Below are positions 1 to 64,000 of a stretch of 64,000 nucleotides of DNA, piece after piece. The translations under genes and the position numbers were made by a program. The notes below the pieces were generated by a model, which was given only the letters and a program-made list of their open reading frames with translations, searched no databases and had not been told where the DNA came from. Positions within the stretch are counted from its first letter, which is position 1, and each line of letters starts with the position of its first letter. The stretch spans positions 4,322 to 68,321 of the IMG/VR virus record IMGVR_UViG_3300009183_005911. One strand, given 5' to 3'. This DNA is from a virus.

Positions 1-2
1 TG

Positions 3-287
3 TCTTTAGGCGGTGAAGGTGAATACTGTAACCCGTCTGTAGAGAATATTTCACGTGAGGTATTTCTTGCAATGGAGATTTTATTTGATGAAGTCTATAA
101 AAATGCTAAAACCGGTTTAAAGATTCATAGAGTTACCATTTATGAAACTCCTAATTGTTGGACAGAAGTTAAAGCAGCTAGTATCACAGATAGAGAAAGA
201 GACAATTTTAGGGGAGCAAGATTTAATGAAATTAAAGCTTACGCTGATGCTAAGGGCGTATTAGAATATGACGACAGGAAAATTTAA
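3..287 (+). CDS. queD: 6-carboxytetrahydropterin synthase QueD, 3' part (5' end outside window)
   Basis: Frame is open from base 3: SLGGEGEYCNPSVENISREVF...IHRVTIYETPNCWTEV. This matches the NP(T/S)xEN and YETP motifs of QueD/PTPS. Next to queE and queC. Confidence 0.8.
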   Translation, partial: SLGGEGEYCNPSVENISREVFLAMEILFDEVYKNAKTGLKIHRVTIYETPNCWTEVKAASITDRERDNFRGARFNEIKAYADAKGVLEYDDRKI

Positions 288-555
288 AAAAAATCAAGAG
301 AAGTCTCGACGTAAAATACTTTTTGAAGAGTATAGAGAGAATAATCCTTATATTCCTACCGATGAGGAAATACAAGAGAATAATAGCTATTGGGATATTG
401 ATTACTTAGAAGAAGCTAATGCTAAAACTAACAAAGCTATTAAGTATTGGCAAGAAAGGTATGCTAATGCATCTAGCAATATGGGAAAATGGTATTGCCA
501 AATACGAATTGATAGGTTAAGAAAGAAGCTACATCATTATGTAGATAAAAAATAA
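268..555 (+). CDS. hypothetical protein
   Basis: 95-aa ORF in a tightly packed operon; no recognisable motif. Confidence 0.55.
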   Translation: MTTGKFKKNQEKSRRKILFEEYRENNPYIPTDEEIQENNSYWDIDYLEEANAKTNKAIKYWQERYANASSNMGKWYCQIRIDRLRKKLHHYVDKK

Positions 556-585
556 TTTAATTACAATAAAACATGGAGGTTAACT

Positions 586-780
586 ATGAAATGTTTAAAG
601 AGTACAAAAACAGGAGAAATCATTAGAGTATCTGATGAAAAAGCCTATACAGCTACTAGGGAGTGGCAATTTATTCCTAAATCAGAGTGGAAAGCTCAAT
701 TTAAAAGAGCAGTACCGGAAATAAAAGAAGAAGCGGTTGAAAAAACTATCTCAGAAAAGCAATTAAAACGTAAAAAATAA
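586..780 (+). CDS. hypothetical small basic protein
   Basis: 64-aa ORF with GGAGG upstream; stop overlaps the queE start. Confidence 0.6.
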   Translation: MKCLKSTKTGEIIRVSDEKAYTATREWQFIPKSEWKAQFKRAVPEIKEEAVEKTISEKQLKRKK

Positions 781-1619
781 TGAGCAAGATAGATCCAAAT
801 AAGTTACTTATTAGTAGTGACTTTTATACAGTACAGGGGGAAGGTATTTCATCTGGTATTCCATCGTACTTCGTTCGTTTAGGTATTTGTAACCTAACGT
901 GCGGTATGTCTCGTGCATTTACCAATCAACTAGAGAAAGAACAGAAGTTAGAAGACGGTGAAATCTTTGTAGGCGACTTGCATGCAGAGGGTAAAGCTAC
1001 TTGGACTTGTGATTCAACAAGCCAATGGTTATGGAGAGGTGAAGATAAAGAATTCGATTATTTAATTAATCGTTGGAAAGAAGAAGGAGTATATGAAGAT
1101 ATTAAAAATGGTTTAGTTCATATTATTTGGACTGGTGGTGAACCAACAATTAAAGGACATCAAGAATCAATTATTAATTTTACTAACTATTGGATGTCAA
1201 GATATCTTGATAGAAATGATGTTCATCCATTCTATGAAATTGAAACTAATGGTACTATAGTAATAGATGTTAAGTTATTTAATATGCTAGATCAAATTAA
1301 CTGCTCACCTAAATTATCTAATTCAGGTATGACAGCTAAACAACGTATTGTACCAGAGGCAATTGAGCGTATTAAACAACATAAAAACTATCAATTTAAG
1401 TTTGTTATTAGTACTGAGGAAGATGTACAAGAGTTGTTTAGAGATTTCGTTGAACCATTTAATATACCGCTTAAAAACGTTGTTTGTATGCCAGGTTTAG
1501 ATGATGCTTCTAACTTTGAAGAACGTACTCGTTTTGTAATGGAGATGGCTAAGAAGTATAGATTTAGAGGATTGACTAGATTGCATATTGCAGCATGGAA
1601 TAAAACATTAAACGTATAA
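780..1619 (+). CDS. queE: 7-carboxy-7-deazaguanine synthase QueE (radical SAM)
   Basis: FYTVQGEG, FVRLGICNLTC...(insertion)...CDS, WTGGEP, EIETNG, SPKL, QFKFV, RLH motifs. Confidence 0.9.
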   Translation: MSKIDPNKLLISSDFYTVQGEGISSGIPSYFVRLGICNLTCGMSRAFTNQLEKEQKLEDGEIFVGDLHAEGKATWTCDSTSQWLWRGEDKEFDYLINRWKEEGVYEDIKNGLVHIIWTGGEPTIKGHQESIINFTNYWMSRYLDRNDVHPFYEIETNGTIVIDVKLFNMLDQINCSPKLSNSGMTAKQRIVPEAIERIKQHKNYQFKFVISTEEDVQELFRDFVEPFNIPLKNVVCMPGLDDASNFEERTRFVMEMAKKYRFRGLTRLHIAAWNKTLNV

Positions 1620-1622
1620 TAT

Positions 1623-1904
1623 ATGGAAGCTTATATTTGCAAGTATTGTGGTAAAGATACCTCAGAAGTAGATTACGATTACTTAAGTAATTATGATCAT
1701 TTATCTTGTGCTTTAGAGCAAGAACAAAAACAACAGTATGTTAAAATGGAATATGGTCCTGGTGATAATGTTATAGATAGGCCAATTTCTTTAGATTCTC
1801 ATAGACATTCCTTTACAGTATCTGAATACACAGTTTTAAGTACTCCTAATGATCAAGAGTTGGGAGCTAAAGTAAGAGAGTTATATTATGAAAACAACAG
1901 CTAA
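1623..1904 (+). CDS. hypothetical protein with N-terminal CxxC
   Basis: CKYCGKD...HLSC, possibly Zn-binding. Confidence 0.55.
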   Translation: MEAYICKYCGKDTSEVDYDYLSNYDHLSCALEQEQKQQYVKMEYGPGDNVIDRPISLDSHRHSFTVSEYTVLSTPNDQELGAKVRELYYENNS

Positions 1905-2139
1905 AGATTTTTACGAAGCAATCAAGCACGCAGGTGCTGGTAGTTTATATTTTCTTGTCCATAAAAAAGATAAGCCAGATGAGTTTGTTTTTGAACCTCT
2001 CGTACTTGATACAAAAGACGAAAATTTAACTATCAAAATTTTACAAAGAACGATGGAACGTCCCGATTTTATAGCTTTCCCTGGTACGCCTGAAGCCTAT
2101 GACTTTATGAATGAAGTTGTTGATACAAATAAAAAATAG
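1888..2139 (+). CDS. hypothetical protein
   Basis: 83-aa ORF in operon. Confidence 0.55.
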   Translation: MKTTAKDFYEAIKHAGAGSLYFLVHKKDKPDEFVFEPLVLDTKDENLTIKILQRTMERPDFIAFPGTPEAYDFMNEVVDTNKK

Positions 2140-2147
2140 TATCTTTA
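2117..2147 (+). promoter_or_regulatory. Bacteroidota-sigma-type promoter TTG-N20-TATCTTTA
   Basis: One of at least 19 copies with exact 20-nt spacing; resembles the TTTG/TAnnTTTG -33/-7 consensus. Confidence 0.6.
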
Positions 2148-2151
2148 TATT

Positions 2152-2358
2152 ATGACAATAACATTCACACAGGAGCATTTATACGTAGGTATTATAATAG
2201 TACTCGTAATAATTCAACTATACCAGCAAAAGATTATTAAAAAGTTAGAAAAAGAGTGTGATGATATTTGGTCGCAATTAGGAACTCTAGTAGGTAGCCT
2301 TACTACACAAATATTATCCTTGCAGAAAGATATTAATAGTAAGCAAGATAAAAAATAA
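2152..2358 (+). CDS. small membrane-anchored coiled-coil protein
   Basis: N-terminal hydrophobic helix LYVGIIIVLVIIQLY followed by a heptad-like region. Confidence 0.55.
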   Translation: MTITFTQEHLYVGIIIVLVIIQLYQQKIIKKLEKECDDIWSQLGTLVGSLTTQILSLQKDINSKQDKK

Positions 2359-2359
2359 T

Positions 2360-2400
2360 TCGGTTATAGAGCTAATCGATTCACAAAATAATACGCTCTA
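2360..2400 (+). promoter_or_regulatory. putative H-type pseudoknot in the queC leader
   Basis: TCGGTTA/TAATCGA stem; its loop TAGAGC is complementary to GCTCTA after an A-rich linker; ends 20 nt before the queC ATG. Confidence 0.4.
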
Positions 2401-2420
2401 AATTTTAACAATTTTTAAAC

Positions 2421-3263
2421 ATGAAAAAACAAGCAGTTTTATCATTATCAGGCGGACTAGATAGTAGTTCGTTACTGTTACACCTATTAGCTAACGGCTA
2501 TGAAGTAACAGCATTAGGTTTTGATTATGGTCAAAAACACAAAGTAGAATTAGAGCGTGCTAAATCATTAGTACAGTACATTAACGATGGTTATGATTCT
2601 GAAGCAGAAAATATACCATATTACAAAGTAAAACATCAAATTATCAAATTAGATGGTTTATCTCAATTATTAAATTCAACTCTAGTTGAAGGCGGTAAAG
2701 ATGTACCTGAAGGACATTACGAACAAGACAACATGAAAGATACTGTGGTACCTAATCGTAATAAAATCTTCGCTTCATTAATTCAAGCAGTAGCTTTATC
2801 AATTGCCACTAGACCTATTAACGAAGATTGTTCTATTGGTCAAGAAGTAGTTATTGCAATGGGTATTCACGCAGGTGATCATGCAATCTACCCTGACTGT
2901 CGTCAAGATTTTAGAGATGCTGACTTCGATGCATTTATTATTGGTAACTGGAATGCTGAATTAGTATCAGTATATACCCCTTATTTAGAAGTAAACAAAT
3001 TCGAAATATTAGAGGATGGTTTGAAATGCTGCGAACAATTAGGTTTAGACTTTGACGAAGTATACAAACGTACAAATACATCTTATAAGCCATACCCTTC
3101 AGGTAACAGCGATTATAAATCAGCTGCTTCTGTAGAGCGTATTGAAGCATTTATCAAACTAGGTCGTCCTGATCCTGTACAGTATGAAGACGAAACAGGT
3201 CCTGTAGACTATGAAACAGCAAGAATATATGTAGAACAAGTATTATCGGAATATAAAAAATAA
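2421..3263 (+). CDS. queC: 7-cyano-7-deazaguanine (preQ0) synthase QueC
   Basis: SGGLDS PP-loop, DYGQKH, VPNRN, YPDC; C-terminal Zn-binding cysteines are absent. Confidence 0.93.
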   Translation: MKKQAVLSLSGGLDSSSLLLHLLANGYEVTALGFDYGQKHKVELERAKSLVQYINDGYDSEAENIPYYKVKHQIIKLDGLSQLLNSTLVEGGKDVPEGHYEQDNMKDTVVPNRNKIFASLIQAVALSIATRPINEDCSIGQEVVIAMGIHAGDHAIYPDCRQDFRDADFDAFIIGNWNAELVSVYTPYLEVNKFEILEDGLKCCEQLGLDFDEVYKRTNTSYKPYPSGNSDYKSAASVERIEAFIKLGRPDPVQYEDETGPVDYETARIYVEQVLSEYKK

Positions 3264-3266
3264 ATT

Positions 3267-4046
3267 ATGCCTTTAATTTCACACGAAATACCGAAAACTC
3301 TATTTAACCGTCACGATGAGGTAAGTGATTACCCTTATGTATTAGGGCACTTATTAAGCTTAGATACAGAATATGCTGACTTTTATAAAGAAAAGCTTAA
3401 AACAGCCGATTACTCTATATTAGATAATTCAGCATTTGAATTAGGTAAGTCTATACCGATGGGAGAACTTTATGGGTTGGGTAAGGAATATAAACCTACC
3501 CATCTCGTACTTCCTGATGTAGTTAATAACCACAAGCAAACTTTAGATAATGCAAAAGAGTATTTAACAAACTTTAAAGTAGAAGGTCAACAGTATATCG
3601 GAGTTTGTCAAGGAGATACCTTTGAAGAAATTGCTGATTGTATAGACTACTACTTAACTGAGAGGATAGATATTATTGCATTACCTTTCGATTTAGTTAA
3701 AGAGTCAGATTACGTAACAGTAAGATTTAGATTCTTAAACTGGTGGTATGAGAATAGATTCAATATGGGGATTGGTAAACCTAAATTTCACCTATTAGGA
3801 TGTCAAAATCCAGTAGAGTTTATCTTAATTAATAATCTTAGTATCGCTCTTAGAGGACTTATCTACTCATTAGATACTAGTTCTCCAGTTATTAACGGGT
3901 GGGAAGGAAATAAACTAGGTCCTCATGGGTTGATAGAACCTAAACCAAAAGTAAAACTTGCAGATAATTTAGATATTAAATTGTCAGAAAACCAAATAGA
4001 CCTTATTTTTAGAAATATAAAAACATTCAGAAGCTATGTCAGTTAG
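3267..4046 (+). CDS. dpdA: TGT-fold guanine transglycosylase, DpdA-like (possibly DpdA3 type)
   Basis: ILDNSAFE, LPDV, GVCQG, FHLLGC and SLDTSSP correspond to TGT/DpdA D-S-G-A-F, H-x-LG and S-x-D-S-S motifs; lies between queC and queF. Confidence 0.7.
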   Translation: MPLISHEIPKTLFNRHDEVSDYPYVLGHLLSLDTEYADFYKEKLKTADYSILDNSAFELGKSIPMGELYGLGKEYKPTHLVLPDVVNNHKQTLDNAKEYLTNFKVEGQQYIGVCQGDTFEEIADCIDYYLTERIDIIALPFDLVKESDYVTVRFRFLNWWYENRFNMGIGKPKFHLLGCQNPVEFILINNLSIALRGLIYSLDTSSPVINGWEGNKLGPHGLIEPKPKVKLADNLDIKLSENQIDLIFRNIKTFRSYVS

Positions 4047-4953
4047 TAACATGTCAGAAGTAGCTGCAAAAACCTTAGGGTCAGCTAATTCCTACGCAGT
4101 ATACACGGATCAGTTCGATCCAAGTCAATTAAACCCTATGCCAAGAGCATTAGCACGCGGTGATTGGGGTATTAAAGGAGATGAATTTGTAGGTTATGAT
4201 ACGTGGCATTGTCACGAAGCAACCTTTTTGCTAAACAACGGTTTACCTATTGCAGGTACGTTAAAAATTGTATGTCCTGCTAGTTCAGAGTTTATGGTAG
4301 AGTCTAAATCGTTTAAATTGTATCTAAACACGTTTGATATGTGTAAGATGGGCGATAAAATTCACGAAGCTATTGAAAATTATGAAAATCAAGTAGCAAA
4401 GGATATTAGCGAGTGTATTCAAGCTGAAGCTAAAGTATCTTTCTTTAAAGAAGGAGATCAAAAACTATACGAAGAGAATCCAGGTGAAGGATATTACGAT
4501 TTGTTTCAATTAATCGGGTTTAAAACTTTACAAGAGATGCAGATTGGTGATTATGCCGGTAAAGAAAATCACTTTAAAATTATACCTGCAGAAACATCTG
4601 ATGATGTCTATGTAATGACAGGTATTTTAAGATCAAGATGCAGACACACTAAGCAAAAAGATACAGGTGCTGCTTACTTTCACATCACTACTAAAAAAGG
4701 ACGTGTAGATTTAGAGGGATTACTAAAAGAAGTAATTGCATTACGCGAGGTAAATGAGTTTCATGAGTTTTGTAGTGAGAAGTTATTTAAAGCTATTACA
4801 GCAAAACCTGAAGTGGAAGATTGCGTAGTGATGTTGTTATATTCAAGAAGAGGTTCATTAGATATTAACCCTGTTCGTGCAACTAGAGAGGAATTAATTC
4901 CACGTGCTTTAATCGATACAGGCTACTATACCACAAAAGCAATGGGACAGTAA
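4036..4953 (+). CDS. queF: NADPH-dependent preQ0 reductase QueF (two-domain type)
   Basis: VESKSFKLYLN QueF motif, LRSRC..TKQKD, EFHEFCSE, YSRRGSLDINP. Confidence 0.9.
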   Translation: MSVSNMSEVAAKTLGSANSYAVYTDQFDPSQLNPMPRALARGDWGIKGDEFVGYDTWHCHEATFLLNNGLPIAGTLKIVCPASSEFMVESKSFKLYLNTFDMCKMGDKIHEAIENYENQVAKDISECIQAEAKVSFFKEGDQKLYEENPGEGYYDLFQLIGFKTLQEMQIGDYAGKENHFKIIPAETSDDVYVMTGILRSRCRHTKQKDTGAAYFHITTKKGRVDLEGLLKEVIALREVNEFHEFCSEKLFKAITAKPEVEDCVVMLLYSRRGSLDINPVRATREELIPRALIDTGYYTTKAMGQ

Positions 4954-5522
4954 TGAAAGTATTAGAGAATTGGGGAGTGCTTATATCTCAGACTGGTTCT
5001 GAAGTAGTAGCTATTAGTGAAAAGCTTGGGATTCTCCCTAGTTTAATTGTAACTAATAACATTACAAAGATATCACCGAGAAACATGGAGATCTTTGGGG
5101 AAAATAACGTAGAGATACGTAATATACCCTTTAAACCCTCGGTAGTAGATTACCTACGTACAAGGATTAATTTAAAGAAGTTAATTACCTTACACGGTTA
5201 CTTAAGAATACTCCCTGAAAGCTTGTTTACGCACTTAGAATGTGAAATTTATAACGGACATCCAGGGTTAATTACTGTGTATCCGGAATTAAAAGGATTT
5301 AATAAGCAAGAAGACGTTGCCGGAAATCAAGAAAAGTATCCATACTGTGGATCTGTAGTTCATAAGGTGATTCCGGAATTAGATGCTGGCGAGATTGTAT
5401 CAGCTTATCAAGTTGTAAATAGAGCGAATACTATAGATGAGGCTTATGCCATACTCCGAGAGACCTCTCTAAATTCTTGGATACATTTCTTTACTAATAT
5501 TTGGAAGTTTGATGAAAAGTAG
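4953..5522 (+). CDS. PurN-like formyltransferase, probable dPreQ1 formyltransferase (DpdN-like)
   Basis: LHGYLRIL, YNGHPGL and GSVVHKV..ELDAGEI formyl-THF transferase motifs; directly after queF. Confidence 0.75.
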   Translation: MKVLENWGVLISQTGSEVVAISEKLGILPSLIVTNNITKISPRNMEIFGENNVEIRNIPFKPSVVDYLRTRINLKKLITLHGYLRILPESLFTHLECEIYNGHPGLITVYPELKGFNKQEDVAGNQEKYPYCGSVVHKVIPELDAGEIVSAYQVVNRANTIDEAYAILRETSLNSWIHFFTNIWKFDEK

Positions 5523-5531
5523 TTATTTTTA
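5501..5531 (+). promoter_or_regulatory. promoter TTG-N20-TATTTTTA
   Basis: Exact spacing; upstream of the kinase gene. Confidence 0.5.
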
Positions 5532-5544
5532 CTAAAAGACACTT

Positions 5545-6054
5545 ATGAAGATATTGATAGGATCGCATGGAACTGGTAAAACTACCTTATTAAAAGAGGT
5601 ATCTACCAGATTTCCTGATTATTACGTTACGGACGGGTTTTCTCGTCCTGTATTAAAGATTGGTAGAATGTTAGAGCTATCTAACGACGAGAAGCAGTAT
5701 GCAATTAATGAGTTATCCGCTTGGGCTTACCAAAACTACTTAACTCATAAGAATGTAATTAGTACTCGGAGCTTAGTTGACTGTATTATCTACTCGAAAA
5801 TACTTTCACCTGAAGTAAATATAGACGAGATTAAAGCTTTATTTGAAGCGACTAAAGATCAGGTAGAGTACTTTTTCTATATTCCTATTGAATTTGATTT
5901 TGTAGACGATCCTGATAGATTGAGTCATGAATTACAGGTTAAGATTGACGGGATTATACAGAAATTTATAAAGAGTTATATACCTGAAGAAAAAGTCATA
6001 ACTTTAACAGGTACAGTAGAAGAACGTTTAGAGCAGATTTCAAAATACTTATAA
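5545..6054 (+). CDS. P-loop (AAA_28-like) nucleoside monophosphate kinase-like protein
   Basis: Walker A GSHGTGKTT, STRSLVD, DxxR, GTVEERL; NMP-kinase-like layout. Confidence 0.7.
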   Translation: MKILIGSHGTGKTTLLKEVSTRFPDYYVTDGFSRPVLKIGRMLELSNDEKQYAINELSAWAYQNYLTHKNVISTRSLVDCIIYSKILSPEVNIDEIKALFEATKDQVEYFFYIPIEFDFVDDPDRLSHELQVKIDGIIQKFIKSYIPEEKVITLTGTVEERLEQISKYL

Positions 6055-6062
6055 TATACAAT

Positions 6063-6771
6063 ATGACAAGAAATAAAAATATAGATATTGATAGTTTAAC
6101 TTGCTAAAGCAGGTTGTGCTAACGGTATTAGTACTCAATTACAAGAAGCTATTAAAAAAGGTGCTCCTGGATTAAGTGAAGAAGATAAGCATGCTATTAT
6201 TATAGAAGCAGCTGGACATTACGGTAGTTTTCTAACTGCACTTGGTGTAGATTGGGCAAATGATCCTAATAGCTCTAATACTCCAATGAGAGTAGCTAAA
6301 GCTTATGTAAACGACTTATGGAGAGGTAGATATGAGCATTTAAGCTCTGTTACTTCGTTTCCTTCTGACGGTTACGACGGGGTAGTATTCGAAGGAGGTA
6401 TTCCTATTACGAGTATGTGTTCTCATCATCATCAGACTATTAACGGTCTATGCCATATTGCTTATGTACCTACTTTAGAAGGTAGAGTAGTAGGCTTAAG
6501 TAAGCTAAATCGTATCGTAGAACACTTTAGTAGAAGAGGTGCTATTCAAGAGCAATTAACTGTAGCTATTCACAATGCAGTAGATAAGATTTGCGAAGAT
6601 AATATCGGTGTTGCAGTAATGATTGAAGCTACTCATAACTGTGTAAGTTGTAGAGGAGTTAAGCATCAAGGTGCTAGTATGAAAACATCTAAACTATCAG
6701 GATGCTTCTTAAATGAAGATTCAGCTAGATTAGAATTTTATGAATTTGCTAAAGGATACCCACGTAGATAA
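6063..6771 (+). CDS. folE: GTP cyclohydrolase I FolE (apparent frameshift near 6098)
   Basis: NTPMRVAK, SMCSHHH, GLSKLNR, IQEQLT, HNCVSCRG. The ATG at 6063 is in a different frame from the reading frame that opens at 6100. Confidence 0.9.
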
Positions 6772-6938
6772 TGAAATCACAAGGACTAGGCGATACTATC
6801 GCAAAGATAACGAAGTTTTTTTATATTGATAAATTAGCAGATAAGATTGCTCACTTATTAGGTTATGAAGATTGCGGTTGTACTAGAAGAAAGACAACTT
6901 TAAATAAGTTATTTCCATATACAAAGAAGAAAAAATGA
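6771..6938 (+). CDS. small hypothetical protein (55 aa, not in ORF track)
   Basis: MKSQGLGDTIAKITKFFYIDKLADKIAHLLGYEDCGCTRRKTTLNKLFPYTKKKK; overlaps the neighbouring stop and start codons. Confidence 0.65.
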   Translation: MKSQGLGDTIAKITKFFYIDKLADKIAHLLGYEDCGCTRRKTTLNKLFPYTKKKK

Positions 6939-7120
6939 TAATAGTAGATTTACAAAAATATAAGAGCATTGAACACGCCCTTAAGGTGTATAAACAAAAG
7001 CACAATAAGATAGGCACGGTAAAGGAATTAAGAGAGAGGCAAGCTTTTACTAAACCTTCTGTTAAAAGAAGAGAAGAAGTACTAAACGCAAAATATAAAC
7101 AAAAAAAATACGGTAATTAG
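6935..7120 (+). CDS. rpsU: ribosomal protein bS21
   Basis: SIEHALKVYKQK...VKELRERQAFTKPSVKRR, a bS21 signature. Confidence 0.88.
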   Translation: MIIVDLQKYKSIEHALKVYKQKHNKIGTVKELRERQAFTKPSVKRREEVLNAKYKQKKYGN

Positions 7121-7122
7121 TT

Positions 7123-7629
7123 ATGTTAAACGCAGATCAAATAATAGAAAAAGGATTGCTTAAATTAGAGCAGTCTAAAGGTAAGAAAGCCCAAGTAGGT
7201 TACGATTTATCTCTACAGACTGTTAAACAAATTAGAGCTAATCCTCAAGATAAAATTGGAGTAGTGCTAAGGAATAGTACTTCTTTAGCTGGTTACTCTG
7301 ATATAGAGAAGGTACAGTTAGATGGCAATATGGGATGGCTATTATATCCTGGTACTTACGAAATTACTTTCTGGGAAGGATGTAAAATACCTTCAGATTA
7401 TGTAGGTTTAATTAGACAAAGATCTTCCCTATTAAGAAACGGTACCATTATTCATTCATCAGTATTCGATCCAGGATTTGAGACTGAGTTTATGGGATGT
7501 GTAATGAGAGTAAATGAGACTATCTTTATTGAAGAGGATGCTAGAGTTGCTCAAATATACTTTCACGGTTGCGTAGAAGTTAGTGAGTTATATAACGGTC
7601 AATTCCAAGGAGATAAACAGAGAGGTTAA
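7123..7629 (+). CDS. trimeric dUTPase / dCTP deaminase family protein
   Basis: GYDL, RSSLLRNG, FDPGF, RVAQI, YNGQFQG. Confidence 0.8.
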   Translation: MLNADQIIEKGLLKLEQSKGKKAQVGYDLSLQTVKQIRANPQDKIGVVLRNSTSLAGYSDIEKVQLDGNMGWLLYPGTYEITFWEGCKIPSDYVGLIRQRSSLLRNGTIIHSSVFDPGFETEFMGCVMRVNETIFIEEDARVAQIYFHGCVEVSELYNGQFQGDKQRG

Positions 7630-7790
7630 TGCAAGAAAAAGAATCACATACAAACTGGCATTTTAGAATTAGCATATTTAAATCAATATTGCGTATTTTA
7701 GCAGGTACTGCTTTAATATCAGAGTATGTAGCAACAGCAGGATGTTTTTTTATAGTAGCTGAAATATTAGGTATAATAGAAGAATTATAA
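7629..7790 (+). CDS. small membrane protein (53 aa, not in ORF track)
   Basis: MQEKESHTNWHFRISIFKSILRILAGTALISEYVATAGCFFIVAEILGIIEEL; fills the gap between neighbours. Confidence 0.6.
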   Translation: MQEKESHTNWHFRISIFKSILRILAGTALISEYVATAGCFFIVAEILGIIEEL

Positions 7791-7791
7791 T

Positions 7792-8811
7792 ATGAAACTA
7801 GAAAAATATAACAAATTAAAGCTTAGGCTAGAAGTTTTTAAGTTAGAGCAAAATTACTTGACTCTCGATAGAGTATTATATTACTTCTCTTTCTTAGGTA
7901 ATATCTTTTTAATTTACTTTGGATATTTCTTTGTAAAGTCTATTACAAACACCATACCTCCTTTATTTCCTTTTCAAGACATATTCTTTACATTCTTTGT
8001 AGCATTGTTCTTAACAGGATATGAATTAACAAAGAGATTTACATTAGAACAATTTTTTACAAGTATATTACAGGTTAAAAGACTTACTACTGGTATTTTC
8101 ATAGGCGGAATGATTTGCTCTTTTTTAATAGCAGGTAGCTTTTACTTATCTATCAAAGGAGCACATAGACTTGTTGATAATTCAGAAACAATAGCTATAG
8201 TAACAGACTCTACTATAGCTCTAAAACAAGATTCAATAGCAAAATATTATGATAAAGAAATTGCCTATTACCGTAGCCAACCTGGAAGGAGAAAGGCTGA
8301 CAGGATCTATAGAGATTCGGTTGTTAACTCTTTGCAGCAAACAAAGGATGCTAAAGTACAACAGCTTGAAGCGAAGACAGTTACCAAAGCGAGTACCGCT
8401 CTGGATAAGAATATGGAAAACTCAACTGCATTCCTCTTTATAACAATCTTCCTTGAGATGATTGTTTTAATAGGAGTTGGCTTTGATGCTTTTTATACGC
8501 TAGGAAGCTTTGAAGAGACTAAGAAGTTATTACAGACTCCTAAGTTTAAACAGTTGGAGCTTAATTTAAAATTACTTAAATTGTATTATCAGAACGGTAA
8601 AAAGATAGTAGGAGATCAAACTTTATCTTTTAATAAATTCCAATCCCTTGTACAGAATCAAAAAGTAGATTGCTCACAGAAGGATTTAAGGTCTTTCATT
8701 ATACTATGTCAGGAGTTAGATATTATTAAAGAGTTTAGAGGTAGGAAAAAGCAATTTATAATTTCTTATCAGGAAGCTAAAGATCTTTTAGAAAACCAGG
8801 AGGTAATATAA
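7792..8811 (+). CDS. multi-pass membrane protein of unknown function
   Basis: About 4 hydrophobic segments plus a coiled-coil loop. Confidence 0.65.
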   Translation: MKLEKYNKLKLRLEVFKLEQNYLTLDRVLYYFSFLGNIFLIYFGYFFVKSITNTIPPLFPFQDIFFTFFVALFLTGYELTKRFTLEQFFTSILQVKRLTTGIFIGGMICSFLIAGSFYLSIKGAHRLVDNSETIAIVTDSTIALKQDSIAKYYDKEIAYYRSQPGRRKADRIYRDSVVNSLQQTKDAKVQQLEAKTVTKASTALDKNMENSTAFLFITIFLEMIVLIGVGFDAFYTLGSFEETKKLLQTPKFKQLELNLKLLKLYYQNGKKIVGDQTLSFNKFQSLVQNQKVDCSQKDLRSFIILCQELDIIKEFRGRKKQFIISYQEAKDLLENQEVI

Positions 8812-8812
8812 A

Positions 8813-11122
8813 ATGCAAGAAAAAAGTTATGTAACGGTCAATAGTAAAGAAACTCTAAAAGAACTAATAGAGCATATTAGAACTAGCGAGTTTGTAGCCT
8901 TTGATACTGAAACCAATAGTTTGAATACCCGAAAAGGTAAGATTATTGGTTTTTCTGTGTCAGGTGAGATTGGCAAAGGCTTTTATATGCCTACTATGAT
9001 TTGGAAAGATGAAAAATTACAAGAAGTAATGCTAGAGGGTAAGAGTGCACACGCACTTGCTACCTACGCAATATCAGAACTAGTAGATAAGAAGGTTATT
9101 TGTCATAATGCTTCTTTTGACTTACGTTACGTTCATAACTTCTACGGTATTGATTTACTCCCTTCATTACACGCCGATACTGCCCTACTCGTTCATACAG
9201 TAAGAGAGGAAGGTGCATTTGGATTTGGTAATCCATTTGGATTAAAGTCTATTGCTAAAATGGTTCAAGCCGATATTGGACTTAATGTAGAAGAAGAAGC
9301 GAATGAAGAGCAATTAGAACTAAAAGCTAGTATTAAAGCTAATGGAGGCTCTACTTCAAAAGATAATTACGAAATTTATAAAGCAGATATGGCTATATTA
9401 GCCAAGTATGCTGCAGCCGATACAGATTTAACCTTAAGAATTTATCATCACTTCCTAAAAATACTTCAAGATGAAGGATTAGAAAAATTCTTCTTTGAAG
9501 AAGAGGTAATGCCTGTTTATAGAGAGGTAACTATACCCATGGAAAGACACGGTATTAGACTTAATGTAAAACTTATTCAAGAAACTCAAAGTAATATAAC
9601 AAAAGATTTAGAGGAACAGTCCACCTTAGTTACTCAAGAGTTATTAAAAGAGCCTAAAATTAGGAATTGGATTATAGATCAAGCTATAGGAGCCTATCCT
9701 CCTAAAAATAAAGGTACGTTTGCACAAAGGTTATTAGAACAAGCCGGTGTAGAGTTACCTAGATCAGAAAAGACAGGTAAATTTGCTATTAACAAATCAG
9801 CCGTATTAGGATTACCGGAATCAATTATCAAGGATTACTTAATAACTGGAGATCAAAGTTATTTAGCGAAAGACCAGGTAGTAAAAGTTAGTTTATCTCT
9901 ATGGAAAAAAGATAACGATGGTCAATTCTTTAATATTCAATCTAAAGATCAATTAGGTAAGATTGCATTTAACGTATTAGGTGAAAAACCTCTTTCTACT
10001 ACTGATAAAGGTAAACCTCAATTTGATGAGGATATGATTCAGTCAATTAGCAGTAAGTATTCTTGGGCTAAGCATTTACGTTTATACAATAAACTTACTA
10101 AAATTAAAACTGCGTATGTGGATCGATTCTTAGATGCAGCAGAAGATGAAAGATTTTACCCTTACTTCAAGCAGAACGGTACTGTATCGGGAAGATACGG
10201 TTCTGATTTACAGCAATTACCTAAGCCCTTAGAAGAAGGTCAAGAAGAAGCTCTATTAACAGGGTATACTAACGTAGTAAGAGCTTTCTTTATCTGCGAT
10301 GAAGGAACAAAGTTATTAGATACCGATTATGCATCATTAGAGCCTAGAGTATTTGCTACGGTAGCAGGCGATGAAGGACTAAAGGAGATTTTTAATAACG
10401 ATTTAGATTTCTATTCTCACATTGCTATTAAGACTGAAAAACTAGAAGGTGTTAGTGCACATACAAAAGCAGATAACTTCCTTAAGAAGGTAGATCCTGT
10501 TAAGAGACAAACTGCTAAAGGCTATGCCTTAGGCGTACCTTACGGCATGTCAGGTTATGCACTTGCAATGTCTTTAGGTATAGATAAGAAAGAAGGTGAG
10601 AGACTTGTACAAGGTTATTTAGATGGATTTCCGCAATTAAGAGAATGGAGAGAAAGATCAAGAGCGTTTGTAAAAGAACATGGTTTTATTCAAAATAAGG
10701 TAGGACGTATAAGACATCTTCCTAAAGCAAAAGAGATTCATGCTATGTTTGGCGATAAGATATTAGATGATTGGCGATTTAGAAAAGGTATAGAAGCAGA
10801 ATACGGAGTGGAAGTAGTTACTGCTTTATATCGAGACTATAAAAACGCTCTGAATAACGTTTTAAACTATCAAATTCAGAGTTATGCAGCAAGCATAGTA
10901 AACCGTGCTGCCTTACAAATTAATAGGAGATTCCATAAGGAAAACATAGTAGGACAGGTAATTGCACAGATACATGACCAATTGATTTGCCAAGTTAAGG
11001 AAGAGCATGTAAAAAGAGCTTGCGAGATTGTCCAAGACTGTATGGAAAATACTACTCGATTGGATGGCGTAGAGTTAATTGCAATTCCCGAAATAGCAAA
11101 TAATTTTAAGGAAGGTCATTAG
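8813..11122 (+). CDS. polA: DNA polymerase family A with 3'-5' exonuclease domain
   Basis: Exo motifs AFDTET, HNASFD, YAAAD; TVSGR; motif A DTDYASLEPR; motif B RQTAKGYALGVPYG; motif C QIHDQL. Confidence 0.93.
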   Translation: MQEKSYVTVNSKETLKELIEHIRTSEFVAFDTETNSLNTRKGKIIGFSVSGEIGKGFYMPTMIWKDEKLQEVMLEGKSAHALATYAISELVDKKVICHNASFDLRYVHNFYGIDLLPSLHADTALLVHTVREEGAFGFGNPFGLKSIAKMVQADIGLNVEEEANEEQLELKASIKANGGSTSKDNYEIYKADMAILAKYAAADTDLTLRIYHHFLKILQDEGLEKFFFEEEVMPVYREVTIPMERHGIRLNVKLIQETQSNITKDLEEQSTLVTQELLKEPKIRNWIIDQAIGAYPPKNKGTFAQRLLEQAGVELPRSEKTGKFAINKSAVLGLPESIIKDYLITGDQSYLAKDQVVKVSLSLWKKDNDGQFFNIQSKDQLGKIAFNVLGEKPLSTTDKGKPQFDEDMIQSISSKYSWAKHLRLYNKLTKIKTAYVDRFLDAAEDERFYPYFKQNGTVSGRYGSDLQQLPKPLEEGQEEALLTGYTNVVRAFFICDEGTKLLDTDYASLEPRVFATVAGDEGLKEIFNNDLDFYSHIAIKTEKLEGVSAHTKADNFLKKVDPVKRQTAKGYALGVPYGMSGYALAMSLGIDKKEGERLVQGYLDGFPQLREWRERSRAFVKEHGFIQNKVGRIRHLPKAKEIHAMFGDKILDDWRFRKGIEAEYGVEVVTALYRDYKNALNNVLNYQIQSYAASIVNRAALQINRRFHKENIVGQVIAQIHDQLICQVKEEHVKRACEIVQDCMENTTRLDGVELIAIPEIANNFKEGH

Positions 11123-11145
11123 ATATTTATAATAAATACAGTTAT

Positions 11146-11739
11146 ATGATACATACATTCGTCTTCCCTCAGGAAGAAGTAGACCTTCAGAATTACTATT
11201 ACTACAATGAAGGCTTTAACAAAACAGAGTTAGATAAAGTTTATAAAGGAGTCGATGCACTACCCTTTGTACAGGCAGGAGTAGCTCAAGAGAACTCGGT
11301 AGATAAAAAAATTCGATCGTCATCAATAAAGTGGGTACCCAAGGAAGATAACTGGGAGTGGCTTTATGAAAAAATGATGAATATGGCCTTAGAAGCTAAT
11401 AAAGCATTATGGCATTTCGATTTAATTTCTATTATGGATAATATTCAATATACTGAATACTATGCCTCAGAAGGGGGACATTATGGCTGGCATCAAGACA
11501 TAGGACCAGGTTGGCTATCTAATAGAAAAATTTCCATTACAGTACAGTTATCAGGTCCCGACGAATACGAAGGAGGTAATTTAGATTATTGGCAAGGAGG
11601 AGAAGGACATACTACAGCACCTAAAGGAAAAGGAACAGTATTTATTTTTCCGTCTTATATGATGCATAGAGTAGCACCCGTTACTAAAGGTACAAGACGT
11701 TCTTTTGTATTATGGGTTGGCGGACAACATTACAGGTAA
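11146..11739 (+). CDS. 2OG-Fe(II) oxygenase (PKHD/P4H-like)
   Basis: WHQD, RKISITVQLS, YEGG, FPSYMMHRV, GTRRSFVLW. Confidence 0.88.
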   Translation: MIHTFVFPQEEVDLQNYYYYNEGFNKTELDKVYKGVDALPFVQAGVAQENSVDKKIRSSSIKWVPKEDNWEWLYEKMMNMALEANKALWHFDLISIMDNIQYTEYYASEGGHYGWHQDIGPGWLSNRKISITVQLSGPDEYEGGNLDYWQGGEGHTTAPKGKGTVFIFPSYMMHRVAPVTKGTRRSFVLWVGGQHYR

Positions 11740-11744
11740 AAGAG

Positions 11745-11775
11745 TTGGATGTTTTTATAAAGTAGTATATATTTA
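11745..11775 (+). promoter_or_regulatory. promoter TTG-N20-TATATTTA upstream of hsp20
   Basis: Exact spacing match. Confidence 0.55.
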
Positions 11776-11785
11776 TTAGAAATAA

Positions 11786-12323
11786 GGTACTCTGGTAGGC
11801 CTTAAGTTATGAATAATTATTAAACCGTTCACCGTAAGGGAACACAAAACTAAACACTATGGGAATATTTAGACCCTTTGAGCTAGATCCATTCGACTTG
11901 CTCTGGAAAGATTTACTAGAAACACAATCACACTTTTCTGCAATCACGCAGAGAATCACTCACCCGGTAGATATTTTTGAAAACGAAGACGGCATTCGAT
12001 TTGAAATAGCCGCAGTAGGACTTAATCAAGAAGATATTGAAATCTTGGTTGATAACGATAATCTACGTATTCGTTATGAAAAGCCTAGCGATCCACAAGA
12101 AACAGCAATTTATAAAGGCATTAAAAGAAGTAGCTTCGACTTAACTTGGAAAGTCTCCACTAAGTTCGACCTACCTGGTCTTACAGCTTCTCTAGATAAA
12201 GGTTTATTATACCTTAATATACCAGTAGCTGAAGGTAAAGCTGTACGCAAAATTGAAATTGCTACACCAAAAACAGTAGAAGATAAAAAGAAAAAATAAA
12301 GGTTAATAGGCCTACCAAGTACC
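11786..12323 (+). repeat. 16-bp inverted repeat bracketing the hsp20 gene
   Basis: GGTACTcTGGTAGGCCT (11786-11802) pairs with AGGCCTACCAAGTACC (12308-12323) with one bulged C. Confidence 0.7.
11859..12299 (+). CDS. small heat-shock protein Hsp20
   Basis: PVDIFE, IAAVG, YKGIKRSSF, ASLDKGLLYLNIP alpha-crystallin motifs. Confidence 0.9.
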   Translation: MGIFRPFELDPFDLLWKDLLETQSHFSAITQRITHPVDIFENEDGIRFEIAAVGLNQEDIEILVDNDNLRIRYEKPSDPQETAIYKGIKRSSFDLTWKVSTKFDLPGLTASLDKGLLYLNIPVAEGKAVRKIEIATPKTVEDKKKK

Positions 12324-12327
12324 AGTT

Positions 12328-12543
12328 ATGATCCACTTTCTCAGAAAAGAACTTATTACCTTTAATGATACTCTCTACTATATCGTAGAGATTATACGAA
12401 TGGACGATAAAATCGTGTATAAAGACGGTAATACTAATGTAGAGAATATAAAAGAAAATCTACATGCAGATATTGTACTAAAAAAGGAAGATAAATTTTT
12501 TTTTCTGAGAAGTATTCCTGATATTGAAATTATAACAGAATAA
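12328..12543 (+). CDS. hypothetical protein
   Basis: 71-aa ORF. Confidence 0.55.
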   Translation: MIHFLRKELITFNDTLYYIVEIIRMDDKIVYKDGNTNVENIKENLHADIVLKKEDKFFFLRSIPDIEIITE

Positions 12544-12557
12544 AAAATAAATAAAAT

Positions 12558-12851
12558 ATGAGTTCTAAATTACACCCCTTAAACGGGTATTTGGTTTTGA
12601 GACCAATTGAAACAGAAGAAGAAACGTACGGTAATATCGTTATTCCTGATCTAGGAAAAGAAAGACCGGAATTAGGCGAAGTGGTAGCAGTATCAGGAAC
12701 CTATAACTATAATTCAGATAAGTTAGTTCCTTCTAACCTAGAAGTAGGCGATAAAGTATTAATACCTAAATTAGGATCATTAAGAATCACTGTAGAAGGT
12801 GATGAGTATTTCATTTGTAAAGAACAAGACGTTTACGCAAAAATTAATTAA
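12558..12851 (+). CDS. groES: co-chaperonin GroES
   Basis: LHPLNGYLVL, GNIVIPD..KE, GEVVAV, VGDKVL. Confidence 0.92.
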   Translation: MSSKLHPLNGYLVLRPIETEEETYGNIVIPDLGKERPELGEVVAVSGTYNYNSDKLVPSNLEVGDKVLIPKLGSLRITVEGDEYFICKEQDVYAKIN

Positions 12852-12853
12852 AA

Positions 12854-14494
12854 ATGGCAACACAGACAGTTTTCGGAACAGAATTAAAAAACAAACTATT
12901 AGCTGGTATTAAGCAATTAAACCAGTCAGTATCTTCCACTTTAGGACCAGGTGGTAGAACAGTATTAATAAAGGATCAATCAGGTGAAGTAAAAGTAACT
13001 AAAGATGGCGTTACGGTAGCTAGATCGTTTCATGAGTTAGAAGACCAAGTAGAAGACTTAGGTGCACAACTTGTAAAGCAAGTATCTATTAAATCTGCTA
13101 ATGAAGCAGGTGATGGTACTACAAAATCTACTTTACTTGCAACTACTATGGTAGAAGAAGGATTAAAATTAATTAATCAAGGTTCTAACCCAGTAGAAGT
13201 AAAGAAAGGTATTGACAAGTACGTTAAAGAAGTAGTAGAGCAGTTAAAGAAGATCTCTAAGGATGTAAGTTCTCAAGATCAAATCAGACAAGTAGCTACT
13301 ATATCAGCTAATGGCGATACAGAGGTAGGAGAATTAATTTCTACAGCTATTGAAAAAGTAGGTAGAGAGGGTATTGTTACTATTGAAGAATCTAAGACAG
13401 GCGAAACTAGTTTAGAGGTAGTAGAAGGTATGCAATTTGATAGAGGTTATAAATCTCCATACTTTGTCACTAACAATACAACAATGAATGCTGTATTAAA
13501 CGATCCTTACATTTTAATCTACGACGGACGTATTACTAAAGCAGCTGAATTATTAAATGCATTAAGTAAAGTAAATTCAGATAACAAGCCTTTATTAATT
13601 GTTGCAGAAGATATCGAAGATGAAGCATTAGCTACTTTGATTGTAAATAAAATGAGAGGTATTGTTTCAGTAGCTGCAGTTAAAGCACCAGATTTTGGTG
13701 AAAGAAGAACTTTAATCTTAGAAGACTTAGCTATCTTAACAGGAGGTACAGTTATTGCAAAAGATAAAGGGCATAAGTTAGATAAATTAACTCCCGTACA
13801 GCTTGTAGAAATGTTTGGTAAAGCTAGAACAATTACAGTATCAAAAGAAGCTACTACAGTAGTAGATGGTAATGGTACAGTAGAAGCTATTACAGCTAGA
13901 GCTCAAGAGATTAAAGATCAAATTGAGAAAGCTACTTCATTCTACGAGAAAGAAAAATTACAAGAGAGATTAGGTAAACTAATTGGCGGTGTAGCAATTA
14001 TTTCAGTAGGAGGTAATTCTGATATTGAAATTAAAGAAAGAAAAGATAGAGTAGAAGATGCTTTATTTGCTACTAAAGCAGCATTAGTAGAAGGAGTTGT
14101 TCCCGGTGGCGGTATTGCATTGATTGAAGCAATTAATGCTTTAAAGATGGATACAAATATTTCTCTTGATGAGATAAAAGGATTTGATATTGTTAAGAGA
14201 GCTTGCTACCAACCATTCAAGACAATTTTAGAGAATTGCGGTATTGAAGATTACTATTCTGTTTTAAGAGCAGTACAAGATGCTAAGACTGAAAATAACT
14301 TAGCTACCTATAATGCTAAAACTCAAGAAGTAGTAGATGCAACAGAAGCAGGATTATTAGATCCAGCTAAAGTAACTCGTACTGCTTTAGAGAATGCCGC
14401 TTCAGTAGCAGGAACTATACTAACAACAGAATCAGTTATTTTCGAGAAGAAAGACGATAAGAAACAAGAAGACCCAGCAGCGGGCATGTACTAA
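12854..14494 (+). CDS. groEL: chaperonin GroEL
   Basis: [50 protein letters not shown]. Confidence 0.96.
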
Positions 14495-14510
14495 TAAGGG
14501 TTGTTTTAAA

Positions 14511-14546
14511 ATAGGGAGCTCTTCTTAATTGAAGAGCTTTCTCTAT
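14511..14546 (+). terminator. hairpin / probable intrinsic terminator after groEL
   Basis: AGCTCTTC-TTAATT-GAAGAGCT followed by TTCTCT. Confidence 0.6.
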
Positions 14547-14550
14547 TTAT
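14543..14550 (+). promoter_or_regulatory. putative phage late-promoter motif CTATTTAT (representative copy)
   Basis: Same octamer shortly before starts at 16319, 16998, 28558, 45888, 47300, 49440, 51133, 52725, 55307 and 62339. Confidence 0.55.
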
Positions 14551-14562
14551 ATAAAAAGACAT

Positions 14563-15168
14563 ATGAAAAAAATACCAGTAACAGTACTAACCGTAATAAG
14601 CTTAATAGCTATTACAGTACTTATGACACAAAAATTAAAAAAATCAGAAGTTGCTCCTGAAAGAGCATTGGTAGTTGTTGAGGGTAAGTTTGCATTTTGC
14701 GGTGCATCAGCAGCAATACCAACAGGTGATACAATAACTGTAGAAGGTAAGAAATTCTTAGAAGGAGTAGCAGCTTGTCCAATAATGGACGGTCCTTCCA
14801 TTGCTAATAATATACTAGTACCTAATCCTTCAGTAACTCCTGACAGTACAGATAAAACAGTATGGTCCTACTTTTGGTATTATGATTCAGTTCCTCAAGC
14901 TCCAACTTGGGAAAACTTACCTACAGTTAATCGTACATTCACAATTGCAAATACACCAGATAGCAGCATGAGCAACATGTGGTGCATGCCCTGTAAGATA
15001 TTACCTAAAAAGGTTAACGGTGTAACAATAGCAAATTGCTACGGTCCACTTAATGAATTAGCTTTCCCAATGCGTAGAGCACTTAGAGCACATCCTGGTC
15101 AAACATCTGTAACACAAGCACCAGTAGGAGCACCGTATCCAGTTGGAACAATCATACCAAAACAATAG
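14563..15168 (+). CDS. exported Cys-containing hypothetical protein
   Basis: N-terminal signal/anchor, five Cys, Pro-rich. Confidence 0.6.
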   Translation: MKKIPVTVLTVISLIAITVLMTQKLKKSEVAPERALVVVEGKFAFCGASAAIPTGDTITVEGKKFLEGVAACPIMDGPSIANNILVPNPSVTPDSTDKTVWSYFWYYDSVPQAPTWENLPTVNRTFTIANTPDSSMSNMWCMPCKILPKKVNGVTIANCYGPLNELAFPMRRALRAHPGQTSVTQAPVGAPYPVGTIIPKQ

Positions 15169-15174
15169 AACATT

Positions 15175-15585
15175 ATGGCATATTCAGAAAAAGTCTTAGA
15201 ACATTACTCTAATCCTAAAAATATAGGAACTCTAGATAAATCTAAGTTAAACGTAGGTACGGGATTAGTAGGTGCTCCAGAATGCGGTGATGTAATGAGA
15301 TTACAAATAGAAGTAGAAGATAATATAATCGTTAACGCTAAATTCAAAACATTTGGATGCGGTTCAGCAATAGCTTCTTCTTCAGTAGCTACAGAATGGT
15401 TGAAAGGAAAAACATTAGATGAAGCTGTTACTATAGATAACATGGATTTAGTAGAGGAATTAAATTTACCTCCTGTTAAAATTCACTGTTCAGTATTAGC
15501 AGAAGATGCTATTAAAGCAGCTATTAATGATTATAGAGTAAAACAAGGTTTAGAAGCAATTATATTTGAAGAATCACATATATGA
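15175..15585 (+). CDS. iscU: Fe-S cluster scaffold IscU
   Basis: MAYSEKVLEHYSNPKNIG, GAPECGDVM, FKTFGCGSAIAS, LPPVKIHCSVLAE. Confidence 0.96.
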   Translation: MAYSEKVLEHYSNPKNIGTLDKSKLNVGTGLVGAPECGDVMRLQIEVEDNIIVNAKFKTFGCGSAIASSSVATEWLKGKTLDEAVTIDNMDLVEELNLPPVKIHCSVLAEDAIKAAINDYRVKQGLEAIIFEESHI

Positions 15586-15686
15586 TAATATTATTACTTT
15601 TGGTTACTACATTCATTCTTTCCTACTATTTAGCAAAGTGGCATGTTAAATTATTTGATGAAACAAACCTTACAAATTTATAAATT

Positions 15687-15995
15687 ATGAGTTTTATTAT
15701 TGGAAAAAGTTGTGTTGATTGTATGGATACAGCTTGCGCTAATGCTTGTCCTGTTGACTGTATTCACGGACCTATAACCGTTGGAGGCTCAGGTGCAGAA
15801 GTAGCAGCACAAGGCAAAGAAGCATTCCCAGGTGGACAATTATACATAGACCCTGATACTTGTATTAACTGTGGTGCTTGTGTTCCAGAATGTCCTGTTA
15901 GTGCAATCTATGAAGATGAAGATATTGCAATTAAAGCAGGTGATGAAGAATCAGTTCATAAAAATTATGAGTTTTTCGGATTAAAGTATGCATAA
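15687..15995 (+). CDS. 4Fe-4S dicluster ferredoxin (FdxA-like)
   Basis: CVDCMDTACANACPVDC and CINCGACVPECP. Confidence 0.92.
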   Translation: MSFIIGKSCVDCMDTACANACPVDCIHGPITVGGSGAEVAAQGKEAFPGGQLYIDPDTCINCGACVPECPVSAIYEDEDIAIKAGDEESVHKNYEFFGLKYA

Positions 15996-16318
15996 TGGTA
16001 ACAGTATCAGAAACAGCAGCAATAAAATTAGCTTCATTAATTGAAGAAAGTGGATTCAAAACTCCATTTGTTAGAGTAGCAGTTAAAGGAGGTGGATGTA
16101 GTGGATTATCTTATGATTTATCCTTTGATACTGAACAACACCCATCTGATACATTAGCAGAAGATAAAGGTGTAAAAATACTTGTAGATATGAAATCTCT
16201 ATTATACCTTTATGGCACAGAATTAGAGTTTAGTGGCGGCCTAAACGGCAAAGGATTTCAGTTTATAAATCCAAATGCATCCCGTACTTGTGGATGCGGA
16301 GAGAGCTTTGCATTATAG
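15995..16318 (+). CDS. iscA: A-type Fe-S carrier IscA/HesB
   Basis: GGGCSGLSY, NPNASRTCGCGESF. Confidence 0.94.
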   Translation: MVTVSETAAIKLASLIEESGFKTPFVRVAVKGGGCSGLSYDLSFDTEQHPSDTLAEDKGVKILVDMKSLLYLYGTELEFSGGLNGKGFQFINPNASRTCGCGESFAL

Positions 16319-16330
16319 CTATTTATAATA

Positions 16331-16987
16331 ATGAAACGAAAAATAGTATTAATACTAACACTTATTGCTTTTTTGAGCATATTTGTAAGCCTTGCACTTA
16401 ACGCACAAGATACGATTCGTATCAAACATACTAACTATACTACAGTATTTAGCAAATCAAAACACTACCCAGTCTTAGTAGAATGGTATGCAACTAAAGC
16501 TAAAATAGGATGTGAAAAACCTTTAACACGTAAAGATAATTTTCAGCCAGATCCTCAATTACCTATAGAAACTGATTTAAAAGCTGATTATGTAGGATCA
16601 GGAACAGATAGAGGACATATGATGCCTGCAGCCGACAATTTATGTCAAACACCTGAAGTACAGAATGAATGTTTCTACTTCTCTAATATGTCTGCACAGT
16701 ATCATAGTCTAAACGCAGGTGATTGGAAATCATTAGAAGTACTAAGCAGACAACTAGCCCTTGTAAATGACTCAGTTCACATTTGGTGCGGTAATATAGG
16801 AGAGGCTAAAAAAATAGGAAAAGTAACAGTTCCTAAGCAATGTTGGAAAGTAATATACATTATTAGAAGTAAAGAGTATCAAGCATATATATTCGATAAT
16901 ACTACAAATAAGCCAACCGGCTTACATTCTCATCAAGTAACAGTTGATGACATCACTAAATTAACAGGTTTTAAGTTCAAAAAGTAG
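16331..16987 (+). CDS. exported DNA/RNA non-specific endonuclease (NucA/EndA family)
   Basis: Signal peptide; DRGHMMPAA, FYFSNMSAQ...LNAGDW..LE. Confidence 0.9.
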   Translation: MKRKIVLILTLIAFLSIFVSLALNAQDTIRIKHTNYTTVFSKSKHYPVLVEWYATKAKIGCEKPLTRKDNFQPDPQLPIETDLKADYVGSGTDRGHMMPAADNLCQTPEVQNECFYFSNMSAQYHSLNAGDWKSLEVLSRQLALVNDSVHIWCGNIGEAKKIGKVTVPKQCWKVIYIIRSKEYQAYIFDNTTNKPTGLHSHQVTVDDITKLTGFKFKK

Positions 16988-17017
16988 GTTATATATTCTA
17001 TTTATATCCAAACCGTA

Positions 17018-17500
17018 GTGAAAGCATTTTACTTAATTATGGTTATGATTATACTGAGTATTTCTGGATTAGCTCAAAAAAAAGCCGCTCTTGGTACTAT
17101 AGTAAACAATATTAAAGCAGGCCCCCTAACAGGTAATAAAAATCTTGCTTTTGGCGTTAAAAACGTACTACAGGAGGCCCTTCAAGATAAGGGCTTTAGT
17201 TTAGTAGACAGATTTGATGCTGATTATGTTATAGATGTAGAAATTTCTTTCTTCGATGTAGAACAGACCAAGCAAGGTATTTCTGTTTTCCATGAAGATA
17301 AGAATGAAGTTGTAATAAGGATGAGAGGTACTTTATCAGATGGATTTGGTAAAGCTTTAAAGACTATAAACACTGAAGATAGATCTTCAGAAATAAGTAC
17401 ATCCACGTTGTTGATAAATGAAGGAGGTCAGTTTAATTCTGCCGTACAAAGAAATGCAATTAAAAAAGCGTGTGTTTCGGTTGTGACAAAATTATTCTAA
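17018..17500 (+). CDS. exported CsgG/TolB-N-like protein
   Basis: Signal peptide; alpha/beta pattern (GVKNVLQEALQDKGF...AIKKAC) resembling the 20444 protein; GTG start. Confidence 0.5.
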   Translation: MKAFYLIMVMIILSISGLAQKKAALGTIVNNIKAGPLTGNKNLAFGVKNVLQEALQDKGFSLVDRFDADYVIDVEISFFDVEQTKQGISVFHEDKNEVVIRMRGTLSDGFGKALKTINTEDRSSEISTSTLLINEGGQFNSAVQRNAIKKACVSVVTKLF

Positions 17501-17503
17501 ATT

Positions 17504-19246
17504 ATGAAACATTTATTGACAACAATCTTACTATGTGTAGGATTTTTTGGATTCGGACAAAATTTACAGTTAACTAATGGAAGTCCTGCAACAGGCATAC
17601 CTACTTGGTTTATGTCTCCGAGTACTATTAACAAGAATATAAGGGGTAATAATATTCAAAAAGGAGATACTGTTGCTCTTTATTTTAACTTAGTAGAAAA
17701 CGGATCTCACATTAGAGGTTTCTTTTTTGATATGCAATATCAGTATAAGCAGATTACCTATATAAGTGCATCTCTAGATACAGCAGTAGGAGGATCAGCG
17801 CACGGTATAGTTCCAGTAGCAAACTACTTCTATACATACGACTATCCCGGGTATATCTGGAATGGACCTAATGGTACAGATGCATCTTGGAATTATAATC
17901 GTATGAGTTATAATTACAATAACGGTAATAATGCTATCTTACGTTTATATAGTAACTATGCAACCAATACGGATTTCGCAGACGGTAGATTTTTAAAAGT
18001 ATTATTTAAATATAATTCTAATATACCTGCAGGATTTGCATATGATAGTCTGTACTTTAACTGGGCCTATACCTACAATACAGCAGGGCAAATGATTAAT
18101 TCATATATGCCTTATCCTCAATCAGTATGGACTACCTTAGAGCCAGGAGCTAACGACTTAGTTAACGGAGAAGTAAGATTAAACTTCTCAGGCGGTTCAG
18201 ATATTAAAGCTTCAGCAGCACCTGTATTTAATATTATAGATTCAATAACTAATATAACTGTTGCTAAACTAAGTATCGGTAACAGCGGCGTTTATCATTT
18301 AACAACTGAAGTTAAACCTAATACGGTATACAAAGTTAATCTAGCAATAGATAGCATGGCTTATTACTTAAACAAAGCTGTAACTGTATCAGACTATACT
18401 AAAGCAGCTTATGAATTTGCACAGCAGAATATAGACGGCACTTTTAAATGGAGTACTAACATTACTACTGGAGCAGGAGCTTGGGCAGCTGATGTAAATA
18501 ATAACGGTAAGTTTGATGGTGGCGATCCTATTGTAATTCTAAACCAAGTAATGGGATTAGATAGTATTTCAAAATATAAGTCATATCCTTTAGTTCTAAG
18601 ACAAACTGCCTTAGACTCATTAACACCGGCAGATGTATTTACTTCTGGGTTTAGTTCTAAGTTTAACGACACTATCAGATATAAAACAACAGACACTACT
18701 TCCACTTTTAACTTAGGATTTGTAGTTCCAGGTGACATTAACCACTCACATTCATCAGCACCAATTGCTACTAACGGTACTATTAAGTCAAATAGCATTA
18801 AAGGATTTGCAGTTAACACAATTCAAACCTTACCCGAAATTGATGTAAGTTTAAATAACGTAGTTGTATCAGGAGACACATTATCGATTCCATTCGATGT
18901 TGATACGAAAGGCAATAAGATGGATGCACTACAATTTGAAATTGTATACGATCAGTCTAAGTTACAATTTACTAATCTAGCCGTTAATATAGGTGAATGG
19001 TTAAATTTTGCTACAATTGTAGACGGTAAGTTAAGGTTTGGCGGTATCGATAAAACATTAAAATTTCCGATTACCGGCAAAACAACACCATTCAGATTAA
19101 ATTTCAAAACACTACAGCCAGGAGTTAATATCAATACGGTTATTAGAGTATCTCCAGTAATGGATGCAGCAGATAACATTGGTAATCAATTAGGTATAAA
19201 TTTAAACACAAACATTTTAAAAATCATCGGATCAAATAACTTCTAA
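17504..19246 (+). CDS. large exported protein with cohesin-like and dockerin-like regions
   Basis: Signal peptide; ADVNNNGKFDGGD and GDINHS Ca-loop (dockerin-like); ALQFEIVYDQSKLQF and FFDMQY (cohesin-like beta-sandwich). Confidence 0.6.
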   Translation: MKHLLTTILLCVGFFGFGQNLQLTNGSPATGIPTWFMSPSTINKNIRGNNIQKGDTVALYFNLVENGSHIRGFFFDMQYQYKQITYISASLDTAVGGSAHGIVPVANYFYTYDYPGYIWNGPNGTDASWNYNRMSYNYNNGNNAILRLYSNYATNTDFADGRFLKVLFKYNSNIPAGFAYDSLYFNWAYTYNTAGQMINSYMPYPQSVWTTLEPGANDLVNGEVRLNFSGGSDIKASAAPVFNIIDSITNITVAKLSIGNSGVYHLTTEVKPNTVYKVNLAIDSMAYYLNKAVTVSDYTKAAYEFAQQNIDGTFKWSTNITTGAGAWAADVNNNGKFDGGDPIVILNQVMGLDSISKYKSYPLVLRQTALDSLTPADVFTSGFSSKFNDTIRYKTTDTTSTFNLGFVVPGDINHSHSSAPIATNGTIKSNSIKGFAVNTIQTLPEIDVSLNNVVVSGDTLSIPFDVDTKGNKMDALQFEIVYDQSKLQFTNLAVNIGEWLNFATIVDGKLRFGGIDKTLKFPITGKTTPFRLNFKTLQPGVNINTVIRVSPVMDAADNIGNQLGINLNTNILKIIGSNNF

Positions 19247-19247
19247 T

Positions 19248-19616
19248 ATGAAAAAATTAACATATATTTTAATAGCAAGTTCAGTAATATTTATTACTAG
19301 CTGTACAAAGATAGTATCTCCTCCAGTTCCCGGAATAGAAGTAACTAAAACTGATATAGGTACATTGAGTATCAGTAAGGTTGTGAACGACGGAAACTTT
19401 GAAGCTACAGTAACAGGTTTAACTATTGGAAGTAAGTATAGCTTACAGATAGTAGATATAAACCAAGACGTTTTTAAGAATGTAAAGGTAGAAACCATAA
19501 GCGATGCTTTTACAACTAGTTTTGCAGTTAAGTTAAAAGATGGAGCCTACGATATTATATTTGTTGATAGTAAAGCAAATACGATAGGTAGAACTCCATT
19601 AATTATTAAAAATTAG
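19248..19616 (+). CDS. putative lipoprotein with Ig-like domain
   Basis: Lipobox ITSC; beta-rich C-terminus. Confidence 0.6.
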   Translation: MKKLTYILIASSVIFITSCTKIVSPPVPGIEVTKTDIGTLSISKVVNDGNFEATVTGLTIGSKYSLQIVDINQDVFKNVKVETISDAFTTSFAVKLKDGAYDIIFVDSKANTIGRTPLIIKN

Positions 19617-19619
19617 TAT

Positions 19620-19964
19620 ATGGCAAAAGCAACAAAAACAACAAAAACAGCTGAAGATGCTGCAATGGCTAAGAATGAAAAGCATAACGACGGTACAATG
19701 ACTGGTTTAAAGAAAACTATTATTGGTACAGTTGGTACACTAATAACTGCAGGAGGTGCGTTTTTACTGACCTACTTACAGAAACCAAAAGAAAGTGATA
19801 AGCAAGTTCAACCGCAAAGTATTAATATCAACGTTCCAGCACAACAGCAATCAACAGGCGGAACTAAGACAGTGGTTATAAAAGAAAAAGCAGCTGAAAA
19901 AACAGCAACTCCAGTTAAGAAAAAAGAAGGAGACGAGTTTAAAGAGGAAGCTCCTAAATGGTAA
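19620..19964 (+). CDS. single-TM hypothetical protein
   Basis: TIIGTVGTLITAGGAFLLTYL hydrophobic segment. Confidence 0.6.
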   Translation: MAKATKTTKTAEDAAMAKNEKHNDGTMTGLKKTIIGTVGTLITAGGAFLLTYLQKPKESDKQVQPQSININVPAQQQSTGGTKTVVIKEKAAEKTATPVKKKEGDEFKEEAPKW

Positions 19965-19992
19965 TTTACAATCACAATTAAAATTCACAATC

Positions 19993-20235
19993 ATGACTTT
20001 TAAAGAATGGATTATTTCTCTTTTTAAAGATGAAAGAGGTGCTATTTCAGTTAAACCTGTAATTGCATTTATCGGTGCATTATTCCTTTGCGGAACAATG
20101 TTAGCAAATAGCTTTTCAGAAGACCATTTTAAACCGGCAGCTGAATTAGTAAACGCAGTAATGGTAATAACAGTAATTGGAATGGGTGCTGATACCTTAG
20201 ATAAGTTTACTTCCAAGAAAAAAGAAGAAGCGTAA
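19993..20235 (+). CDS. small two-TM protein (holin-like)
   Basis: Two hydrophobic helices and a charged C-terminal tail. Confidence 0.55.
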   Translation: MTFKEWIISLFKDERGAISVKPVIAFIGALFLCGTMLANSFSEDHFKPAAELVNAVMVITVIGMGADTLDKFTSKKKEEA

Positions 20236-20240
20236 CCAAG

Positions 20241-20265
20241 AGGGGACCTTCGGGTCCCTTTTTTT
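20241..20265 (+). terminator. intrinsic terminator
   Basis: GGGACC-TTCG-GGTCCC plus T-tract. Confidence 0.85.
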
Positions 20266-20443
20266 AAATAAAATATATGAATAAGTTTTTTAATGTTTTT
20301 GTAAGAGTTTGTTTAGCATGGGCTATAATTGCCTTAACGTTTCAAGTTACAATGTTAACTTTAAGTTATACAAACCCTAAGTTAGCAACGAAAGTCGGTA
20401 ATGAATTAAGTTGGAAATTAGATGGTCGATTTAAAAAATAAGT

Positions 20444-21172
20444 ATGAGAGTTTTTATAATTATTTTAGGATTTATACTAGCATGCTTAATAACGGATAAA
20501 GCATTTGGACAAACTATAGGTTCAACAAAAACAGAGCAATATAAAGCTTCTTTTGAAACAAAAATAGACATTAGTCAATTTTTAAATTATGAAGGACCAA
20601 CAATACCAATTCAAATTCTTAAATGTGGTATTGGTGATGATGTTTATGAGCAATATCCTGAACTCAAAGAAAAGAAAGTGGGTTTGGGTGTGGCTAACAT
20701 CTCGTTGGAATATCTTGAAAATCTTAACCGATTTACATTTACAGAAGATAAGACAGAGATTAAAAACAGAATGGTTAAGCAGTTTCAAGCTTCCCAAGCT
20801 GGAATAAGTCAAGATAAGTTAGACGGTAGAGGTAAGATAAGATTAGCACACTACTTTGTAGAGATAGAAGTTTACGACTGGTCTGTATCAGATGATGAAG
20901 AAATAAATTTAAAAGACGGAGTTAAGAATACTATGGTAACTCGTCTAGGTTTACAAGTTCGTTTTACAGATGCAGAGACAGGAGAAATTATAGCTGCATC
21001 AGGCTTAGGAGAAGCTAAGACAACTAGAGAGTTAACTCTACTATCAGACGCTACAGTAGATCCAGTTAAGTTTAATCAATCAACAGTTAGTATAGCTACT
21101 AAGAAAGCTTTAGATATTGCTTGTAGTAGAATACTTGCTCGTATGGTTAAGAAAAATATATTTAAAAATTAA
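20444..21172 (+). CDS. CsgG-like (curli assembly/transport family) exported protein
   Basis: Signal peptide; LENLNRFTFTE, LGLQVRFTDAETGEII typical of CsgG/HfaB-like folds. Confidence 0.65.
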   Translation: MRVFIIILGFILACLITDKAFGQTIGSTKTEQYKASFETKIDISQFLNYEGPTIPIQILKCGIGDDVYEQYPELKEKKVGLGVANISLEYLENLNRFTFTEDKTEIKNRMVKQFQASQAGISQDKLDGRGKIRLAHYFVEIEVYDWSVSDDEEINLKDGVKNTMVTRLGLQVRFTDAETGEIIAASGLGEAKTTRELTLLSDATVDPVKFNQSTVSIATKKALDIACSRILARMVKKNIFKN

Positions 21173-21279
21173 TTTATGGGAACAGCAGCACCAAAGAAAA
21201 GAGCAATGCGCAGTAGACGCTCTGGAGTTAAAAAATTAACTTTAGTAAAAAAGAATTTAGAAATATTAAATAAAGTAAA

Positions 21280-21621
21280 ATGATAAAGTTATCAGATTTA
21301 ATTTTAGAGACTACTAATCAAAGCGAAGCATTTGAAGAGTTTGCTGAGAAGAGATTTAAAGGAGCTAAAAAAATAGCAGATAATGCTAAAGAAAAAGGCG
21401 GACCTTCTATGTTAACCTACCATCACTTTGTAGTGAAGCTTCCTTACTATACTAAAGCTGAAAATGGTAAGATGGATATGGAAGCAGCACAAAAAGAATA
21501 TACACAGTTTGTAGAACAGTTAGCTTCTCAAAAGAAAAATATTAAAATGTCTATGATTGAGTTTCAAAAATTAGTTGGTAAAATTGAGGTATTGGGTGAA
21601 TTGATTTTAAAAAATAAGTAA
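21280..21621 (+). CDS. hypothetical protein, possibly virion-internal
   Basis: N-terminus MIKLSDLILE. Confidence 0.55.
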   Translation: MIKLSDLILETTNQSEAFEEFAEKRFKGAKKIADNAKEKGGPSMLTYHHFVVKLPYYTKAENGKMDMEAAQKEYTQFVEQLASQKKNIKMSMIEFQKLVGKIEVLGELILKNK

Positions 21622-21622
21622 T

Positions 21623-22441
21623 ATGAAAAAAACTCTATTCTTTTTATTAATATTTCCAGCAATAGCTTTCTCACAAGTGTCGAGTTGGAGAACTGCCTCA
21701 TCTCAGCAATCGCAAACATCACAACCAAGAGTTCAACAATCAACTTCACAACAACAAAATAATGTAAGTCAATGGAGAACCCAAACTGCACCTATTAGAC
21801 CTGGTGATAACTTTGAAGGACAGTCATTAGTAAGAAAATATAGACCTACAACATACAATCCTTATGGTTTACAGTACGGTGTATGGGGATGGTATCAACC
21901 CTATCCTTATATTTGGTATGACAATTACGGATGGAGACAGAGAAGTGTAGTTCGCATCTATGAAAACGGAAAAAGAGATACAGTTGCTTCAACACCAACA
22001 TTATTTTCAGCAGGTATAGGACATACAACTAATAAACAAACAGCTTATTGGGGATTAATTGGCAGTAATAAAGGATATTTCATTATGGATTATGTAATGA
22101 CTTATGCTATAGACCAAAACAGCTATTTCCCATATGGTCAAATTAACAATGTAGACTTTCCACTTAGCAAAAATGATTGGAAAAAAGAATCAACGTTCTA
22201 TGTAGGTGGGGGTAAAAGAATTGGTAAAATAGGAATACATGGTATGATAGGATTCGGTAATGAAGTTATTAGATGGCAAGGTAAAGATGCAATAGGCGGT
22301 ATATCATTTCCAAAATCAAATTCATCATTCACTACATTCAAAGTCGGGTTAATAAGAGACTTTAAATTTTTTACATTAAAATTAGATACCGACCCAATTA
22401 GAGGATATTCACAAATCGGAATTGGACTTAATAACAAATAA
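21623..22441 (+). CDS. exported protein with probable C-terminal beta-barrel
   Basis: Signal peptide, Q/S-rich linker, alternating amphipathic strands ending SQIGIGLNNK. Confidence 0.6.
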   Translation: MKKTLFFLLIFPAIAFSQVSSWRTASSQQSQTSQPRVQQSTSQQQNNVSQWRTQTAPIRPGDNFEGQSLVRKYRPTTYNPYGLQYGVWGWYQPYPYIWYDNYGWRQRSVVRIYENGKRDTVASTPTLFSAGIGHTTNKQTAYWGLIGSNKGYFIMDYVMTYAIDQNSYFPYGQINNVDFPLSKNDWKKESTFYVGGGKRIGKIGIHGMIGFGNEVIRWQGKDAIGGISFPKSNSSFTTFKVGLIRDFKFFTLKLDTDPIRGYSQIGIGLNNK

Positions 22442-23814
22442 TGAAAAGATGGATATTAAACTTTTCAATATTAGTTTTGTTTTTATTCGCTTCTAAAGCG
22501 AACGGTCAGACTATTACTACCACTTACACTGATCCCTGTACAAACGAAATCAAGACGCTAGTCATACCTGCAATAGGTCCTGGCGTTGTTGTTATGTATA
22601 GAGGTTCATACAAACTAGTAACTGCAGCTGATGTTAAAAGCGGTGCTTTTCAAGCATGGATAACATCAGTTACAGCTTCAATGCCATGTCCAACAACAGT
22701 AACCACAACTATAGCACAACAAGCCGCAACAGCAGCTTCAAACGCAGCCTCACAAGCCGCATCAGCAGCAGCCAGCGCAGCAGCTTCTTCCGCAGCATCG
22801 TCGGCAAGTTCAAGCGCTTCTTCCTCAGCTTCATCAGCAGCTTCATCAGCCGCAGCAAGCGCTTCCTCTTCCGCTGTGAGTGCACCACCGGCAGCGTCTT
22901 CTTCTCCTGCATCAACTTCATCGGGATCATCCTCACAATCCCAATCGTCATCATCTTCTGGGGAATCGTCTTCATCCAGTTCTTCATCGGCAAGCAGCGG
23001 AGGAGAGCAAAAGAGTTCAGAAGGAGGTTCAAGTAGTAGCTCTTCAGAGGGTAAATCTGAAAGCAGTTCTTCTGAATCTAAATCAGAAAGTAAATCAGAA
23101 TCTAAATCAGAAAAAAAATCTGAAGAGAAGAAGAAACAAGAAGAAGAAAAGAAAAAGAAACAGGAAGAACGAAAAGCAAATCCTCCTGTAGTAAAGGCAG
23201 ACTTATCTGTTATACAGATGGGTAGTGTCGTTATTCCTACTTTCAATGTTAATATGTCCAAGTCTCTAAACGAAGGAATGTTTAGCTACGGATTAAATAC
23301 TTCAGTTAGAGCAGATTTAAAGCAAGTAGTGATTGGAGGAAGTACTTCTGATATAATAATGAGAAAAGGTAAGTTATTGGGAGTAACTTCTACTAGTGTA
23401 ACTTATGTAACAGATTGGAATAATAAATTTATATTCTATGGATGGAGCTTTGTCAAACCTTTACAGAAAGGTGCAGTAGCAGGTCTAGCTCTAAGTGGAA
23501 ATACTCTATTACTAACTGGAAGCCAAACCTTAATATCCCCTTCTATCATAGCCTTCTATACCAGACCTTATCAGATTAGTAAGAAACAGGTGATATCCCC
23601 GGAGATTTACATTATCTCCTCACCCGTGATGTTTGGTCAACAAGATAAAAAAGCTACGTATGACCCCAATCTCTCCTTCTTTACGGGAGCTGGTACGGAT
23701 ATTAAATTTAGTAAGAAGTTTAAACTAAATATTAATTTTAAAGTTAATATAAGTACTAATTCAAACGTTCCGGTTATGTCTGTATTTGCCATTGGCTCAA
23801 AAATAAACATATAA
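22441..23814 (+). CDS. exported Ser/Ala-rich protein with probable C-terminal beta-barrel
   Basis: Signal peptide; long S/A low-complexity stalk; K/E tract; beta-strand C-terminus ending IGSKINI. Confidence 0.65.
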   Translation: MKRWILNFSILVLFLFASKANGQTITTTYTDPCTNEIKTLVIPAIGPGVVVMYRGSYKLVTAADVKSGAFQAWITSVTASMPCPTTVTTTIAQQAATAASNAASQAASAAASAAASSAASSASSSASSSASSAASSAAASASSSAVSAPPAASSSPASTSSGSSSQSQSSSSSGESSSSSSSSASSGGEQKSSEGGSSSSSSEGKSESSSSESKSESKSESKSEKKSEEKKKQEEEKKKKQEERKANPPVVKADLSVIQMGSVVIPTFNVNMSKSLNEGMFSYGLNTSVRADLKQVVIGGSTSDIIMRKGKLLGVTSTSVTYVTDWNNKFIFYGWSFVKPLQKGAVAGLALSGNTLLLTGSQTLISPSIIAFYTRPYQISKKQVISPEIYIISSPVMFGQQDKKATYDPNLSFFTGAGTDIKFSKKFKLNINFKVNISTNSNVPVMSVFAIGSKINI

Positions 23815-23818
23815 AAAG

Positions 23819-23849
23819 TTGGTAGATTAAGGTAAAGTTCCTATATTTA
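23819..23849 (+). promoter_or_regulatory. promoter TTG-N20-TATATTTA
   Basis: Exact spacing; 5 nt before the ATG at 23855. Confidence 0.6.
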
Positions 23850-23854
23850 TATAT

Positions 23855-24289
23855 ATGAAAGTAACTTATAAAAACCGCTATAGAGACGAAATTACTTTCG
23901 AGCATAAAGGGAATACCGTTGAGATGCTCGGGGGGCAATACTTTAGATACGGATGGCCTAATGTCTATGATAGAGCTTATGAAAAGTATGTAGAAAGTGC
24001 ATTAATAGATGCAGGGCTTGAAGGTAGTCAAATACTGACGCAAGAGGAGTTTGAGAAGGTACTGTTTGTTACTAAAGACGAAGATAAGTACGAAAGTAAT
24101 GCCCTTTATAGACTATTTGGAAGGTACATCTATTCAGATACAGATACTATCGATATGGTTGATCCATCAGGAGGCCCTTATATTTCTTTAGGAGACAATT
24201 TAAAAATGTTTTTTGAGAAAGACTACCGGGATTTAATTATAACGGAAATTAAACTAGATAAAGATAAAGTAACATTTACAATTAAATAA
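23855..24289 (+). CDS. hypothetical protein
   Basis: 144 aa with YKNRYRD and VDPSGGPYI motifs. Confidence 0.6.
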   Translation: MKVTYKNRYRDEITFEHKGNTVEMLGGQYFRYGWPNVYDRAYEKYVESALIDAGLEGSQILTQEEFEKVLFVTKDEDKYESNALYRLFGRYIYSDTDTIDMVDPSGGPYISLGDNLKMFFEKDYRDLIITEIKLDKDKVTFTIK

Positions 24290-24290
24290 T

Positions 24291-24578
24291 ATGAGTATAG
24301 ATTTTGCAAAGTATGCTGGAGTTACTATAAGGTTAACCAAGCTAAAAGATAATAAGTTTAATAATGATCATCCAAACGGTATTAACGAAGGATATGTTAA
24401 AGAAGGAGTAATTAATGTAGATAAGTCTAACGAACATCAATGCTTCCTAATAATACAAGGAGATAGATTTTGGAACACTTCTCATGTAGCAGATATAGAA
24501 GAGAAGGAAGGCTATGACATAGCAACTACTTTAAACTCTACCTATAAGGTAGAGGTATTAGTTGCAGATTTAAAATAA
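24291..24578 (+). CDS. hypothetical protein
   Basis: 95 aa with HPNGINEG and TTLNSTY motifs. Confidence 0.6.
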   Translation: MSIDFAKYAGVTIRLTKLKDNKFNNDHPNGINEGYVKEGVINVDKSNEHQCFLIIQGDRFWNTSHVADIEEKEGYDIATTLNSTYKVEVLVADLK

Positions 24579-24605
24579 AGTTCGTACATTTAAAAAAAGA
24601 TAAAA

Positions 24606-24857
24606 ATGGTATTATATTTTACAGCAACATGGTGCGGTCCATGTAAAATGTTTAAACCTACAGTTCAAGCAGTAAGTGCAGAAGTAGGCGTAGGTATTAA
24701 TTATGTTGACGTAGATCAACAACCGGATATGGCACAAAAATATAACATATCAAGCGTTCCTACTATTATTGTAGAGAATAACAGTAATGTATTATATAGA
24801 AACTCTGGGGTAATGTCAAAACCTCAGTTAACTCAAGTTTTGACACAATTCAGGTAA
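24606..24857 (+). CDS. trxA: thioredoxin
   Basis: YFTATWCGPCK, SSVPT. Confidence 0.92.
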   Translation: MVLYFTATWCGPCKMFKPTVQAVSAEVGVGINYVDVDQQPDMAQKYNISSVPTIIVENNSNVLYRNSGVMSKPQLTQVLTQFR

Positions 24858-24886
24858 TATTATTTAACCAAAAAAAGAAAAGAAGA

Positions 24887-25063
24887 ATGAAAAAAGTATT
24901 CGCAATTTTCGCTATCGCTGCATTAGCTGCATGTGGTAGTGCTTCTACAGAAGTTAAAGCTGATTCAGCTGCAACTACAGTAGATACAGCTACAGCTACT
25001 ACAGATTCAACTGTAGCTCCTATCGAAGCAAAGAAGGACGTAGCAGTAGAAGAAGTTAAGTAA
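24887..25063 (+). CDS. small Ala/Thr-rich lipoprotein (58 aa, not in ORF track)
   Basis: MKKVFAIFAIAALAAC lipobox, then GSASTEVKADSAATTVDTATATTDSTVAPIEAKKDVAVEEVK. Confidence 0.7.
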   Translation: MKKVFAIFAIAALAACGSASTEVKADSAATTVDTATATTDSTVAPIEAKKDVAVEEVK

Positions 25064-25154
25064 TTAACAAAGACGTCAGGGTGTCGGGCCTGCAAAGACT
25101 ACGTAGTTAGAAAGGTCTTTTATTATATATTTATAATACAGTTCTTTAGAATAT

Positions 25155-25563
25155 GGGGCATCCTTGGAATTGATCCGTAATTCGGAGGTAATACCACACG
25201 CGGACAAAGTAAGATAAGTCCTTAAAACCTTACGAAACAATAACTGTAGAATTATCTACTATGACCTTCGAAGACTTAATGTCTTTCGTAGGTGCTGATG
25301 AGTACGCTTACGCTGCTTAATCACATCCCGTATCACTCATGGGACTTTAAAAAGAAGTGACAACCCCGCTATAGTCTCAGTATTATAGCTCTGCTCCTTC
25401 TGGGAGTTTCTTGGTAGTCATAAAACCAAGTGGTGGTAGTCGTAAGAACCAAAAATCATATACGACCCTCTACTGATCAGGATAAAAACAGATCTAAGCG
25501 TGTGAGACGTTGGTATTATTGTTCATTACGGAGACATGGGTTCGACTCCCATATGCTCCACCA
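25155..25563 (+). ncRNA. ssrA: tmRNA
   Basis: 5' GGGGCAT pairs with 3' ATGCTCC-A-CCA, giving a G3.U pair; T-arm ATGGG-TTCGACT-CCCAT; tag reading frame 25246-25320 ends YAYAA*. Confidence 0.9.
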
Positions 25564-25575
25564 AAAATAAAGGTT

Positions 25576-25995
25576 ATGAAATGGATAGCTTCGTTTATCT
25601 TAGCAGTGCTATTTACCCTTCCATCGAAGAGTACAATATCATTCTTTAAAGCAAAGGAATCAGTACCTGTAATTACAGACACAGTAACGGTGACGACTTA
25701 TACCACTGATCCAGGCGAAACTGATGAAGAGCCTCTTATTACTGCAAGCGGTTTTAAACTTGATTCTTTAAATCCAAGAAGACACAAGATAATCGCTATA
25801 AGCAGGGACTTAAAAAAGCGGTATCCATTTGGTTCTAAAGTAAGAGTAACTGGTCTTGGAAAAAAGTACGACGGAGTATATAGAGTAGAAGATGTAATGC
25901 ACTCAAGGTGGAGAAAAAAAATAGATCTACTTCTAAATCCTAAAGACAAACACTTTAAAAAGAGAAGAGTCGTAATAACTCCTATCGAAAAGTAA
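25576..25995 (+). CDS. 3D-domain (lytic transglycosylase-like) exported protein
   Basis: Signal peptide; TVTTY, ITASG, IAISRDL, YRVEDVM, IDLL. Start moved to 25576 because the upstream part overlaps the tmRNA. Confidence 0.75.
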   Translation: MKWIASFILAVLFTLPSKSTISFFKAKESVPVITDTVTVTTYTTDPGETDEEPLITASGFKLDSLNPRRHKIIAISRDLKKRYPFGSKVRVTGLGKKYDGVYRVEDVMHSRWRKKIDLLLNPKDKHFKKRRVVITPIEK

Positions 25996-25998
25996 TAT

Positions 25999-26070
25999 CG
26001 CGAGATAGAGCAGAGGTAGCTCACTAGGCTCATAACCTAGGGGTCGGAGGTTCGAATCCTTCTCTCGCAA
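25999..26070 (+). tRNA. tRNA-Met(CAT), initiator-like
   Basis: Acceptor CGCGAGA/TCTCGCA with C1:A72 mismatch; anticodon arm CTAGG-CTCATAA-CCTAG; TTCGAAT loop. Confidence 0.9.
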
Positions 26071-26289
26071 CAAATAACACTACCTGCCGCTGGTATAACC
26101 AGAGCATGACTTGGATGGCGACTTTGAAAAATAGTAGGTAGTTGTTACAATATTAAAGGTTGATTGGGAAATCTTATACTTTTTAACTGTAGAAAGGGCT
26201 AGTATAGGGTGAGGGGGCGCAAGCCAAAGTAAAGCTAATCGTAAAAGTAGATGTCCACGCACCCATCTTCTACTTTCCTAATTTTACAT

Positions 26290-26415
26290 GCCAGAGTGGC
26301 GGAATAAACAATGTATTGCTGAACCTCGAGCCGTAATGCATTGAGACGTACCTAATCCGGAGTGGTGCAGTAACCGAAAAGGACTGCGTGAAGTTAAACA
26401 GTACTTCCTCTGGTA
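26290..26415 (+). ncRNA. degenerate, enlarged tRNA-like RNA with D-loop insertion
   Basis: Acceptor GCCAGAG/CTCTGGT; tRNA-Leu-like TGGCGGAAT...AGACG split by a CAATGTATT/AATGCATTG hairpin; long variable arm; aberrant T-loop. Confidence 0.5.
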
Positions 26416-26558
26416 CCTTAAAGACGTTGGCTGTCAAAACGTCTCTAAAATAAGCAGGACCATTAGCATTGACGTCTTAAGCTGGTGGTTGGTGGTTAGA
26501 AAAGGAACGTAATGCCAAGGGTCTGCAGCCCTCGTCTAAGTATTACCTCCACCGTAAC

Positions 26559-26643
26559 GGAAAGATGGCAGAGTGGTTGAATGCACCAGTCTTGAAAACT
26601 GGCAACTGTAATAGGTTCTGGGGTTCGAATCCCTGTCTTTCCG
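26559..26643 (+). tRNA. tRNA-Ser(TGA)
   Basis: GGAAAGA/TCTTTCC acceptor, CCAGT-CTTGAAA-ACTGG anticodon arm, long variable arm, G73. Confidence 0.92.
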
Positions 26644-26646
26644 CAT

Positions 26647-26717
26647 TGCCCTTTAGTATAACGGTAGTACGACTGTTTTTGGTGCAGTTTGTTGAGGTTC
26701 AAATCCTTGAGGGGCAA
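26647..26717 (+). tRNA. tRNA-Gln(TTG)
   Basis: TGCCCTT/AGGGGCA acceptor, ACTGT-TTTTGGT-GCAGT anticodon arm, GGTTCAAATCC. Confidence 0.88.
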
Positions 26718-26731
26718 CTAAAATTAAACAT

Positions 26732-26977
26732 ATGCTTTTTATTTATTACATTATTTGTGTTATCTATTGTTTCTACCAGTTAAACAACAGATATAAAAAA
26801 ACAGGAACTGAATATAATTCTCCTGAAATGGATGCTATTATGGTTGTAGTAATGGCTTGGGTATTAGCTCCAGTCGATGTATCTTTAACCTGGATACGTA
26901 AGTACAAGGAAGCTGAACAAGCTAGAATCAATCAAATGAAGTTTGATATTAGTCTTAAAGAAGATGATATTGATTAA
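26732..26977 (+). CDS. small membrane protein
   Basis: Two hydrophobic segments; lies between tRNA genes. Confidence 0.55.
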   Translation: MLFIYYIICVIYCFYQLNNRYKKTGTEYNSPEMDAIMVVVMAWVLAPVDVSLTWIRKYKEAEQARINQMKFDISLKEDDID

Positions 26978-26980
26978 AAT

Positions 26981-27137
26981 TGTAGGGTGGTGAAAGCGGC
27001 CAGCATGGCATACACACCCTCTCGTCTCGAGGGCGCAGAGAACGAAATAGAAAAGTAGTATGGGGTTGACCACCAGCTTGCAAGCATTGTGCTACTTTTT
27101 AAATCGCTGCGTGGAGGTTCGAATCCTCCCCCTACAG
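26981..27137 (+). ncRNA. tRNA-like RNA with very large variable arm (GTC at anticodon position)
   Basis: Perfect acceptor TGTAGGG/CCCTACA-G; perfect T-arm GGAGG-TTCGAAT-CCTCC; CCCTC-TCGTCTC-GAGGG arm; about 78-nt structured variable region. Confidence 0.65.
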
Positions 27138-27145
27138 CAAAATTA

Positions 27146-27178
27146 AACCAGTCTAAAAGTTGTTAGATTGGTTTTTTT
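27146..27178 (+). terminator. intrinsic terminator after the tRNA cluster (overlaps next promoter 27160-27190)
   Basis: AAACCAGTCTAA...TTAGATTGGTTT plus T-tract. Confidence 0.7.
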
Positions 27179-27208
27179 ATTTTACATTTAAATAATAAAA
27201 CAAATAAT

Positions 27209-27427
27209 ATGGCACAGCAGAATTTAAACATTACAATGGACAAGACTACTCCTATCGTATGTGAAGAATGTCAAAATGAGACATTTAATCAAGTAACCTT
27301 TTTACGTGAAGTAAGTAAGTTTATTGCAGGTACTGACCAAGATGCTTTAGTTCCTATCCCAAGCTTTGCATGTACTAAGTGTGGGCATGTAAACGAAAAG
27401 TTTCAACCTAAAAACTTAGGAGTATAA
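27209..27427 (+). CDS. Zn-ribbon protein
   Basis: CEEC...CTKCGH. Confidence 0.65.
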   Translation: MAQQNLNITMDKTTPIVCEECQNETFNQVTFLREVSKFIAGTDQDALVPIPSFACTKCGHVNEKFQPKNLGV

Positions 27428-27675
27428 TGGAAATAAACGTTAAAGAGTCTAGTAATCTAAACCCTATAGAATTTGAAGATGGTTACGTGACTGATACAGT
27501 AGTTACTTCTATTATTAACCAGTTCGTAAAAAGAGCTCAGTTTGGCAAAGAGAAGTACGGTACTGATTTAGACCGTAAAGACTTAACTACTCTAGATTGG
27601 ATTGAGCATGCTAAACAAGAATTAATGGACGGTATTTTGTATTTAGAAAAACTTAAACAAACCCTAAGTGAGTAA
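27427..27675 (+). CDS. small all-alpha protein, possible nucleotide pyrophosphohydrolase-like
   Basis: GKEKYGT...DWIEHAKQELMDGILYL acidic helix reminiscent of MazG-like NTP-PPases. Confidence 0.45.
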   Translation: MEINVKESSNLNPIEFEDGYVTDTVVTSIINQFVKRAQFGKEKYGTDLDRKDLTTLDWIEHAKQELMDGILYLEKLKQTLSE

Positions 27676-28531
27676 AACCGTTTCGTTTTCTCAGTATCAA
27701 ATTTATAAGAACTGCCCCCACCAATGGTATTTGAATTATGTTAAGAAGCTACAACCTTTTAAACCTAGTATTCATTTAATCTTTGGAACAGCCTTTCATG
27801 AGACTCTACAGAATTATCTTCAAGTAATGTTTGATACATCTGCTACTGAAGCAGATAAGATTCACCTACCTACCTACTTTAAGGCTAGATTGATGGAACT
27901 ATATAAACAAAATATAGGCCAAGGTCATTTCTCTACTCCTCAAGAACTATCAGAGTTTTACGAAGATGCTGTTGCTATTCTAGATTTCTTTAAACGAAAA
28001 AGAAACCTATTCTTTAGTAAAAAGAATACTAAGCTAGTTGGTATAGAGATACCTATCGCAGGACCTATTGTAGAAGGTATAGAGAACGTCAAGATGAAGG
28101 GCTTTATTGATTTAGTACTCTACGATAAGGTCTTAGATAAGTATACGATTTACGATATTAAAACCTCAACAAGAGGATGGTCTGATTATGAGAAGAAAGA
28201 TCAAACCAAAGTAAATCAAATACTACTCTATAAGAAGTTCTTCTCAAGAGAGAGGGGAATTCCTGAAGATAAGGTAGATGTACAGTTCTTTATAGTTCGT
28301 AGAAGAATCAATGAGAATTTAGAGTATGCACCTAAGAGAGTACAAGAATTTGTACCTGCACATGGTACTAAGAAAGTAAATGATGCTTTCGAAGATATTC
28401 AGAATTTTGTTAAGGATGTATTTACTTTAGAGGGAGAGTATCAGGAGAAGAAATACCCGAAAAACGTTGATAAATGTAAGTTCTGTCCTTATATTGATAA
28501 ACCTGATCTTTGTAATAAAAAAAATGATTAG
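27668..28531 (+). CDS. PD-(D/E)XK exonuclease (RecB/Cas4-like)
   Basis: SFSQ...CP, FGTAFHE, GFIDLV, IYDIKTS, QILLY, CKFCPY. Confidence 0.85.
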   Translation: MSKTVSFSQYQIYKNCPHQWYLNYVKKLQPFKPSIHLIFGTAFHETLQNYLQVMFDTSATEADKIHLPTYFKARLMELYKQNIGQGHFSTPQELSEFYEDAVAILDFFKRKRNLFFSKKNTKLVGIEIPIAGPIVEGIENVKMKGFIDLVLYDKVLDKYTIYDIKTSTRGWSDYEKKDQTKVNQILLYKKFFSRERGIPEDKVDVQFFIVRRRINENLEYAPKRVQEFVPAHGTKKVNDAFEDIQNFVKDVFTLEGEYQEKKYPKNVDKCKFCPYIDKPDLCNKKND

Positions 28532-28580
28532 ATATATAGTTCTATATATAGGCCATGCTATTTATTAACAAACAAATATT

Positions 28581-28790
28581 ATGCACATAGGTAAAAAAGG
28601 AGATATTCTTACTACAGTAAGGCTTCAAGACGAACTATTTAATACTTTTAAGTCAGAGGCTGTAAAGAATAAGATTACAATGAGAAATTTATTAGAGAGA
28701 GCAATGTTCCTCTATTTAACAGACGAGTCTTTTAAGAAGACTATTAACAATCAATTAAACGCACGTTATACATCAACAACAAACGAATAG
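28581..28790 (+). CDS. ribbon-helix-helix-like DNA-binding protein
   Basis: LTTVRL.DELFNTFK...ITMRNLLERAM pattern. Confidence 0.55.
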   Translation: MHIGKKGDILTTVRLQDELFNTFKSEAVKNKITMRNLLERAMFLYLTDESFKKTINNQLNARYTSTTNE

Positions 28791-28796
28791 ATAGTT

Positions 28797-30230
28797 ATGC
28801 TAAAAGAAGGTTATATTCTACAAGCAGATAGAAAGAAAATTCTACTACTCTGCGACGATATCAGATTTACATCTGGTATTTCAACAATGGCTAAAGAGAT
28901 TGTCATTGGAACAGCACATCGTTTTAACTGGGTAAACTTAGGAGCTGCAATCAATCACCCTGATCAAGGTAAGAGATTTGATATTTGTCAAGACACAGGC
29001 ACTTTAGCAAATATTCCAGATGCCTCGGTGTTCATTATTCCATCTTCAGGTTATGGATCCCCTGAATTATTACGTCAAGTAATCGATCTAGAGAAACCAG
29101 ATGCAATTATGTTTTTCACTGATCCACGTTATTGGATATGGTTGTTTCAAATGGAGAGTGAGATTAGAAAAAAGATGCCAATGATCTATTTGAATATTTG
29201 GGACGACTTACCTGCACCAATTTATAATAAACCTTACTATGAATCTTGTGATACATTATTAGCTATTTCAAAACAAACTGCTAATATTAATAGACTGGTG
29301 TTAGGCAGTAAAATGAAAGATAGAATAGTAAAGTATGTACCTCATGGAATTAATGAAAATGTATTCTTTCCTCAAACTAAAGATGCTCCTGAAGTAGTAG
29401 AAATGAGAAAGCAGTATTTTGGAGATAATCAACCAGAGTTTGTAATATTATATAACGCTAGAAATATTAGACGTAAATGTACTTCTGATTTAATCCTAGC
29501 TTGGGCTCAATTCTGTGATAAGATTGGAAAAGAGAAAGCTAAAAAATGTACTTTGTTATTACATACACAACCAGTAGATGAAAACGGTACAGATTTAATT
29601 GCTATAACAGATCTATTCTGTGATTCAGAATACCAACGAGTAGTATTTTGTAACAATAGATACTCTCCCTATCAAATGAATACCATGTATAATTGTGCAG
29701 ATGCTGTAGCCTTAGTTTCTTCTAATGAAGGCTGGGGCTTATCTCTAACAGAGGGTATGATGTGCGGTAAGATGATTATAGGAACTGTTACAGGCGGTAT
29801 GCAAGATCAAATGAGATTTGAAAATGAAAAAGGAGACTGGATAGACTTTGATGAAACCTTCTGTAGTAATCACTTTGGTACTTATAAGAAACACGGAGAG
29901 TGGGTAGTACCTGTATTTCCTTCTAATATGTCAATTGTAGGTTCTATTCCAACCCCGTACATATTTGACGATAGAGCTGACTTTAGAGAAATTGCAACAG
30001 CTATAGAAAAAATATACAATCTAACTCCAGAAGAAAGAACTGAGAAAGGTTTAAAAGCTCGTGAATGGGTTACTTCAGACGAATCAATGCAATCGGCTAG
30101 AATGATGGCTAAGAATGTAATTGATGGTGTTGAGGAAACGTTTACTAAGTGGAAGCCAAGAAAGAAATACGAGTTAATTAAAGTTGAAAAATTAGAAAAG
30201 AAAAAAGCATTACATCCTATTGTATATTAA
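28797..30230 (+). CDS. glycosyltransferase, GT-B/GT4-like
   Basis: YVPHGI, NARNIRRK, SSNEGWGLSLTEGM. Confidence 0.88.
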   Translation: MLKEGYILQADRKKILLLCDDIRFTSGISTMAKEIVIGTAHRFNWVNLGAAINHPDQGKRFDICQDTGTLANIPDASVFIIPSSGYGSPELLRQVIDLEKPDAIMFFTDPRYWIWLFQMESEIRKKMPMIYLNIWDDLPAPIYNKPYYESCDTLLAISKQTANINRLVLGSKMKDRIVKYVPHGINENVFFPQTKDAPEVVEMRKQYFGDNQPEFVILYNARNIRRKCTSDLILAWAQFCDKIGKEKAKKCTLLLHTQPVDENGTDLIAITDLFCDSEYQRVVFCNNRYSPYQMNTMYNCADAVALVSSNEGWGLSLTEGMMCGKMIIGTVTGGMQDQMRFENEKGDWIDFDETFCSNHFGTYKKHGEWVVPVFPSNMSIVGSIPTPYIFDDRADFREIATAIEKIYNLTPEERTEKGLKAREWVTSDESMQSARMMAKNVIDGVEETFTKWKPRKKYELIKVEKLEKKKALHPIVY

Positions 30231-30253
30231 AAAATAAAGTTTATATTTAAAGC

Positions 30254-31537
30254 ATGAAACAATACTGCGTTATATCAGCACCTCCAGATACCTATTCAGG
30301 GTACGGTGCAAGATCAAGAGATTTTATCAAAGCTATCTACGAGTTAAAAAAAGACGAGTGGGATATTAAAATAATGCCTCAGAGATGGGGAAATACTTCT
30401 TGGGGTTTTTTAGAAGACTTTAAAGAAGAGTGGGGATGGATGATACCTTTACTAGTAAAAGGCCCTCTAACTAAACAACCAGATATTTGGTTTCAAGTAA
30501 CAATTCCTAATGAATTTCAACATGTAGGTAAAGTTAGTATAGGCGTTACAGCTGGTATTGAAACAACTGTATGTGATTACGGTTGGATTGAAGGTTGTAA
30601 TAGAATGGACTTAACTTTAGTTTCTTCTGTTCATGCTAAGACAGTCTTACAATCTACCTCGTATGCTAAGAATGATGCTCCATCAGTACAACTTAAAATT
30701 GAAAAACCAATAGAGGTTTTATTTGAAGGAGTAGATCTTAACAAATACTTCTACATGCCTGATGAAAAGATACCAGAAACAGACTTAGTATTAGAATTAG
30801 ATGAAATCAAAGAAGAATTTTGCTTCTTATACGTAGGTCACTGGTTACAGGGTGATCATGGAGAGGATAGAAAGAATACAGGTAAGATGATTGAAACGTT
30901 TTTACAGACATTTAAAGGAAAGAAAAAGCAACCTGCTTTAGTGTTAAAGACCTCTCACGCAACGTCTTGTATTATGGATAGAGAGGATACTTTAAAGAAA
31001 ATAGATACTGTTAGAAAGATAGTTGGCGAAGAGGGTTTACCGAACATCTACTTACTACATGGTGATTTAGATGATGAAGATATTAACTCTCTCTATAACC
31101 ATCCTAAAATGAAAGCGATGATATCGTTCACAAAAGGAGAAGGTTATGGTAGACCGTTAGCAGAATTTTGTTTATCTAAAAAACCGGTAATTGCTTCTGC
31201 CTGGTCCGGTCAATTGGATTTCTTAGATAAAGAATTTGCTATACTACTTCCAGGTACCCTAACCCCCGTACACCCTTCTGCTCAATCTGCTAACTTAATT
31301 TTACCTAATTCGAATTGGTTTACTCCGGATTATAATGTTGCATCTAAAGTATTAGAGGATGTATATCAGAACTATAAGAAATATGAAGATAGAGGTAAAC
31401 GTCAAGGACATAAAGTAAAGACTGAATTTAGCTATGATAGTATGGTATTATTCTTGTCTACCTATTTAAGTAAGTATATAAATATACCTAAACAAGTAGA
31501 ATTAAAATTACCTCAGTTAAAGAAAATATCAATATAA
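30254..31537 (+). CDS. glycosyltransferase, GT-B/GT4-like
   Basis: SGYG, DRKN, TKGEGYGRPLAEF. Confidence 0.88.
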   Translation: MKQYCVISAPPDTYSGYGARSRDFIKAIYELKKDEWDIKIMPQRWGNTSWGFLEDFKEEWGWMIPLLVKGPLTKQPDIWFQVTIPNEFQHVGKVSIGVTAGIETTVCDYGWIEGCNRMDLTLVSSVHAKTVLQSTSYAKNDAPSVQLKIEKPIEVLFEGVDLNKYFYMPDEKIPETDLVLELDEIKEEFCFLYVGHWLQGDHGEDRKNTGKMIETFLQTFKGKKKQPALVLKTSHATSCIMDREDTLKKIDTVRKIVGEEGLPNIYLLHGDLDDEDINSLYNHPKMKAMISFTKGEGYGRPLAEFCLSKKPVIASAWSGQLDFLDKEFAILLPGTLTPVHPSAQSANLILPNSNWFTPDYNVASKVLEDVYQNYKKYEDRGKRQGHKVKTEFSYDSMVLFLSTYLSKYINIPKQVELKLPQLKKISI

Positions 31538-31842
31538 TGACTAGCAAAGAATATGTAATCTGGTTAAAAGGATTCACAAAAGGAGTTCACGAATTTAACA
31601 TCACTCCTAAGCAATGGAGTAATCTAAAGGATACATTAAATGAAGTAAGTGATGAACCTGCTAGGACATCAAGTTACGGTTCAATAACTCTTACTTCAGG
31701 ATCTAACGGAACAGCAACAAGTACTAATTCCTTCCCTTCCTTTACAATTACAAGTACTAATCAAGAATTACTATTAGATAGTAAAGTAATTAAAGAAAAA
31801 AGAAGCGTTGAAGAAGATTACGACCTAGGAGGTTCAGAATAA
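31537..31842 (+). CDS. hypothetical protein
   Basis: 101 aa, S/T-rich middle. Confidence 0.55.
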   Translation: MTSKEYVIWLKGFTKGVHEFNITPKQWSNLKDTLNEVSDEPARTSSYGSITLTSGSNGTATSTNSFPSFTITSTNQELLLDSKVIKEKRSVEEDYDLGGSE

Positions 31843-31853
31843 AATAAAATTAT

Positions 31854-32294
31854 ATGAAAGACGAATTAGTAATATGCCCTTTATGCGAATGTGATGGATG
31901 TTATAAAACTCCAATCAATGAAACTAAGTTTAACTACTTCTGTTGGGGATGTGGATTTCAGACAAACGACCTAATGAAAGAAGGTGAGTTTGATTTTGAA
32001 GCTTACGAAGAAACTCTACCTGAACTTTATAAAGATATTAAAGGTAAAGATGATGAAGGTAAAGTATGGTATCCTATTAGTATTAATATACCTGATAAAG
32101 GAACTGTATTTTTAAATGGAACAGATGTAAAAGATGTACGCTGGTCTGCAATAAAAGTCGTATCTTTAACAGAAGAAGAAAAACAAGAACCTAAGTATAA
32201 GAATTTAACTTATAAGTCAGATGCTAAATCTCTAAAAAATTTCGGCGAAGACTTTATAGAAGCTTGTGATTATATTGGATTATTTGAAAATTAA
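31854..32294 (+). CDS. Zn-ribbon hypothetical protein
   Basis: CPLC...CWGCG. Confidence 0.6.
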   Translation: MKDELVICPLCECDGCYKTPINETKFNYFCWGCGFQTNDLMKEGEFDFEAYEETLPELYKDIKGKDDEGKVWYPISINIPDKGTVFLNGTDVKDVRWSAIKVVSLTEEEKQEPKYKNLTYKSDAKSLKNFGEDFIEACDYIGLFEN

Positions 32295-32297
32295 GTT

Positions 32298-32924
32298 ATG
32301 GTATCAATTAGTTATGCAATTACTGCCTGCAATGAGCATGTTGAATTAGAGAAGTTATTAGATATTTTAAATGAGCATATTAATCCTAGAGATGAAATAG
32401 TAGTTCAAATGGATAATAATGTTACTAAGGAAGTAAAAGAAGTAGCTCTAAAGTATAATGTAGGTACAGAATACGATTACCATAGAATATGGTATCCTTT
32501 AAACAACGATTTTGCAGCTTTTAAAAATCACTTATCAAGCATCTGTAGCCGTGATGCTATCTTTCAAATAGATGCAGACGAATATCCTCATCCAGAGTTA
32601 TTAGCAAACCTGCCCTCTATCTTAGAAGCTAACCAAGAGGTAGATGTATTTTTAGTTCCTAGAATTAATACAGTAGAAGGCTTAACTGAAGATCATATTA
32701 AAAAATGGGGCTGGAAAGTAGAGCAGGGTAGAGTTAATTTCCCTGACTATCAATGGCGTATTTGGCGAAATCATAGAGGGGTAAAGTGGGTGAATAAAGT
32801 ACACGAACGTTTAGATGGATTTAAAATGTATACTAATCTACCTCCTATAGAGGAATGTTGTCTTTATCATCCTAAAGACATTGTTAGACAAGAAAAACAG
32901 AACGCCTACTATGACACAATCTAA
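32298..32924 (+). CDS. glycosyltransferase family 2
   Basis: ISYAITACNE, FQIDADE, FPDYQWR, VHE. Confidence 0.85.
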   Translation: MVSISYAITACNEHVELEKLLDILNEHINPRDEIVVQMDNNVTKEVKEVALKYNVGTEYDYHRIWYPLNNDFAAFKNHLSSICSRDAIFQIDADEYPHPELLANLPSILEANQEVDVFLVPRINTVEGLTEDHIKKWGWKVEQGRVNFPDYQWRIWRNHRGVKWVNKVHERLDGFKMYTNLPPIEECCLYHPKDIVRQEKQNAYYDTI

Positions 32925-33918
32925 GATAGCTTTTTTAACTGAGATGGGTTTTAAAGGTAAGATTACTGCTAATTATGAAAATATGCGGACAGAGTTTGCG
33001 TGGATGCATGCTTTAGACGCAGATCATTATAATCTTTACTTTGATATTACCGACGGACGTATAACTGATTACGACCACGTATTTATAGTTTTTCCAAAAG
33101 GTAAAACTTTTTTAAGTGCTGAAGGAAGTAGGTTAGTAGAAGAAGAAAATCCTAATAGCGAGTTACTACGTTTAGATGTAGTAAAGATGTTAAAAGATAG
33201 AGGTAATAAAAAAGTATATTACGTACAGGAAGGACCTCATTGGTGGTGGAATGATTACGAAGTAGTAGATCAAGTTAACTTTTATAATTTCCTATTATCG
33301 GTAGATGCTATTTTTGCACATAATACTGAAGATCAAAAATACTATCTAGGTTTAATACCAGGTAAAGTAGTAACAACCATACCCACACTAATGATTGAAA
33401 ACTCAGTCAAAAATGTAAAATGGCAACCGGAAGATAAGGCTATTATAGGAGGTAACTTTGCTAGATGGTACGGAGGGTTTGAAAGCTTTATAGTAGCACA
33501 AGAGTTTCAAGTTCCTATTTGGGGACAGACCTCTCATGCTTTGAGAGAGAATGAAAATCAATTAATAAAACATTTACCTAGAGTGAGTTGGGTTAATTGG
33601 ATTAAACAATTGAGTACGTTTAAATACGCTATTCATTTAATGCCTACAGTAGCTGCAGGTACATTTGCTTTAAATTGTGCTTACTTAGGAATACCTTGCA
33701 TAGGGAATAATAAAGTCGATACACAGAAGATATGTCATCCAATGCTATCGGTAGATGTAGAAGACGTTAACACTGCTAGACAATTAGCTAGTCAGCTAAG
33801 AAAAGATAAAAGCTTTTATGAAGAGTGTAGTAGAGTGGCAAGAGCAGGATATGAAGTAGCTTACTCTTTAGACGGATGGAAAGATAATATGAAGAGAAAA
33901 TTAGATACATTAATATGA
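32911..33918 (+). CDS. glycosyltransferase-like protein (GT-B)
   Basis: AAGTFALNCAYLGIPCIG C-terminal motif; ATG at 32911 preferred as start. Confidence 0.6.
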   Translation: MTQSKIAFLTEMGFKGKITANYENMRTEFAWMHALDADHYNLYFDITDGRITDYDHVFIVFPKGKTFLSAEGSRLVEEENPNSELLRLDVVKMLKDRGNKKVYYVQEGPHWWWNDYEVVDQVNFYNFLLSVDAIFAHNTEDQKYYLGLIPGKVVTTIPTLMIENSVKNVKWQPEDKAIIGGNFARWYGGFESFIVAQEFQVPIWGQTSHALRENENQLIKHLPRVSWVNWIKQLSTFKYAIHLMPTVAAGTFALNCAYLGIPCIGNNKVDTQKICHPMLSVDVEDVNTARQLASQLRKDKSFYEECSRVARAGYEVAYSLDGWKDNMKRKLDTLI

Positions 33919-34331
33919 AATTAGAAAAGAATTGTAATATAGATCCGACAGCTAGGATTAGTGAATTTACTAATCTATACGGTTGTGAAATTAAAGAAAA
34001 TGTTTTTGTAGGTCCGTTTGTTGAAATACAAAGCAATGTAACTATAGGAGCTCGTTCTAGAGTATCCTCACATTCCTTTATATGCTCAGGAGTAAGTATA
34101 GGCGAGGATTGCTTTATTGCACATGGTGTAATGTTTACAAACGATAAATTTACAGAAGGAAGAGAGAAGTGGTTAGAAAGAGGTACTCAAATAGGAAATA
34201 GAGTAAGAATAGGCTCTAATGCAACTATACTACCCGTTATAATTGGAGATGATGTAATAATAGGAGCAGGAGCAGTAGTAACTAAAAATATACCGTCAGG
34301 TACAACAGTAAAAGGAAATCCGGCAAAATAA
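33915..34331 (+). CDS. hexapeptide-repeat sugar N-acetyltransferase
   Basis: Left-handed beta-helix repeats, MFTND, IGAGAVVTK, GNPAK. Confidence 0.88.
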   Translation: MKLEKNCNIDPTARISEFTNLYGCEIKENVFVGPFVEIQSNVTIGARSRVSSHSFICSGVSIGEDCFIAHGVMFTNDKFTEGREKWLERGTQIGNRVRIGSNATILPVIIGDDVIIGAGAVVTKNIPSGTTVKGNPAK

Positions 34332-34336
34332 AATAT

Positions 34337-34996
34337 ATGAATGATAGCATAGTGAGGGGTAATAATACTTCAGACCATTGGGATAGTAAGCATAGTACGG
34401 ATTATGGAGATGTTGTAAATCCCTATAAAGAGGTTTACGGTAGACTAGGTTACGGGAACTGGGAGGATCTAACTGAAGCAGATCAAGGCTGTGCTATTAG
34501 AATTATTAAAGAAAATTATGAAGCTATTAGACGTAAGTCTTATTTGAATATAGGATGTGCACACGGAACAATGGACTGGTACCTTAAAGAAAGAATTATA
34601 CCGGAATGGGAAGTAACAGCTTTAGACTTTAGTGGATTAGTAATTGAAGCTAATAAAAAGCGTTACGATAAAATAAACTGGGAAGTTAGGGACGTTCTAT
34701 TAAATCCAATAGAAAAAGATTACGGGGTTATAACCTGCCTTCAAACGATAGAGCATTTTGCTGAAGGGGATAACTATAAGTTTTTGGATAATACTCTAGA
34801 ACATTGCGAGTATCTTATTTTAGCTACAGTAGATACTAAGGACGATTGTTTTGGAGAACATATTTCACACTATACCATAGATATATTCGAAGAAAAAGGG
34901 TATGATGTTAAGTGGAAAGCTAAGTTACAGGAAATACAAATGCCCGATGGAATTTATAATTACATTATCTTCTTAATTAAAGGAAAGTTAGACTGA
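34337..34996 (+). CDS. class I SAM-dependent methyltransferase
   Basis: LNIGCAHG, ALDFS, QTIEH. Confidence 0.8.
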   Translation: MNDSIVRGNNTSDHWDSKHSTDYGDVVNPYKEVYGRLGYGNWEDLTEADQGCAIRIIKENYEAIRRKSYLNIGCAHGTMDWYLKERIIPEWEVTALDFSGLVIEANKKRYDKINWEVRDVLLNPIEKDYGVITCLQTIEHFAEGDNYKFLDNTLEHCEYLILATVDTKDDCFGEHISHYTIDIFEEKGYDVKWKAKLQEIQMPDGIYNYIIFLIKGKLD

Positions 34997-35796
34997 TGAT
35001 AAACATCATACATAATACATACGAGAAGAATAAATACCTTAGGGAATCTGTAATATCTAATGTTAAGGCAATAAAAGATACTACATTAGATTTTAACTAC
35101 ATTATCTTCAATGATCATGGAGATAAATCGATATACGAAGATGTGAAGGACTTGGTAGGAGGAAGCGTATCTTATGTTTATTCCGATATAAATTACGGAC
35201 TGAAAGTATGTAGCGGAGGTTGGGTAGGAGCTATTCCTTTTACTAAACCTGGTTTAATTCACAATATAGGCCAAGACGATGTCTATACTTCTCTATTTTA
35301 TCTCTCCTTAGTAGAACGACTTCAAGACCCGGAGATAATGCTAGCATATGCTAATGGCTTTAAAGTTAATACCAATCTAACCTTACAAGGTCAAACCTTA
35401 GGTCCTTTACAAAATTTAGATTATAGTAAGCCTACCGAAATATTTAATAACTGGTTTGGAGTTCAAAACGGTATTATAACTAGAGCAAATAATTTCATTC
35501 CAGCACCGGGAGTAATTTATAAAAGAGAGCTTCACGATTTAATTGGCCTACCTAATATAGAAGCATTTAAAGGTTCAATTGATTTTGAATATTGGGCTAG
35601 AGTCTTATTTACTGGGCATAAAGTCTCTTATGAATATAGACCTTTATGGTTATATAGAATGTCAGAATACAGTTTAGGTTCTAGACCATTAGCAGAAAGA
35701 GAAACACCTAATTGGAATAATTTAATAGTAAAACAATATCAAGAATGGCTAACGCAATCATTACAGGGGGTGCAGGATTTATTGCATCACATTTAG
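34996..35796 (+). CDS. glycosyltransferase family 2
   Basis: FNDHG, GQDDVY, DFEYWAR, YR. Confidence 0.75.
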   Translation: MINIIHNTYEKNKYLRESVISNVKAIKDTTLDFNYIIFNDHGDKSIYEDVKDLVGGSVSYVYSDINYGLKVCSGGWVGAIPFTKPGLIHNIGQDDVYTSLFYLSLVERLQDPEIMLAYANGFKVNTNLTLQGQTLGPLQNLDYSKPTEIFNNWFGVQNGIITRANNFIPAPGVIYKRELHDLIGLPNIEAFKGSIDFEYWARVLFTGHKVSYEYRPLWLYRMSEYSLGSRPLAERETPNWNNLIVKQYQEWLTQSLQGVQDLLHHI

Positions 35797-36707
35797 CTGA
35801 AGCAATAGCTAAAGACTACGATAAAATATTTTTAGTAGATAATTTAGTTAGAACAGGCAATACTAGAAACATAGACCACTTAATACAACGTTCTAAGTAT
35901 GAGTTTCTTAATTTAGATATTTCAAATGTAAGAGATATAGCTAAGTTATCTAATATTAATGAAGAAGAGAGTATTGACGTAGTATACCATTTAGCTGCAA
36001 CACGTATTAATCGTTGTGCTAAAAACCCTTATGAAGGACATAGATTCTTAGCTGATGGAGGTTATTATATGGTTGAATTCTGTGCTGCAAATAAAATTAA
36101 AATGTTCTTTGCATCTACTGCATCTGTTTATAATAACCCGAAAAGATTTCCAATTGAAGAGACTGATGCATGCGAACCGCATACAATATATGGTGCTGCG
36201 AAATATTACACAGAAGGATTAATGAGATCATTTGCTAAGAGTTATGGATTACAGTATTCTATATGTAGATTTTTTTCCGTATACGGAGTTAGAATGGACT
36301 GCGAAGGTGCTTATACTGAAATTATTTTTAATTGGTTGAATAATATTAACAAAGGAAAAAATAAAGTAACAGTTTTTGGTAATCCTGATGAAAAAGTATT
36401 AGATTTAGTATATGTTAAAGATGTTGTAGGAGCTATTCTTAAAGCAACTGAAGAATGGAAAAACGAAGTTTATAATGTATCTACTGAATCAGGAGTTACT
36501 ATTACTGAATTAATTGAGACTATTTCTAAGACCTTAAATATAGAATTAGAAGTAGAGGTTAGAGCAGAAAATAGAACTGATATAGAAAAGAAAAGAGTTG
36601 GTTCAGTTGCTAAATTAAAAGCAATAGGATGGGAGCCTAAATACGATTTAGCAAAAGGAGTAAAAGAAACATATGAGTGGATTAGTAGTTTAAATAGTAT
36701 AAGATGA
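35745..36707 (+). CDS. NAD-dependent epimerase/dehydratase
   Basis: ITGGAGFIAS, HLAA, STASVY, YGAAK, DLVYVKDV. Confidence 0.92.
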   Translation: MANAIITGGAGFIASHLAEAIAKDYDKIFLVDNLVRTGNTRNIDHLIQRSKYEFLNLDISNVRDIAKLSNINEEESIDVVYHLAATRINRCAKNPYEGHRFLADGGYYMVEFCAANKIKMFFASTASVYNNPKRFPIEETDACEPHTIYGAAKYYTEGLMRSFAKSYGLQYSICRFFSVYGVRMDCEGAYTEIIFNWLNNINKGKNKVTVFGNPDEKVLDLVYVKDVVGAILKATEEWKNEVYNVSTESGVTITELIETISKTLNIELEVEVRAENRTDIEKKRVGSVAKLKAIGWEPKYDLAKGVKETYEWISSLNSIR

Positions 36708-37378
36708 TAATTAAGATAGATAAGGGTATTAAAGAGCTAAAAATAGCTTTATTAGGGTTTAGACATCAGCTCCTTGTCGACGTGTTAGAAAGAAACAACC
36801 TTACCAACTATAAGATACTAAGTACATATGAAGAGATAGATGAAACGTCTGATATAGTATTCTTATCTGGCGTACATTATATAGTACCAGAAGTATACTT
36901 AAACAAACCAAAATACGGTGTCTACTGTTTTCACGAATCACCGCTACCAGAAGGTAGAGGTTCAGCACCAATACATTGGGCAGTATCAAATAATAGACCT
37001 AATTTAACAGTATCTTTATTTCAAGCTAATGCTAAAATAGATAAAGGGTTTATAGTAACTCAAGTTAATGTTCCTATAACTATAACAGATGTATATGAGG
37101 ATTTAGAGAAAAAAAGACTAGAAGGAATTAAACTAGCCTTTGAAGTTCTTTTAGAGGAACTCAGTGAAGGGTGCATTGTCTTAAGAAGACAGACAGGTTC
37201 ATCGAGCTATAATAAGAAACGTTCAATAACAAATTCAGAATTAGATGTAAATAAGACGTTAGCTGAGCTTTGGAATCATATTAGAGTATGTGATAACGAT
37301 AAGTTTCCTGCTTATTTTAAAGTAGGAGGTAAAAAGATAACAATTAATTATAAAGTAGAAGATGATTCAAGTAACTAG
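36704..37378 (+). CDS. sugar N-formyltransferase (Fmt-like)
   Basis: FHESPLPEGRGSAP, IDKG, FPAYF. Confidence 0.82.
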   Translation: MIIKIDKGIKELKIALLGFRHQLLVDVLERNNLTNYKILSTYEEIDETSDIVFLSGVHYIVPEVYLNKPKYGVYCFHESPLPEGRGSAPIHWAVSNNRPNLTVSLFQANAKIDKGFIVTQVNVPITITDVYEDLEKKRLEGIKLAFEVLLEELSEGCIVLRRQTGSSSYNKKRSITNSELDVNKTLAELWNHIRVCDNDKFPAYFKVGGKKITINYKVEDDSSN

Positions 37379-38261
37379 ATGTCCCTTAAGAATATCATTA
37401 GCAGGCGGCTCGACTGATTTACAGGAGTATTTAAAGCAGTACAAGGAAGGAGCAGTTATATCCTTTACTCCTAATTTGTTTACTTATATTATAATGAATA
37501 GATCATCTGATGATCATTACAAAGTAATATACTCAAACGTTGAAAGAGTAGTTGATACAAAAGATATAAAGAATGATATTGCTAGAGAAGTACTAACCTA
37601 CTTTAATATGCCTCCTATAGAGGTTATATTTACAGCAGATATTCCATCATCGGGATCAGGCCTAGCTTCTTCGTCTTCCTATATGGTTAACTTAATTAAA
37701 GCCTGCCTTCAATTCCATAAAGAAGAAATGACTGAAGCAGCAATAGGTAAAATAGCTATTATGCTAGAACGTAGATTTAATCCTCTAACCGGATATCAGG
37801 ACATATGGGGATGTCTATTAGACGGACTTAAAGTACTTAAATTCAATGAGAATGGATTATTATCTTATAAGAAATTAACAACAGGTATTTTTGATGAATA
37901 CGATTTTTACTTAGTGTCTACAAATACTACCCGTTCATCGACTAGTATCTTAGAGACTATAGATTATAGTAAGGTACATGATATGTCTTTAAATACTATG
38001 TTAATGTGGGATGCAATTAACGATAATGACCCTAGTAGGGTGAAGCATTTAATTAATTCCGGATGGGAGCAAAAAAAATTAACTTCTCCTTCTATTATTA
38101 ATGAACAAGTAAGTAGAATTGAAGAAACATTAAGTAAGATTCCTTCTGTAGCTGCTTGGAGATTAATAGGAGCAGGTAATGGAGGATATTTTCTTGTTTT
38201 AACCGAAAAAAATAGCTATCTTCCTCTTAAGAATATAAAAATAAGTTTATACAATGAATAA
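37362..38261 (+). CDS. GHMP kinase, HddA-like heptose-7-phosphate kinase
   Basis: PLRISLAGGSTD, DIPSSGSGLASSSS, GYQD, GAGNGGY. Confidence 0.88.
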   Translation: MIQVTRCPLRISLAGGSTDLQEYLKQYKEGAVISFTPNLFTYIIMNRSSDDHYKVIYSNVERVVDTKDIKNDIAREVLTYFNMPPIEVIFTADIPSSGSGLASSSSYMVNLIKACLQFHKEEMTEAAIGKIAIMLERRFNPLTGYQDIWGCLLDGLKVLKFNENGLLSYKKLTTGIFDEYDFYLVSTNTTRSSTSILETIDYSKVHDMSLNTMLMWDAINDNDPSRVKHLINSGWEQKKLTSPSIINEQVSRIEETLSKIPSVAAWRLIGAGNGGYFLVLTEKNSYLPLKNIKISLYNE

Positions 38262-39177
38262 AGTAGTATTAGTTGGATGCGGATACTGGGGTAAGAATTG
38301 GTATAATACCTTAACTAAAATGCAAGATGTAAGACTAGTAGCAGTGATTGACCCTAATCCTGTTATTCCTGTATTAGGACAAGTAGATACCTTAGAAGAA
38401 TTTCATCAAAGAGATTATGATTATGATTATGTTATTATAGCTACTCAAGCTGAATACCACAAAAGCTACTTTAATTACTTCAAAGATAAAATACCACAAG
38501 AGAATATCTTAATTGAAAAACCATGTGGTGTGTTGGAAGAAAGAAAAGACCTCCTAGGATGTTTCCCAGGATACCTCTTTCTCTCATCTCCTCAGTACAA
38601 GATAATCAAGTCAATGCTTAAAAATAAGACTTTAGGTGATAAGATTCTATATTCTACCTTTAAACGAGCATCAATGGGACCTAGAATTAGAACAGATGTA
38701 AGTATTATTGAAGACTATATGATACACGACCTCTACCTTTATTGTGCTCTATTTGAACATAACGAGAATGAAGTAAGCGGAGCATTAATGAGTAACTTCG
38801 ATAAACCTGTATTAGAAGATACGGCATTTCTTACTGTAAAAGCTTCTGAACAAGTAACAACATTTTTTAGTTCTTGGAACTACCCACATAAAGAGCGTTT
38901 AATTGAGATAGTGGGAAATGAAGGAAGCGTAATATGGAAAGACGATAAAGTAACATTTACTCGTTCTTATTATAATAAAATAGAAGGTTTTGACAAGCAC
39001 CGTAATCCCGGATATGAATTAATTGAAGGCTCTGAAGCAGATGTAACGCCCGTAATTATTAAATCAAATCTGGAATTACAATTCGAAGACTTTATTAATA
39101 GAGTAGATCGTTCGAAAATACATGCTAATACCAATAACTTAATTTGGAATATTAAACAAAATTTCTTAAATTCATAA
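38254..39177 (+). CDS. Gfo/Idh/MocA family oxidoreductase
   Basis: VGCGYWG, LIEKP, DYMIHD. Confidence 0.87.
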   Translation: MNKVVLVGCGYWGKNWYNTLTKMQDVRLVAVIDPNPVIPVLGQVDTLEEFHQRDYDYDYVIIATQAEYHKSYFNYFKDKIPQENILIEKPCGVLEERKDLLGCFPGYLFLSSPQYKIIKSMLKNKTLGDKILYSTFKRASMGPRIRTDVSIIEDYMIHDLYLYCALFEHNENEVSGALMSNFDKPVLEDTAFLTVKASEQVTTFFSSWNYPHKERLIEIVGNEGSVIWKDDKVTFTRSYYNKIEGFDKHRNPGYELIEGSEADVTPVIIKSNLELQFEDFINRVDRSKIHANTNNLIWNIKQNFLNS

Positions 39178-39178
39178 T

Positions 39179-40359
39179 ATGAGTAGAAAAATACCCTTAG
39201 GTAAACCTTACCTTAATACTGAGAACATCTTAAGTGAGATAAGAACTGTATTAGATGCAAAATGGATAAGCGGTGGTCCAACCATTGCTAAGTTTGAAGA
39301 AGCAATTCAAGCCTATAACCAAGGCGGCTTTCCAGTAGCAGTAGCGAATGGAACAATTGCAATTGATATGGCTTTATTAAAGCTAAATAACGGTAACCGA
39401 TATACAGAGCAAGATGAAATTATCGTTCCATCTTGGAGCTGGGTTGCATAGGCTTTTCACCTATTAATGTAGGAGCTTCTCCTGTATGGTGTGATGTTAA
39501 TTCTTACGGAGTACCTGATGTTGAGTCGATTGAGCCGTTAATTACTAAAAACACTAAAGCAATTATAGTAGTACATCAAATGGGAGTACCGTGTGATATG
39601 GATGCTATCAATAGCCTATCAGATAAGTATAGCATTCCAGTAGTAGAAGACGCAGCCTGTGCATTTGGTTCAGAGTATAAAGAAATAAGAATTGGTAATA
39701 GTAAAAACTTAGTTACATATTCTTTACAAGCAAGAAAATGCTTAACGACAGGAGAGGGTGGTTTTGTAATTGCTAGAGATGAAAAAGAAGCTGAGTGGTT
39801 TAAGTCTTATAGAGCTTTCGGTACAAGTGTATCACCTCTCGAAAGAGATAAAGCAACTTTCTTATTAAAAGAGCAATTTGCTATGTTAGGTACTAATCAT
39901 AAGATTAGTGATATAACAGCTGCAGTTGGATTAGCTCAGCTTAGAACGTTTGACGAAGAAGTTATTTTAAGAGATCATGCAGGTAAAACTTATAATAAGT
40001 TAGTCGAAGAGCGTTTAAAAGGTTATGCAGAGATAGCCAATAAGGTACCAGATTACTGTACTAGGTACAACTGGCAGAATTATCATATTATGCTTACTCA
40101 AGATATTAATAGAGATGCAGTTGTCGATGCGTTAAGAAAAAAAGGTATTGGATGTAAGTGGGATATTCAATGTATTCATTTAGAACCTTTATTTAGAAAT
40201 AAGCATAATGACTTAGATTTATACTACTCACAACGTTTTCATAATAACGGTTTATGGTTGCCGTTTTTTGCTGAAATTACATTAGATGATCAAGAGTATG
40301 TTATTAATACATTAAAAGAAATATTAGATGGATTTAAAGGAATTGATACAATCGCTTAG
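39179..40359 (+). CDS. DegT/DnrJ/EryC1/StrS aminotransferase (frameshift near 39448)
   Basis: N-terminal part GGPTIAKFE, VANGTIA, IIVPSWSWVA continues in another frame as GFSPINVGA..., EDAACAFG, KCLTTGEGG. Confidence 0.85.
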
Positions 40360-40822
40360 TGAAGTTAATCATCATGAGTTAAGTCATTTAAAACGTTTAA
40401 TTGACAGTCATAAAGAAATTATAATCATAGGTAATGGTGGTTCAAATGCTATTGCTTCTCATATGGCTGTTGATTATACTAAGTTTTTAGGTAAACGTTG
40501 TTTTGTACCTAATGCATCTGATATGATGACTATGATAGTAAATGATTACGGAGCTGAGAATATGTACTCAAAATTTATTGAATACAACTATACTAAAGAC
40601 TCACTAGTTATTTTAATTTCATCATCAGGTAATAGCCAAAATATTGTTAACGCTAATTTCACAGCTAGTGATTTAGGTTTAGATATTATAACATTAACAG
40701 GTTTTGATCGTAATAATAAACTAAGCTCTTTCTCAAGAGGAATTTTAGACATTTGGGTTGACAGTAAATCATATGGTGTAGTTGAAATGGCTCATCATTC
40801 AATTTTACATTCTGCTGTATGA
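40328..40822 (+). CDS. gmhA: phosphoheptose isomerase GmhA (SIS domain)
   Basis: GNGGSNAIASH, NDYG, ISSSGNSQNI, VEMAH. Confidence 0.85.
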   Translation: MDLKELIQSLSEVNHHELSHLKRLIDSHKEIIIIGNGGSNAIASHMAVDYTKFLGKRCFVPNASDMMTMIVNDYGAENMYSKFIEYNYTKDSLVILISSSGNSQNIVNANFTASDLGLDIITLTGFDRNNKLSSFSRGILDIWVDSKSYGVVEMAHHSILHSAV

Positions 40823-41229
40823 TAAGAGGATTTTTAGCAGGAGCATTTGATGTAATACACCCAGGTTATATTGCATTGTTTAAAGAAGCAAAAGAGCATT
40901 GCGATTATTTAATTATAGGACTTAATAAAAATCCTGAAGTAGGCGGTAAATTAAAACCTATCTTAACTGCTGAAGAAAGACTTGAAATTCTTTCTAGCAT
41001 TAAGTACGTCGATTTAGTGTTAATGTATTCAGGAGAAGATCGGCTGTACGATTTATTAGAAGGCTCTAAAATAGATATTAGGTTTCTAGGAGACGACTAT
41101 AAACAAAAACAAATAACTGGATCAGATTTAAAAATACCTATACACTACTTAAATAGGTCTCACGGATGGTCAACGACTAAATTTAAAACTTTAATATACG
41201 AACAAATCAATGCAAAAAATCTACTCTAA
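40819..41229 (+). CDS. cytidylyl/adenylyltransferase (TagD/RfaE-like)
   Basis: GAFDVIHPGY, ER, GDDY, STT. Confidence 0.85.
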   Translation: MIRGFLAGAFDVIHPGYIALFKEAKEHCDYLIIGLNKNPEVGGKLKPILTAEERLEILSSIKYVDLVLMYSGEDRLYDLLEGSKIDIRFLGDDYKQKQITGSDLKIPIHYLNRSHGWSTTKFKTLIYEQINAKNLL

Positions 41230-41623
41230 AATCGAACCAGAAACTCTCTTACATATTATTGTAAGAAAGGAGGATATAACTCCTGGAAGGCAGGATATAG
41301 TATCTGAAGAAAATTTTATTCAATGCTCTATTCTTAATATGGAAAAAGGTAAGACTTTTAGACCTCATAGACATATTTGGAAGCAAAGAGATAGATTGGT
41401 AATAGCTCAAGAAAGTTGGATAGTAATCCAAGGTAGAGTACAATGTACTTTCTATGATTTAGATAACACGATCATAGCTACCCCAGTATTAGAAGTAGGC
41501 GATGCTAGCTTTACTTTACAAGGGGGTCATAACTATACTATTTTAGAAGATGATACTTTAGTATACGAATATAAGACAGGACCTTACGAAGGCCAAGCTC
41601 TCGATAAAACATTTATAGATTAA
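41210..41623 (+). CDS. cupin-fold protein (WbuC-like)
   Basis: PHRH, QE, GGHNY, EYKTGPY. Confidence 0.75.
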   Translation: MQKIYSKIEPETLLHIIVRKEDITPGRQDIVSEENFIQCSILNMEKGKTFRPHRHIWKQRDRLVIAQESWIVIQGRVQCTFYDLDNTIIATPVLEVGDASFTLQGGHNYTILEDDTLVYEYKTGPYEGQALDKTFID

Positions 41624-42567
41624 TGAAAAAAGTATTTTTTGTTTTAGATCATAAGCATTCTGAAATACAGGATTATAGCGCAGCTATTATATACTGGTAC
41701 GGCGTATTAGATAGAATGGGCTACGAAGTAGTATACGAAGACTACGCTAAATATAATCCTGATGAGTTCTATAAGAAAGTTAGAGAGGAAAAACCTTATA
41801 TGGTTATTTTAGTTAACTACTTTAGAACTATTCATACAGAGTTTTCTCGTTTTAGAGACATTACTAAAGTTTATTTATTGCAGACTGACATGCATAGGTT
41901 TTACGATGAGCATGTTAAATTATGGATACCTTATGTAGATGGAATTATTAATTACGAAGGAACCAAAGAGTGGTGCTTAAGAGACGGCTTGTCTGAAGAA
42001 GGTTTTTTGAGGATGAGATGGGGTTTTAATCCTAATATGATGTGTCACGGTCAAAATGATAAAACAAAAAGTATAAGCTTTTACGGAGGTATGCATGGCG
42101 ATAGAGCGCAAATACTAAGCAATTTATCTAGACAGATACCTATAGACGTTATTCCGCAATCAGCTACCTATGAACAAGTTAAGCAAGTTCTATCTGAATC
42201 TAACTTTAGTTTAAACTTAAGTATGAATGCACCAGCTAATAGGAGAGAACTTAAAGGCAGAGTAATTGAAATACCTGCTCACTGTATTTTATTATCTGAA
42301 CCAGCTCCTGAACTAGAGACATACTACAACGAAGATGAATTTATATTATTTAATTCAGTAGAGGAAGCAATAGAAAAAGTAAAGAGCTTAAACGATAAAC
42401 AAATAGTAGAGTTATTTAAACGAGGTAACAAAGCATTATGGGAACGTAATACAGCCTATCACGAGTGGAATAAAATACTTCCTTTAATGGATCCTGACTT
42501 TAAAGAGGTAGACGTAAATAAATTAATTTATCAATATCATTCTGAATTTATACATTATGAACATTAA
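41623..42567 (+). CDS. glycosyltransferase-like protein (CgeB/Glyco_trans_1_2-like)
   Basis: SFYGGMHGDR, LNLS, KGRVIEIP, LLSE. Confidence 0.75.
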   Translation: MKKVFFVLDHKHSEIQDYSAAIIYWYGVLDRMGYEVVYEDYAKYNPDEFYKKVREEKPYMVILVNYFRTIHTEFSRFRDITKVYLLQTDMHRFYDEHVKLWIPYVDGIINYEGTKEWCLRDGLSEEGFLRMRWGFNPNMMCHGQNDKTKSISFYGGMHGDRAQILSNLSRQIPIDVIPQSATYEQVKQVLSESNFSLNLSMNAPANRRELKGRVIEIPAHCILLSEPAPELETYYNEDEFILFNSVEEAIEKVKSLNDKQIVELFKRGNKALWERNTAYHEWNKILPLMDPDFKEVDVNKLIYQYHSEFIHYEH

Positions 42568-43087
42568 AATAGATAGTGAAGATGTTTACATACATAGTGA
42601 TGTAGAGATCAAACGAGAGTACTTAATAGGAAATCATGTTGCTATAGATAAAGGAGTTTACTGTAGTACTAATATAGAGATTGGGGATTATGTTCATATA
42701 AGCCCTTACGTAACTATTATAGGAGGTAAGCATGGACAGTTTATAGCTAAAGGATTTAACAATATAATGGCCGGTGCTAGAATTATATGTGGTTCAGATA
42801 GATTTGACGATAGCGGTCTATTTGGTGCAATGATTCCAGAATGGGTAGGAAAAGGTAGACAAATTATTAAACCTGTTACTATGGAAGAATTCTCTAATAT
42901 AGGAACAAACGCAATAGTAATGCCAGGTTCTACTTTAAGACAAGGAGTATTACTTGCGGCAGGAAGTTTATTGATTGGCGATACGATACCTTGGGGAGTC
43001 TATAAAGGAAACCCGGCAGTACTAACTAAAGTAGTAGATAAGACAAAAGCATTAGAAACAGTAAAACTATTAGGGTATGAATTTTAA
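42557..43087 (+). CDS. hexapeptide-repeat O-acetyltransferase
   Basis: IGDYVHI, IGTNAIVMPG, GNPA. Confidence 0.82.
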   Translation: MNIKIDSEDVYIHSDVEIKREYLIGNHVAIDKGVYCSTNIEIGDYVHISPYVTIIGGKHGQFIAKGFNNIMAGARIICGSDRFDDSGLFGAMIPEWVGKGRQIIKPVTMEEFSNIGTNAIVMPGSTLRQGVLLAAGSLLIGDTIPWGVYKGNPAVLTKVVDKTKALETVKLLGYEF

Positions 43088-43667
43088 TGTAGTAACAGAA
43101 TTTGAAAAGAAGATAGCAGAGTTCTTTGGAGCTCCTTATGCTATTGCAGTAGACAGCTGTACACACGGTATTGAATTAGCTCTACGCTATACAGATGCTA
43201 AACTAATTAGTGTACCGAGAAATACTTACCTCTCTATTCCTTTCTTAGCTAAAAAATTAAACATAGAATTATGCTGGAAGGAAGAAGATTGGAAAGATTA
43301 TTATTACTTAGCTGCAGGCGTTATTGATGCAGCTGTATTATGGAAGCCTAAAAGTTATGTACCAAATACCTTTATGGGAATTAGTTTTCAATACCAAAAA
43401 CACTTATCTTTGGGTAGAGGCGGTATTTTACTTGTAGATAATTCTCATGCTGCAGAGCAGATTAAGAAGATGTCTTACGATGGTAGATTACCTAACATAC
43501 CTTGGAGAGATCAAAATATTGATACTGTAGGTTATCATTACTATATGACACCTGAAACAGCTCAATTAGGATTAGATAAATTACCGAAGGCTATTGAAAC
43601 AGAACCAAGACAATGGACTGTAAATGATTGGCCTGATTTAACACAAATGGAAATATTTAAAAAATGA
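43077..43667 (+). CDS. short DegT-like PLP-dependent aminotransferase
   Basis: AVDSCTHGI, DAA, SFQYQKHLSLGRGG, GYHYYM. Confidence 0.8.
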   Translation: MNFNVVTEFEKKIAEFFGAPYAIAVDSCTHGIELALRYTDAKLISVPRNTYLSIPFLAKKLNIELCWKEEDWKDYYYLAAGVIDAAVLWKPKSYVPNTFMGISFQYQKHLSLGRGGILLVDNSHAAEQIKKMSYDGRLPNIPWRDQNIDTVGYHYYMTPETAQLGLDKLPKAIETEPRQWTVNDWPDLTQMEIFKK

Positions 43668-44638
43668 AGAAAGCCTTTATTACCGGTATAGCCGGTCAGG
43701 ATGGAAGTTATTTAGCAGAGTACTTGTTAGAGTTAGGCTACGAAGTACATGGAATTATTAGACGTAATTCAGTACCAGAGAACCAGCAAAGCCGTCTAGA
43801 GAACGTTAGAGGTAATTTGCACGTTTCTTATGGCGATCTATTAGACCAATCTAGTATCGAACATTTACTAGATAGAGTACAGCCAGATGAAATCTATAAC
43901 ATAGCAGCACAAAGCCATGTTCGTATTAGCTACGACATACCTCAATTTACAACACAGACAAACGCATTAGGGGTCTTGAATGTATTAGAAGCTTATAGAC
44001 GTTCTTGCCCTACAGCTAAGTTCTATCAAGCTAGTAGTTCAGAGATGTTTGGTAGTTCAGTAGATGCAGATGGATATCAAAGAGAGTCTACTCCAATGAC
44101 TCCAGTATCACCTTACGGCTGTACAAAAGTATTTGGATATAACATTGTGAGGAACTATCGTAATGCTTATAAGTTACATGCATCGAATGGTATTTTATTT
44201 AACCATGAATCACCTAGAAGAGGTTCTAACTTTGTAACTAATAAGGTAGTTAAGTCTGCTGTAGAGATCTACTTAGGTCAGAGAGAGGATTTAACATTAG
44301 GAAACTTAGATGCTTATAGAGATTGGGGTCATTCAAAAGACTATGTAAGAGCAATGCATTTAATATTACAGCAACCTCAAGCAGGTGATTGGGTAGTAGC
44401 TACAGGAGAGACTAGATCGGTAAGAGATATGTGTGAGTATGTATTTAGCAAATTGAATATGGATTATAATACTTTTGTTAAGCAGGATAATAAGTTCTTA
44501 AGACCAGAAGAGCTTCCGTACTTAAAAGGAGATCCATCTAGAATTAAAGCTTTAGGATGGACACCAGAGTATACTTTTGAAAGTATGATGGACGAGATGA
44601 TCGAATATTGGATGGTACAGTTACGTAAAGCAATTTAA
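43664..44638 (+). CDS. gmd: GDP-mannose 4,6-dehydratase
   Basis: ITGIAGQDGSYL, AAQSHV, YQASSSEMFG, GILFNHESPRRG, RDWGH. Confidence 0.95.
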   Translation: MKKAFITGIAGQDGSYLAEYLLELGYEVHGIIRRNSVPENQQSRLENVRGNLHVSYGDLLDQSSIEHLLDRVQPDEIYNIAAQSHVRISYDIPQFTTQTNALGVLNVLEAYRRSCPTAKFYQASSSEMFGSSVDADGYQRESTPMTPVSPYGCTKVFGYNIVRNYRNAYKLHASNGILFNHESPRRGSNFVTNKVVKSAVEIYLGQREDLTLGNLDAYRDWGHSKDYVRAMHLILQQPQAGDWVVATGETRSVRDMCEYVFSKLNMDYNTFVKQDNKFLRPEELPYLKGDPSRIKALGWTPEYTFESMMDEMIEYWMVQLRKAI

Positions 44639-44639
44639 T

Positions 44640-45887
44640 ATGTTTCAAGAAATAACATTTATTATACCGGTTAGAAATAACCAGAAGTATGCCTTACAGG
44701 CTTATAAGTCTATTAGAAAGTATCACCCTGAAGAACATTACATAGTTCTTTTAGATGATGCTTCAACAGATAAGACTTGGGATTGGATTCAACAAACAGC
44801 TAAGTGGGATGAAAAAGTAATAGCTTATCGAAACGAAAGTAAAGAGAGAGTAGGACATACTGTACTGTATGACAAGGGTGTAGAATTAGCTCCTACAGAG
44901 ATTATTTCGATCTTACATAGCGATATGGTTATAACAGAAAACTATGTTCATAATATATTAAAGCATTTAAAACCTGGAGTAGTTATAAGTGCAACTAGAA
45001 TAGAACCTCCTTTGCATCCTCCAGGACCTGAAAAGTTTGTAATGAACTTCGGAATGGAACCAGAGGAGTTTACAGCTAAACAAAAAGAGTTTAAAGACTT
45101 TGTTGAAGTAAAAGAGAAAGAGTATAGTGATATAACCTCAGAAGGTATCTTTGCTCCATGGACTATGAATAAGAGCGACTTTATAGCAATAGGCGGACAT
45201 GATTTATTATTTGCACCGATGGAGTTAGAAGATTCTGATATCTTTAATAGAATGCAACTAGCAGGTTATGAATTTATTCAATCAAGAGATGCTTTTGTTT
45301 ATCATATGACCTGTAGAGGTAGTAGGTTTAAAGATGGTATTGAAATTGAAAGAGAGATACCTTTACCTGACGGAACGATTTGGTATAAGCCAAAAGACTC
45401 TGAAGAGTATTTAAAGTTAAGGCATAATAAGTTTAAAGAGTGGTGGAGAAAATGGCATACAGATGTACTTCATGATGTTAATATGAAACCAATCGTACCT
45501 AGTAGATATGAAACAGCTTTTGTAATTCATAACTGTAACTTAGGTTTAATTAAAGTCTTAGAGCCTTGGTGTGATGTCTTATACACAGATGATGAATTAG
45601 GTATAATAGAGGCTGCTTACTATGAAACTGAACATAAGGAAACTATGTTTGATTTAAAATCTAAGTTTAAGGTAGCAAAATATAATGCTCCTAAAGAGGA
45701 TATAGTAGTAGAGTTTGATGCAACAAGCTTAACTGAAGAGCATTATAATAACTTCATTAAGCAACTTCCTTTAATTCTAGATACGACTACTGAGGTAGGT
45801 ACCTATAAGTTTGATATATTTACATTGACTATCAATAGCTTACAGAAAAAAGACATGATCAAACCTTGGTTTAAAAATATATTTTAG
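44640..45887 (+). CDS. glycosyltransferase family 2
   Basis: FIIPVRNN, DDASTD, HSDM, EDSD, YH. Confidence 0.85.
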   Translation: MFQEITFIIPVRNNQKYALQAYKSIRKYHPEEHYIVLLDDASTDKTWDWIQQTAKWDEKVIAYRNESKERVGHTVLYDKGVELAPTEIISILHSDMVITENYVHNILKHLKPGVVISATRIEPPLHPPGPEKFVMNFGMEPEEFTAKQKEFKDFVEVKEKEYSDITSEGIFAPWTMNKSDFIAIGGHDLLFAPMELEDSDIFNRMQLAGYEFIQSRDAFVYHMTCRGSRFKDGIEIEREIPLPDGTIWYKPKDSEEYLKLRHNKFKEWWRKWHTDVLHDVNMKPIVPSRYETAFVIHNCNLGLIKVLEPWCDVLYTDDELGIIEAAYYETEHKETMFDLKSKFKVAKYNAPKEDIVVEFDATSLTEEHYNNFIKQLPLILDTTTEVGTYKFDIFTLTINSLQKKDMIKPWFKNIF

Positions 45888-45899
45888 CTATTTATTTGT

Positions 45900-46664
45900 A
45901 TGCGAAGTTTATCAATTTTATTAGAAGAAGCCAATATTGTTCCAGATACTAAGTTTAAAAAGCAGCTCGAAAAAGCAGTTAAGTATTTGAATACGAAGGG
46001 TAAGGTATTACTCATAACTACTTCTAATAGAGGAGAATATGCAACAAAAGACTTACACGATAGTCCTAAATCTACTCGTATTGCAGAAGTAATTCAAAGG
46101 TCTTTAGGTGCACACAGATGCACTCTAGTAGATGTTTCTAAGTTAAAAATATACGAGTGTGAAGGAAATGTATCTAATAGCGATGGTAATAGCTGCGGAA
46201 CTAGAGACTGTAAAGAAAAAAATCCTGCTAAAAATCCTTCAGGACATTTAAGATGCTGGGCTTCTTTTCATAACGAAGACGATGAACTTTGGAAAGTAGT
46301 AACACCTTTATTAGAGTCACACGTAGTAGTATTTATGGGCTCTATTAGATGGGGACAAGCCAATGCTTATTATCAAAAGCTAATTGAGAGATTAGATTGG
46401 ATTGAGAATAGACATACTACTTTAGGAGAAAAAAACATTATAAAGGATATCGAATCAGGCTTTATCTTTATAGGTCAGAACTGGAATGGAAGTAATGTAG
46501 TAAAGACACAAAAGCAGGTTCATGAATTCTACGGTTTTAAGCCGGTGAATGAACTATACTTTAATTGGCAATACACGGAAGACGTAAACGAAGAGTCTAA
46601 GGATAGTTACAAAGATGCAGCAAAGGTATTAGATAATATTATTAATACAAGAGCCTTATTATGA
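45900..46664 (+). CDS. flavodoxin-like NADPH-dependent FMN reductase family protein
   Basis: LLITTSNR, IYECEG, SIRWG, QKLIERL. Confidence 0.7.
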   Translation: MRSLSILLEEANIVPDTKFKKQLEKAVKYLNTKGKVLLITTSNRGEYATKDLHDSPKSTRIAEVIQRSLGAHRCTLVDVSKLKIYECEGNVSNSDGNSCGTRDCKEKNPAKNPSGHLRCWASFHNEDDELWKVVTPLLESHVVVFMGSIRWGQANAYYQKLIERLDWIENRHTTLGEKNIIKDIESGFIFIGQNWNGSNVVKTQKQVHEFYGFKPVNELYFNWQYTEDVNEESKDSYKDAAKVLDNIINTRALL

Positions 46665-47299
46665 TTACATTAACAGAGAGTCAATTTCATACAAATAAAA
46701 CTTGGAATGTACCTTTAGAATATAACATTCCGATTTCTATTCAACATCCAGAATGGTTAGAGCTATTTGATCAAGATGGGTATAGGCTTACAAAGCTTGA
46801 ATCTCATTATGCAGGAGCTAATAATCATGCACCAGTAAAACATGGTCACGAAATATGTCTAAGACAGGAATGGTTTACAGGGGAGAAAATATTAACAGGA
46901 CCGCATTTAAATCATGCATTTCTATTTGAAAGAAAAGGATATTCTGGAGAAGCTTTAGAGCAGTTAAAAGAGTACGCTAAGCAAAATAACTTAGTTTATA
47001 AGCTTACCAAGTACGTAGGTAAATGGGGCTTAGATTTTAATGTAGATTATGTAGATAGCTTAGGGAATTCAATAGAACTTCTTCATTATGAATCAGACTC
47101 TTTCAACTTACAAGAGATGCAAGACATAAAGGGAGTTTTAGAAGAAAGAATACTCAAAATAGATTGGGAAGCAGCAGCTAGGTACCTACAAATACGAAAG
47201 TATGAATGGATTGACTTAGATTTTTTAGAGCAATCAACATACAGAACAAATTATTTCCAACTACCGGCAGAGAGGTTTAGAATCAATGCCTGGGAGTAA
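46661..47299 (+). CDS. hypothetical protein
   Basis: 212-aa ORF. Confidence 0.6.
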   Translation: MITLTESQFHTNKTWNVPLEYNIPISIQHPEWLELFDQDGYRLTKLESHYAGANNHAPVKHGHEICLRQEWFTGEKILTGPHLNHAFLFERKGYSGEALEQLKEYAKQNNLVYKLTKYVGKWGLDFNVDYVDSLGNSIELLHYESDSFNLQEMQDIKGVLEERILKIDWEAAARYLQIRKYEWIDLDFLEQSTYRTNYFQLPAERFRINAWE

Positions 47300-47311
47300 C
47301 TATTTATAACT

Positions 47312-47794
47312 ATGAGAACAACACTAGCAGAAGCATTGCCGTCATTAATTCCGGAGTTTCCAGTAGAGATAGCTGGACATCATCTTACTTTAAGATTTGA
47401 TGTAAACATTAATAAGACAAAGAAAGGCGTTAAGCTTCAATTTGTTATGCAGGATACTCCGCAAGATCCTCGCCAGGCACAGCAAATGGCTAACGAGATT
47501 GGAACAGAGCTTCAACAAAAGTTTGGTCAAGCAGACATGCAAGTAATTTACGATGTTGAAAATCCATATAAGAATGTAATTGGTTTCTTACTACCACTAC
47601 CTTCTCTTGCTGATTATATTATTAAGCATATCTTACAAGGTGAAGGAGAAGGTCAAATGGTACAAAAGACTCCAGCAGCAAAAGAACCTGAAGCTGATGA
47701 AGAGACTCCTGAAGCACTTCCTGCAACTGAACAGCCTCCATCAGAAGAAGATCAAGTAAGAGAGATTATGATGAATAGAGCTGGTTTAAGATAA
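47312..47794 (+). CDS. hypothetical protein
   Basis: 160 aa after the CTATTTAT motif; acidic C-terminal tail. Confidence 0.6.
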   Translation: MRTTLAEALPSLIPEFPVEIAGHHLTLRFDVNINKTKKGVKLQFVMQDTPQDPRQAQQMANEIGTELQQKFGQADMQVIYDVENPYKNVIGFLLPLPSLADYIIKHILQGEGEGQMVQKTPAAKEPEADEETPEALPATEQPPSEEDQVREIMMNRAGLR

Positions 47795-47811
47795 AAAAAT
47801 GAATATTAGTT

Positions 47812-48174
47812 ATGAAGAGAAAGATACCACTGGCTTTTTTTGAGCCATTAGAAAGCATAAAGGCTTCCGATCTTATAGAAAGCAACGACTTACTTAATAT
47901 GGTTAAGAAAGAAACTTTTCTAGCTATCGAGGAAGCTTTTCAAAATAAGAAAACCTTTGCCACTTTATTTGAAATAAATGGAACAGGTCTTTACTTAGAT
48001 ATCCCAAAACAATCATGGCTTTCTGCTCTTGAACAATGCATTAATTTTATGCTAGAAGAAGAGAGGTTCGAAGAATGTATTCCAATTAAAAATCTTATTG
48101 AAAAAATAAGGAAGCCTATCAGTATTGTTCCTAAGAAACCTATTAAAAAGAAAGAAAATGACTCAGCATCTTAA
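47812..48174 (+). CDS. hypothetical protein
   Basis: 120 aa; C-terminal EERFEEC..IK (UVR-like helix). Confidence 0.55.
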   Translation: MKRKIPLAFFEPLESIKASDLIESNDLLNMVKKETFLAIEEAFQNKKTFATLFEINGTGLYLDIPKQSWLSALEQCINFMLEEERFEECIPIKNLIEKIRKPISIVPKKPIKKKENDSAS

Positions 48175-48565
48175 TGAGATTCAAGTAGCAATCAATCAAA
48201 TACTAAATGTAAGAAGTCTAATAAGACATAAGAAAAAGACTCAAGTAGAAAAAAAGAGAGAGCTTTTTGTTTCTATTATTACTTCAATAGAGCGAATAAT
48301 TAATAGACAGGATTTAATGTACGCTGAGTTAAATTTAGACTTAGCTAATTACGATGAAGCTTTTTTAGATACTATTGATGCATTAATTATCTTATACTTT
48401 GGCAAAGAGGGAGCAGAGCTTATTGCCTATTACTTGTGGGATAGAGTAGCTCCTGATGGAAGTATTACCTCTCTTGTAGGGCCAGATGATAAAGAAGTTG
48501 TACTAGAGACTGCTCAAGATTTATGGAACTTACTTCTTACTATCAATCCATTATATGGCGACTAA
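48158..48565 (+). CDS. hypothetical protein
   Basis: ORF 48125-48565; likely start at MTQHL (48158). Confidence 0.55.
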   Translation: MTQHLNEIQVAINQILNVRSLIRHKKKTQVEKKRELFVSIITSIERIINRQDLMYAELNLDLANYDEAFLDTIDALIILYFGKEGAELIAYYLWDRVAPDGSITSLVGPDDKEVVLETAQDLWNLLLTINPLYGD

Positions 48566-49214
48566 AGGAAAAGCAGGAAGACCAAGAAGAAGTCTAACTG
48601 AAGATGTGATTAGAAATGCAATGAAGCATACTCAATCTAACTTTCAAGCTGCTAGGTATTTAAATCTAACTATCGAGACTTACCGTAAGTATGCTAAGAT
48701 GTACGTAGATAGAGAATCAGGTAAGAACTTATACGAATTTCATAAGAATAATTCCGGCAAAGGAATAAAAAGGATTAAATGGAATCATGAAATCTCAATT
48801 GAGAAGATTAATGATATAATGTCTAGTGAGAGCTATAGAGCGATCAATCAACAAAAACTTAAGAACAGATTAATATACGAAGGCATTCTTAGAATGGAAT
48901 GTTACAGTTGCGGACATCATGAAAAGAGAGTTGTAGACTTCAAACAGCCTCTAATGCTTAGCTTTATAGATGGAAATAAACACAACTGGCAAATAGATAA
49001 CTTAAGAATGCTATGCTATAATTGCCATTTCCTATATGTAGGAGACTTATTCTCAGAGAAACAAATACGTAGTAAAGAAGATGCTAATGCACCTTTAATA
49101 AAAGAAGAGATAGATTGGGAGGTAGATGATAACTTCTTAGCTCATTTCCAAGATTTAGGATTAGAAAAGAAAGATAATTATCAAGAAGGAGATGAATTTA
49201 TAAGCCGTCTTTAG
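48555..49214 (+). CDS. HTH plus HNH-like Zn-finger protein
   Basis: QAARYLNLTIETYRKY (HTH); CYSCG...DGNKHNWQIDNLRMLCYNCH (HNH-like, first His missing). Confidence 0.65.
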   Translation: MATKGKAGRPRRSLTEDVIRNAMKHTQSNFQAARYLNLTIETYRKYAKMYVDRESGKNLYEFHKNNSGKGIKRIKWNHEISIEKINDIMSSESYRAINQQKLKNRLIYEGILRMECYSCGHHEKRVVDFKQPLMLSFIDGNKHNWQIDNLRMLCYNCHFLYVGDLFSEKQIRSKEDANAPLIKEEIDWEVDDNFLAHFQDLGLEKKDNYQEGDEFISRL

Positions 49215-49249
49215 TTGTCTATTTAAATAAAAGTACGTATCTTTACATC

Positions 49250-49429
49250 ATGAATACAGAATCAGATATTAAAAAACAGTTAGAATTTATAGGTGCCGGT
49301 CTAGATGCAGCACTTGAGCATGGATTAGAGCTAGAGGTAATATACTTCGCTTTAAAGTATATGAGAGAAAATCCTAATGTAACTCCTGCAGAAGCTTTTG
49401 CTTTAGGTATAACTGAATGGATTAAGTAG
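49250..49429 (+). CDS. small hypothetical protein (59 aa, not in ORF track)
   Basis: Follows promoter 49215-49245; MNTESDIKKQLEF...ITEWIK. Confidence 0.55.
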   Translation: MNTESDIKKQLEFIGAGLDAALEHGLELEVIYFALKYMRENPNVTPAEAFALGITEWIK

Positions 49430-49454
49430 AATATATAACCTATTTATTACCGAA

Positions 49455-49676
49455 ATGCAAAATCAAGTCATACACGAAGTCTTAGATAACTTAGCTGAGA
49501 AGTTTATTCCAGAAGGCATTCACGAGTCTCTACACGTAGATAGTAGAGAGATGTGGATAGATCTAATGGTAACTTTAATTGAAGCTAGAGCAATTACAGT
49601 AAAACCATCTATTTTAACTAGATGTGCTATTAGCTGGGAGACTTTACTTGTACAGAAGTTAAGCATTCAAAATTAA
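49455..49676 (+). CDS. hypothetical protein
   Basis: 73 aa after CTATTTAT. Confidence 0.5.
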   Translation: MQNQVIHEVLDNLAEKFIPEGIHESLHVDSREMWIDLMVTLIEARAITVKPSILTRCAISWETLLVQKLSIQN

Positions 49677-49678
49677 AT

Positions 49679-49876
49679 ATGAAAACAATAACATCTGAAA
49701 GTCTTGCAGTTGGTGCATGGGGATTACATTTAACTAGCTTTATAGTAGCTAGTATTCCTTACCTCCAAGCTTTTTCTTTAATTTTAGCAATCGCAGTATC
49801 TCTATTTACATTACGTAAACTTGTTAGAGACTCAAAAAATAAAAGAAATAAAAGTTCCGATGAAAAAATCCTTTAA
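49679..49876 (+). CDS. small two-TM holin-like protein
   Basis: Two hydrophobic helices and a basic tail. Confidence 0.5.
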   Translation: MKTITSESLAVGAWGLHLTSFIVASIPYLQAFSLILAIAVSLFTLRKLVRDSKNKRNKSSDEKIL

Positions 49877-50150
49877 GCAATTCGGCTTAGCAAAAATAAC
49901 CAATAAGTTTGTTGATCGTCTAGATCAAATGGAAAAGCTAAAAGAAATAGCTAATCAAAGTAACTACTCCCACAAAGTAAAGCAGCTTAATGTTAAGATT
50001 CAAGAAGAATACGACTTCTGGACTTTAAAAAATCCTTCACGAAAGTTGGAAGATATTACAAAAGACCTTATCTTTATCAAATCAATTAGAGAGCCTATCC
50101 TAGATAAGGAAAGGATTAATGAGTTGATAGAAAAATATGGCCTCAAGTAA
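49860..50150 (+). CDS. hypothetical protein
   Basis: ORF 49821-50150; likely ATG at 49860. Confidence 0.5.
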   Translation: MKKSFKQFGLAKITNKFVDRLDQMEKLKEIANQSNYSHKVKQLNVKIQEEYDFWTLKNPSRKLEDITKDLIFIKSIREPILDKERINELIEKYGLK

Positions 50151-50319
50151 ACCGGTAGAACCCCAGACTAAATTTACAGTTGAATATAAGGACAGAGATG
50201 GTAACATAACTGATCGTTGGCACTATGATCTAAATAAATTTAGGAACGGTCCTATCATGACTGAAAACTTTGAACTGCCCCCTAAAGAAAAAGTTGCTAA
50301 GAAGAAAAAGTTAAGTTAA
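50137..50319 (+). CDS. hypothetical protein
   Basis: 60 aa with WHYDLNKFRNGP. Confidence 0.55.
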   Translation: MASSKPVEPQTKFTVEYKDRDGNITDRWHYDLNKFRNGPIMTENFELPPKEKVAKKKKLS

Positions 50320-50344
50320 CTTTAGAAAAAATAAATAATAAGTT

Positions 50345-50554
50345 ATGAAGTATTGTAAAGTGTGTAGTAATGTAATTCCAGAGAAGAGAGTTCAATTAGG
50401 CTACTCTGATACCTGCGTCGATCATTCAAATGTATTTAAGTATGTAGGATTTGTATCAGGAACTAATAAAGTTGACTACGAAATATCTATAGTAAGAGAT
50501 AGAGAAACTGCGAATCATATGCAGCATTTATCTGAAATGAGAGGAGCGTTTTAA
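50345..50554 (+). CDS. TraR/DksA-like Zn-finger protein
   Basis: CKVCSNVIPEKRVQLGYSDTCVDHS matches the CxxC..IPxxR....CxxC/H pattern. Confidence 0.6.
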   Translation: MKYCKVCSNVIPEKRVQLGYSDTCVDHSNVFKYVGFVSGTNKVDYEISIVRDRETANHMQHLSEMRGAF

Positions 50555-50556
50555 TT

Positions 50557-50922
50557 ATGTGGAAAATTAAAGAGTATATTAGAAAAATTAAAAACCTAAT
50601 TAGATGGACTCCGATTATATGGAGAGATCATGATTGGGATTATTATTTCATTTACGAAATGCTTAAGCATAAGCTCATATTTACAGAGAAGTTTATTCGT
50701 GAGAAAGGTATTCATATGTTTAACACTGAAGATGCTGATAGTATTTTAAAGACAATTGATCTAATAAATAAAGTACAGACCGAATATCATCTTGATAAGT
50801 ACCTATCAGAAGCTACAGAATGGACTAGCGAAGGAATAGACAGAGCAGTGGAAGAGCATGATGAAGTAAAGCAAGAACTATTTCAACACCTAAACGACAA
50901 CATTGAAAAATGGTGGGATTAA
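50557..50922 (+). CDS. hypothetical protein
   Basis: 121 aa ending WWD. Confidence 0.6.
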   Translation: MWKIKEYIRKIKNLIRWTPIIWRDHDWDYYFIYEMLKHKLIFTEKFIREKGIHMFNTEDADSILKTIDLINKVQTEYHLDKYLSEATEWTSEGIDRAVEEHDEVKQELFQHLNDNIEKWWD

Positions 50923-50946
50923 TATTCATAAATAAAGGTTATAGAA

Positions 50947-51117
50947 ATGGAAATAACAAAAAAAGAGATCGAGACTCTCCTAGGTCAGAAGGTAGAGGAC
51001 TATAAAGTAGTCAGTCTACGATAAGAACGGAGTATTACATTTAAATATAGTAGTACAACCTAAGAAAGCAGCAGATAAAGTTAAGATTACAATAAAGCGA
51101 GTTAAAAGTAAGTCATA
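50947..51117 (+). pseudogene. small ORF with apparent frameshift near 51012
   Basis: MEITKKEIETLLGQKVEDYKV continues in another frame as VYDKNGVLHLNIVVQPKKAADKVKITIKRVKSKS. Confidence 0.4.
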
Positions 51118-51146
51118 GCTTTCATATTCAAACTATTTATATAGGA

Positions 51147-51845
51147 ATGAATAAGCAGCTTACCATAGTAATCCCGTGTAAAAACGAAGGAAGAGGTGTT
51201 ATTGACATCCTTAAGTTAATTCGTAAGCAGCAACTAGACTGCCAAGTCATAATAGCAGATTCATCCGACGATAAGAATACTTTACTTTTACTAAAACAAT
51301 ATCAAGCATCTACTCCGATGGTTATCCGAATAGTTCAAGGAGGCCTTCCTTCTATAGCTCGTAATAACGGAGCAGCACTCGTAAAGACCCCCTACATTTT
51401 ATTCTTAGATGCAGACATATACTTACAAGAACCTGATATGATTAGCAAATGCCTAGCAACTGCAATTGGCGGAGATTATGATCTAGTAACTTGTAAATTT
51501 AAGACACTAGACGGTAAGTATGATTGGATCTTTCAAGTATTTAATATTGTTCAGCGAATAAGCTCTATGTTTACTCCGTTTGCTGTAGGAGGTTTTATGC
51601 TATTCAAAACAAAAACTTTTAAAACTATAGGAGGATTCGATGAAGAAGCTAAAGTAGCAGAAGATTACTTGCTGAGTTCTAAGGTTAGTCCTAAGAAATT
51701 TAAAATAGTAGACAGAGTAGCTTGTACCCTAAGCAGGCGCTTTGAGAAAAAGGGAATAGGCTACATGATAAAGATAATGCTAGCAAGCTGGTGGAATAGG
51801 AATAATCCTGAATGGTTTAAACACGATCATAACTACTGGAAATGA
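51147..51845 (+). CDS. glycosyltransferase family 2
   Basis: IVIPCKNE, ARNNGA, LFLDAD, GGFDE, AEDY. Confidence 0.9.
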   Translation: MNKQLTIVIPCKNEGRGVIDILKLIRKQQLDCQVIIADSSDDKNTLLLLKQYQASTPMVIRIVQGGLPSIARNNGAALVKTPYILFLDADIYLQEPDMISKCLATAIGGDYDLVTCKFKTLDGKYDWIFQVFNIVQRISSMFTPFAVGGFMLFKTKTFKTIGGFDEEAKVAEDYLLSSKVSPKKFKIVDRVACTLSRRFEKKGIGYMIKIMLASWWNRNNPEWFKHDHNYWK

Positions 51846-52546
51846 AATACAAAGCAATTATAGTATCAGATCTACACTTAGGTACGAAAGACTCTAAAGC
51901 AAAAGAGTTTATAGAGTTTCTAGAAAAGCATCCTACAGATCTTTTAATCCTTAATGGAGACATAATAGACGGATGGGCTCTTAATAGAGGAGCTAAATGG
52001 AAAAAGCAACATACAAATGCTATTTCTAAAATTCTTAAATTATCAAATAAGACTAAAGTAATTTGGATTAGAGGCAATCACGATGAATTCCTAGCGGAGT
52101 TTATTGGAATGCATTTTGGTAATATTGAAATTAGAGAAGATTATATTATTAACGACTACTATGTTTTTCACGGAGATGTGATAGATGTATTCATTACCAA
52201 GTATAAATGGCTTGCTAAGATAGGATCAGTAGGGTATGACTTTGCTCTATGGTTAAATAGGTGGTATAATAGATATAGAGTATGGAGAGGATTACCTTAC
52301 CAATCTATCTCTCAAGAAATTAAAGCAGGAGTAAAAACAGCTACTAATTATATAAATGACTTTGAAATAACAGCTGTTAAGATGGCTAGTAAGAATGGAT
52401 GCAAAGGAGTTATATGCGGGCACATACATCAACCTGCTGACTTAGTCATTAATGGAGCTAGGTACTTAAATTCCGGCGATTGGGTTGAAAATAGAACAGC
52501 TATTTTGTTGGATCAGAATGATAATTTTACTATCTTTAAACTATAA
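51842..52546 (+). CDS. LpxH-like calcineurin-type metallophosphoesterase
   Basis: SDLHLG, NGDIID, GNHD, FHGD, CGHIH, YLNSGDW. Confidence 0.88.
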   Translation: MKYKAIIVSDLHLGTKDSKAKEFIEFLEKHPTDLLILNGDIIDGWALNRGAKWKKQHTNAISKILKLSNKTKVIWIRGNHDEFLAEFIGMHFGNIEIREDYIINDYYVFHGDVIDVFITKYKWLAKIGSVGYDFALWLNRWYNRYRVWRGLPYQSISQEIKAGVKTATNYINDFEITAVKMASKNGCKGVICGHIHQPADLVINGARYLNSGDWVENRTAILLDQNDNFTIFKL

Positions 52547-52557
52547 AACTATAAGTT

Positions 52558-52710
52558 ATGTTAATTATTTCAATTATCGCTTTAACCTCTTTATTTATAA
52601 TGGGAGTTATTATGTTTATAGACTGTAAGATAATAGAAGACTTACCGGAAAGTAATGAGTTTAGAAAGTGGTGGAAAAAACATCTAATTGATGTTGAACC
52701 TAAGGATTAA
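52558..52710 (+). CDS. small membrane protein (50 aa, not in ORF track)
   Basis: Follows promoter 52508-52538; hydrophobic N-terminus then FRKWWKKH. Confidence 0.5.
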
Positions 52711-52747
52711 GACCAGTATTACAACTATTTATAACAAATACATACAG

Positions 52748-54283
52748 ATGGAAGAATATATATCTCATGAAGATTATAAGCAAATGATGGATGCTTTCAA
52801 GCAAGGTACTTCTAAAGGTCTTTTAAAAGAGTCTTTAGATCCTGTGGGTAAAGAAGATGGTGATATCGATAATGATGGCGATACTGATAAGACAGATAAG
52901 TATTTAGCAAATCGCCGTAAGACTGTAGGAAAAGCTATCGGTAAAGGAAGAGCAATGAAAGAAAGTCATCTCGGTAACGATCAATGGCATGAAGAGTTTC
53001 AAACTGCTATTTCAGCAATGGGATTAGCAGGACAGGCAGAAGCTAGAGTAATGAAAGCTTTAGATCATACAGATCCAATGGCTCAATACGGAAGCATGCA
53101 AGCACCAGAAGCAGCTAGAGAATTTGTAAACGATTTAGGTATCGTTAGTGCTGATGATTATGACGATTATGATGCTGACTACGAAGAGCCAAGAGATGAT
53201 TTTGATATGGCTGGAGGAGATTTTAACGACGGTGAATTCTGGGAAGCAGAAGTTAAGAAGTTTCAAGAGATAGCTGGAGTAGGTCCTCAAGACGATGGTC
53301 CAGAAGATGACGATGATGAAGCAAGACAAAAAAGAGCAGATAAAGAAGAAGAAGAAGATACTGAAGCAGAGAATGCTGAAAGAGAAATAGACGAAGAAGA
53401 GACCGGTGAAAATACTAATCTACGTATGCCAGACAAATATGCTAAATTAGTTGCACAAAAGCATAGTGCTGATTTAAAGCCATTATACGATAAGTACCAG
53501 GCAGCTAGAAAAGATCCTGACCATAAAGTAGGAAATGCAGCTTGGAAGGAATATGAAAATATAGCTATTAGCTGGTGCGGACATGAGATGTTAGAGCAAG
53601 GAAGGAAAAGAATAGAAGTAAGTAATATACTTTCTGGACGTGGCTACCATGAAGACTTTAATTGGGAGTTTATGACAGCTTTAGGTGAAGAATTAAAAGG
53701 AGTAGCAGAAGGTTTACATATGCCTCCATTACAAGCAACAGGACCAACTGTAGATACAAACGAAGGTATGCATATGCCACCACTTCAAGCAACAGGTAAC
53801 TCTGCTGTTAAAGAAGAAGAGGCTCCATTTGGAATGTCAGTATTATCTCCAGATGAAAGAAAGCAATTAAAAGAATATATTAATTCTTATAGAACTATTA
53901 AGAAAGAGATTGCTGGTTTATTAGAAAAAGCAGGTAAGACTGGACAGATAATGGAAGCTACAGCAGCAGAAGACGAAAGAGTTCCTGCAGCAAGACCAGC
54001 TCATTACAACGAACCAACTAAGACTCCAAAGCATAATCCTTCTAACCTAGGTGGCAATAGAACAAACTTAGTAATGACTAAAGCTGAAATGTGGGAAGGA
54101 GCCGATAAGATGGAAACTTCACTAGGAGAAAAACTACACAGTGCTTTTAATAAAGTTACTGACATGGCTATTAAGCAATTAGTAGCAGATGGATGGGACG
54201 AAAGTCAAGCTGCAAGTTTTCTTAAAGTAGAAATTGAGGAGAGAGCAAAAGAGGCTATAAACGCTCAATACGATATAAACTAG
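52748..54283 (+). CDS. large acidic protein, probable internal virion protein
   Basis: After CTATTTAT; [28 protein letters not shown] motif; duplicated EG(L/M)HMPPLQATG; followed by a terminator. Confidence 0.6.
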
Positions 54284-54296
54284 ATTAAAACATTAG

Positions 54297-54322
54297 AAGC
54301 CTCCATTAGGAGGCTTTTTTTT
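54297..54322 (+). terminator. intrinsic terminator
   Basis: AAGCCTCC-ATTA-GGAGGCTT plus T-tract. Confidence 0.85.
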
Positions 54323-54356
54323 GGTAGACTGAGATTTTATACTTATATTTAAAGCT

Positions 54357-54947
54357 ATGGGTTACGTACAAAACTTTGTTAAGCATGTTAGAGCTGAGTG
54401 TAAGACACACGGCATTAAGTTTGTACTTAAGAGATCGAAGAATGTAGTAACTCCTGATAAGATTAAATGCGCTGGTTATTTTGATACAGAAGATAGAAGG
54501 GAATTAGTTGTAGCTGGTGGAGATAGAAACTGGCTTCTTACTTTAGTTCATGAATACGGGCACCTTACTCAATGGGTAGAAGGATGTAAGGAATGGAAAG
54601 ATGCAGAGAATATAGATAACATAGACGATTGGATAAATGGAATAGATGTTCCTAATCCAAAGAAAGCTCTCGCTAAGACTAGAGACTTAGAATTAGATAA
54701 TGAAAAGAGAACCGTCAAGTTAATTAAGGAATGGAAGCTACCTATCAATACCAAGATCTATACTCAAAAAGCAAACTCTTATATTCAGTTCTATAATTAT
54801 ATCTACTATACTAGACGCTGGTACCCATCTAACAACTCTCCCTCTAGAAATCCTAAGATCTATAAGCAAATGCCTACTACCTTTAGTATGAATTATAAAA
54901 GACTTTCAAAAAAGTATAAAGAATTGTTTGAAGATGCAGGTATTTAA
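54357..54947 (+). CDS. HExxH metallopeptidase-like protein
   Basis: LTLVHEYGHLTQ with downstream E (DLELDNE); promoter at 54321-54351. Confidence 0.65.
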   Translation: MGYVQNFVKHVRAECKTHGIKFVLKRSKNVVTPDKIKCAGYFDTEDRRELVVAGGDRNWLLTLVHEYGHLTQWVEGCKEWKDAENIDNIDDWINGIDVPNPKKALAKTRDLELDNEKRTVKLIKEWKLPINTKIYTQKANSYIQFYNYIYYTRRWYPSNNSPSRNPKIYKQMPTTFSMNYKRLSKKYKELFEDAGI

Positions 54948-54982
54948 CCTATCTTTAGTGTACAATAAAACCAATAATAGTT

Positions 54983-55300
54983 ATGAGACATGAAATTTTA
55001 TTCTTAAGACCAAACAGAGCTTACGTATTAATCGATAATGTATGGTATGATACTCCTAGAGATTCTAATCCTCAAATAGGTCAATCATTCCTTATAGGAA
55101 AGATAGAAAAGGTTCTAGATTACGAAAAGTATACAGAGAAGTATCCAGAATCAAAAGATCCGATGTTCGATTACGTATCAGATAAGACCATTTCAGGCGG
55201 CTATATAAGGAGAGTAGTAGACAATTTAGTTAAGTATGCTGTCAATCCTGCTACACCTACAGTAGGTAGTAGCTCTAAGAAAGAGTTAGTAGAAGACTAA
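54983..55300 (+). CDS. hypothetical protein
   Basis: 105-aa ORF. Confidence 0.55.
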   Translation: MRHEILFLRPNRAYVLIDNVWYDTPRDSNPQIGQSFLIGKIEKVLDYEKYTEKYPESKDPMFDYVSDKTISGGYIRRVVDNLVKYAVNPATPTVGSSSKKELVED

Positions 55301-55320
55301 ATCCAACTATTTATAACTAT

Positions 55321-55635
55321 ATGAGTAACGCCTTAGTAGTTAGAAAAATAGTAGAGAAGTTAGCCGAGAAGCTTAAAAGCTCCAATATTCATCCATCAGA
55401 TGCAGATTGGTATATAGGCTTTGGCGACGATGTTAATACAGCTAATGAAACTGCTAACGAGTATGATCCTAAAACAGGAAAGGTTATAAAGAATAACACT
55501 GTAGGAGATCATACTACTTACTTACAGCAGTGGGATGCTGATAGTACAGGATACCTTGAGAGTGAAGATGTTAGAAGAGATAATGGAGTTGGTTATCAAA
55601 AACTAGCTGCCGATCAAATCACACCAATTAAATAG
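55321..55635 (+). CDS. hypothetical protein
   Basis: 104 aa after CTATTTAT. Confidence 0.55.
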   Translation: MSNALVVRKIVEKLAEKLKSSNIHPSDADWYIGFGDDVNTANETANEYDPKTGKVIKNNTVGDHTTYLQQWDADSTGYLESEDVRRDNGVGYQKLAADQITPIK

Positions 55636-55639
55636 ACAT

Positions 55640-56308
55640 ATGAAGAAAATTGTACTTGTTATAGCTTTAGCCCTTGTAGGTTATAGCTTATTCACATTAG
55701 GAGGCATTAAAGTAGATAGTTCTTTTAAAGCTAAATTAGATAGCTTAAATAAAGTAAACGATTCTTTAATAGCAGTTAACTTATTAGATAATAAAAAAAT
55801 AGATGAGTTAAAGGTTCGTGATAGTATTCTAGAATATAAGATAGAGCATCAAAAGGTTAGGGTAATAAAAATAAGAGAAGAGGTAGCTGCTAAGCATAAC
55901 GAAATAGATACTTACAACGAACAAGAAATTGTAAGCTTCTTTAACAACCGCTATCCTTCTGATACAGTAACTAATCCTCTTCCTATTGCACAGCCGGTAT
56001 TAACTCTTACAGCTAAAGATCTAACTTCTTTTGATGGTACAAAGAAGGAGATAGTTATAAAGGACAGTATCATAGCTATTCAAGACAATAGGATCTCTTT
56101 AAAAGACAGTACTATTACTTTATTTAAAAACAAAGAAGGAAGATATCAATCTATTATAGGGAATAAAGATCAAGCTATTTCCGAATGGAGTAAACAATAT
56201 GATGTTTTAAATCTTAATTATAAAAAATTACAGGTAAAATCTAAATTCCAACGAATAGCATCCTATGTTATTATCGGTGGATTAACTTACACCTTGCTTG
56301 CGAAGTAA
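55640..56308 (+). CDS. membrane-anchored coiled-coil protein (spanin-like architecture)
   Basis: N- and C-terminal hydrophobic helices; coiled coil with repeated DS(L/I/T). Confidence 0.55.
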   Translation: MKKIVLVIALALVGYSLFTLGGIKVDSSFKAKLDSLNKVNDSLIAVNLLDNKKIDELKVRDSILEYKIEHQKVRVIKIREEVAAKHNEIDTYNEQEIVSFFNNRYPSDTVTNPLPIAQPVLTLTAKDLTSFDGTKKEIVIKDSIIAIQDNRISLKDSTITLFKNKEGRYQSIIGNKDQAISEWSKQYDVLNLNYKKLQVKSKFQRIASYVIIGGLTYTLLAK

Positions 56309-56335
56309 GGATTTTCGCTACCCCGACTAGGAAAT

Positions 56336-56357
56336 AGCCTACGAAAGTAGGCTTTTT
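56336..56357 (+). terminator. intrinsic terminator
   Basis: AGCCTAC-GAAA-GTAGGCT plus TTTT. Confidence 0.85.
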
Positions 56358-56404
56358 CTATCTAAGAGAGTTGGCCGATTGAGATATAGTCCTTATATTT
56401 AGAT

Positions 56405-56824
56405 ATGTTTAAGAAGAGTCCAGAAGTATTATGTAAGTTTGGTAAGACGATGTCAAGCGATATACTTGAAAGGTATAGCATAGAGCAGCATGAGAAATTT
56501 GGTTGGAGAGGTATTCCATTAGGTAGAGACTATAAGATAAAGCCGATCTGGTCTATGTGGGTAACTAAAGAGAGAGCTGATAAAGCAGAGAAGTGGTTTA
56601 AAGATAATTACCGTAAGGAGTTTTACTGCACTACTAAGTATAACGGTATAACTGAATGTAGAGACTTTACACTAGAACAGTATGAAGAGTTTAGAGATTT
56701 CCTTTACACTAAGTACCCAGCAACAAAGCAATATAAAGCTGAGATACTAAAATTAATGATGCAGGGTAATATAACAAAAACGCACGTAAAAATATATTTT
56801 ATAATGTTAACTAAAAAACAATAA
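56405..56824 (+). CDS. hypothetical protein, possibly degenerate GIY-YIG/T5orf172-like
   Basis: KFGKT...ERY, AE, NGITE; promoter at 56371-56401. Confidence 0.5.
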   Translation: MFKKSPEVLCKFGKTMSSDILERYSIEQHEKFGWRGIPLGRDYKIKPIWSMWVTKERADKAEKWFKDNYRKEFYCTTKYNGITECRDFTLEQYEEFRDFLYTKYPATKQYKAEILKLMMQGNITKTHVKIYFIMLTKKQ

Positions 56825-56825
56825 C

Positions 56826-56993
56826 ATGTCAGATCAACAATTCACTCAATACGCAGTGATTATTTTCCCAGATTTAGCCCAAGTGGTAAGTGAAGTAAAT
56901 GCCTTATTATCTAGAGGATGGAAACTAGTAGGCGGTATTACAGTATCAGCTCAAGGTAGTAATGTCTACCATTTACAAGCTATGGCTAAGTAA
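56826..56993 (+). CDS. DUF1737-like small protein (55 aa, not in ORF track)
   Basis: EVNALLSRGWKLVGG...LQAM pattern. Confidence 0.55.
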   Translation: MSDQQFTQYAVIIFPDLAQVVSEVNALLSRGWKLVGGITVSAQGSNVYHLQAMAK

Positions 56994-57002
56994 AGAACAA
57001 AT

Positions 57003-57030
57003 AAGATCCGGTTTAATCGCCGGATCTTTT
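57003..57030 (+). terminator. intrinsic terminator
   Basis: AAGATCCGG...CCGGATCTT plus TT. Confidence 0.75.
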
Positions 57031-57038
57031 ATTAGACT

Positions 57039-57251
57039 ATGAAGGAACAATTAGATAGAATAGAAGCAAAGCTTGATAAAGTTATTAAAGCATTGCAGGA
57101 GTATGATGGAGTAGATGAGGACTTTAAAGAACCAGAAGATGAGTATGCTTGGAAAGGTATAGAGTTTAAAGAGAAGGAAGAGATTATTCTTCCTGAACCT
57201 ACTCCACCTAAACCCAAGAAGAAGTATTATCATAATAAAAAGAAAAAGTAA
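57039..57251 (+). CDS. hypothetical protein
   Basis: 70-aa ORF. Confidence 0.55.
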   Translation: MKEQLDRIEAKLDKVIKALQEYDGVDEDFKEPEDEYAWKGIEFKEKEEIILPEPTPPKPKKKYYHNKKKK

Positions 57252-57253
57252 AT

Positions 57254-57475
57254 ATGAATTTATACAGAGTAATTGTCTTAAGAGAAGACAAAGAGAATTT
57301 AGAAAGAGGCGTATGGGCCGATAAGATGGAGTTTAAAGGTGAGAGTATTTTATTCTTAACCTTTGATACAGATAGTATGCAAGATAGAATGGTAGGACTA
57401 TACCCAGCTCGTTATACAGTTGTAACTAGCGTAGAGACTAAAGAAGAGTTTGATAAAAGAAAAGGAACTATCTAG
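57254..57475 (+). CDS. hypothetical protein
   Basis: 73-aa ORF. Confidence 0.55.
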   Translation: MNLYRVIVLREDKENLERGVWADKMEFKGESILFLTFDTDSMQDRMVGLYPARYTVVTSVETKEEFDKRKGTI

Positions 57476-57813
57476 TGAATCTATTTTACGGTGTACTATG
57501 GGGGTTACTTGGACAGATAGGATCCTTTATGCAATTTCAAGGAGCTATTAAGTATAATTGGAATCAAAAATACTTCTGGCTACTTCTCTTTACAAGCGTA
57601 CCTATAGGGTACTTCTATATGAAATCAGTAGAGAGGTTTGTAGTAGCATTTAATGGAGAGATATGGCCTAGTAGACTTATTGGCTTTGGATTAGGCATTA
57701 CTGTTTTTACAGCTTTAAGTTACTTTTTATTTAAAGAACCATTTACAATAAAGACGCTTGTATGCCTTATGCTAGGAGTTGCTATTATAGCAATACAAGT
57801 ACTTTGGAAATAA
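57475..57813 (+). CDS. four-TM SMR/EamA-like membrane protein
   Basis: Four hydrophobic helices; LFKEP.TIK pattern; GTG start. Confidence 0.6.
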   Translation: MNLFYGVLWGLLGQIGSFMQFQGAIKYNWNQKYFWLLLFTSVPIGYFYMKSVERFVVAFNGEIWPSRLIGFGLGITVFTALSYFLFKEPFTIKTLVCLMLGVAIIAIQVLWK

Positions 57814-57863
57814 GTTGGTAGATTGAAATAGTATACCTATCTTTATGATCTAATAATAAGAGT

Positions 57864-58064
57864 ATGAATAAACTTAAACAAAATAAGTCTCGCGAGTTTG
57901 TTATCTTTAGTGAAGATGGATTCTTTACCGGATTTAAAAAAGGTGGACAAGCTCAATGGTCAATGGAGATAGAAAAGGGTAAGCCGTTTGATAGAGAGAG
58001 TAAGTTAAGAGCATTACAATATAACGTGGGTAATAAAGAATTATTAATTGAATACTTAAATTAA
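57864..58064 (+). CDS. hypothetical protein
   Basis: 66 aa; promoter at 57815-57845. Confidence 0.55.
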   Translation: MNKLKQNKSREFVIFSEDGFFTGFKKGGQAQWSMEIEKGKPFDRESKLRALQYNVGNKELLIEYLN

Positions 58065-58070
58065 AAAACT

Positions 58071-58301
58071 ATGTTAAATAAAATTGAAATTAGATTGATA
58101 GACGATCAAGGCAATATGTCTAAGTCCTTTATCGATTATAGAGGTTATACTAAGATGTTAGTTGAACATAAGATTGATATGATCAACGATGCACTTGTAG
58201 AAATGGTAGCTCACTATAACTATAAGAAGGAGTTGGAGATAAAAGTAAAAAAAGATCCGATAGTAGAGCACGAGGCAAAGGGTGCGCCGCATAAGCATTA
58301 A
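58071..58301 (+). CDS. hypothetical protein
   Basis: 76-aa ORF. Confidence 0.5.
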   Translation: MLNKIEIRLIDDQGNMSKSFIDYRGYTKMLVEHKIDMINDALVEMVAHYNYKKELEIKVKKDPIVEHEAKGAPHKH

Positions 58302-58399
58302 GGGTCGTCGCGATCACACATATATATATTTTATTAAATACCTCTTCAAGACCCTCCGGAATCTGGATGTATATGTCTTGAGTACTAAAACCATTTGCG

Positions 58400-58987
58400 A
58401 TGAACATAAAGACTATCGAGAATTTTATCACTATACCGGAGTGTGATTTATTGGTAAGTTGGTTTAGGGAGAATATAAACAATAAGGGGCGGGAGAATAT
58501 CTCCTCTCAATTCAACTACAAACAAATCGATCATACCTCTATAGATAATAAGAGGGTGTGGGGTGTGATGGAGAAGTATAGGTGGAAGGTAGCTATCGCA
58601 GCCTCAAAGCATTACAATTATGATTTACTCTACCCCGAGTACTCGGATTTAGTAATATGGAGACAGGGGGAGGAGATGGCATTACATGCCGATAACTGGG
58701 ATTATATCAACAACAAACCATTTAATGTGGATTTATATTTCAGAGAGGTGAGCTGCCTGGTTTATTTAAATGATGATTTTAAAGGGGGTGAGACGTTTTT
58801 CGAGGATGGTTCAATGATCACACCAAAGAAGGGGATGCTTAGTATGTTTCCATCCGATCTCACCCACAAGCATGGGGTTAAGAAGGTAGCGGAAGGTGTT
58901 CGATATACATTTCCATCGTGGTTGACTAGTCATGAGAATATAATTCATCAAAGAGTTGGTAGTTATTTTAAAAATAGCTATCTTTAG
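58400..58987 (+). CDS. 2OG-Fe(II) oxygenase (prolyl 4-hydroxylase-like)
   Basis: LHAD, YLNDDFKGGET, HKHGV, RYT. Confidence 0.87.
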   Translation: MNIKTIENFITIPECDLLVSWFRENINNKGRENISSQFNYKQIDHTSIDNKRVWGVMEKYRWKVAIAASKHYNYDLLYPEYSDLVIWRQGEEMALHADNWDYINNKPFNVDLYFREVSCLVYLNDDFKGGETFFEDGSMITPKKGMLSMFPSDLTHKHGVKKVAEGVRYTFPSWLTSHENIIHQRVGSYFKNSYL

Positions 58988-59003
58988 TTAAATAATAAAA
59001 GGT

Positions 59004-59210
59004 ATGAAAACGTTCTTACTTATCTATTGGATCGCGACAACTATCATTGGAGTTATATGGATTGCAAAGCACCCCTCAAGTAGGCGCGGTGATGATGTGG
59101 AGTACATTACTCTATTTGAAATAATTGCAATGGTATTTCCAGCCGCTATCGTATCGTGGGTAATGGTACCTATGATGTTATTAAATGAAATTAAGTTTAA
59201 GCGTAAGTAA
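59004..59210 (+). CDS. small membrane protein
   Basis: Two TM helices; promoter at 58956-58986. Confidence 0.55.
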   Translation: MKTFLLIYWIATTIIGVIWIAKHPSSRRGDDVEYITLFEIIAMVFPAAIVSWVMVPMMLLNEIKFKRK

Positions 59211-59262
59211 TACGGATAACGATAAAGGAGAAGAATTATTTAAACAACTAAGATTAATTGAT

Positions 59263-59601
59263 ATGGCAAATGCTAAACAAGAACTACTAGGTATGCTCGA
59301 AAGAGTAGGCGGTGTAATTAAATGTGCGACCATTCGTCGTGGACAGCATTATTGGCATGATGAAGAGACGCAGAATATGCTTGATAGAGATTTAAAAGAA
59401 GGGTATACTCCTGCGGAGTATGAAGAGTTTTTAGATCGATTAGACTTCGAATACGATAACGGATACGGAGGACAGGAGTTATTTGGTACGATATGGCTTA
59501 CAAAAGAGAATACATGGTTAGAGAGAGGGGAATATGATGGATCAGAGTGGTGGGCATATAGAGTATGTCCTCAGATTCTAGATACCTTAAAAGCGGATTA
59601 A
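59263..59601 (+). CDS. hypothetical phage protein
   Basis: MANAKQEL...YDNGYGGQELFGTIW...RGEYDGSEWW; likely start at 59263. Confidence 0.6.
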   Translation: MANAKQELLGMLERVGGVIKCATIRRGQHYWHDEETQNMLDRDLKEGYTPAEYEEFLDRLDFEYDNGYGGQELFGTIWLTKENTWLERGEYDGSEWWAYRVCPQILDTLKAD

Positions 59602-59602
59602 T

Positions 59603-60287
59603 ATGAAGATTTTACACATAAGCGATACCCATGGTATGCATGATCTATTTCCTAAAGAGAGATTTGAAGGAATAGATATGGTGATACATAGCGGTGATTG
59701 CTCTAATAGTCCGTTCCTAGAGTCTTCTAAAAGAGAAATAAAAGAGTTTTTAGAATGGTATGGTAAGGTTCCTGTCAAGTATAAGATATTTGTAGCAGGT
59801 AATCATGATACAGCTATAGCTAGAAAACAAATAGAGCATTCTGATATGCTATTGAAGGATATTATCTACCTAGAGAATGAGTCTATTGAAATAGAAGGAC
59901 TAAAGATATGGGGCTCACCTATTACACCTACGTTTGGTGATTGGTCCTTTATGAAAGCTAGAGACAAGACACATTTTGTATGGGATACTATTCCAGATGA
60001 TAGACATATTAGTTGTACACGGACCTCCTAAAGGTGTCCGCGATCTATCTTATAATAGAGATAACGATTTAGAGATGTGTGGTGATAAATCTCTTGTAAC
60101 AGCTGTAATGAGAGTAAAGCCAAAGTTAATGTTATTTGGACATATACATAACTGTAAAGATATTGAAAATCAAGGAGTTAGTACCTATCATAGACTACCA
60201 AACACAAAGTTCTCTAACGCATCATGTGTAGAGGATGGAAAGTTTGACTATGGATTAACCTCATTCGGTAATATATTTAAATTATAG
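59603..60287 (+). CDS. metallophosphoesterase (frameshift near 60001)
   Basis: SDTH, HSGD, GNHD in the first frame; DILVVHGPP and FGHIH in the second. Confidence 0.82.
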
Positions 60288-60291
60288 ACAT

Positions 60292-60507
60292 ATGGAAGCG
60301 AAAGAGAAAGCATTAGAGTTATATAGGTACTACGAGCAATTAGGTAGAGACTTTACAAGAGGAGTATCGATGATAGAATTTGCAAAGCTATGTGCATCAA
60401 AAGCAGTAGATGAAATCATAATGGAAAGAGAAGTAATTTATGCTTCTATAGGAATACCGCAAGGTGAATTTTGGTTTAAAGTAAAAGCAGAAATAGAAGC
60501 ATTATGA
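60292..60507 (+). CDS. hypothetical protein (paralog of next gene)
   Basis: KEKA.EL...AK.CA..AV.EI...W..VK.EIEAL. Confidence 0.6.
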   Translation: MEAKEKALELYRYYEQLGRDFTRGVSMIEFAKLCASKAVDEIIMEREVIYASIGIPQGEFWFKVKAEIEAL

Positions 60508-60752
60508 CACCAAAAGAAAAAGCACAAGAATTATTTGATAAAATGCATATAGAAATATATAATAGAGATATGTATAATGATTTATTTAGAGCTAAACAAT
60601 GTGCATTAATAGCTGTTAATGAAATATTAGAACTAAAAGAAACGCAAGAAGAATATCAAATACAATATGACAATGGGGAATGGAGTAGAGAACTTGGATA
60701 TAGATATTCAAAATATTGGCAAGAAGTTAAACAAGAAATAGAAGCATTATGA
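60504..60752 (+). CDS. hypothetical protein (paralog of previous gene)
   Basis: MTPKEKAQEL...AKQCALIAVNEI...YWQEVKQEIEAL. Confidence 0.6.
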   Translation: MTPKEKAQELFDKMHIEIYNRDMYNDLFRAKQCALIAVNEILELKETQEEYQIQYDNGEWSRELGYRYSKYWQEVKQEIEAL

Positions 60753-60928
60753 TAGTAGTTTATACGCAGGATACGCTTAAGATGCTAGGGGAATTCCCTA
60801 AGCCTACAAGAGTTGGACAGACAAGTAAAGGAGCTTATATCGTATACGAATTCCCAAGTAAAGAAGAGCAAAAGAAGCACATAATAGACATAATGAAAGA
60901 AGATGAGGAAAATGGATTATATATTTAA
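60749..60928 (+). CDS. small hypothetical protein (59 aa, not in ORF track)
   Basis: ATGA overlap with previous gene; ends IMKEDEENGLYI. Confidence 0.5.
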   Translation: MIVVYTQDTLKMLGEFPKPTRVGQTSKGAYIVYEFPSKEEQKKHIIDIMKEDEENGLYI

Positions 60929-60937
60929 ATAAGTTAT

Positions 60938-61231
60938 ATGAGTATATCATTAGATAGTGGACATTTAACAATGAAGAGTAGTACTAAAGCTACTATCCAA
61001 GGTTCTATTAAAATAGCAGGAACGAATACAGTACTACCTATAACAATCCAAGGAGAGTTCAAAGACATTCCAGCATCTTTACATGAAATCTATATGCGTG
61101 CTATGTTAAATTCGTATGGTAATGTAACCGTACGTAGGAATGAAGATAAAGAGCCAATGACGATCAAAGAAAAGAAGAGTGAGTGGAGATTGAATAGGCT
61201 AGTTGAGATAATAACATCAGTTTTAAAATAA
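60938..61231 (+). CDS. hypothetical protein
   Basis: 97-aa ORF. Confidence 0.55.
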   Translation: MSISLDSGHLTMKSSTKATIQGSIKIAGTNTVLPITIQGEFKDIPASLHEIYMRAMLNSYGNVTVRRNEDKEPMTIKEKKSEWRLNRLVEIITSVLK

Positions 61232-61236
61232 GATAT

Positions 61237-61755
61237 ATGAAAACAGCAATGCAAGAGTTGATTGAAAAATTAGCTATTAAAAGTGGTGATTCGTTTTATG
61301 CTTTAACTTTCTACCACGATAATGATGAAATAATTAAAGAAGCACTTGAAAAAGAAAAAAAGCAGATATGTAATGCTTATACTGATGGATTAGAAGGCCC
61401 ATATATTGGAGCAGAGGAATACCATATCCGAACTTATAACCAAAAAGGTATTGATGCAGGAACATTTATAGCAGATTTATTGACAAAAGATCTAGAGGAA
61501 TTAGGTGATGAGGATTTAGAACCTAGAGAAGATAATAGGGTCAATGAGCTATTAAACGAGTACAAAATACCGCAGACAAAAGAAAGACTACCAGAGCTTA
61601 GAGATCAAGAGTCAAACAGTCAAGATCTAGCCATAGATCCAGTACTAAGACCCATAGAAGGATATAAAGAAGAAGACATAGATAAAGAGATGAAGATAGA
61701 GAGAGGAGATATAAACTTTATGTATAAATGGATAAGAAGTAAATCTGGTAAATAA
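61237..61755 (+). CDS. hypothetical protein
   Basis: MKTAMQELIE...EKEKKQICNAY pattern. Confidence 0.55.
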   Translation: MKTAMQELIEKLAIKSGDSFYALTFYHDNDEIIKEALEKEKKQICNAYTDGLEGPYIGAEEYHIRTYNQKGIDAGTFIADLLTKDLEELGDEDLEPREDNRVNELLNEYKIPQTKERLPELRDQESNSQDLAIDPVLRPIEGYKEEDIDKEMKIERGDINFMYKWIRSKSGK

Positions 61756-62197
61756 AGATATATGAATAATCTAACACTACTTACTGCTATAAGGCTAATC
61801 AATAAGATGGTTAAAGTAAGCAAGGTACATATTCATACTACAGACAACAACGCAAAAGTAGTATGGAGCTTTAAAATAGATGAATTAAGGTAAATAAGAT
61901 ATATGATAGTAGACAAAGTACTTACCATAGGCATTATAACGGTATCCTTTATGTCACTATACCTAATAGATGATATAATAGAGAAAAGGAAACGAAACAA
62001 GTAGATCATTAGACAAATGCTAATAGAACCATATAAAATGGTAGATAGCCTGTAGGCTACGTCTAAAAACAATGTTAATGTATAGAGAAGATTTAATAGA
62101 AGCGGGTTTGAAGTAGTAAAAATCTAAAGACCAATGGAGAACGGTAGACATTCTCTAATGATTGGCTAATTTGTTAGACATTAACAACTTTTTTATT

Positions 62198-62271
62198 TCG
62201 ATTCGAGTATATATCGATAATCGATCCTACCGGACTTCGATGTCGATCGATCCCACTAGCTAGCCCGTCGA
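62198..62271. repeat. cluster of eight TCGA palindromes
   Basis: TCGA at 62198, 62203, 62214, 62221, 62237, 62243, 62247 and 62268. Confidence 0.8.
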
Positions 62272-62366
62272 AGGGAGTTGTCGGCCTGAAAGAAAGTTCG
62301 TATCTTTATAGTACCAGCTGGTCGGTCCTGGCCTCAAGCTATTTATAACCGTAGAATACAATTGAA

Positions 62367-62714
62367 TTGTATGCCCGTAAAGAAGACACTATGCTAAAAG
62401 AAGAAGGATCGAAAGGATATTCAGTATTCGAGATTACGAATACGAAAAATGGTAGAAAACACTTCATGGTATCATCCAGCTATAATGAGGATAATATCCT
62501 ATCTGGAATTAGAACCTATGTTAATTCAAAGTCAGTGGGAGGAGGTGCTAAAGCTCTAGCCCAAGACATTAAAGGTGCCGGTAAGGACTACGATGAGCAT
62601 TTCACTGTCAAGCAACAGGGTGCGGGTATGTCCAAAGAGGCTGCCGAGAAGAGACGTGCCGAACTAGTTAATAAGGCTGGCGAGGTATATAATCAAGAGA
62701 TACAGGTATCTTAG
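62367..62714 (+). CDS. degenerate GIY-YIG-like protein
   Basis: GYSVFEITNTKNGRKHF...ALAQDI...HFTV...YN resembles the GIY-YIG fold without its catalytic residues; ATG at 62391 is an alternative start. Confidence 0.5.
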   Translation: MYARKEDTMLKEEGSKGYSVFEITNTKNGRKHFMVSSSYNEDNILSGIRTYVNSKSVGGGAKALAQDIKGAGKDYDEHFTVKQQGAGMSKEAAEKRRAELVNKAGEVYNQEIQVS

Positions 62715-62751
62715 TGTCCATATGTACCATAGAATACAATGCAATTGTAAC

Positions 62752-62973
62752 CTAGAGACCTAGCCCTTCGTACTTCAATAAAGCATTTGCTGTGTAGCGA
62801 TGAATCTGATTCAAGCTAGTCATCTTAGAAACCTCTGTAAGCATCTTAGCTCTATCCTCTGCCTTAATACCAGATCCTGATACGTGACTCAAGAAGAGAG
62901 TTCGGGCCGTCTGTACATCGGTAGCCGAAAAGACTGCCTCTGCAACAATAGCTAATGTTGATTTAATTTTCAT
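62752..62973 (-). CDS. hypothetical protein
   Basis: 73 aa; minus-strand promoter-like element at 62990-63020. Confidence 0.65.
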   Translation of the reverse strand: MKIKSTLAIVAEAVFSATDVQTARTLFLSHVSGSGIKAEDRAKMLTEVSKMTSLNQIHRYTANALLKYEGLGL

Positions 62974-63160
62974 TATCTTAATTTAGACCTTAATATAAGG
63001 ACATTCTTCCAGACCTCCAACCTTTCCTATATATTTATTTCATTTAAAAACTACCGTGTAAGCTACCTCCGATCTCTCCACCCTTTTCATCGGGCGCCTA
63101 TCTCTAGAGAGATTACATAAAGTTAGGAGTTATATTTCAAACTCCCAACTAAAGTTTTAA

Positions 63161-63289
63161 TTAAATTTCGTAATAACTAATCCCATTTACTACTATAAAA
63201 TTTTTATTATTTTTTAGAGAAATGTAAGTTTTATTTTCTAGAGTAATAGTAGAAAATAAATTTGATTTTTGGATTTTGAAAGTTTTCAT
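63161..63289 (-). CDS. small hypothetical protein (42 aa, not in ORF track)
   Basis: MKTFKIQKSNLFSTITLENKTYISLKNNKNFIVVNGISYYEI; downstream of minus-strand promoter 63312-63342. Confidence 0.5.
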   Translation of the reverse strand: MKTFKIQKSNLFSTITLENKTYISLKNNKNFIVVNGISYYEI

Positions 63290-63311
63290 TTTTTTGATTT
63301 TTGATTATGAC

Positions 63312-63342
63312 TAAAGGTAAGGAATCCTTTCCATCTTTCCAA
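63312..63342 (-). promoter_or_regulatory. leftward promoter TTG-N20-TACCTTTA
   Basis: Exact spacing; a second leftward copy at 63118-63148. Confidence 0.6.
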
Positions 63343-63384
63343 CTTTATTTAATAAAAATAATTTAAATTTATATATATTATTAT

Positions 63385-63415
63385 TTGGTAGAATGGAATA
63401 AAAGTATTAATTTTA
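63385..63415 (+). promoter_or_regulatory. promoter TTG-N20-TAATTTTA
   Basis: Exact spacing; part of a ~65-nt promoter/leader unit repeated at 63812-63881. Confidence 0.65.
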
Positions 63416-63437
63416 TGTAAATTAAAAATTAAAAGTT

Positions 63438-63812
63438 ATGAAAAAATTTAAATTGGTTTATTGGAGTGATTGTAGAGGGATGGAAATTAATGGTATAAGT
63501 GTAGAGAAGTTTAAAGATGGTAGAGATGTATTAGAGAGTTTAATTGAGAGTAAAATAGAGGATGATAGAGATGGAGAGGGGTGGTGTGATTATGTAAGTG
63601 GTATGATTAATGATGGTAAGGGTATGTGGTTGAGTGATAAGAAGGAATGGGAAGATATATTTGTAATAGGAGATTTAGATAAGGAAGTATTTGAAATTAA
63701 TTTTTGTAATGAATTAAATAGTTGTTTGGTTGTAAGGGAGGATAGTGAGTATTTTAATAGAAGATTTGATTTAGATTTATTAGAAGAAGTAGAAAATAAA
63801 TATGGTATTTAA
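63438..63812 (+). CDS. acidic hypothetical protein encoded without cytosine
   Basis: 124-aa ORF with promoter and AAAAGTTATG start context; contains no Ala, Pro, Thr, Gln or His. Confidence 0.75.
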   Translation: MKKFKLVYWSDCRGMEINGISVEKFKDGRDVLESLIESKIEDDRDGEGWCDYVSGMINDGKGMWLSDKKEWEDIFVIGDLDKEVFEINFCNELNSCLVVREDSEYFNRRFDLDLLEEVENKYGI

Positions 63813-63813
63813 T

Positions 63814-63844
63814 TTGGTAGATTGGAAAAAAGTATGTATATTTA
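63814..63844 (+). promoter_or_regulatory. promoter TTG-N20-TATATTTA
   Basis: Exact spacing; near-duplicate of the 63385 unit. Confidence 0.65.
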
Positions 63845-63872
63845 GTAAATTAAAAATTAAAAAATAAAAGTT

Positions 63873-64000
63873 ATGAAAAAAGTATTTAAAGATTATTTAG
63901 AAATTTATGTTGGAAGTAGAGGGGGAATTGAAGATGTAAGTATTAAGAGTTTTGATGTAATTGAAGATTATTTGGAATTTAAGAGTAATGAGAATAAGGA
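63873..64000 (+). CDS. second C-less ORF (3' end outside window)
   Basis: MKKVFKDYLEIYVGSRGGIEDVSIKSFDVIEDYLEFKSNENK..., open to the window end. Confidence 0.65.
   Translation, partial: MKKVFKDYLEIYVGSRGGIEDVSIKSFDVIEDYLEFKSNENK

What the first reader, a model, noticed from the sequence alone, without database searches (positions are those of the whole stretch)
63344..64000. Three-letter genes: cytosine-free transcription units with a guanine-free template strand in a phage that appears to modify guanine
Seen: no C occurs on the + strand for 657 nt. Even at 10% C this has probability 0.9^657, about 1e-30. The tract is not junk: it holds two copies of a promoter/leader unit (TTG-N20-TAnnTTTA...AAAAGTTATGAAAAAA), a complete 124-aa ORF and the start of a second ORF. 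The proteins lack exactly the five residues that require C (Ala, Pro, Thr, Gln, His); Ser is always AGT, Arg is AGR and Leu is TTR. Inference: selection has removed C even at the cost of the protein alphabet. Four non-exclusive explanations: (a) the genome encodes a 7-deazaguanine pathway, so a G-free template lets host RNA polymerase transcribe the earliest genes without reading a bulky modified G, and these products may then unlock the rest of the genome; (b) the mRNA needs no CTP and so escapes CTP depletion or viperin-made ddhCTP; (c) no G/C-containing palindrome can exist here, so first-injected DNA carries no such restriction sites; (d) the mRNA lacks C-containing toxin RNase sites such as ACA. 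I know of no described system like this.
Basis: partly seen in the sequence, partly recalled or inferred. Interest (0 to 1): 0.93.

Follow-up and report, generated by a model that had tools for sequence, protein, structure and literature searches.

The report
Phage early genes written without cytosine
A freshwater Flavobacterium-type phage and many relatives carry a small swappable set of early genes whose messages contain no cytosine at all, so their well-folded proteins use only 15 amino acids; natural selection keeps them so, and the reason is still open.

Summary
Window 63344-64000 (+) has no C over 657 nt; the next-longest C-free run in the window is 67 nt. The contig ends inside the tract. 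A 99.8% identical sibling contig extends the tract to 924 nt: two complete genes of 124 and 120 aa, each with its own promoter, then a partly C-free third gene.

It is not an artefact. All 18 of 18 independent metagenome contigs carrying the second gene's family have zero C in it, with C-free runs up to 1618 nt. Zero A/P/T/Q/H is seen in 84 of 114 and 48 of 52 database homologues of the two families. Among 17 distinct genes, 236 of 360 alignment columns vary and none ever shows C.

C-freeness runs from about the transcription start to the stem-loop after the stop codon, so it tracks the transcription unit. Both proteins fold confidently but match no known fold.

The guanine-modification idea is not supported as a rule. 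Four other deazaguanine phages, or near-complete contigs with the same pathway gene, lack such genes. The cause remains open. My literature searches found no description. This scan has noted the same phenomenon before on other DNA.

The parts
62974..63343 (.). Divergent control region upstream of the cassette. It is non-coding apart from a 42-aa minus-strand ORF (63161-63289), which has its own copy of the promoter/leader unit on the minus strand (about 63290-63351). This region has ordinary or high C on the + strand and is G-poor.
   Evidence: row win_minus42aa. The minus-strand ORFs are not C-depleted: 10.9% and 18.9% sense C.
63344..64000 (+). Cytosine-free tract, cut off by the contig end. 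In the sibling contig it runs 924 nt (L001 2481-3404).
63384..63415 (+). Promoter of ORF1: TTTG (63384-63387), a 20-nt spacer, then the TAnnTTTA box (63408-63415). It is a C-free version of the unit shared by the neighbouring early genes. The Bacteroidota sigma-A-type reading is recalled, not tested.
   Evidence: read directly; alignment A7.
63438..63812 (+). ORF1: 124 aa, 0 C, no A/P/T/Q/H, acidic. The AlphaFold2 model has pLDDT 93.4 and pTM 0.88. No known fold or family.
63813..63844 (+). Promoter of ORF2: TTTG (63813-63816), a 20-nt spacer, then TAnnTTTA (63837-63844). It starts directly after the ORF1 stop codon.
63873..64000 (+). First 42 codons of ORF2. It is complete in L001 3010-3372 (120 aa, 0 C) and belongs to the family with the conserved GSRG and LGLGDEE motifs. 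The AlphaFold2 model has pLDDT 94.7 and pTM 0.86. Its remote homologue in a cultured phage is immuto gp143.

Best explanation
The tract is the start of an accessory, swappable cassette of one to four small early genes in T4-like, Flavobacterium-type freshwater phages related to phage immuto. Each gene has its own host-type promoter.

Shown: purifying selection removes every C of the message, and so every G of the transcribed strand, from about the transcription start to the stop codon. It acts on synonymous sites, leaders and intergenic promoters. It confines the proteins to a 15-residue alphabet. It acts on several unrelated protein families, including C-free versions of families that use C elsewhere.

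Inferred: because almost no single C is tolerated and the limits coincide with the transcription unit, the cost is paid per C during synthesis of the message. Either CTP is unusable or dangerous at that moment (scarce, or accompanied by a chain-terminating analogue such as viperin-made ddhCTP), or each template G, here probably fdPreQ1, is a hazard for host RNA polymerase.

On this reading the cassette is a set of messages that can be completed without CTP. They encode small acidic host-takeover or anti-defence proteins that are needed first. Of the two variants I favour the CTP-side one over the modified-G one, at about 3:2.
For: 1. It is real and widespread.
- 18 of 18 metagenome loci have 0 C in the gene, and their longest C-free runs are 198-1618 nt.
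- 20 DNA runs from 18 studies hold part of the stretch.

2. Selection is shown.
- 84 of 114 and 48 of 52 homologues have no A/P/T/Q/H.
- P(no C | protein) is about 1e-14.
- 236 of 360 columns vary among 17 distinct genes, down to 56% nucleotide identity. None has C, whereas 35-46% of variable columns have C in three neighbouring gene families.
- None of the 20 shown population variants inside the tract is a change to C.

3. It is a property of the cassette, not of one protein.
- At least six sequence clusters are C-free.
- One of them (L011 2002-2232) is homologous to a C-containing early family: 35% identity, E 3e-10.

4. The limits are those of a transcription unit.
- In 6 loci where the promoter holds C, the last C lies 14-27 nt before the ATG.
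- In 12 of 14 loci a C appears within 70 nt after the last stop, 11 at +28 to +43 and L003 at +8; 9 of the 11 lie in the 3' arm of a stem-loop where one can be read.

5. The genes are real: both models have pLDDT 93-95.

6. The cassette is accessory.
- It is absent from L004, which is 92% identical in a neighbouring gene.
- It is absent from 6 of 10 related records.
- Deletion and replacement joints lie at the promoter units in population contigs (table 5).
Against: - No expression data: no RNA holder was listed, and only contigs were laid, not raw reads.
- No defence acting on CTP or C was looked for in any host genome; the host is unknown.
- The genes downstream have ordinary C and would suffer the same handicap unless the cassette products remove it, and none of the products looks like an enzyme.
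- The position is not always first. In L003 a C-containing gene precedes the cassette. In L033 and immuto it lies within the small-gene region.
- immuto gp143 tolerates 5 C.
- Against the modified-G variant: CP220, phiST and the 100%- and 88%-complete QueF contigs G013 and G014 have no such genes. G010 has a DpdA homologue but no cassette in 79 kb.
Confidence: 0.45

Rival explanations
1. The message is protected after synthesis. A host or phage activity cuts or edits RNA at C: C-requiring toxin RNases of the MazF type (recalled), a C-specific nuclease, or a cytidine deaminase. A C-free message is immune to it.
For: It shares the per-C cost, the transcription-unit limits and the accessory nature with the best explanation. 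A terminator hairpin that contains C would not matter for the ORF.
Against: No such activity was identified. There is no context-specific depletion that would point to a recognition motif: all C are gone, and in the low-C genes that follow YC is not depleted (0.31-0.67 against 0.42 genome-wide). Downstream genes use C normally.
Confidence: 0.22
2. The cassette is an extreme form of Rho avoidance. Rho loads on C-rich, G-poor nascent RNA, so early messages made before ribosomes follow are purged of C.
For: Published for B. subtilis: purine bias prevents Rho termination, and Rho targets have more than 150 nt of C over G plus T-richness (PMC13323073; abstract and section 7 read). The tract has the maximal G-over-C skew and 66% purine, against 55% genome-wide.
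Against: Rho reads long windows, so isolated C should be neutral. Yet only 2 C occur in 17 genes of about 360 nt. T rises to 34% from 29%, which is the wrong direction for the second Rho feature. The paper does not treat phages or Bacteroidota: 0 occurrences of either term.
Confidence: 0.1
3. Avoidance of restriction sites at the DNA level. A strand without C cannot form G/C-containing palindromes, which would protect first-entering DNA.
For: No G/C-containing palindrome is possible within the tract; this follows directly from the sequence.
Against: The limits follow the transcription start and the stem-loop, not a DNA segment. C-containing promoters and genes lie directly upstream in L003. 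The cassette sits at different places in relatives. The rest of the roughly 165-kb genome is unprotected. The phage very probably resists G-containing sites anyway through its base modification, as immuto does (PMC10516641).
Confidence: 0.03
4. Artefact (conversion, base-calling or assembly) or a one-off hypermutation of C to T.
For: The contig ends inside the tract, and no raw reads could be laid.
Against: The ORFs are intact, and conserved families fold at pLDDT 93-95. The same rule holds in 18 of 18 loci from many metagenomes and in contigs of 4 further studies. Divergence down to 43% protein identity has not produced any C. G is 24-29% in the tract, so it is not simply AT-rich DNA.
Confidence: 0.01

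Closest known systems
PeSL (promoter-early stem-loop) cassettes of T4-type phages (PMC2839356, PMC4122927; search listing and first lines of the abstracts only)
   Same: Small novel ORFs in a variable region of a T4-like genome, each flanked by a repeated early promoter plus stem-loop unit. Population variants have whole genes deleted or replaced between these units (table 5).
   Different: The text I saw of those papers says nothing about base composition. Here the units and the genes between them lack one of the four bases. The promoter type is that of Bacteroidota (recalled), not of E. coli.
Rho-avoiding purine bias of sense strands (Dierksheide et al. 2026, PMC13323073; abstract and section 7 read)
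   Same: The coding strand is enriched in G over C, and the constraint acts on nucleotide content at synonymous sites.
   Different: That is a statistical bias over whole genomes. Here there is absolute exclusion of one base over 0.4-1.6 kb, at the cost of five amino acids, with T not lowered.
Synthetic C-less / G-less cassettes for in vitro transcription (own knowledge; 'C-less' hits are of this kind)
   Same: A transcription unit that can be completed in the absence of one NTP.
   Different: Those are laboratory constructs that do not code for protein. This is natural, protein-coding and conserved.
[quoted passage not shown]
   Same: Closest cultured relative (DUF932 protein 37.8% identical). 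It has the same modification gene set. Its gp143 is a remote homologue of ORF2 (hhalign probability 93%) with only 5 C in 357 nt.
   Different: The paper describes the base modification, not C-poor genes. immuto has one nearly C-free gene rather than a strict multi-gene tract.

Membership tests
PeSL-type modular early cassette | Repeated early-promoter plus stem-loop unit flanking each small ORF | tested here: met
   A7 aligns 12 units with invariant TTG and TAnnTTTA. Stem-loops lie in the spacer of the C-containing units. The definition was taken from the title and abstract lines only.
PeSL-type modular early cassette | Mediates gain, loss or replacement of ORFs between close relatives | tested here: met
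   L004 lacks ORF1-3, and L003 lacks ORF1 and has another gene instead. Cassette content differs among 20 loci. Joints 2569>3031, 3379>4049 and 3727>4094 occur in population contigs.
Rho-avoidance purine bias | Excess of G over C on the sense strand | tested here: met
   C 0%, G 24%, purine 66% against 55%.
Rho-avoidance purine bias | Low T-richness, and a graded constraint at window level | tested here: not met
   T is 34% against 29% genome-wide. The constraint is per site: 0 of 236 variable columns have C.
DpdA3-type 7-deazaguanine (fdPreQ1) DNA modification, as context of the finding | DpdA, FolE, QueC, QueF and a PurN-like formyltransferase encoded by the phage | tested here: met
   Pfam finds QueC, QueF_N/QueF, Formyl_trans_N and GTP_cyclohydroI. 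Window 3267-4046 is 30% identical to immuto DpdA, E 1e-34. QueD and QueE were not confirmed by Pfam.
DpdA3-type 7-deazaguanine (fdPreQ1) DNA modification, as context of the finding | G actually replaced in virion DNA | not testable with these tools
   Known only for the cultured relative immuto (PMC10516641).
DNA-mimic anti-restriction proteins (ArdA/Ocr), considered for ORF1 and ORF2 | Sequence or fold similarity to solved members | tested here: inconclusive
   No Pfam or PHROG hit. Foldseek against PDB gave nothing at E<=1e-3. The best VIA-align scores were Z 4.1 and Z 4.0 (AcrIE2, 7chq_A), both within noise. Only the acidic composition fits.

The most novel reading that the evidence does not exclude
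Cytosine-free cassettes are a general viral counter-defence design. They are messages that can be made and kept intact while a host immunity directed at C is active, such as chain-terminating ddhCTP from viperins, CTP depletion or C-specific RNA attack. They encode the small acidic inhibitors that switch that immunity off, after which the ordinary C-containing genes can be expressed.
Probability: 0.2. Interest if true: 0.95.

Novelty: categorically new. Interest (0 to 1): 0.88.

Why it matters
- Natural genes written in three letters would be a new kind of signal in genomes: selection on the mere presence of one base in a message.
- The signal is strong enough to strip five amino acids from proteins that still fold, which makes them a natural experiment in reduced alphabets.
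- It points to an unknown step of infection at which every C, or every template G, is costly. That step could be a host defence or a phage takeover mechanism.
- It marks the proteins encoded there as the first tools the phage needs.
- A cultured relative with a nearly C-free homologue (immuto gp143, host Flavobacterium sp. LMO8) makes the question testable at the bench.

Tried and rejected
**Searches that found nothing**
- DNA and protein searches of the phage collection with the tract, ORF1 and ORF2 gave no match.
- Pfam and PHROGs gave nothing for ORF1-3.
- Foldseek against PDB and BFVD, VIA-align wide and the protein atlas gave no significant match.
- The genome-contig scan with the ORF2 family found no relative.
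- ORF1 and ORF2 show no BLAST similarity to each other, although their predicted secondary-structure order is alike; I did not test this further.

**Expression and coverage**
- No RNA holder was listed. Only contigs were available, with no raw reads.
- Some bins of the laid stretch have no cover in single runs.

**Link to QueC**
- Only G000 of 12 records has a QueC hit.
- All 12 are fragments of 10-46% completeness, so this says little.
- G012, a close relative by QueF, probably ends before the cassette position.

**Other checks**
- YC-specific depletion, which would point to the Rho primary binding site, is not seen in the low-C genes. In immuto gp143, 0 of 5 C are YC, which is not significant.
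- The cluster analysis was run without composition correction, so it may merge unrelated acidic proteins.
- Supplements of PMC10516641 were not seen. They list which phages carry which Dpd genes and could bear on the co-occurrence question.

Full report
**1. Observation**

The + strand of window 63344-64000 holds no C in 657 nt. The next-longest C-free run in the 64-kb window is 67 nt, and no other base is missing for more than 64 nt. The window is bases 4322-68321 of a 68,321-nt virus contig that ends inside the tract and has no terminal repeat.

An IMG/VR contig (L001 = G001, 39,169 nt) overlaps the contig end over 3137 nt at 99.78% identity and continues the sequence:
- The C-free run is 924 nt (L001 2481-3404). 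It holds ORF1 (124 aa, window 63438-63812) and ORF2 (120 aa; the window has its first 42 codons from 63873).
- After 81 nt with C, a further 197 C-free nt lie inside ORF3 (84 aa).
- The next genes have 7% C and then the usual 10-21%.

Across the 104-kb merge of the two contigs, every other ORF of 100 aa or more has 11-28% C, and essentially all genes are on the + strand.

**2. Not chance, not artefact**

Statistics:
- Given the protein sequences and the phage's own codon usage, the probability of using no C-containing codon is about 1e-14.4 for ORF1 and 1e-14.5 for ORF2.
- The probability of 124 residues without A/P/T/Q/H is about 1e-14.7, since these residues make up 23.9% of the phage's proteins.

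Evidence from relatives:
- A profile of the ORF2 family found 114 protein clusters of 45-93% identity. Of these, 84 have none of the five residues and 21 have one.
- ORF1 found 52 clusters, of which 48 have none. The four exceptions are C-terminal read-throughs or a chimera.
- In metagenome contigs, 18 of 18 loci with an ORF2-family gene have 0 C in the matched stretch. Their longest C-free runs are 198-1618 nt.
- Among 17 distinct ORF2-family genes, with pairwise nucleotide identity down to 56%, 236 of 360 aligned columns vary and none contains C (96 variable third positions, none with C). Columns with under 60% occupancy and duplicate genes were left out.
- In three neighbouring gene families of the same loci, 64 of 170, 65 of 141 and 57 of 162 variable columns contain C.

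Evidence from public runs:
- Twenty DNA runs of 18 studies, all freshwater or lake metagenomes, hold part of the stretch.
- Contigs of four of these runs were laid on L001 2200-4200. Of the 40 variant rows shown, the 20 inside the tract include no change to C; 3 of the other 20 are changes to C. A further 180 rows were not shown, and no raw reads were available.

**3. Anatomy**

Each small gene is preceded by one conserved unit: TTG(G), about 20 nt, TAnnTTTA, then an A-rich leader of about 20 nt. This unit is shared by four kinds of gene:
- the C-free genes;
- the C-containing early genes;
- a minus-strand 42-aa gene just upstream;
- gp143 of the cultured phage immuto.

I read it as a Bacteroidota sigma-A promoter (consensus recalled, not tested).

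The borders of C-freeness:
- In the 6 loci where the first C-free gene has a C-containing promoter, the last C lies 14-27 nt before the ATG, that is in or just after the TAnnTTTA box.
- In 12 of the 14 loci a C appears within 70 nt after the last C-free stop codon. In 11 of these it lies at +28 to +43; in L003 it lies at +8.
- Where a stem-loop can be read in the next unit (9 of those 11), that first C is the first base of its 3' arm, the only place where the RNA would need C to pair with G.

C-freeness therefore coincides with the predicted transcription unit, not with a stretch of DNA as such. In multi-gene cassettes the internal promoters are C-free too.

**4. A cassette, not a protein family**

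- C-free ORFs fall into at least six sequence clusters (this is rough, because composition correction was off).
- One cluster (L011 2002-2232) is homologous to a C-containing early family: 35% identity, E 3e-10.
- Another shares only its N-terminus with the ORF4 family (E 0.013, weak).

The cassette holds one to four genes and is accessory:
- L004, which is 92% identical in the neighbouring DUF932-like gene, lacks ORF1-3.
- L003 lacks ORF1 and has a C-containing gene before its C-free gene.
- Of 10 related virus records (9 phages), tracts occur in G000/G001, G002 and G006. The other six have no base-free run above 75 nt.
- In G006 (L033) the 885-nt tract follows a 550-nt non-coding region downstream of the DUF932 gene and ends abruptly.
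- Population contigs show joints that delete or replace whole genes between the promoter units (table 5). This is the behaviour described for PeSL cassettes of T4-type phages (PMC2839356, PMC4122927; listing only).

**5. The proteins**

- ORF1 and ORF2 are acidic. The ORF2 family is 19% E, 10% D, 11% K and 2% R; the ORF1 family is 12% D, 15% E, 7% K and 4% R.
- They are predicted with high confidence: pLDDT 93.4 and 94.7, pTM 0.88 and 0.86. Both have the same order of elements, a beta-hairpin, then helices, then further strands, then a helix.
- No Pfam, PHROG, PDB, BFVD or atlas match is significant.
- Their function is unknown. Small, acidic, early and accessory is the usual profile of takeover or anti-defence proteins; that is an inference.

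**6. The phage**

[quoted passage not shown] The window encodes QueC, QueF, a PurN-like formyltransferase, FolE and a DpdA homologue, as immuto does. In immuto the dG peak is absent and fdPreQ1 amounts to 345,000 per 1e6 nt (PMC10516641, passages).

immuto itself has one nearly C-free gene:
- gp143 (68330-68686) has 5 C in 357 nt, against 9-15% C in its neighbours.
- It is a remote ORF2 homologue (hmmsearch E 3e-4; hhalign probability 93%).
- It is about the seventh small gene after a non-coding region, not the first.

**7. Testing the guanine-modification idea**

Genomes or contigs with deazaguanine modification genes but no C-free genes:
- Campylobacter phage CP220, fully modified according to the same paper, has no C- or G-free run above 111 nt.
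- Cellulophaga phage phiST, also fully modified according to the same paper, has none above 83 nt.
- Five long QueF-bearing IMG/VR contigs (54-100% complete) have no ORF of 45 aa or more with under 2% sense C, no run above 137 nt, and no ORF2-family hit.
- G010 is colinear with the window's contig over 72 kb. It has a DpdA homologue and FolE but no QueC or QueF, and no cassette.

So modification does not entail C-free genes. The converse, that C-free genes occur only in G-modifying phages, could not be tested because the cassette-bearing contigs are fragments. It holds for the two cases with enough sequence, this phage and immuto.

**8. Reading**

The near-total intolerance of single C and the transcription-unit limits argue for a cost paid per C. 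They argue against window-level effects such as Rho loading. For Rho, the published features are long C-over-G stretches plus T-richness (PMC13323073), and here T rises. They also argue against DNA-segment effects such as restriction-site avoidance.

I therefore favour an elongation-level cause, in which incorporating C opposite template G is the hazardous step. I give the CTP-side variant somewhat higher odds than the modified-G variant. An attack on C in the finished message is the main rival. None of these was tested directly.

**9. Earlier notes of this scan**

Look-ups show that the scan has noted the same phenomenon many times on other DNA: immuto-like and other freshwater T4-like phages, a marine flavobacterial phage, and archaeal tailed viruses. 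The follow-up verdicts were the same: confirmed, cause open.
- They gave me the PeSL and Rho-paper leads, which I checked in the library.
- I did not verify their claims about archaeal viruses. If true, those claims weaken the link to guanine modification further.

**10. Literature**

Searches (cytosine-free, C-less, devoid of cytosine, without cytosine, and similar terms, combined with phage or early genes) found only synthetic C-less templates and unrelated papers. I found no description of natural C-free genes.

Noticed in passing
L001 2569>3031, 3379>4049, 3727>4094 (table 5): Population contigs from lake metagenomes join one promoter/leader unit to a later one, removing ORF1, ORF3+ORF4 or ORF4. 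Other joints carry replacement sequence. This indicates modular shuffling at the repeated units.
   Followed up: partly
L059/L058 = NC_055915.1 68330-68686 (immuto gp143): A cultured phage has a nearly C-free gene (5 C in 357 nt, all in AC or GC context) that is homologous to ORF2. This is a bench-ready model for the phenomenon.
   Followed up: partly
merged contig 97.5-103.3 kb (beyond the window, in G001): Two 951-aa presumably structural genes have 26-28% C and 14-16% G on the sense strand, the opposite skew to the early genes. Sense-strand C seems to rise from early to late genes.
   Followed up: no
L039 (G010) 10321-11433: A relative encodes FolE fused to an AAA_18 kinase-like domain. It has a DpdA homologue but no QueC, QueF or formyltransferase, which suggests a different deazaguanine derivative in a colinear genome.
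   Followed up: partly
window 63438-64000 and all C-free ORFs: All Tyr, Asn and Asp codons are necessarily NAT, the codons read through wobble by queuosine-tRNAs (recalled), in a phage that makes the queuosine precursor preQ1. This may be coincidence.
   Followed up: no
G013 (IMG/VR record behind L110) 175205-175593 and 178077-178291: Several runs of 100-119 nt without C lie close together on the record's + strand, in a complete QueF-bearing phage genome. No low-C ORF was found there.
   Followed up: no
P0157: One database homologue of ORF1 continues into an aminotransferase-like sequence (PF01041). This is probably a chimeric assembly or a fusion at the cassette border.
   Followed up: no
I did not examine it.
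   Followed up: no
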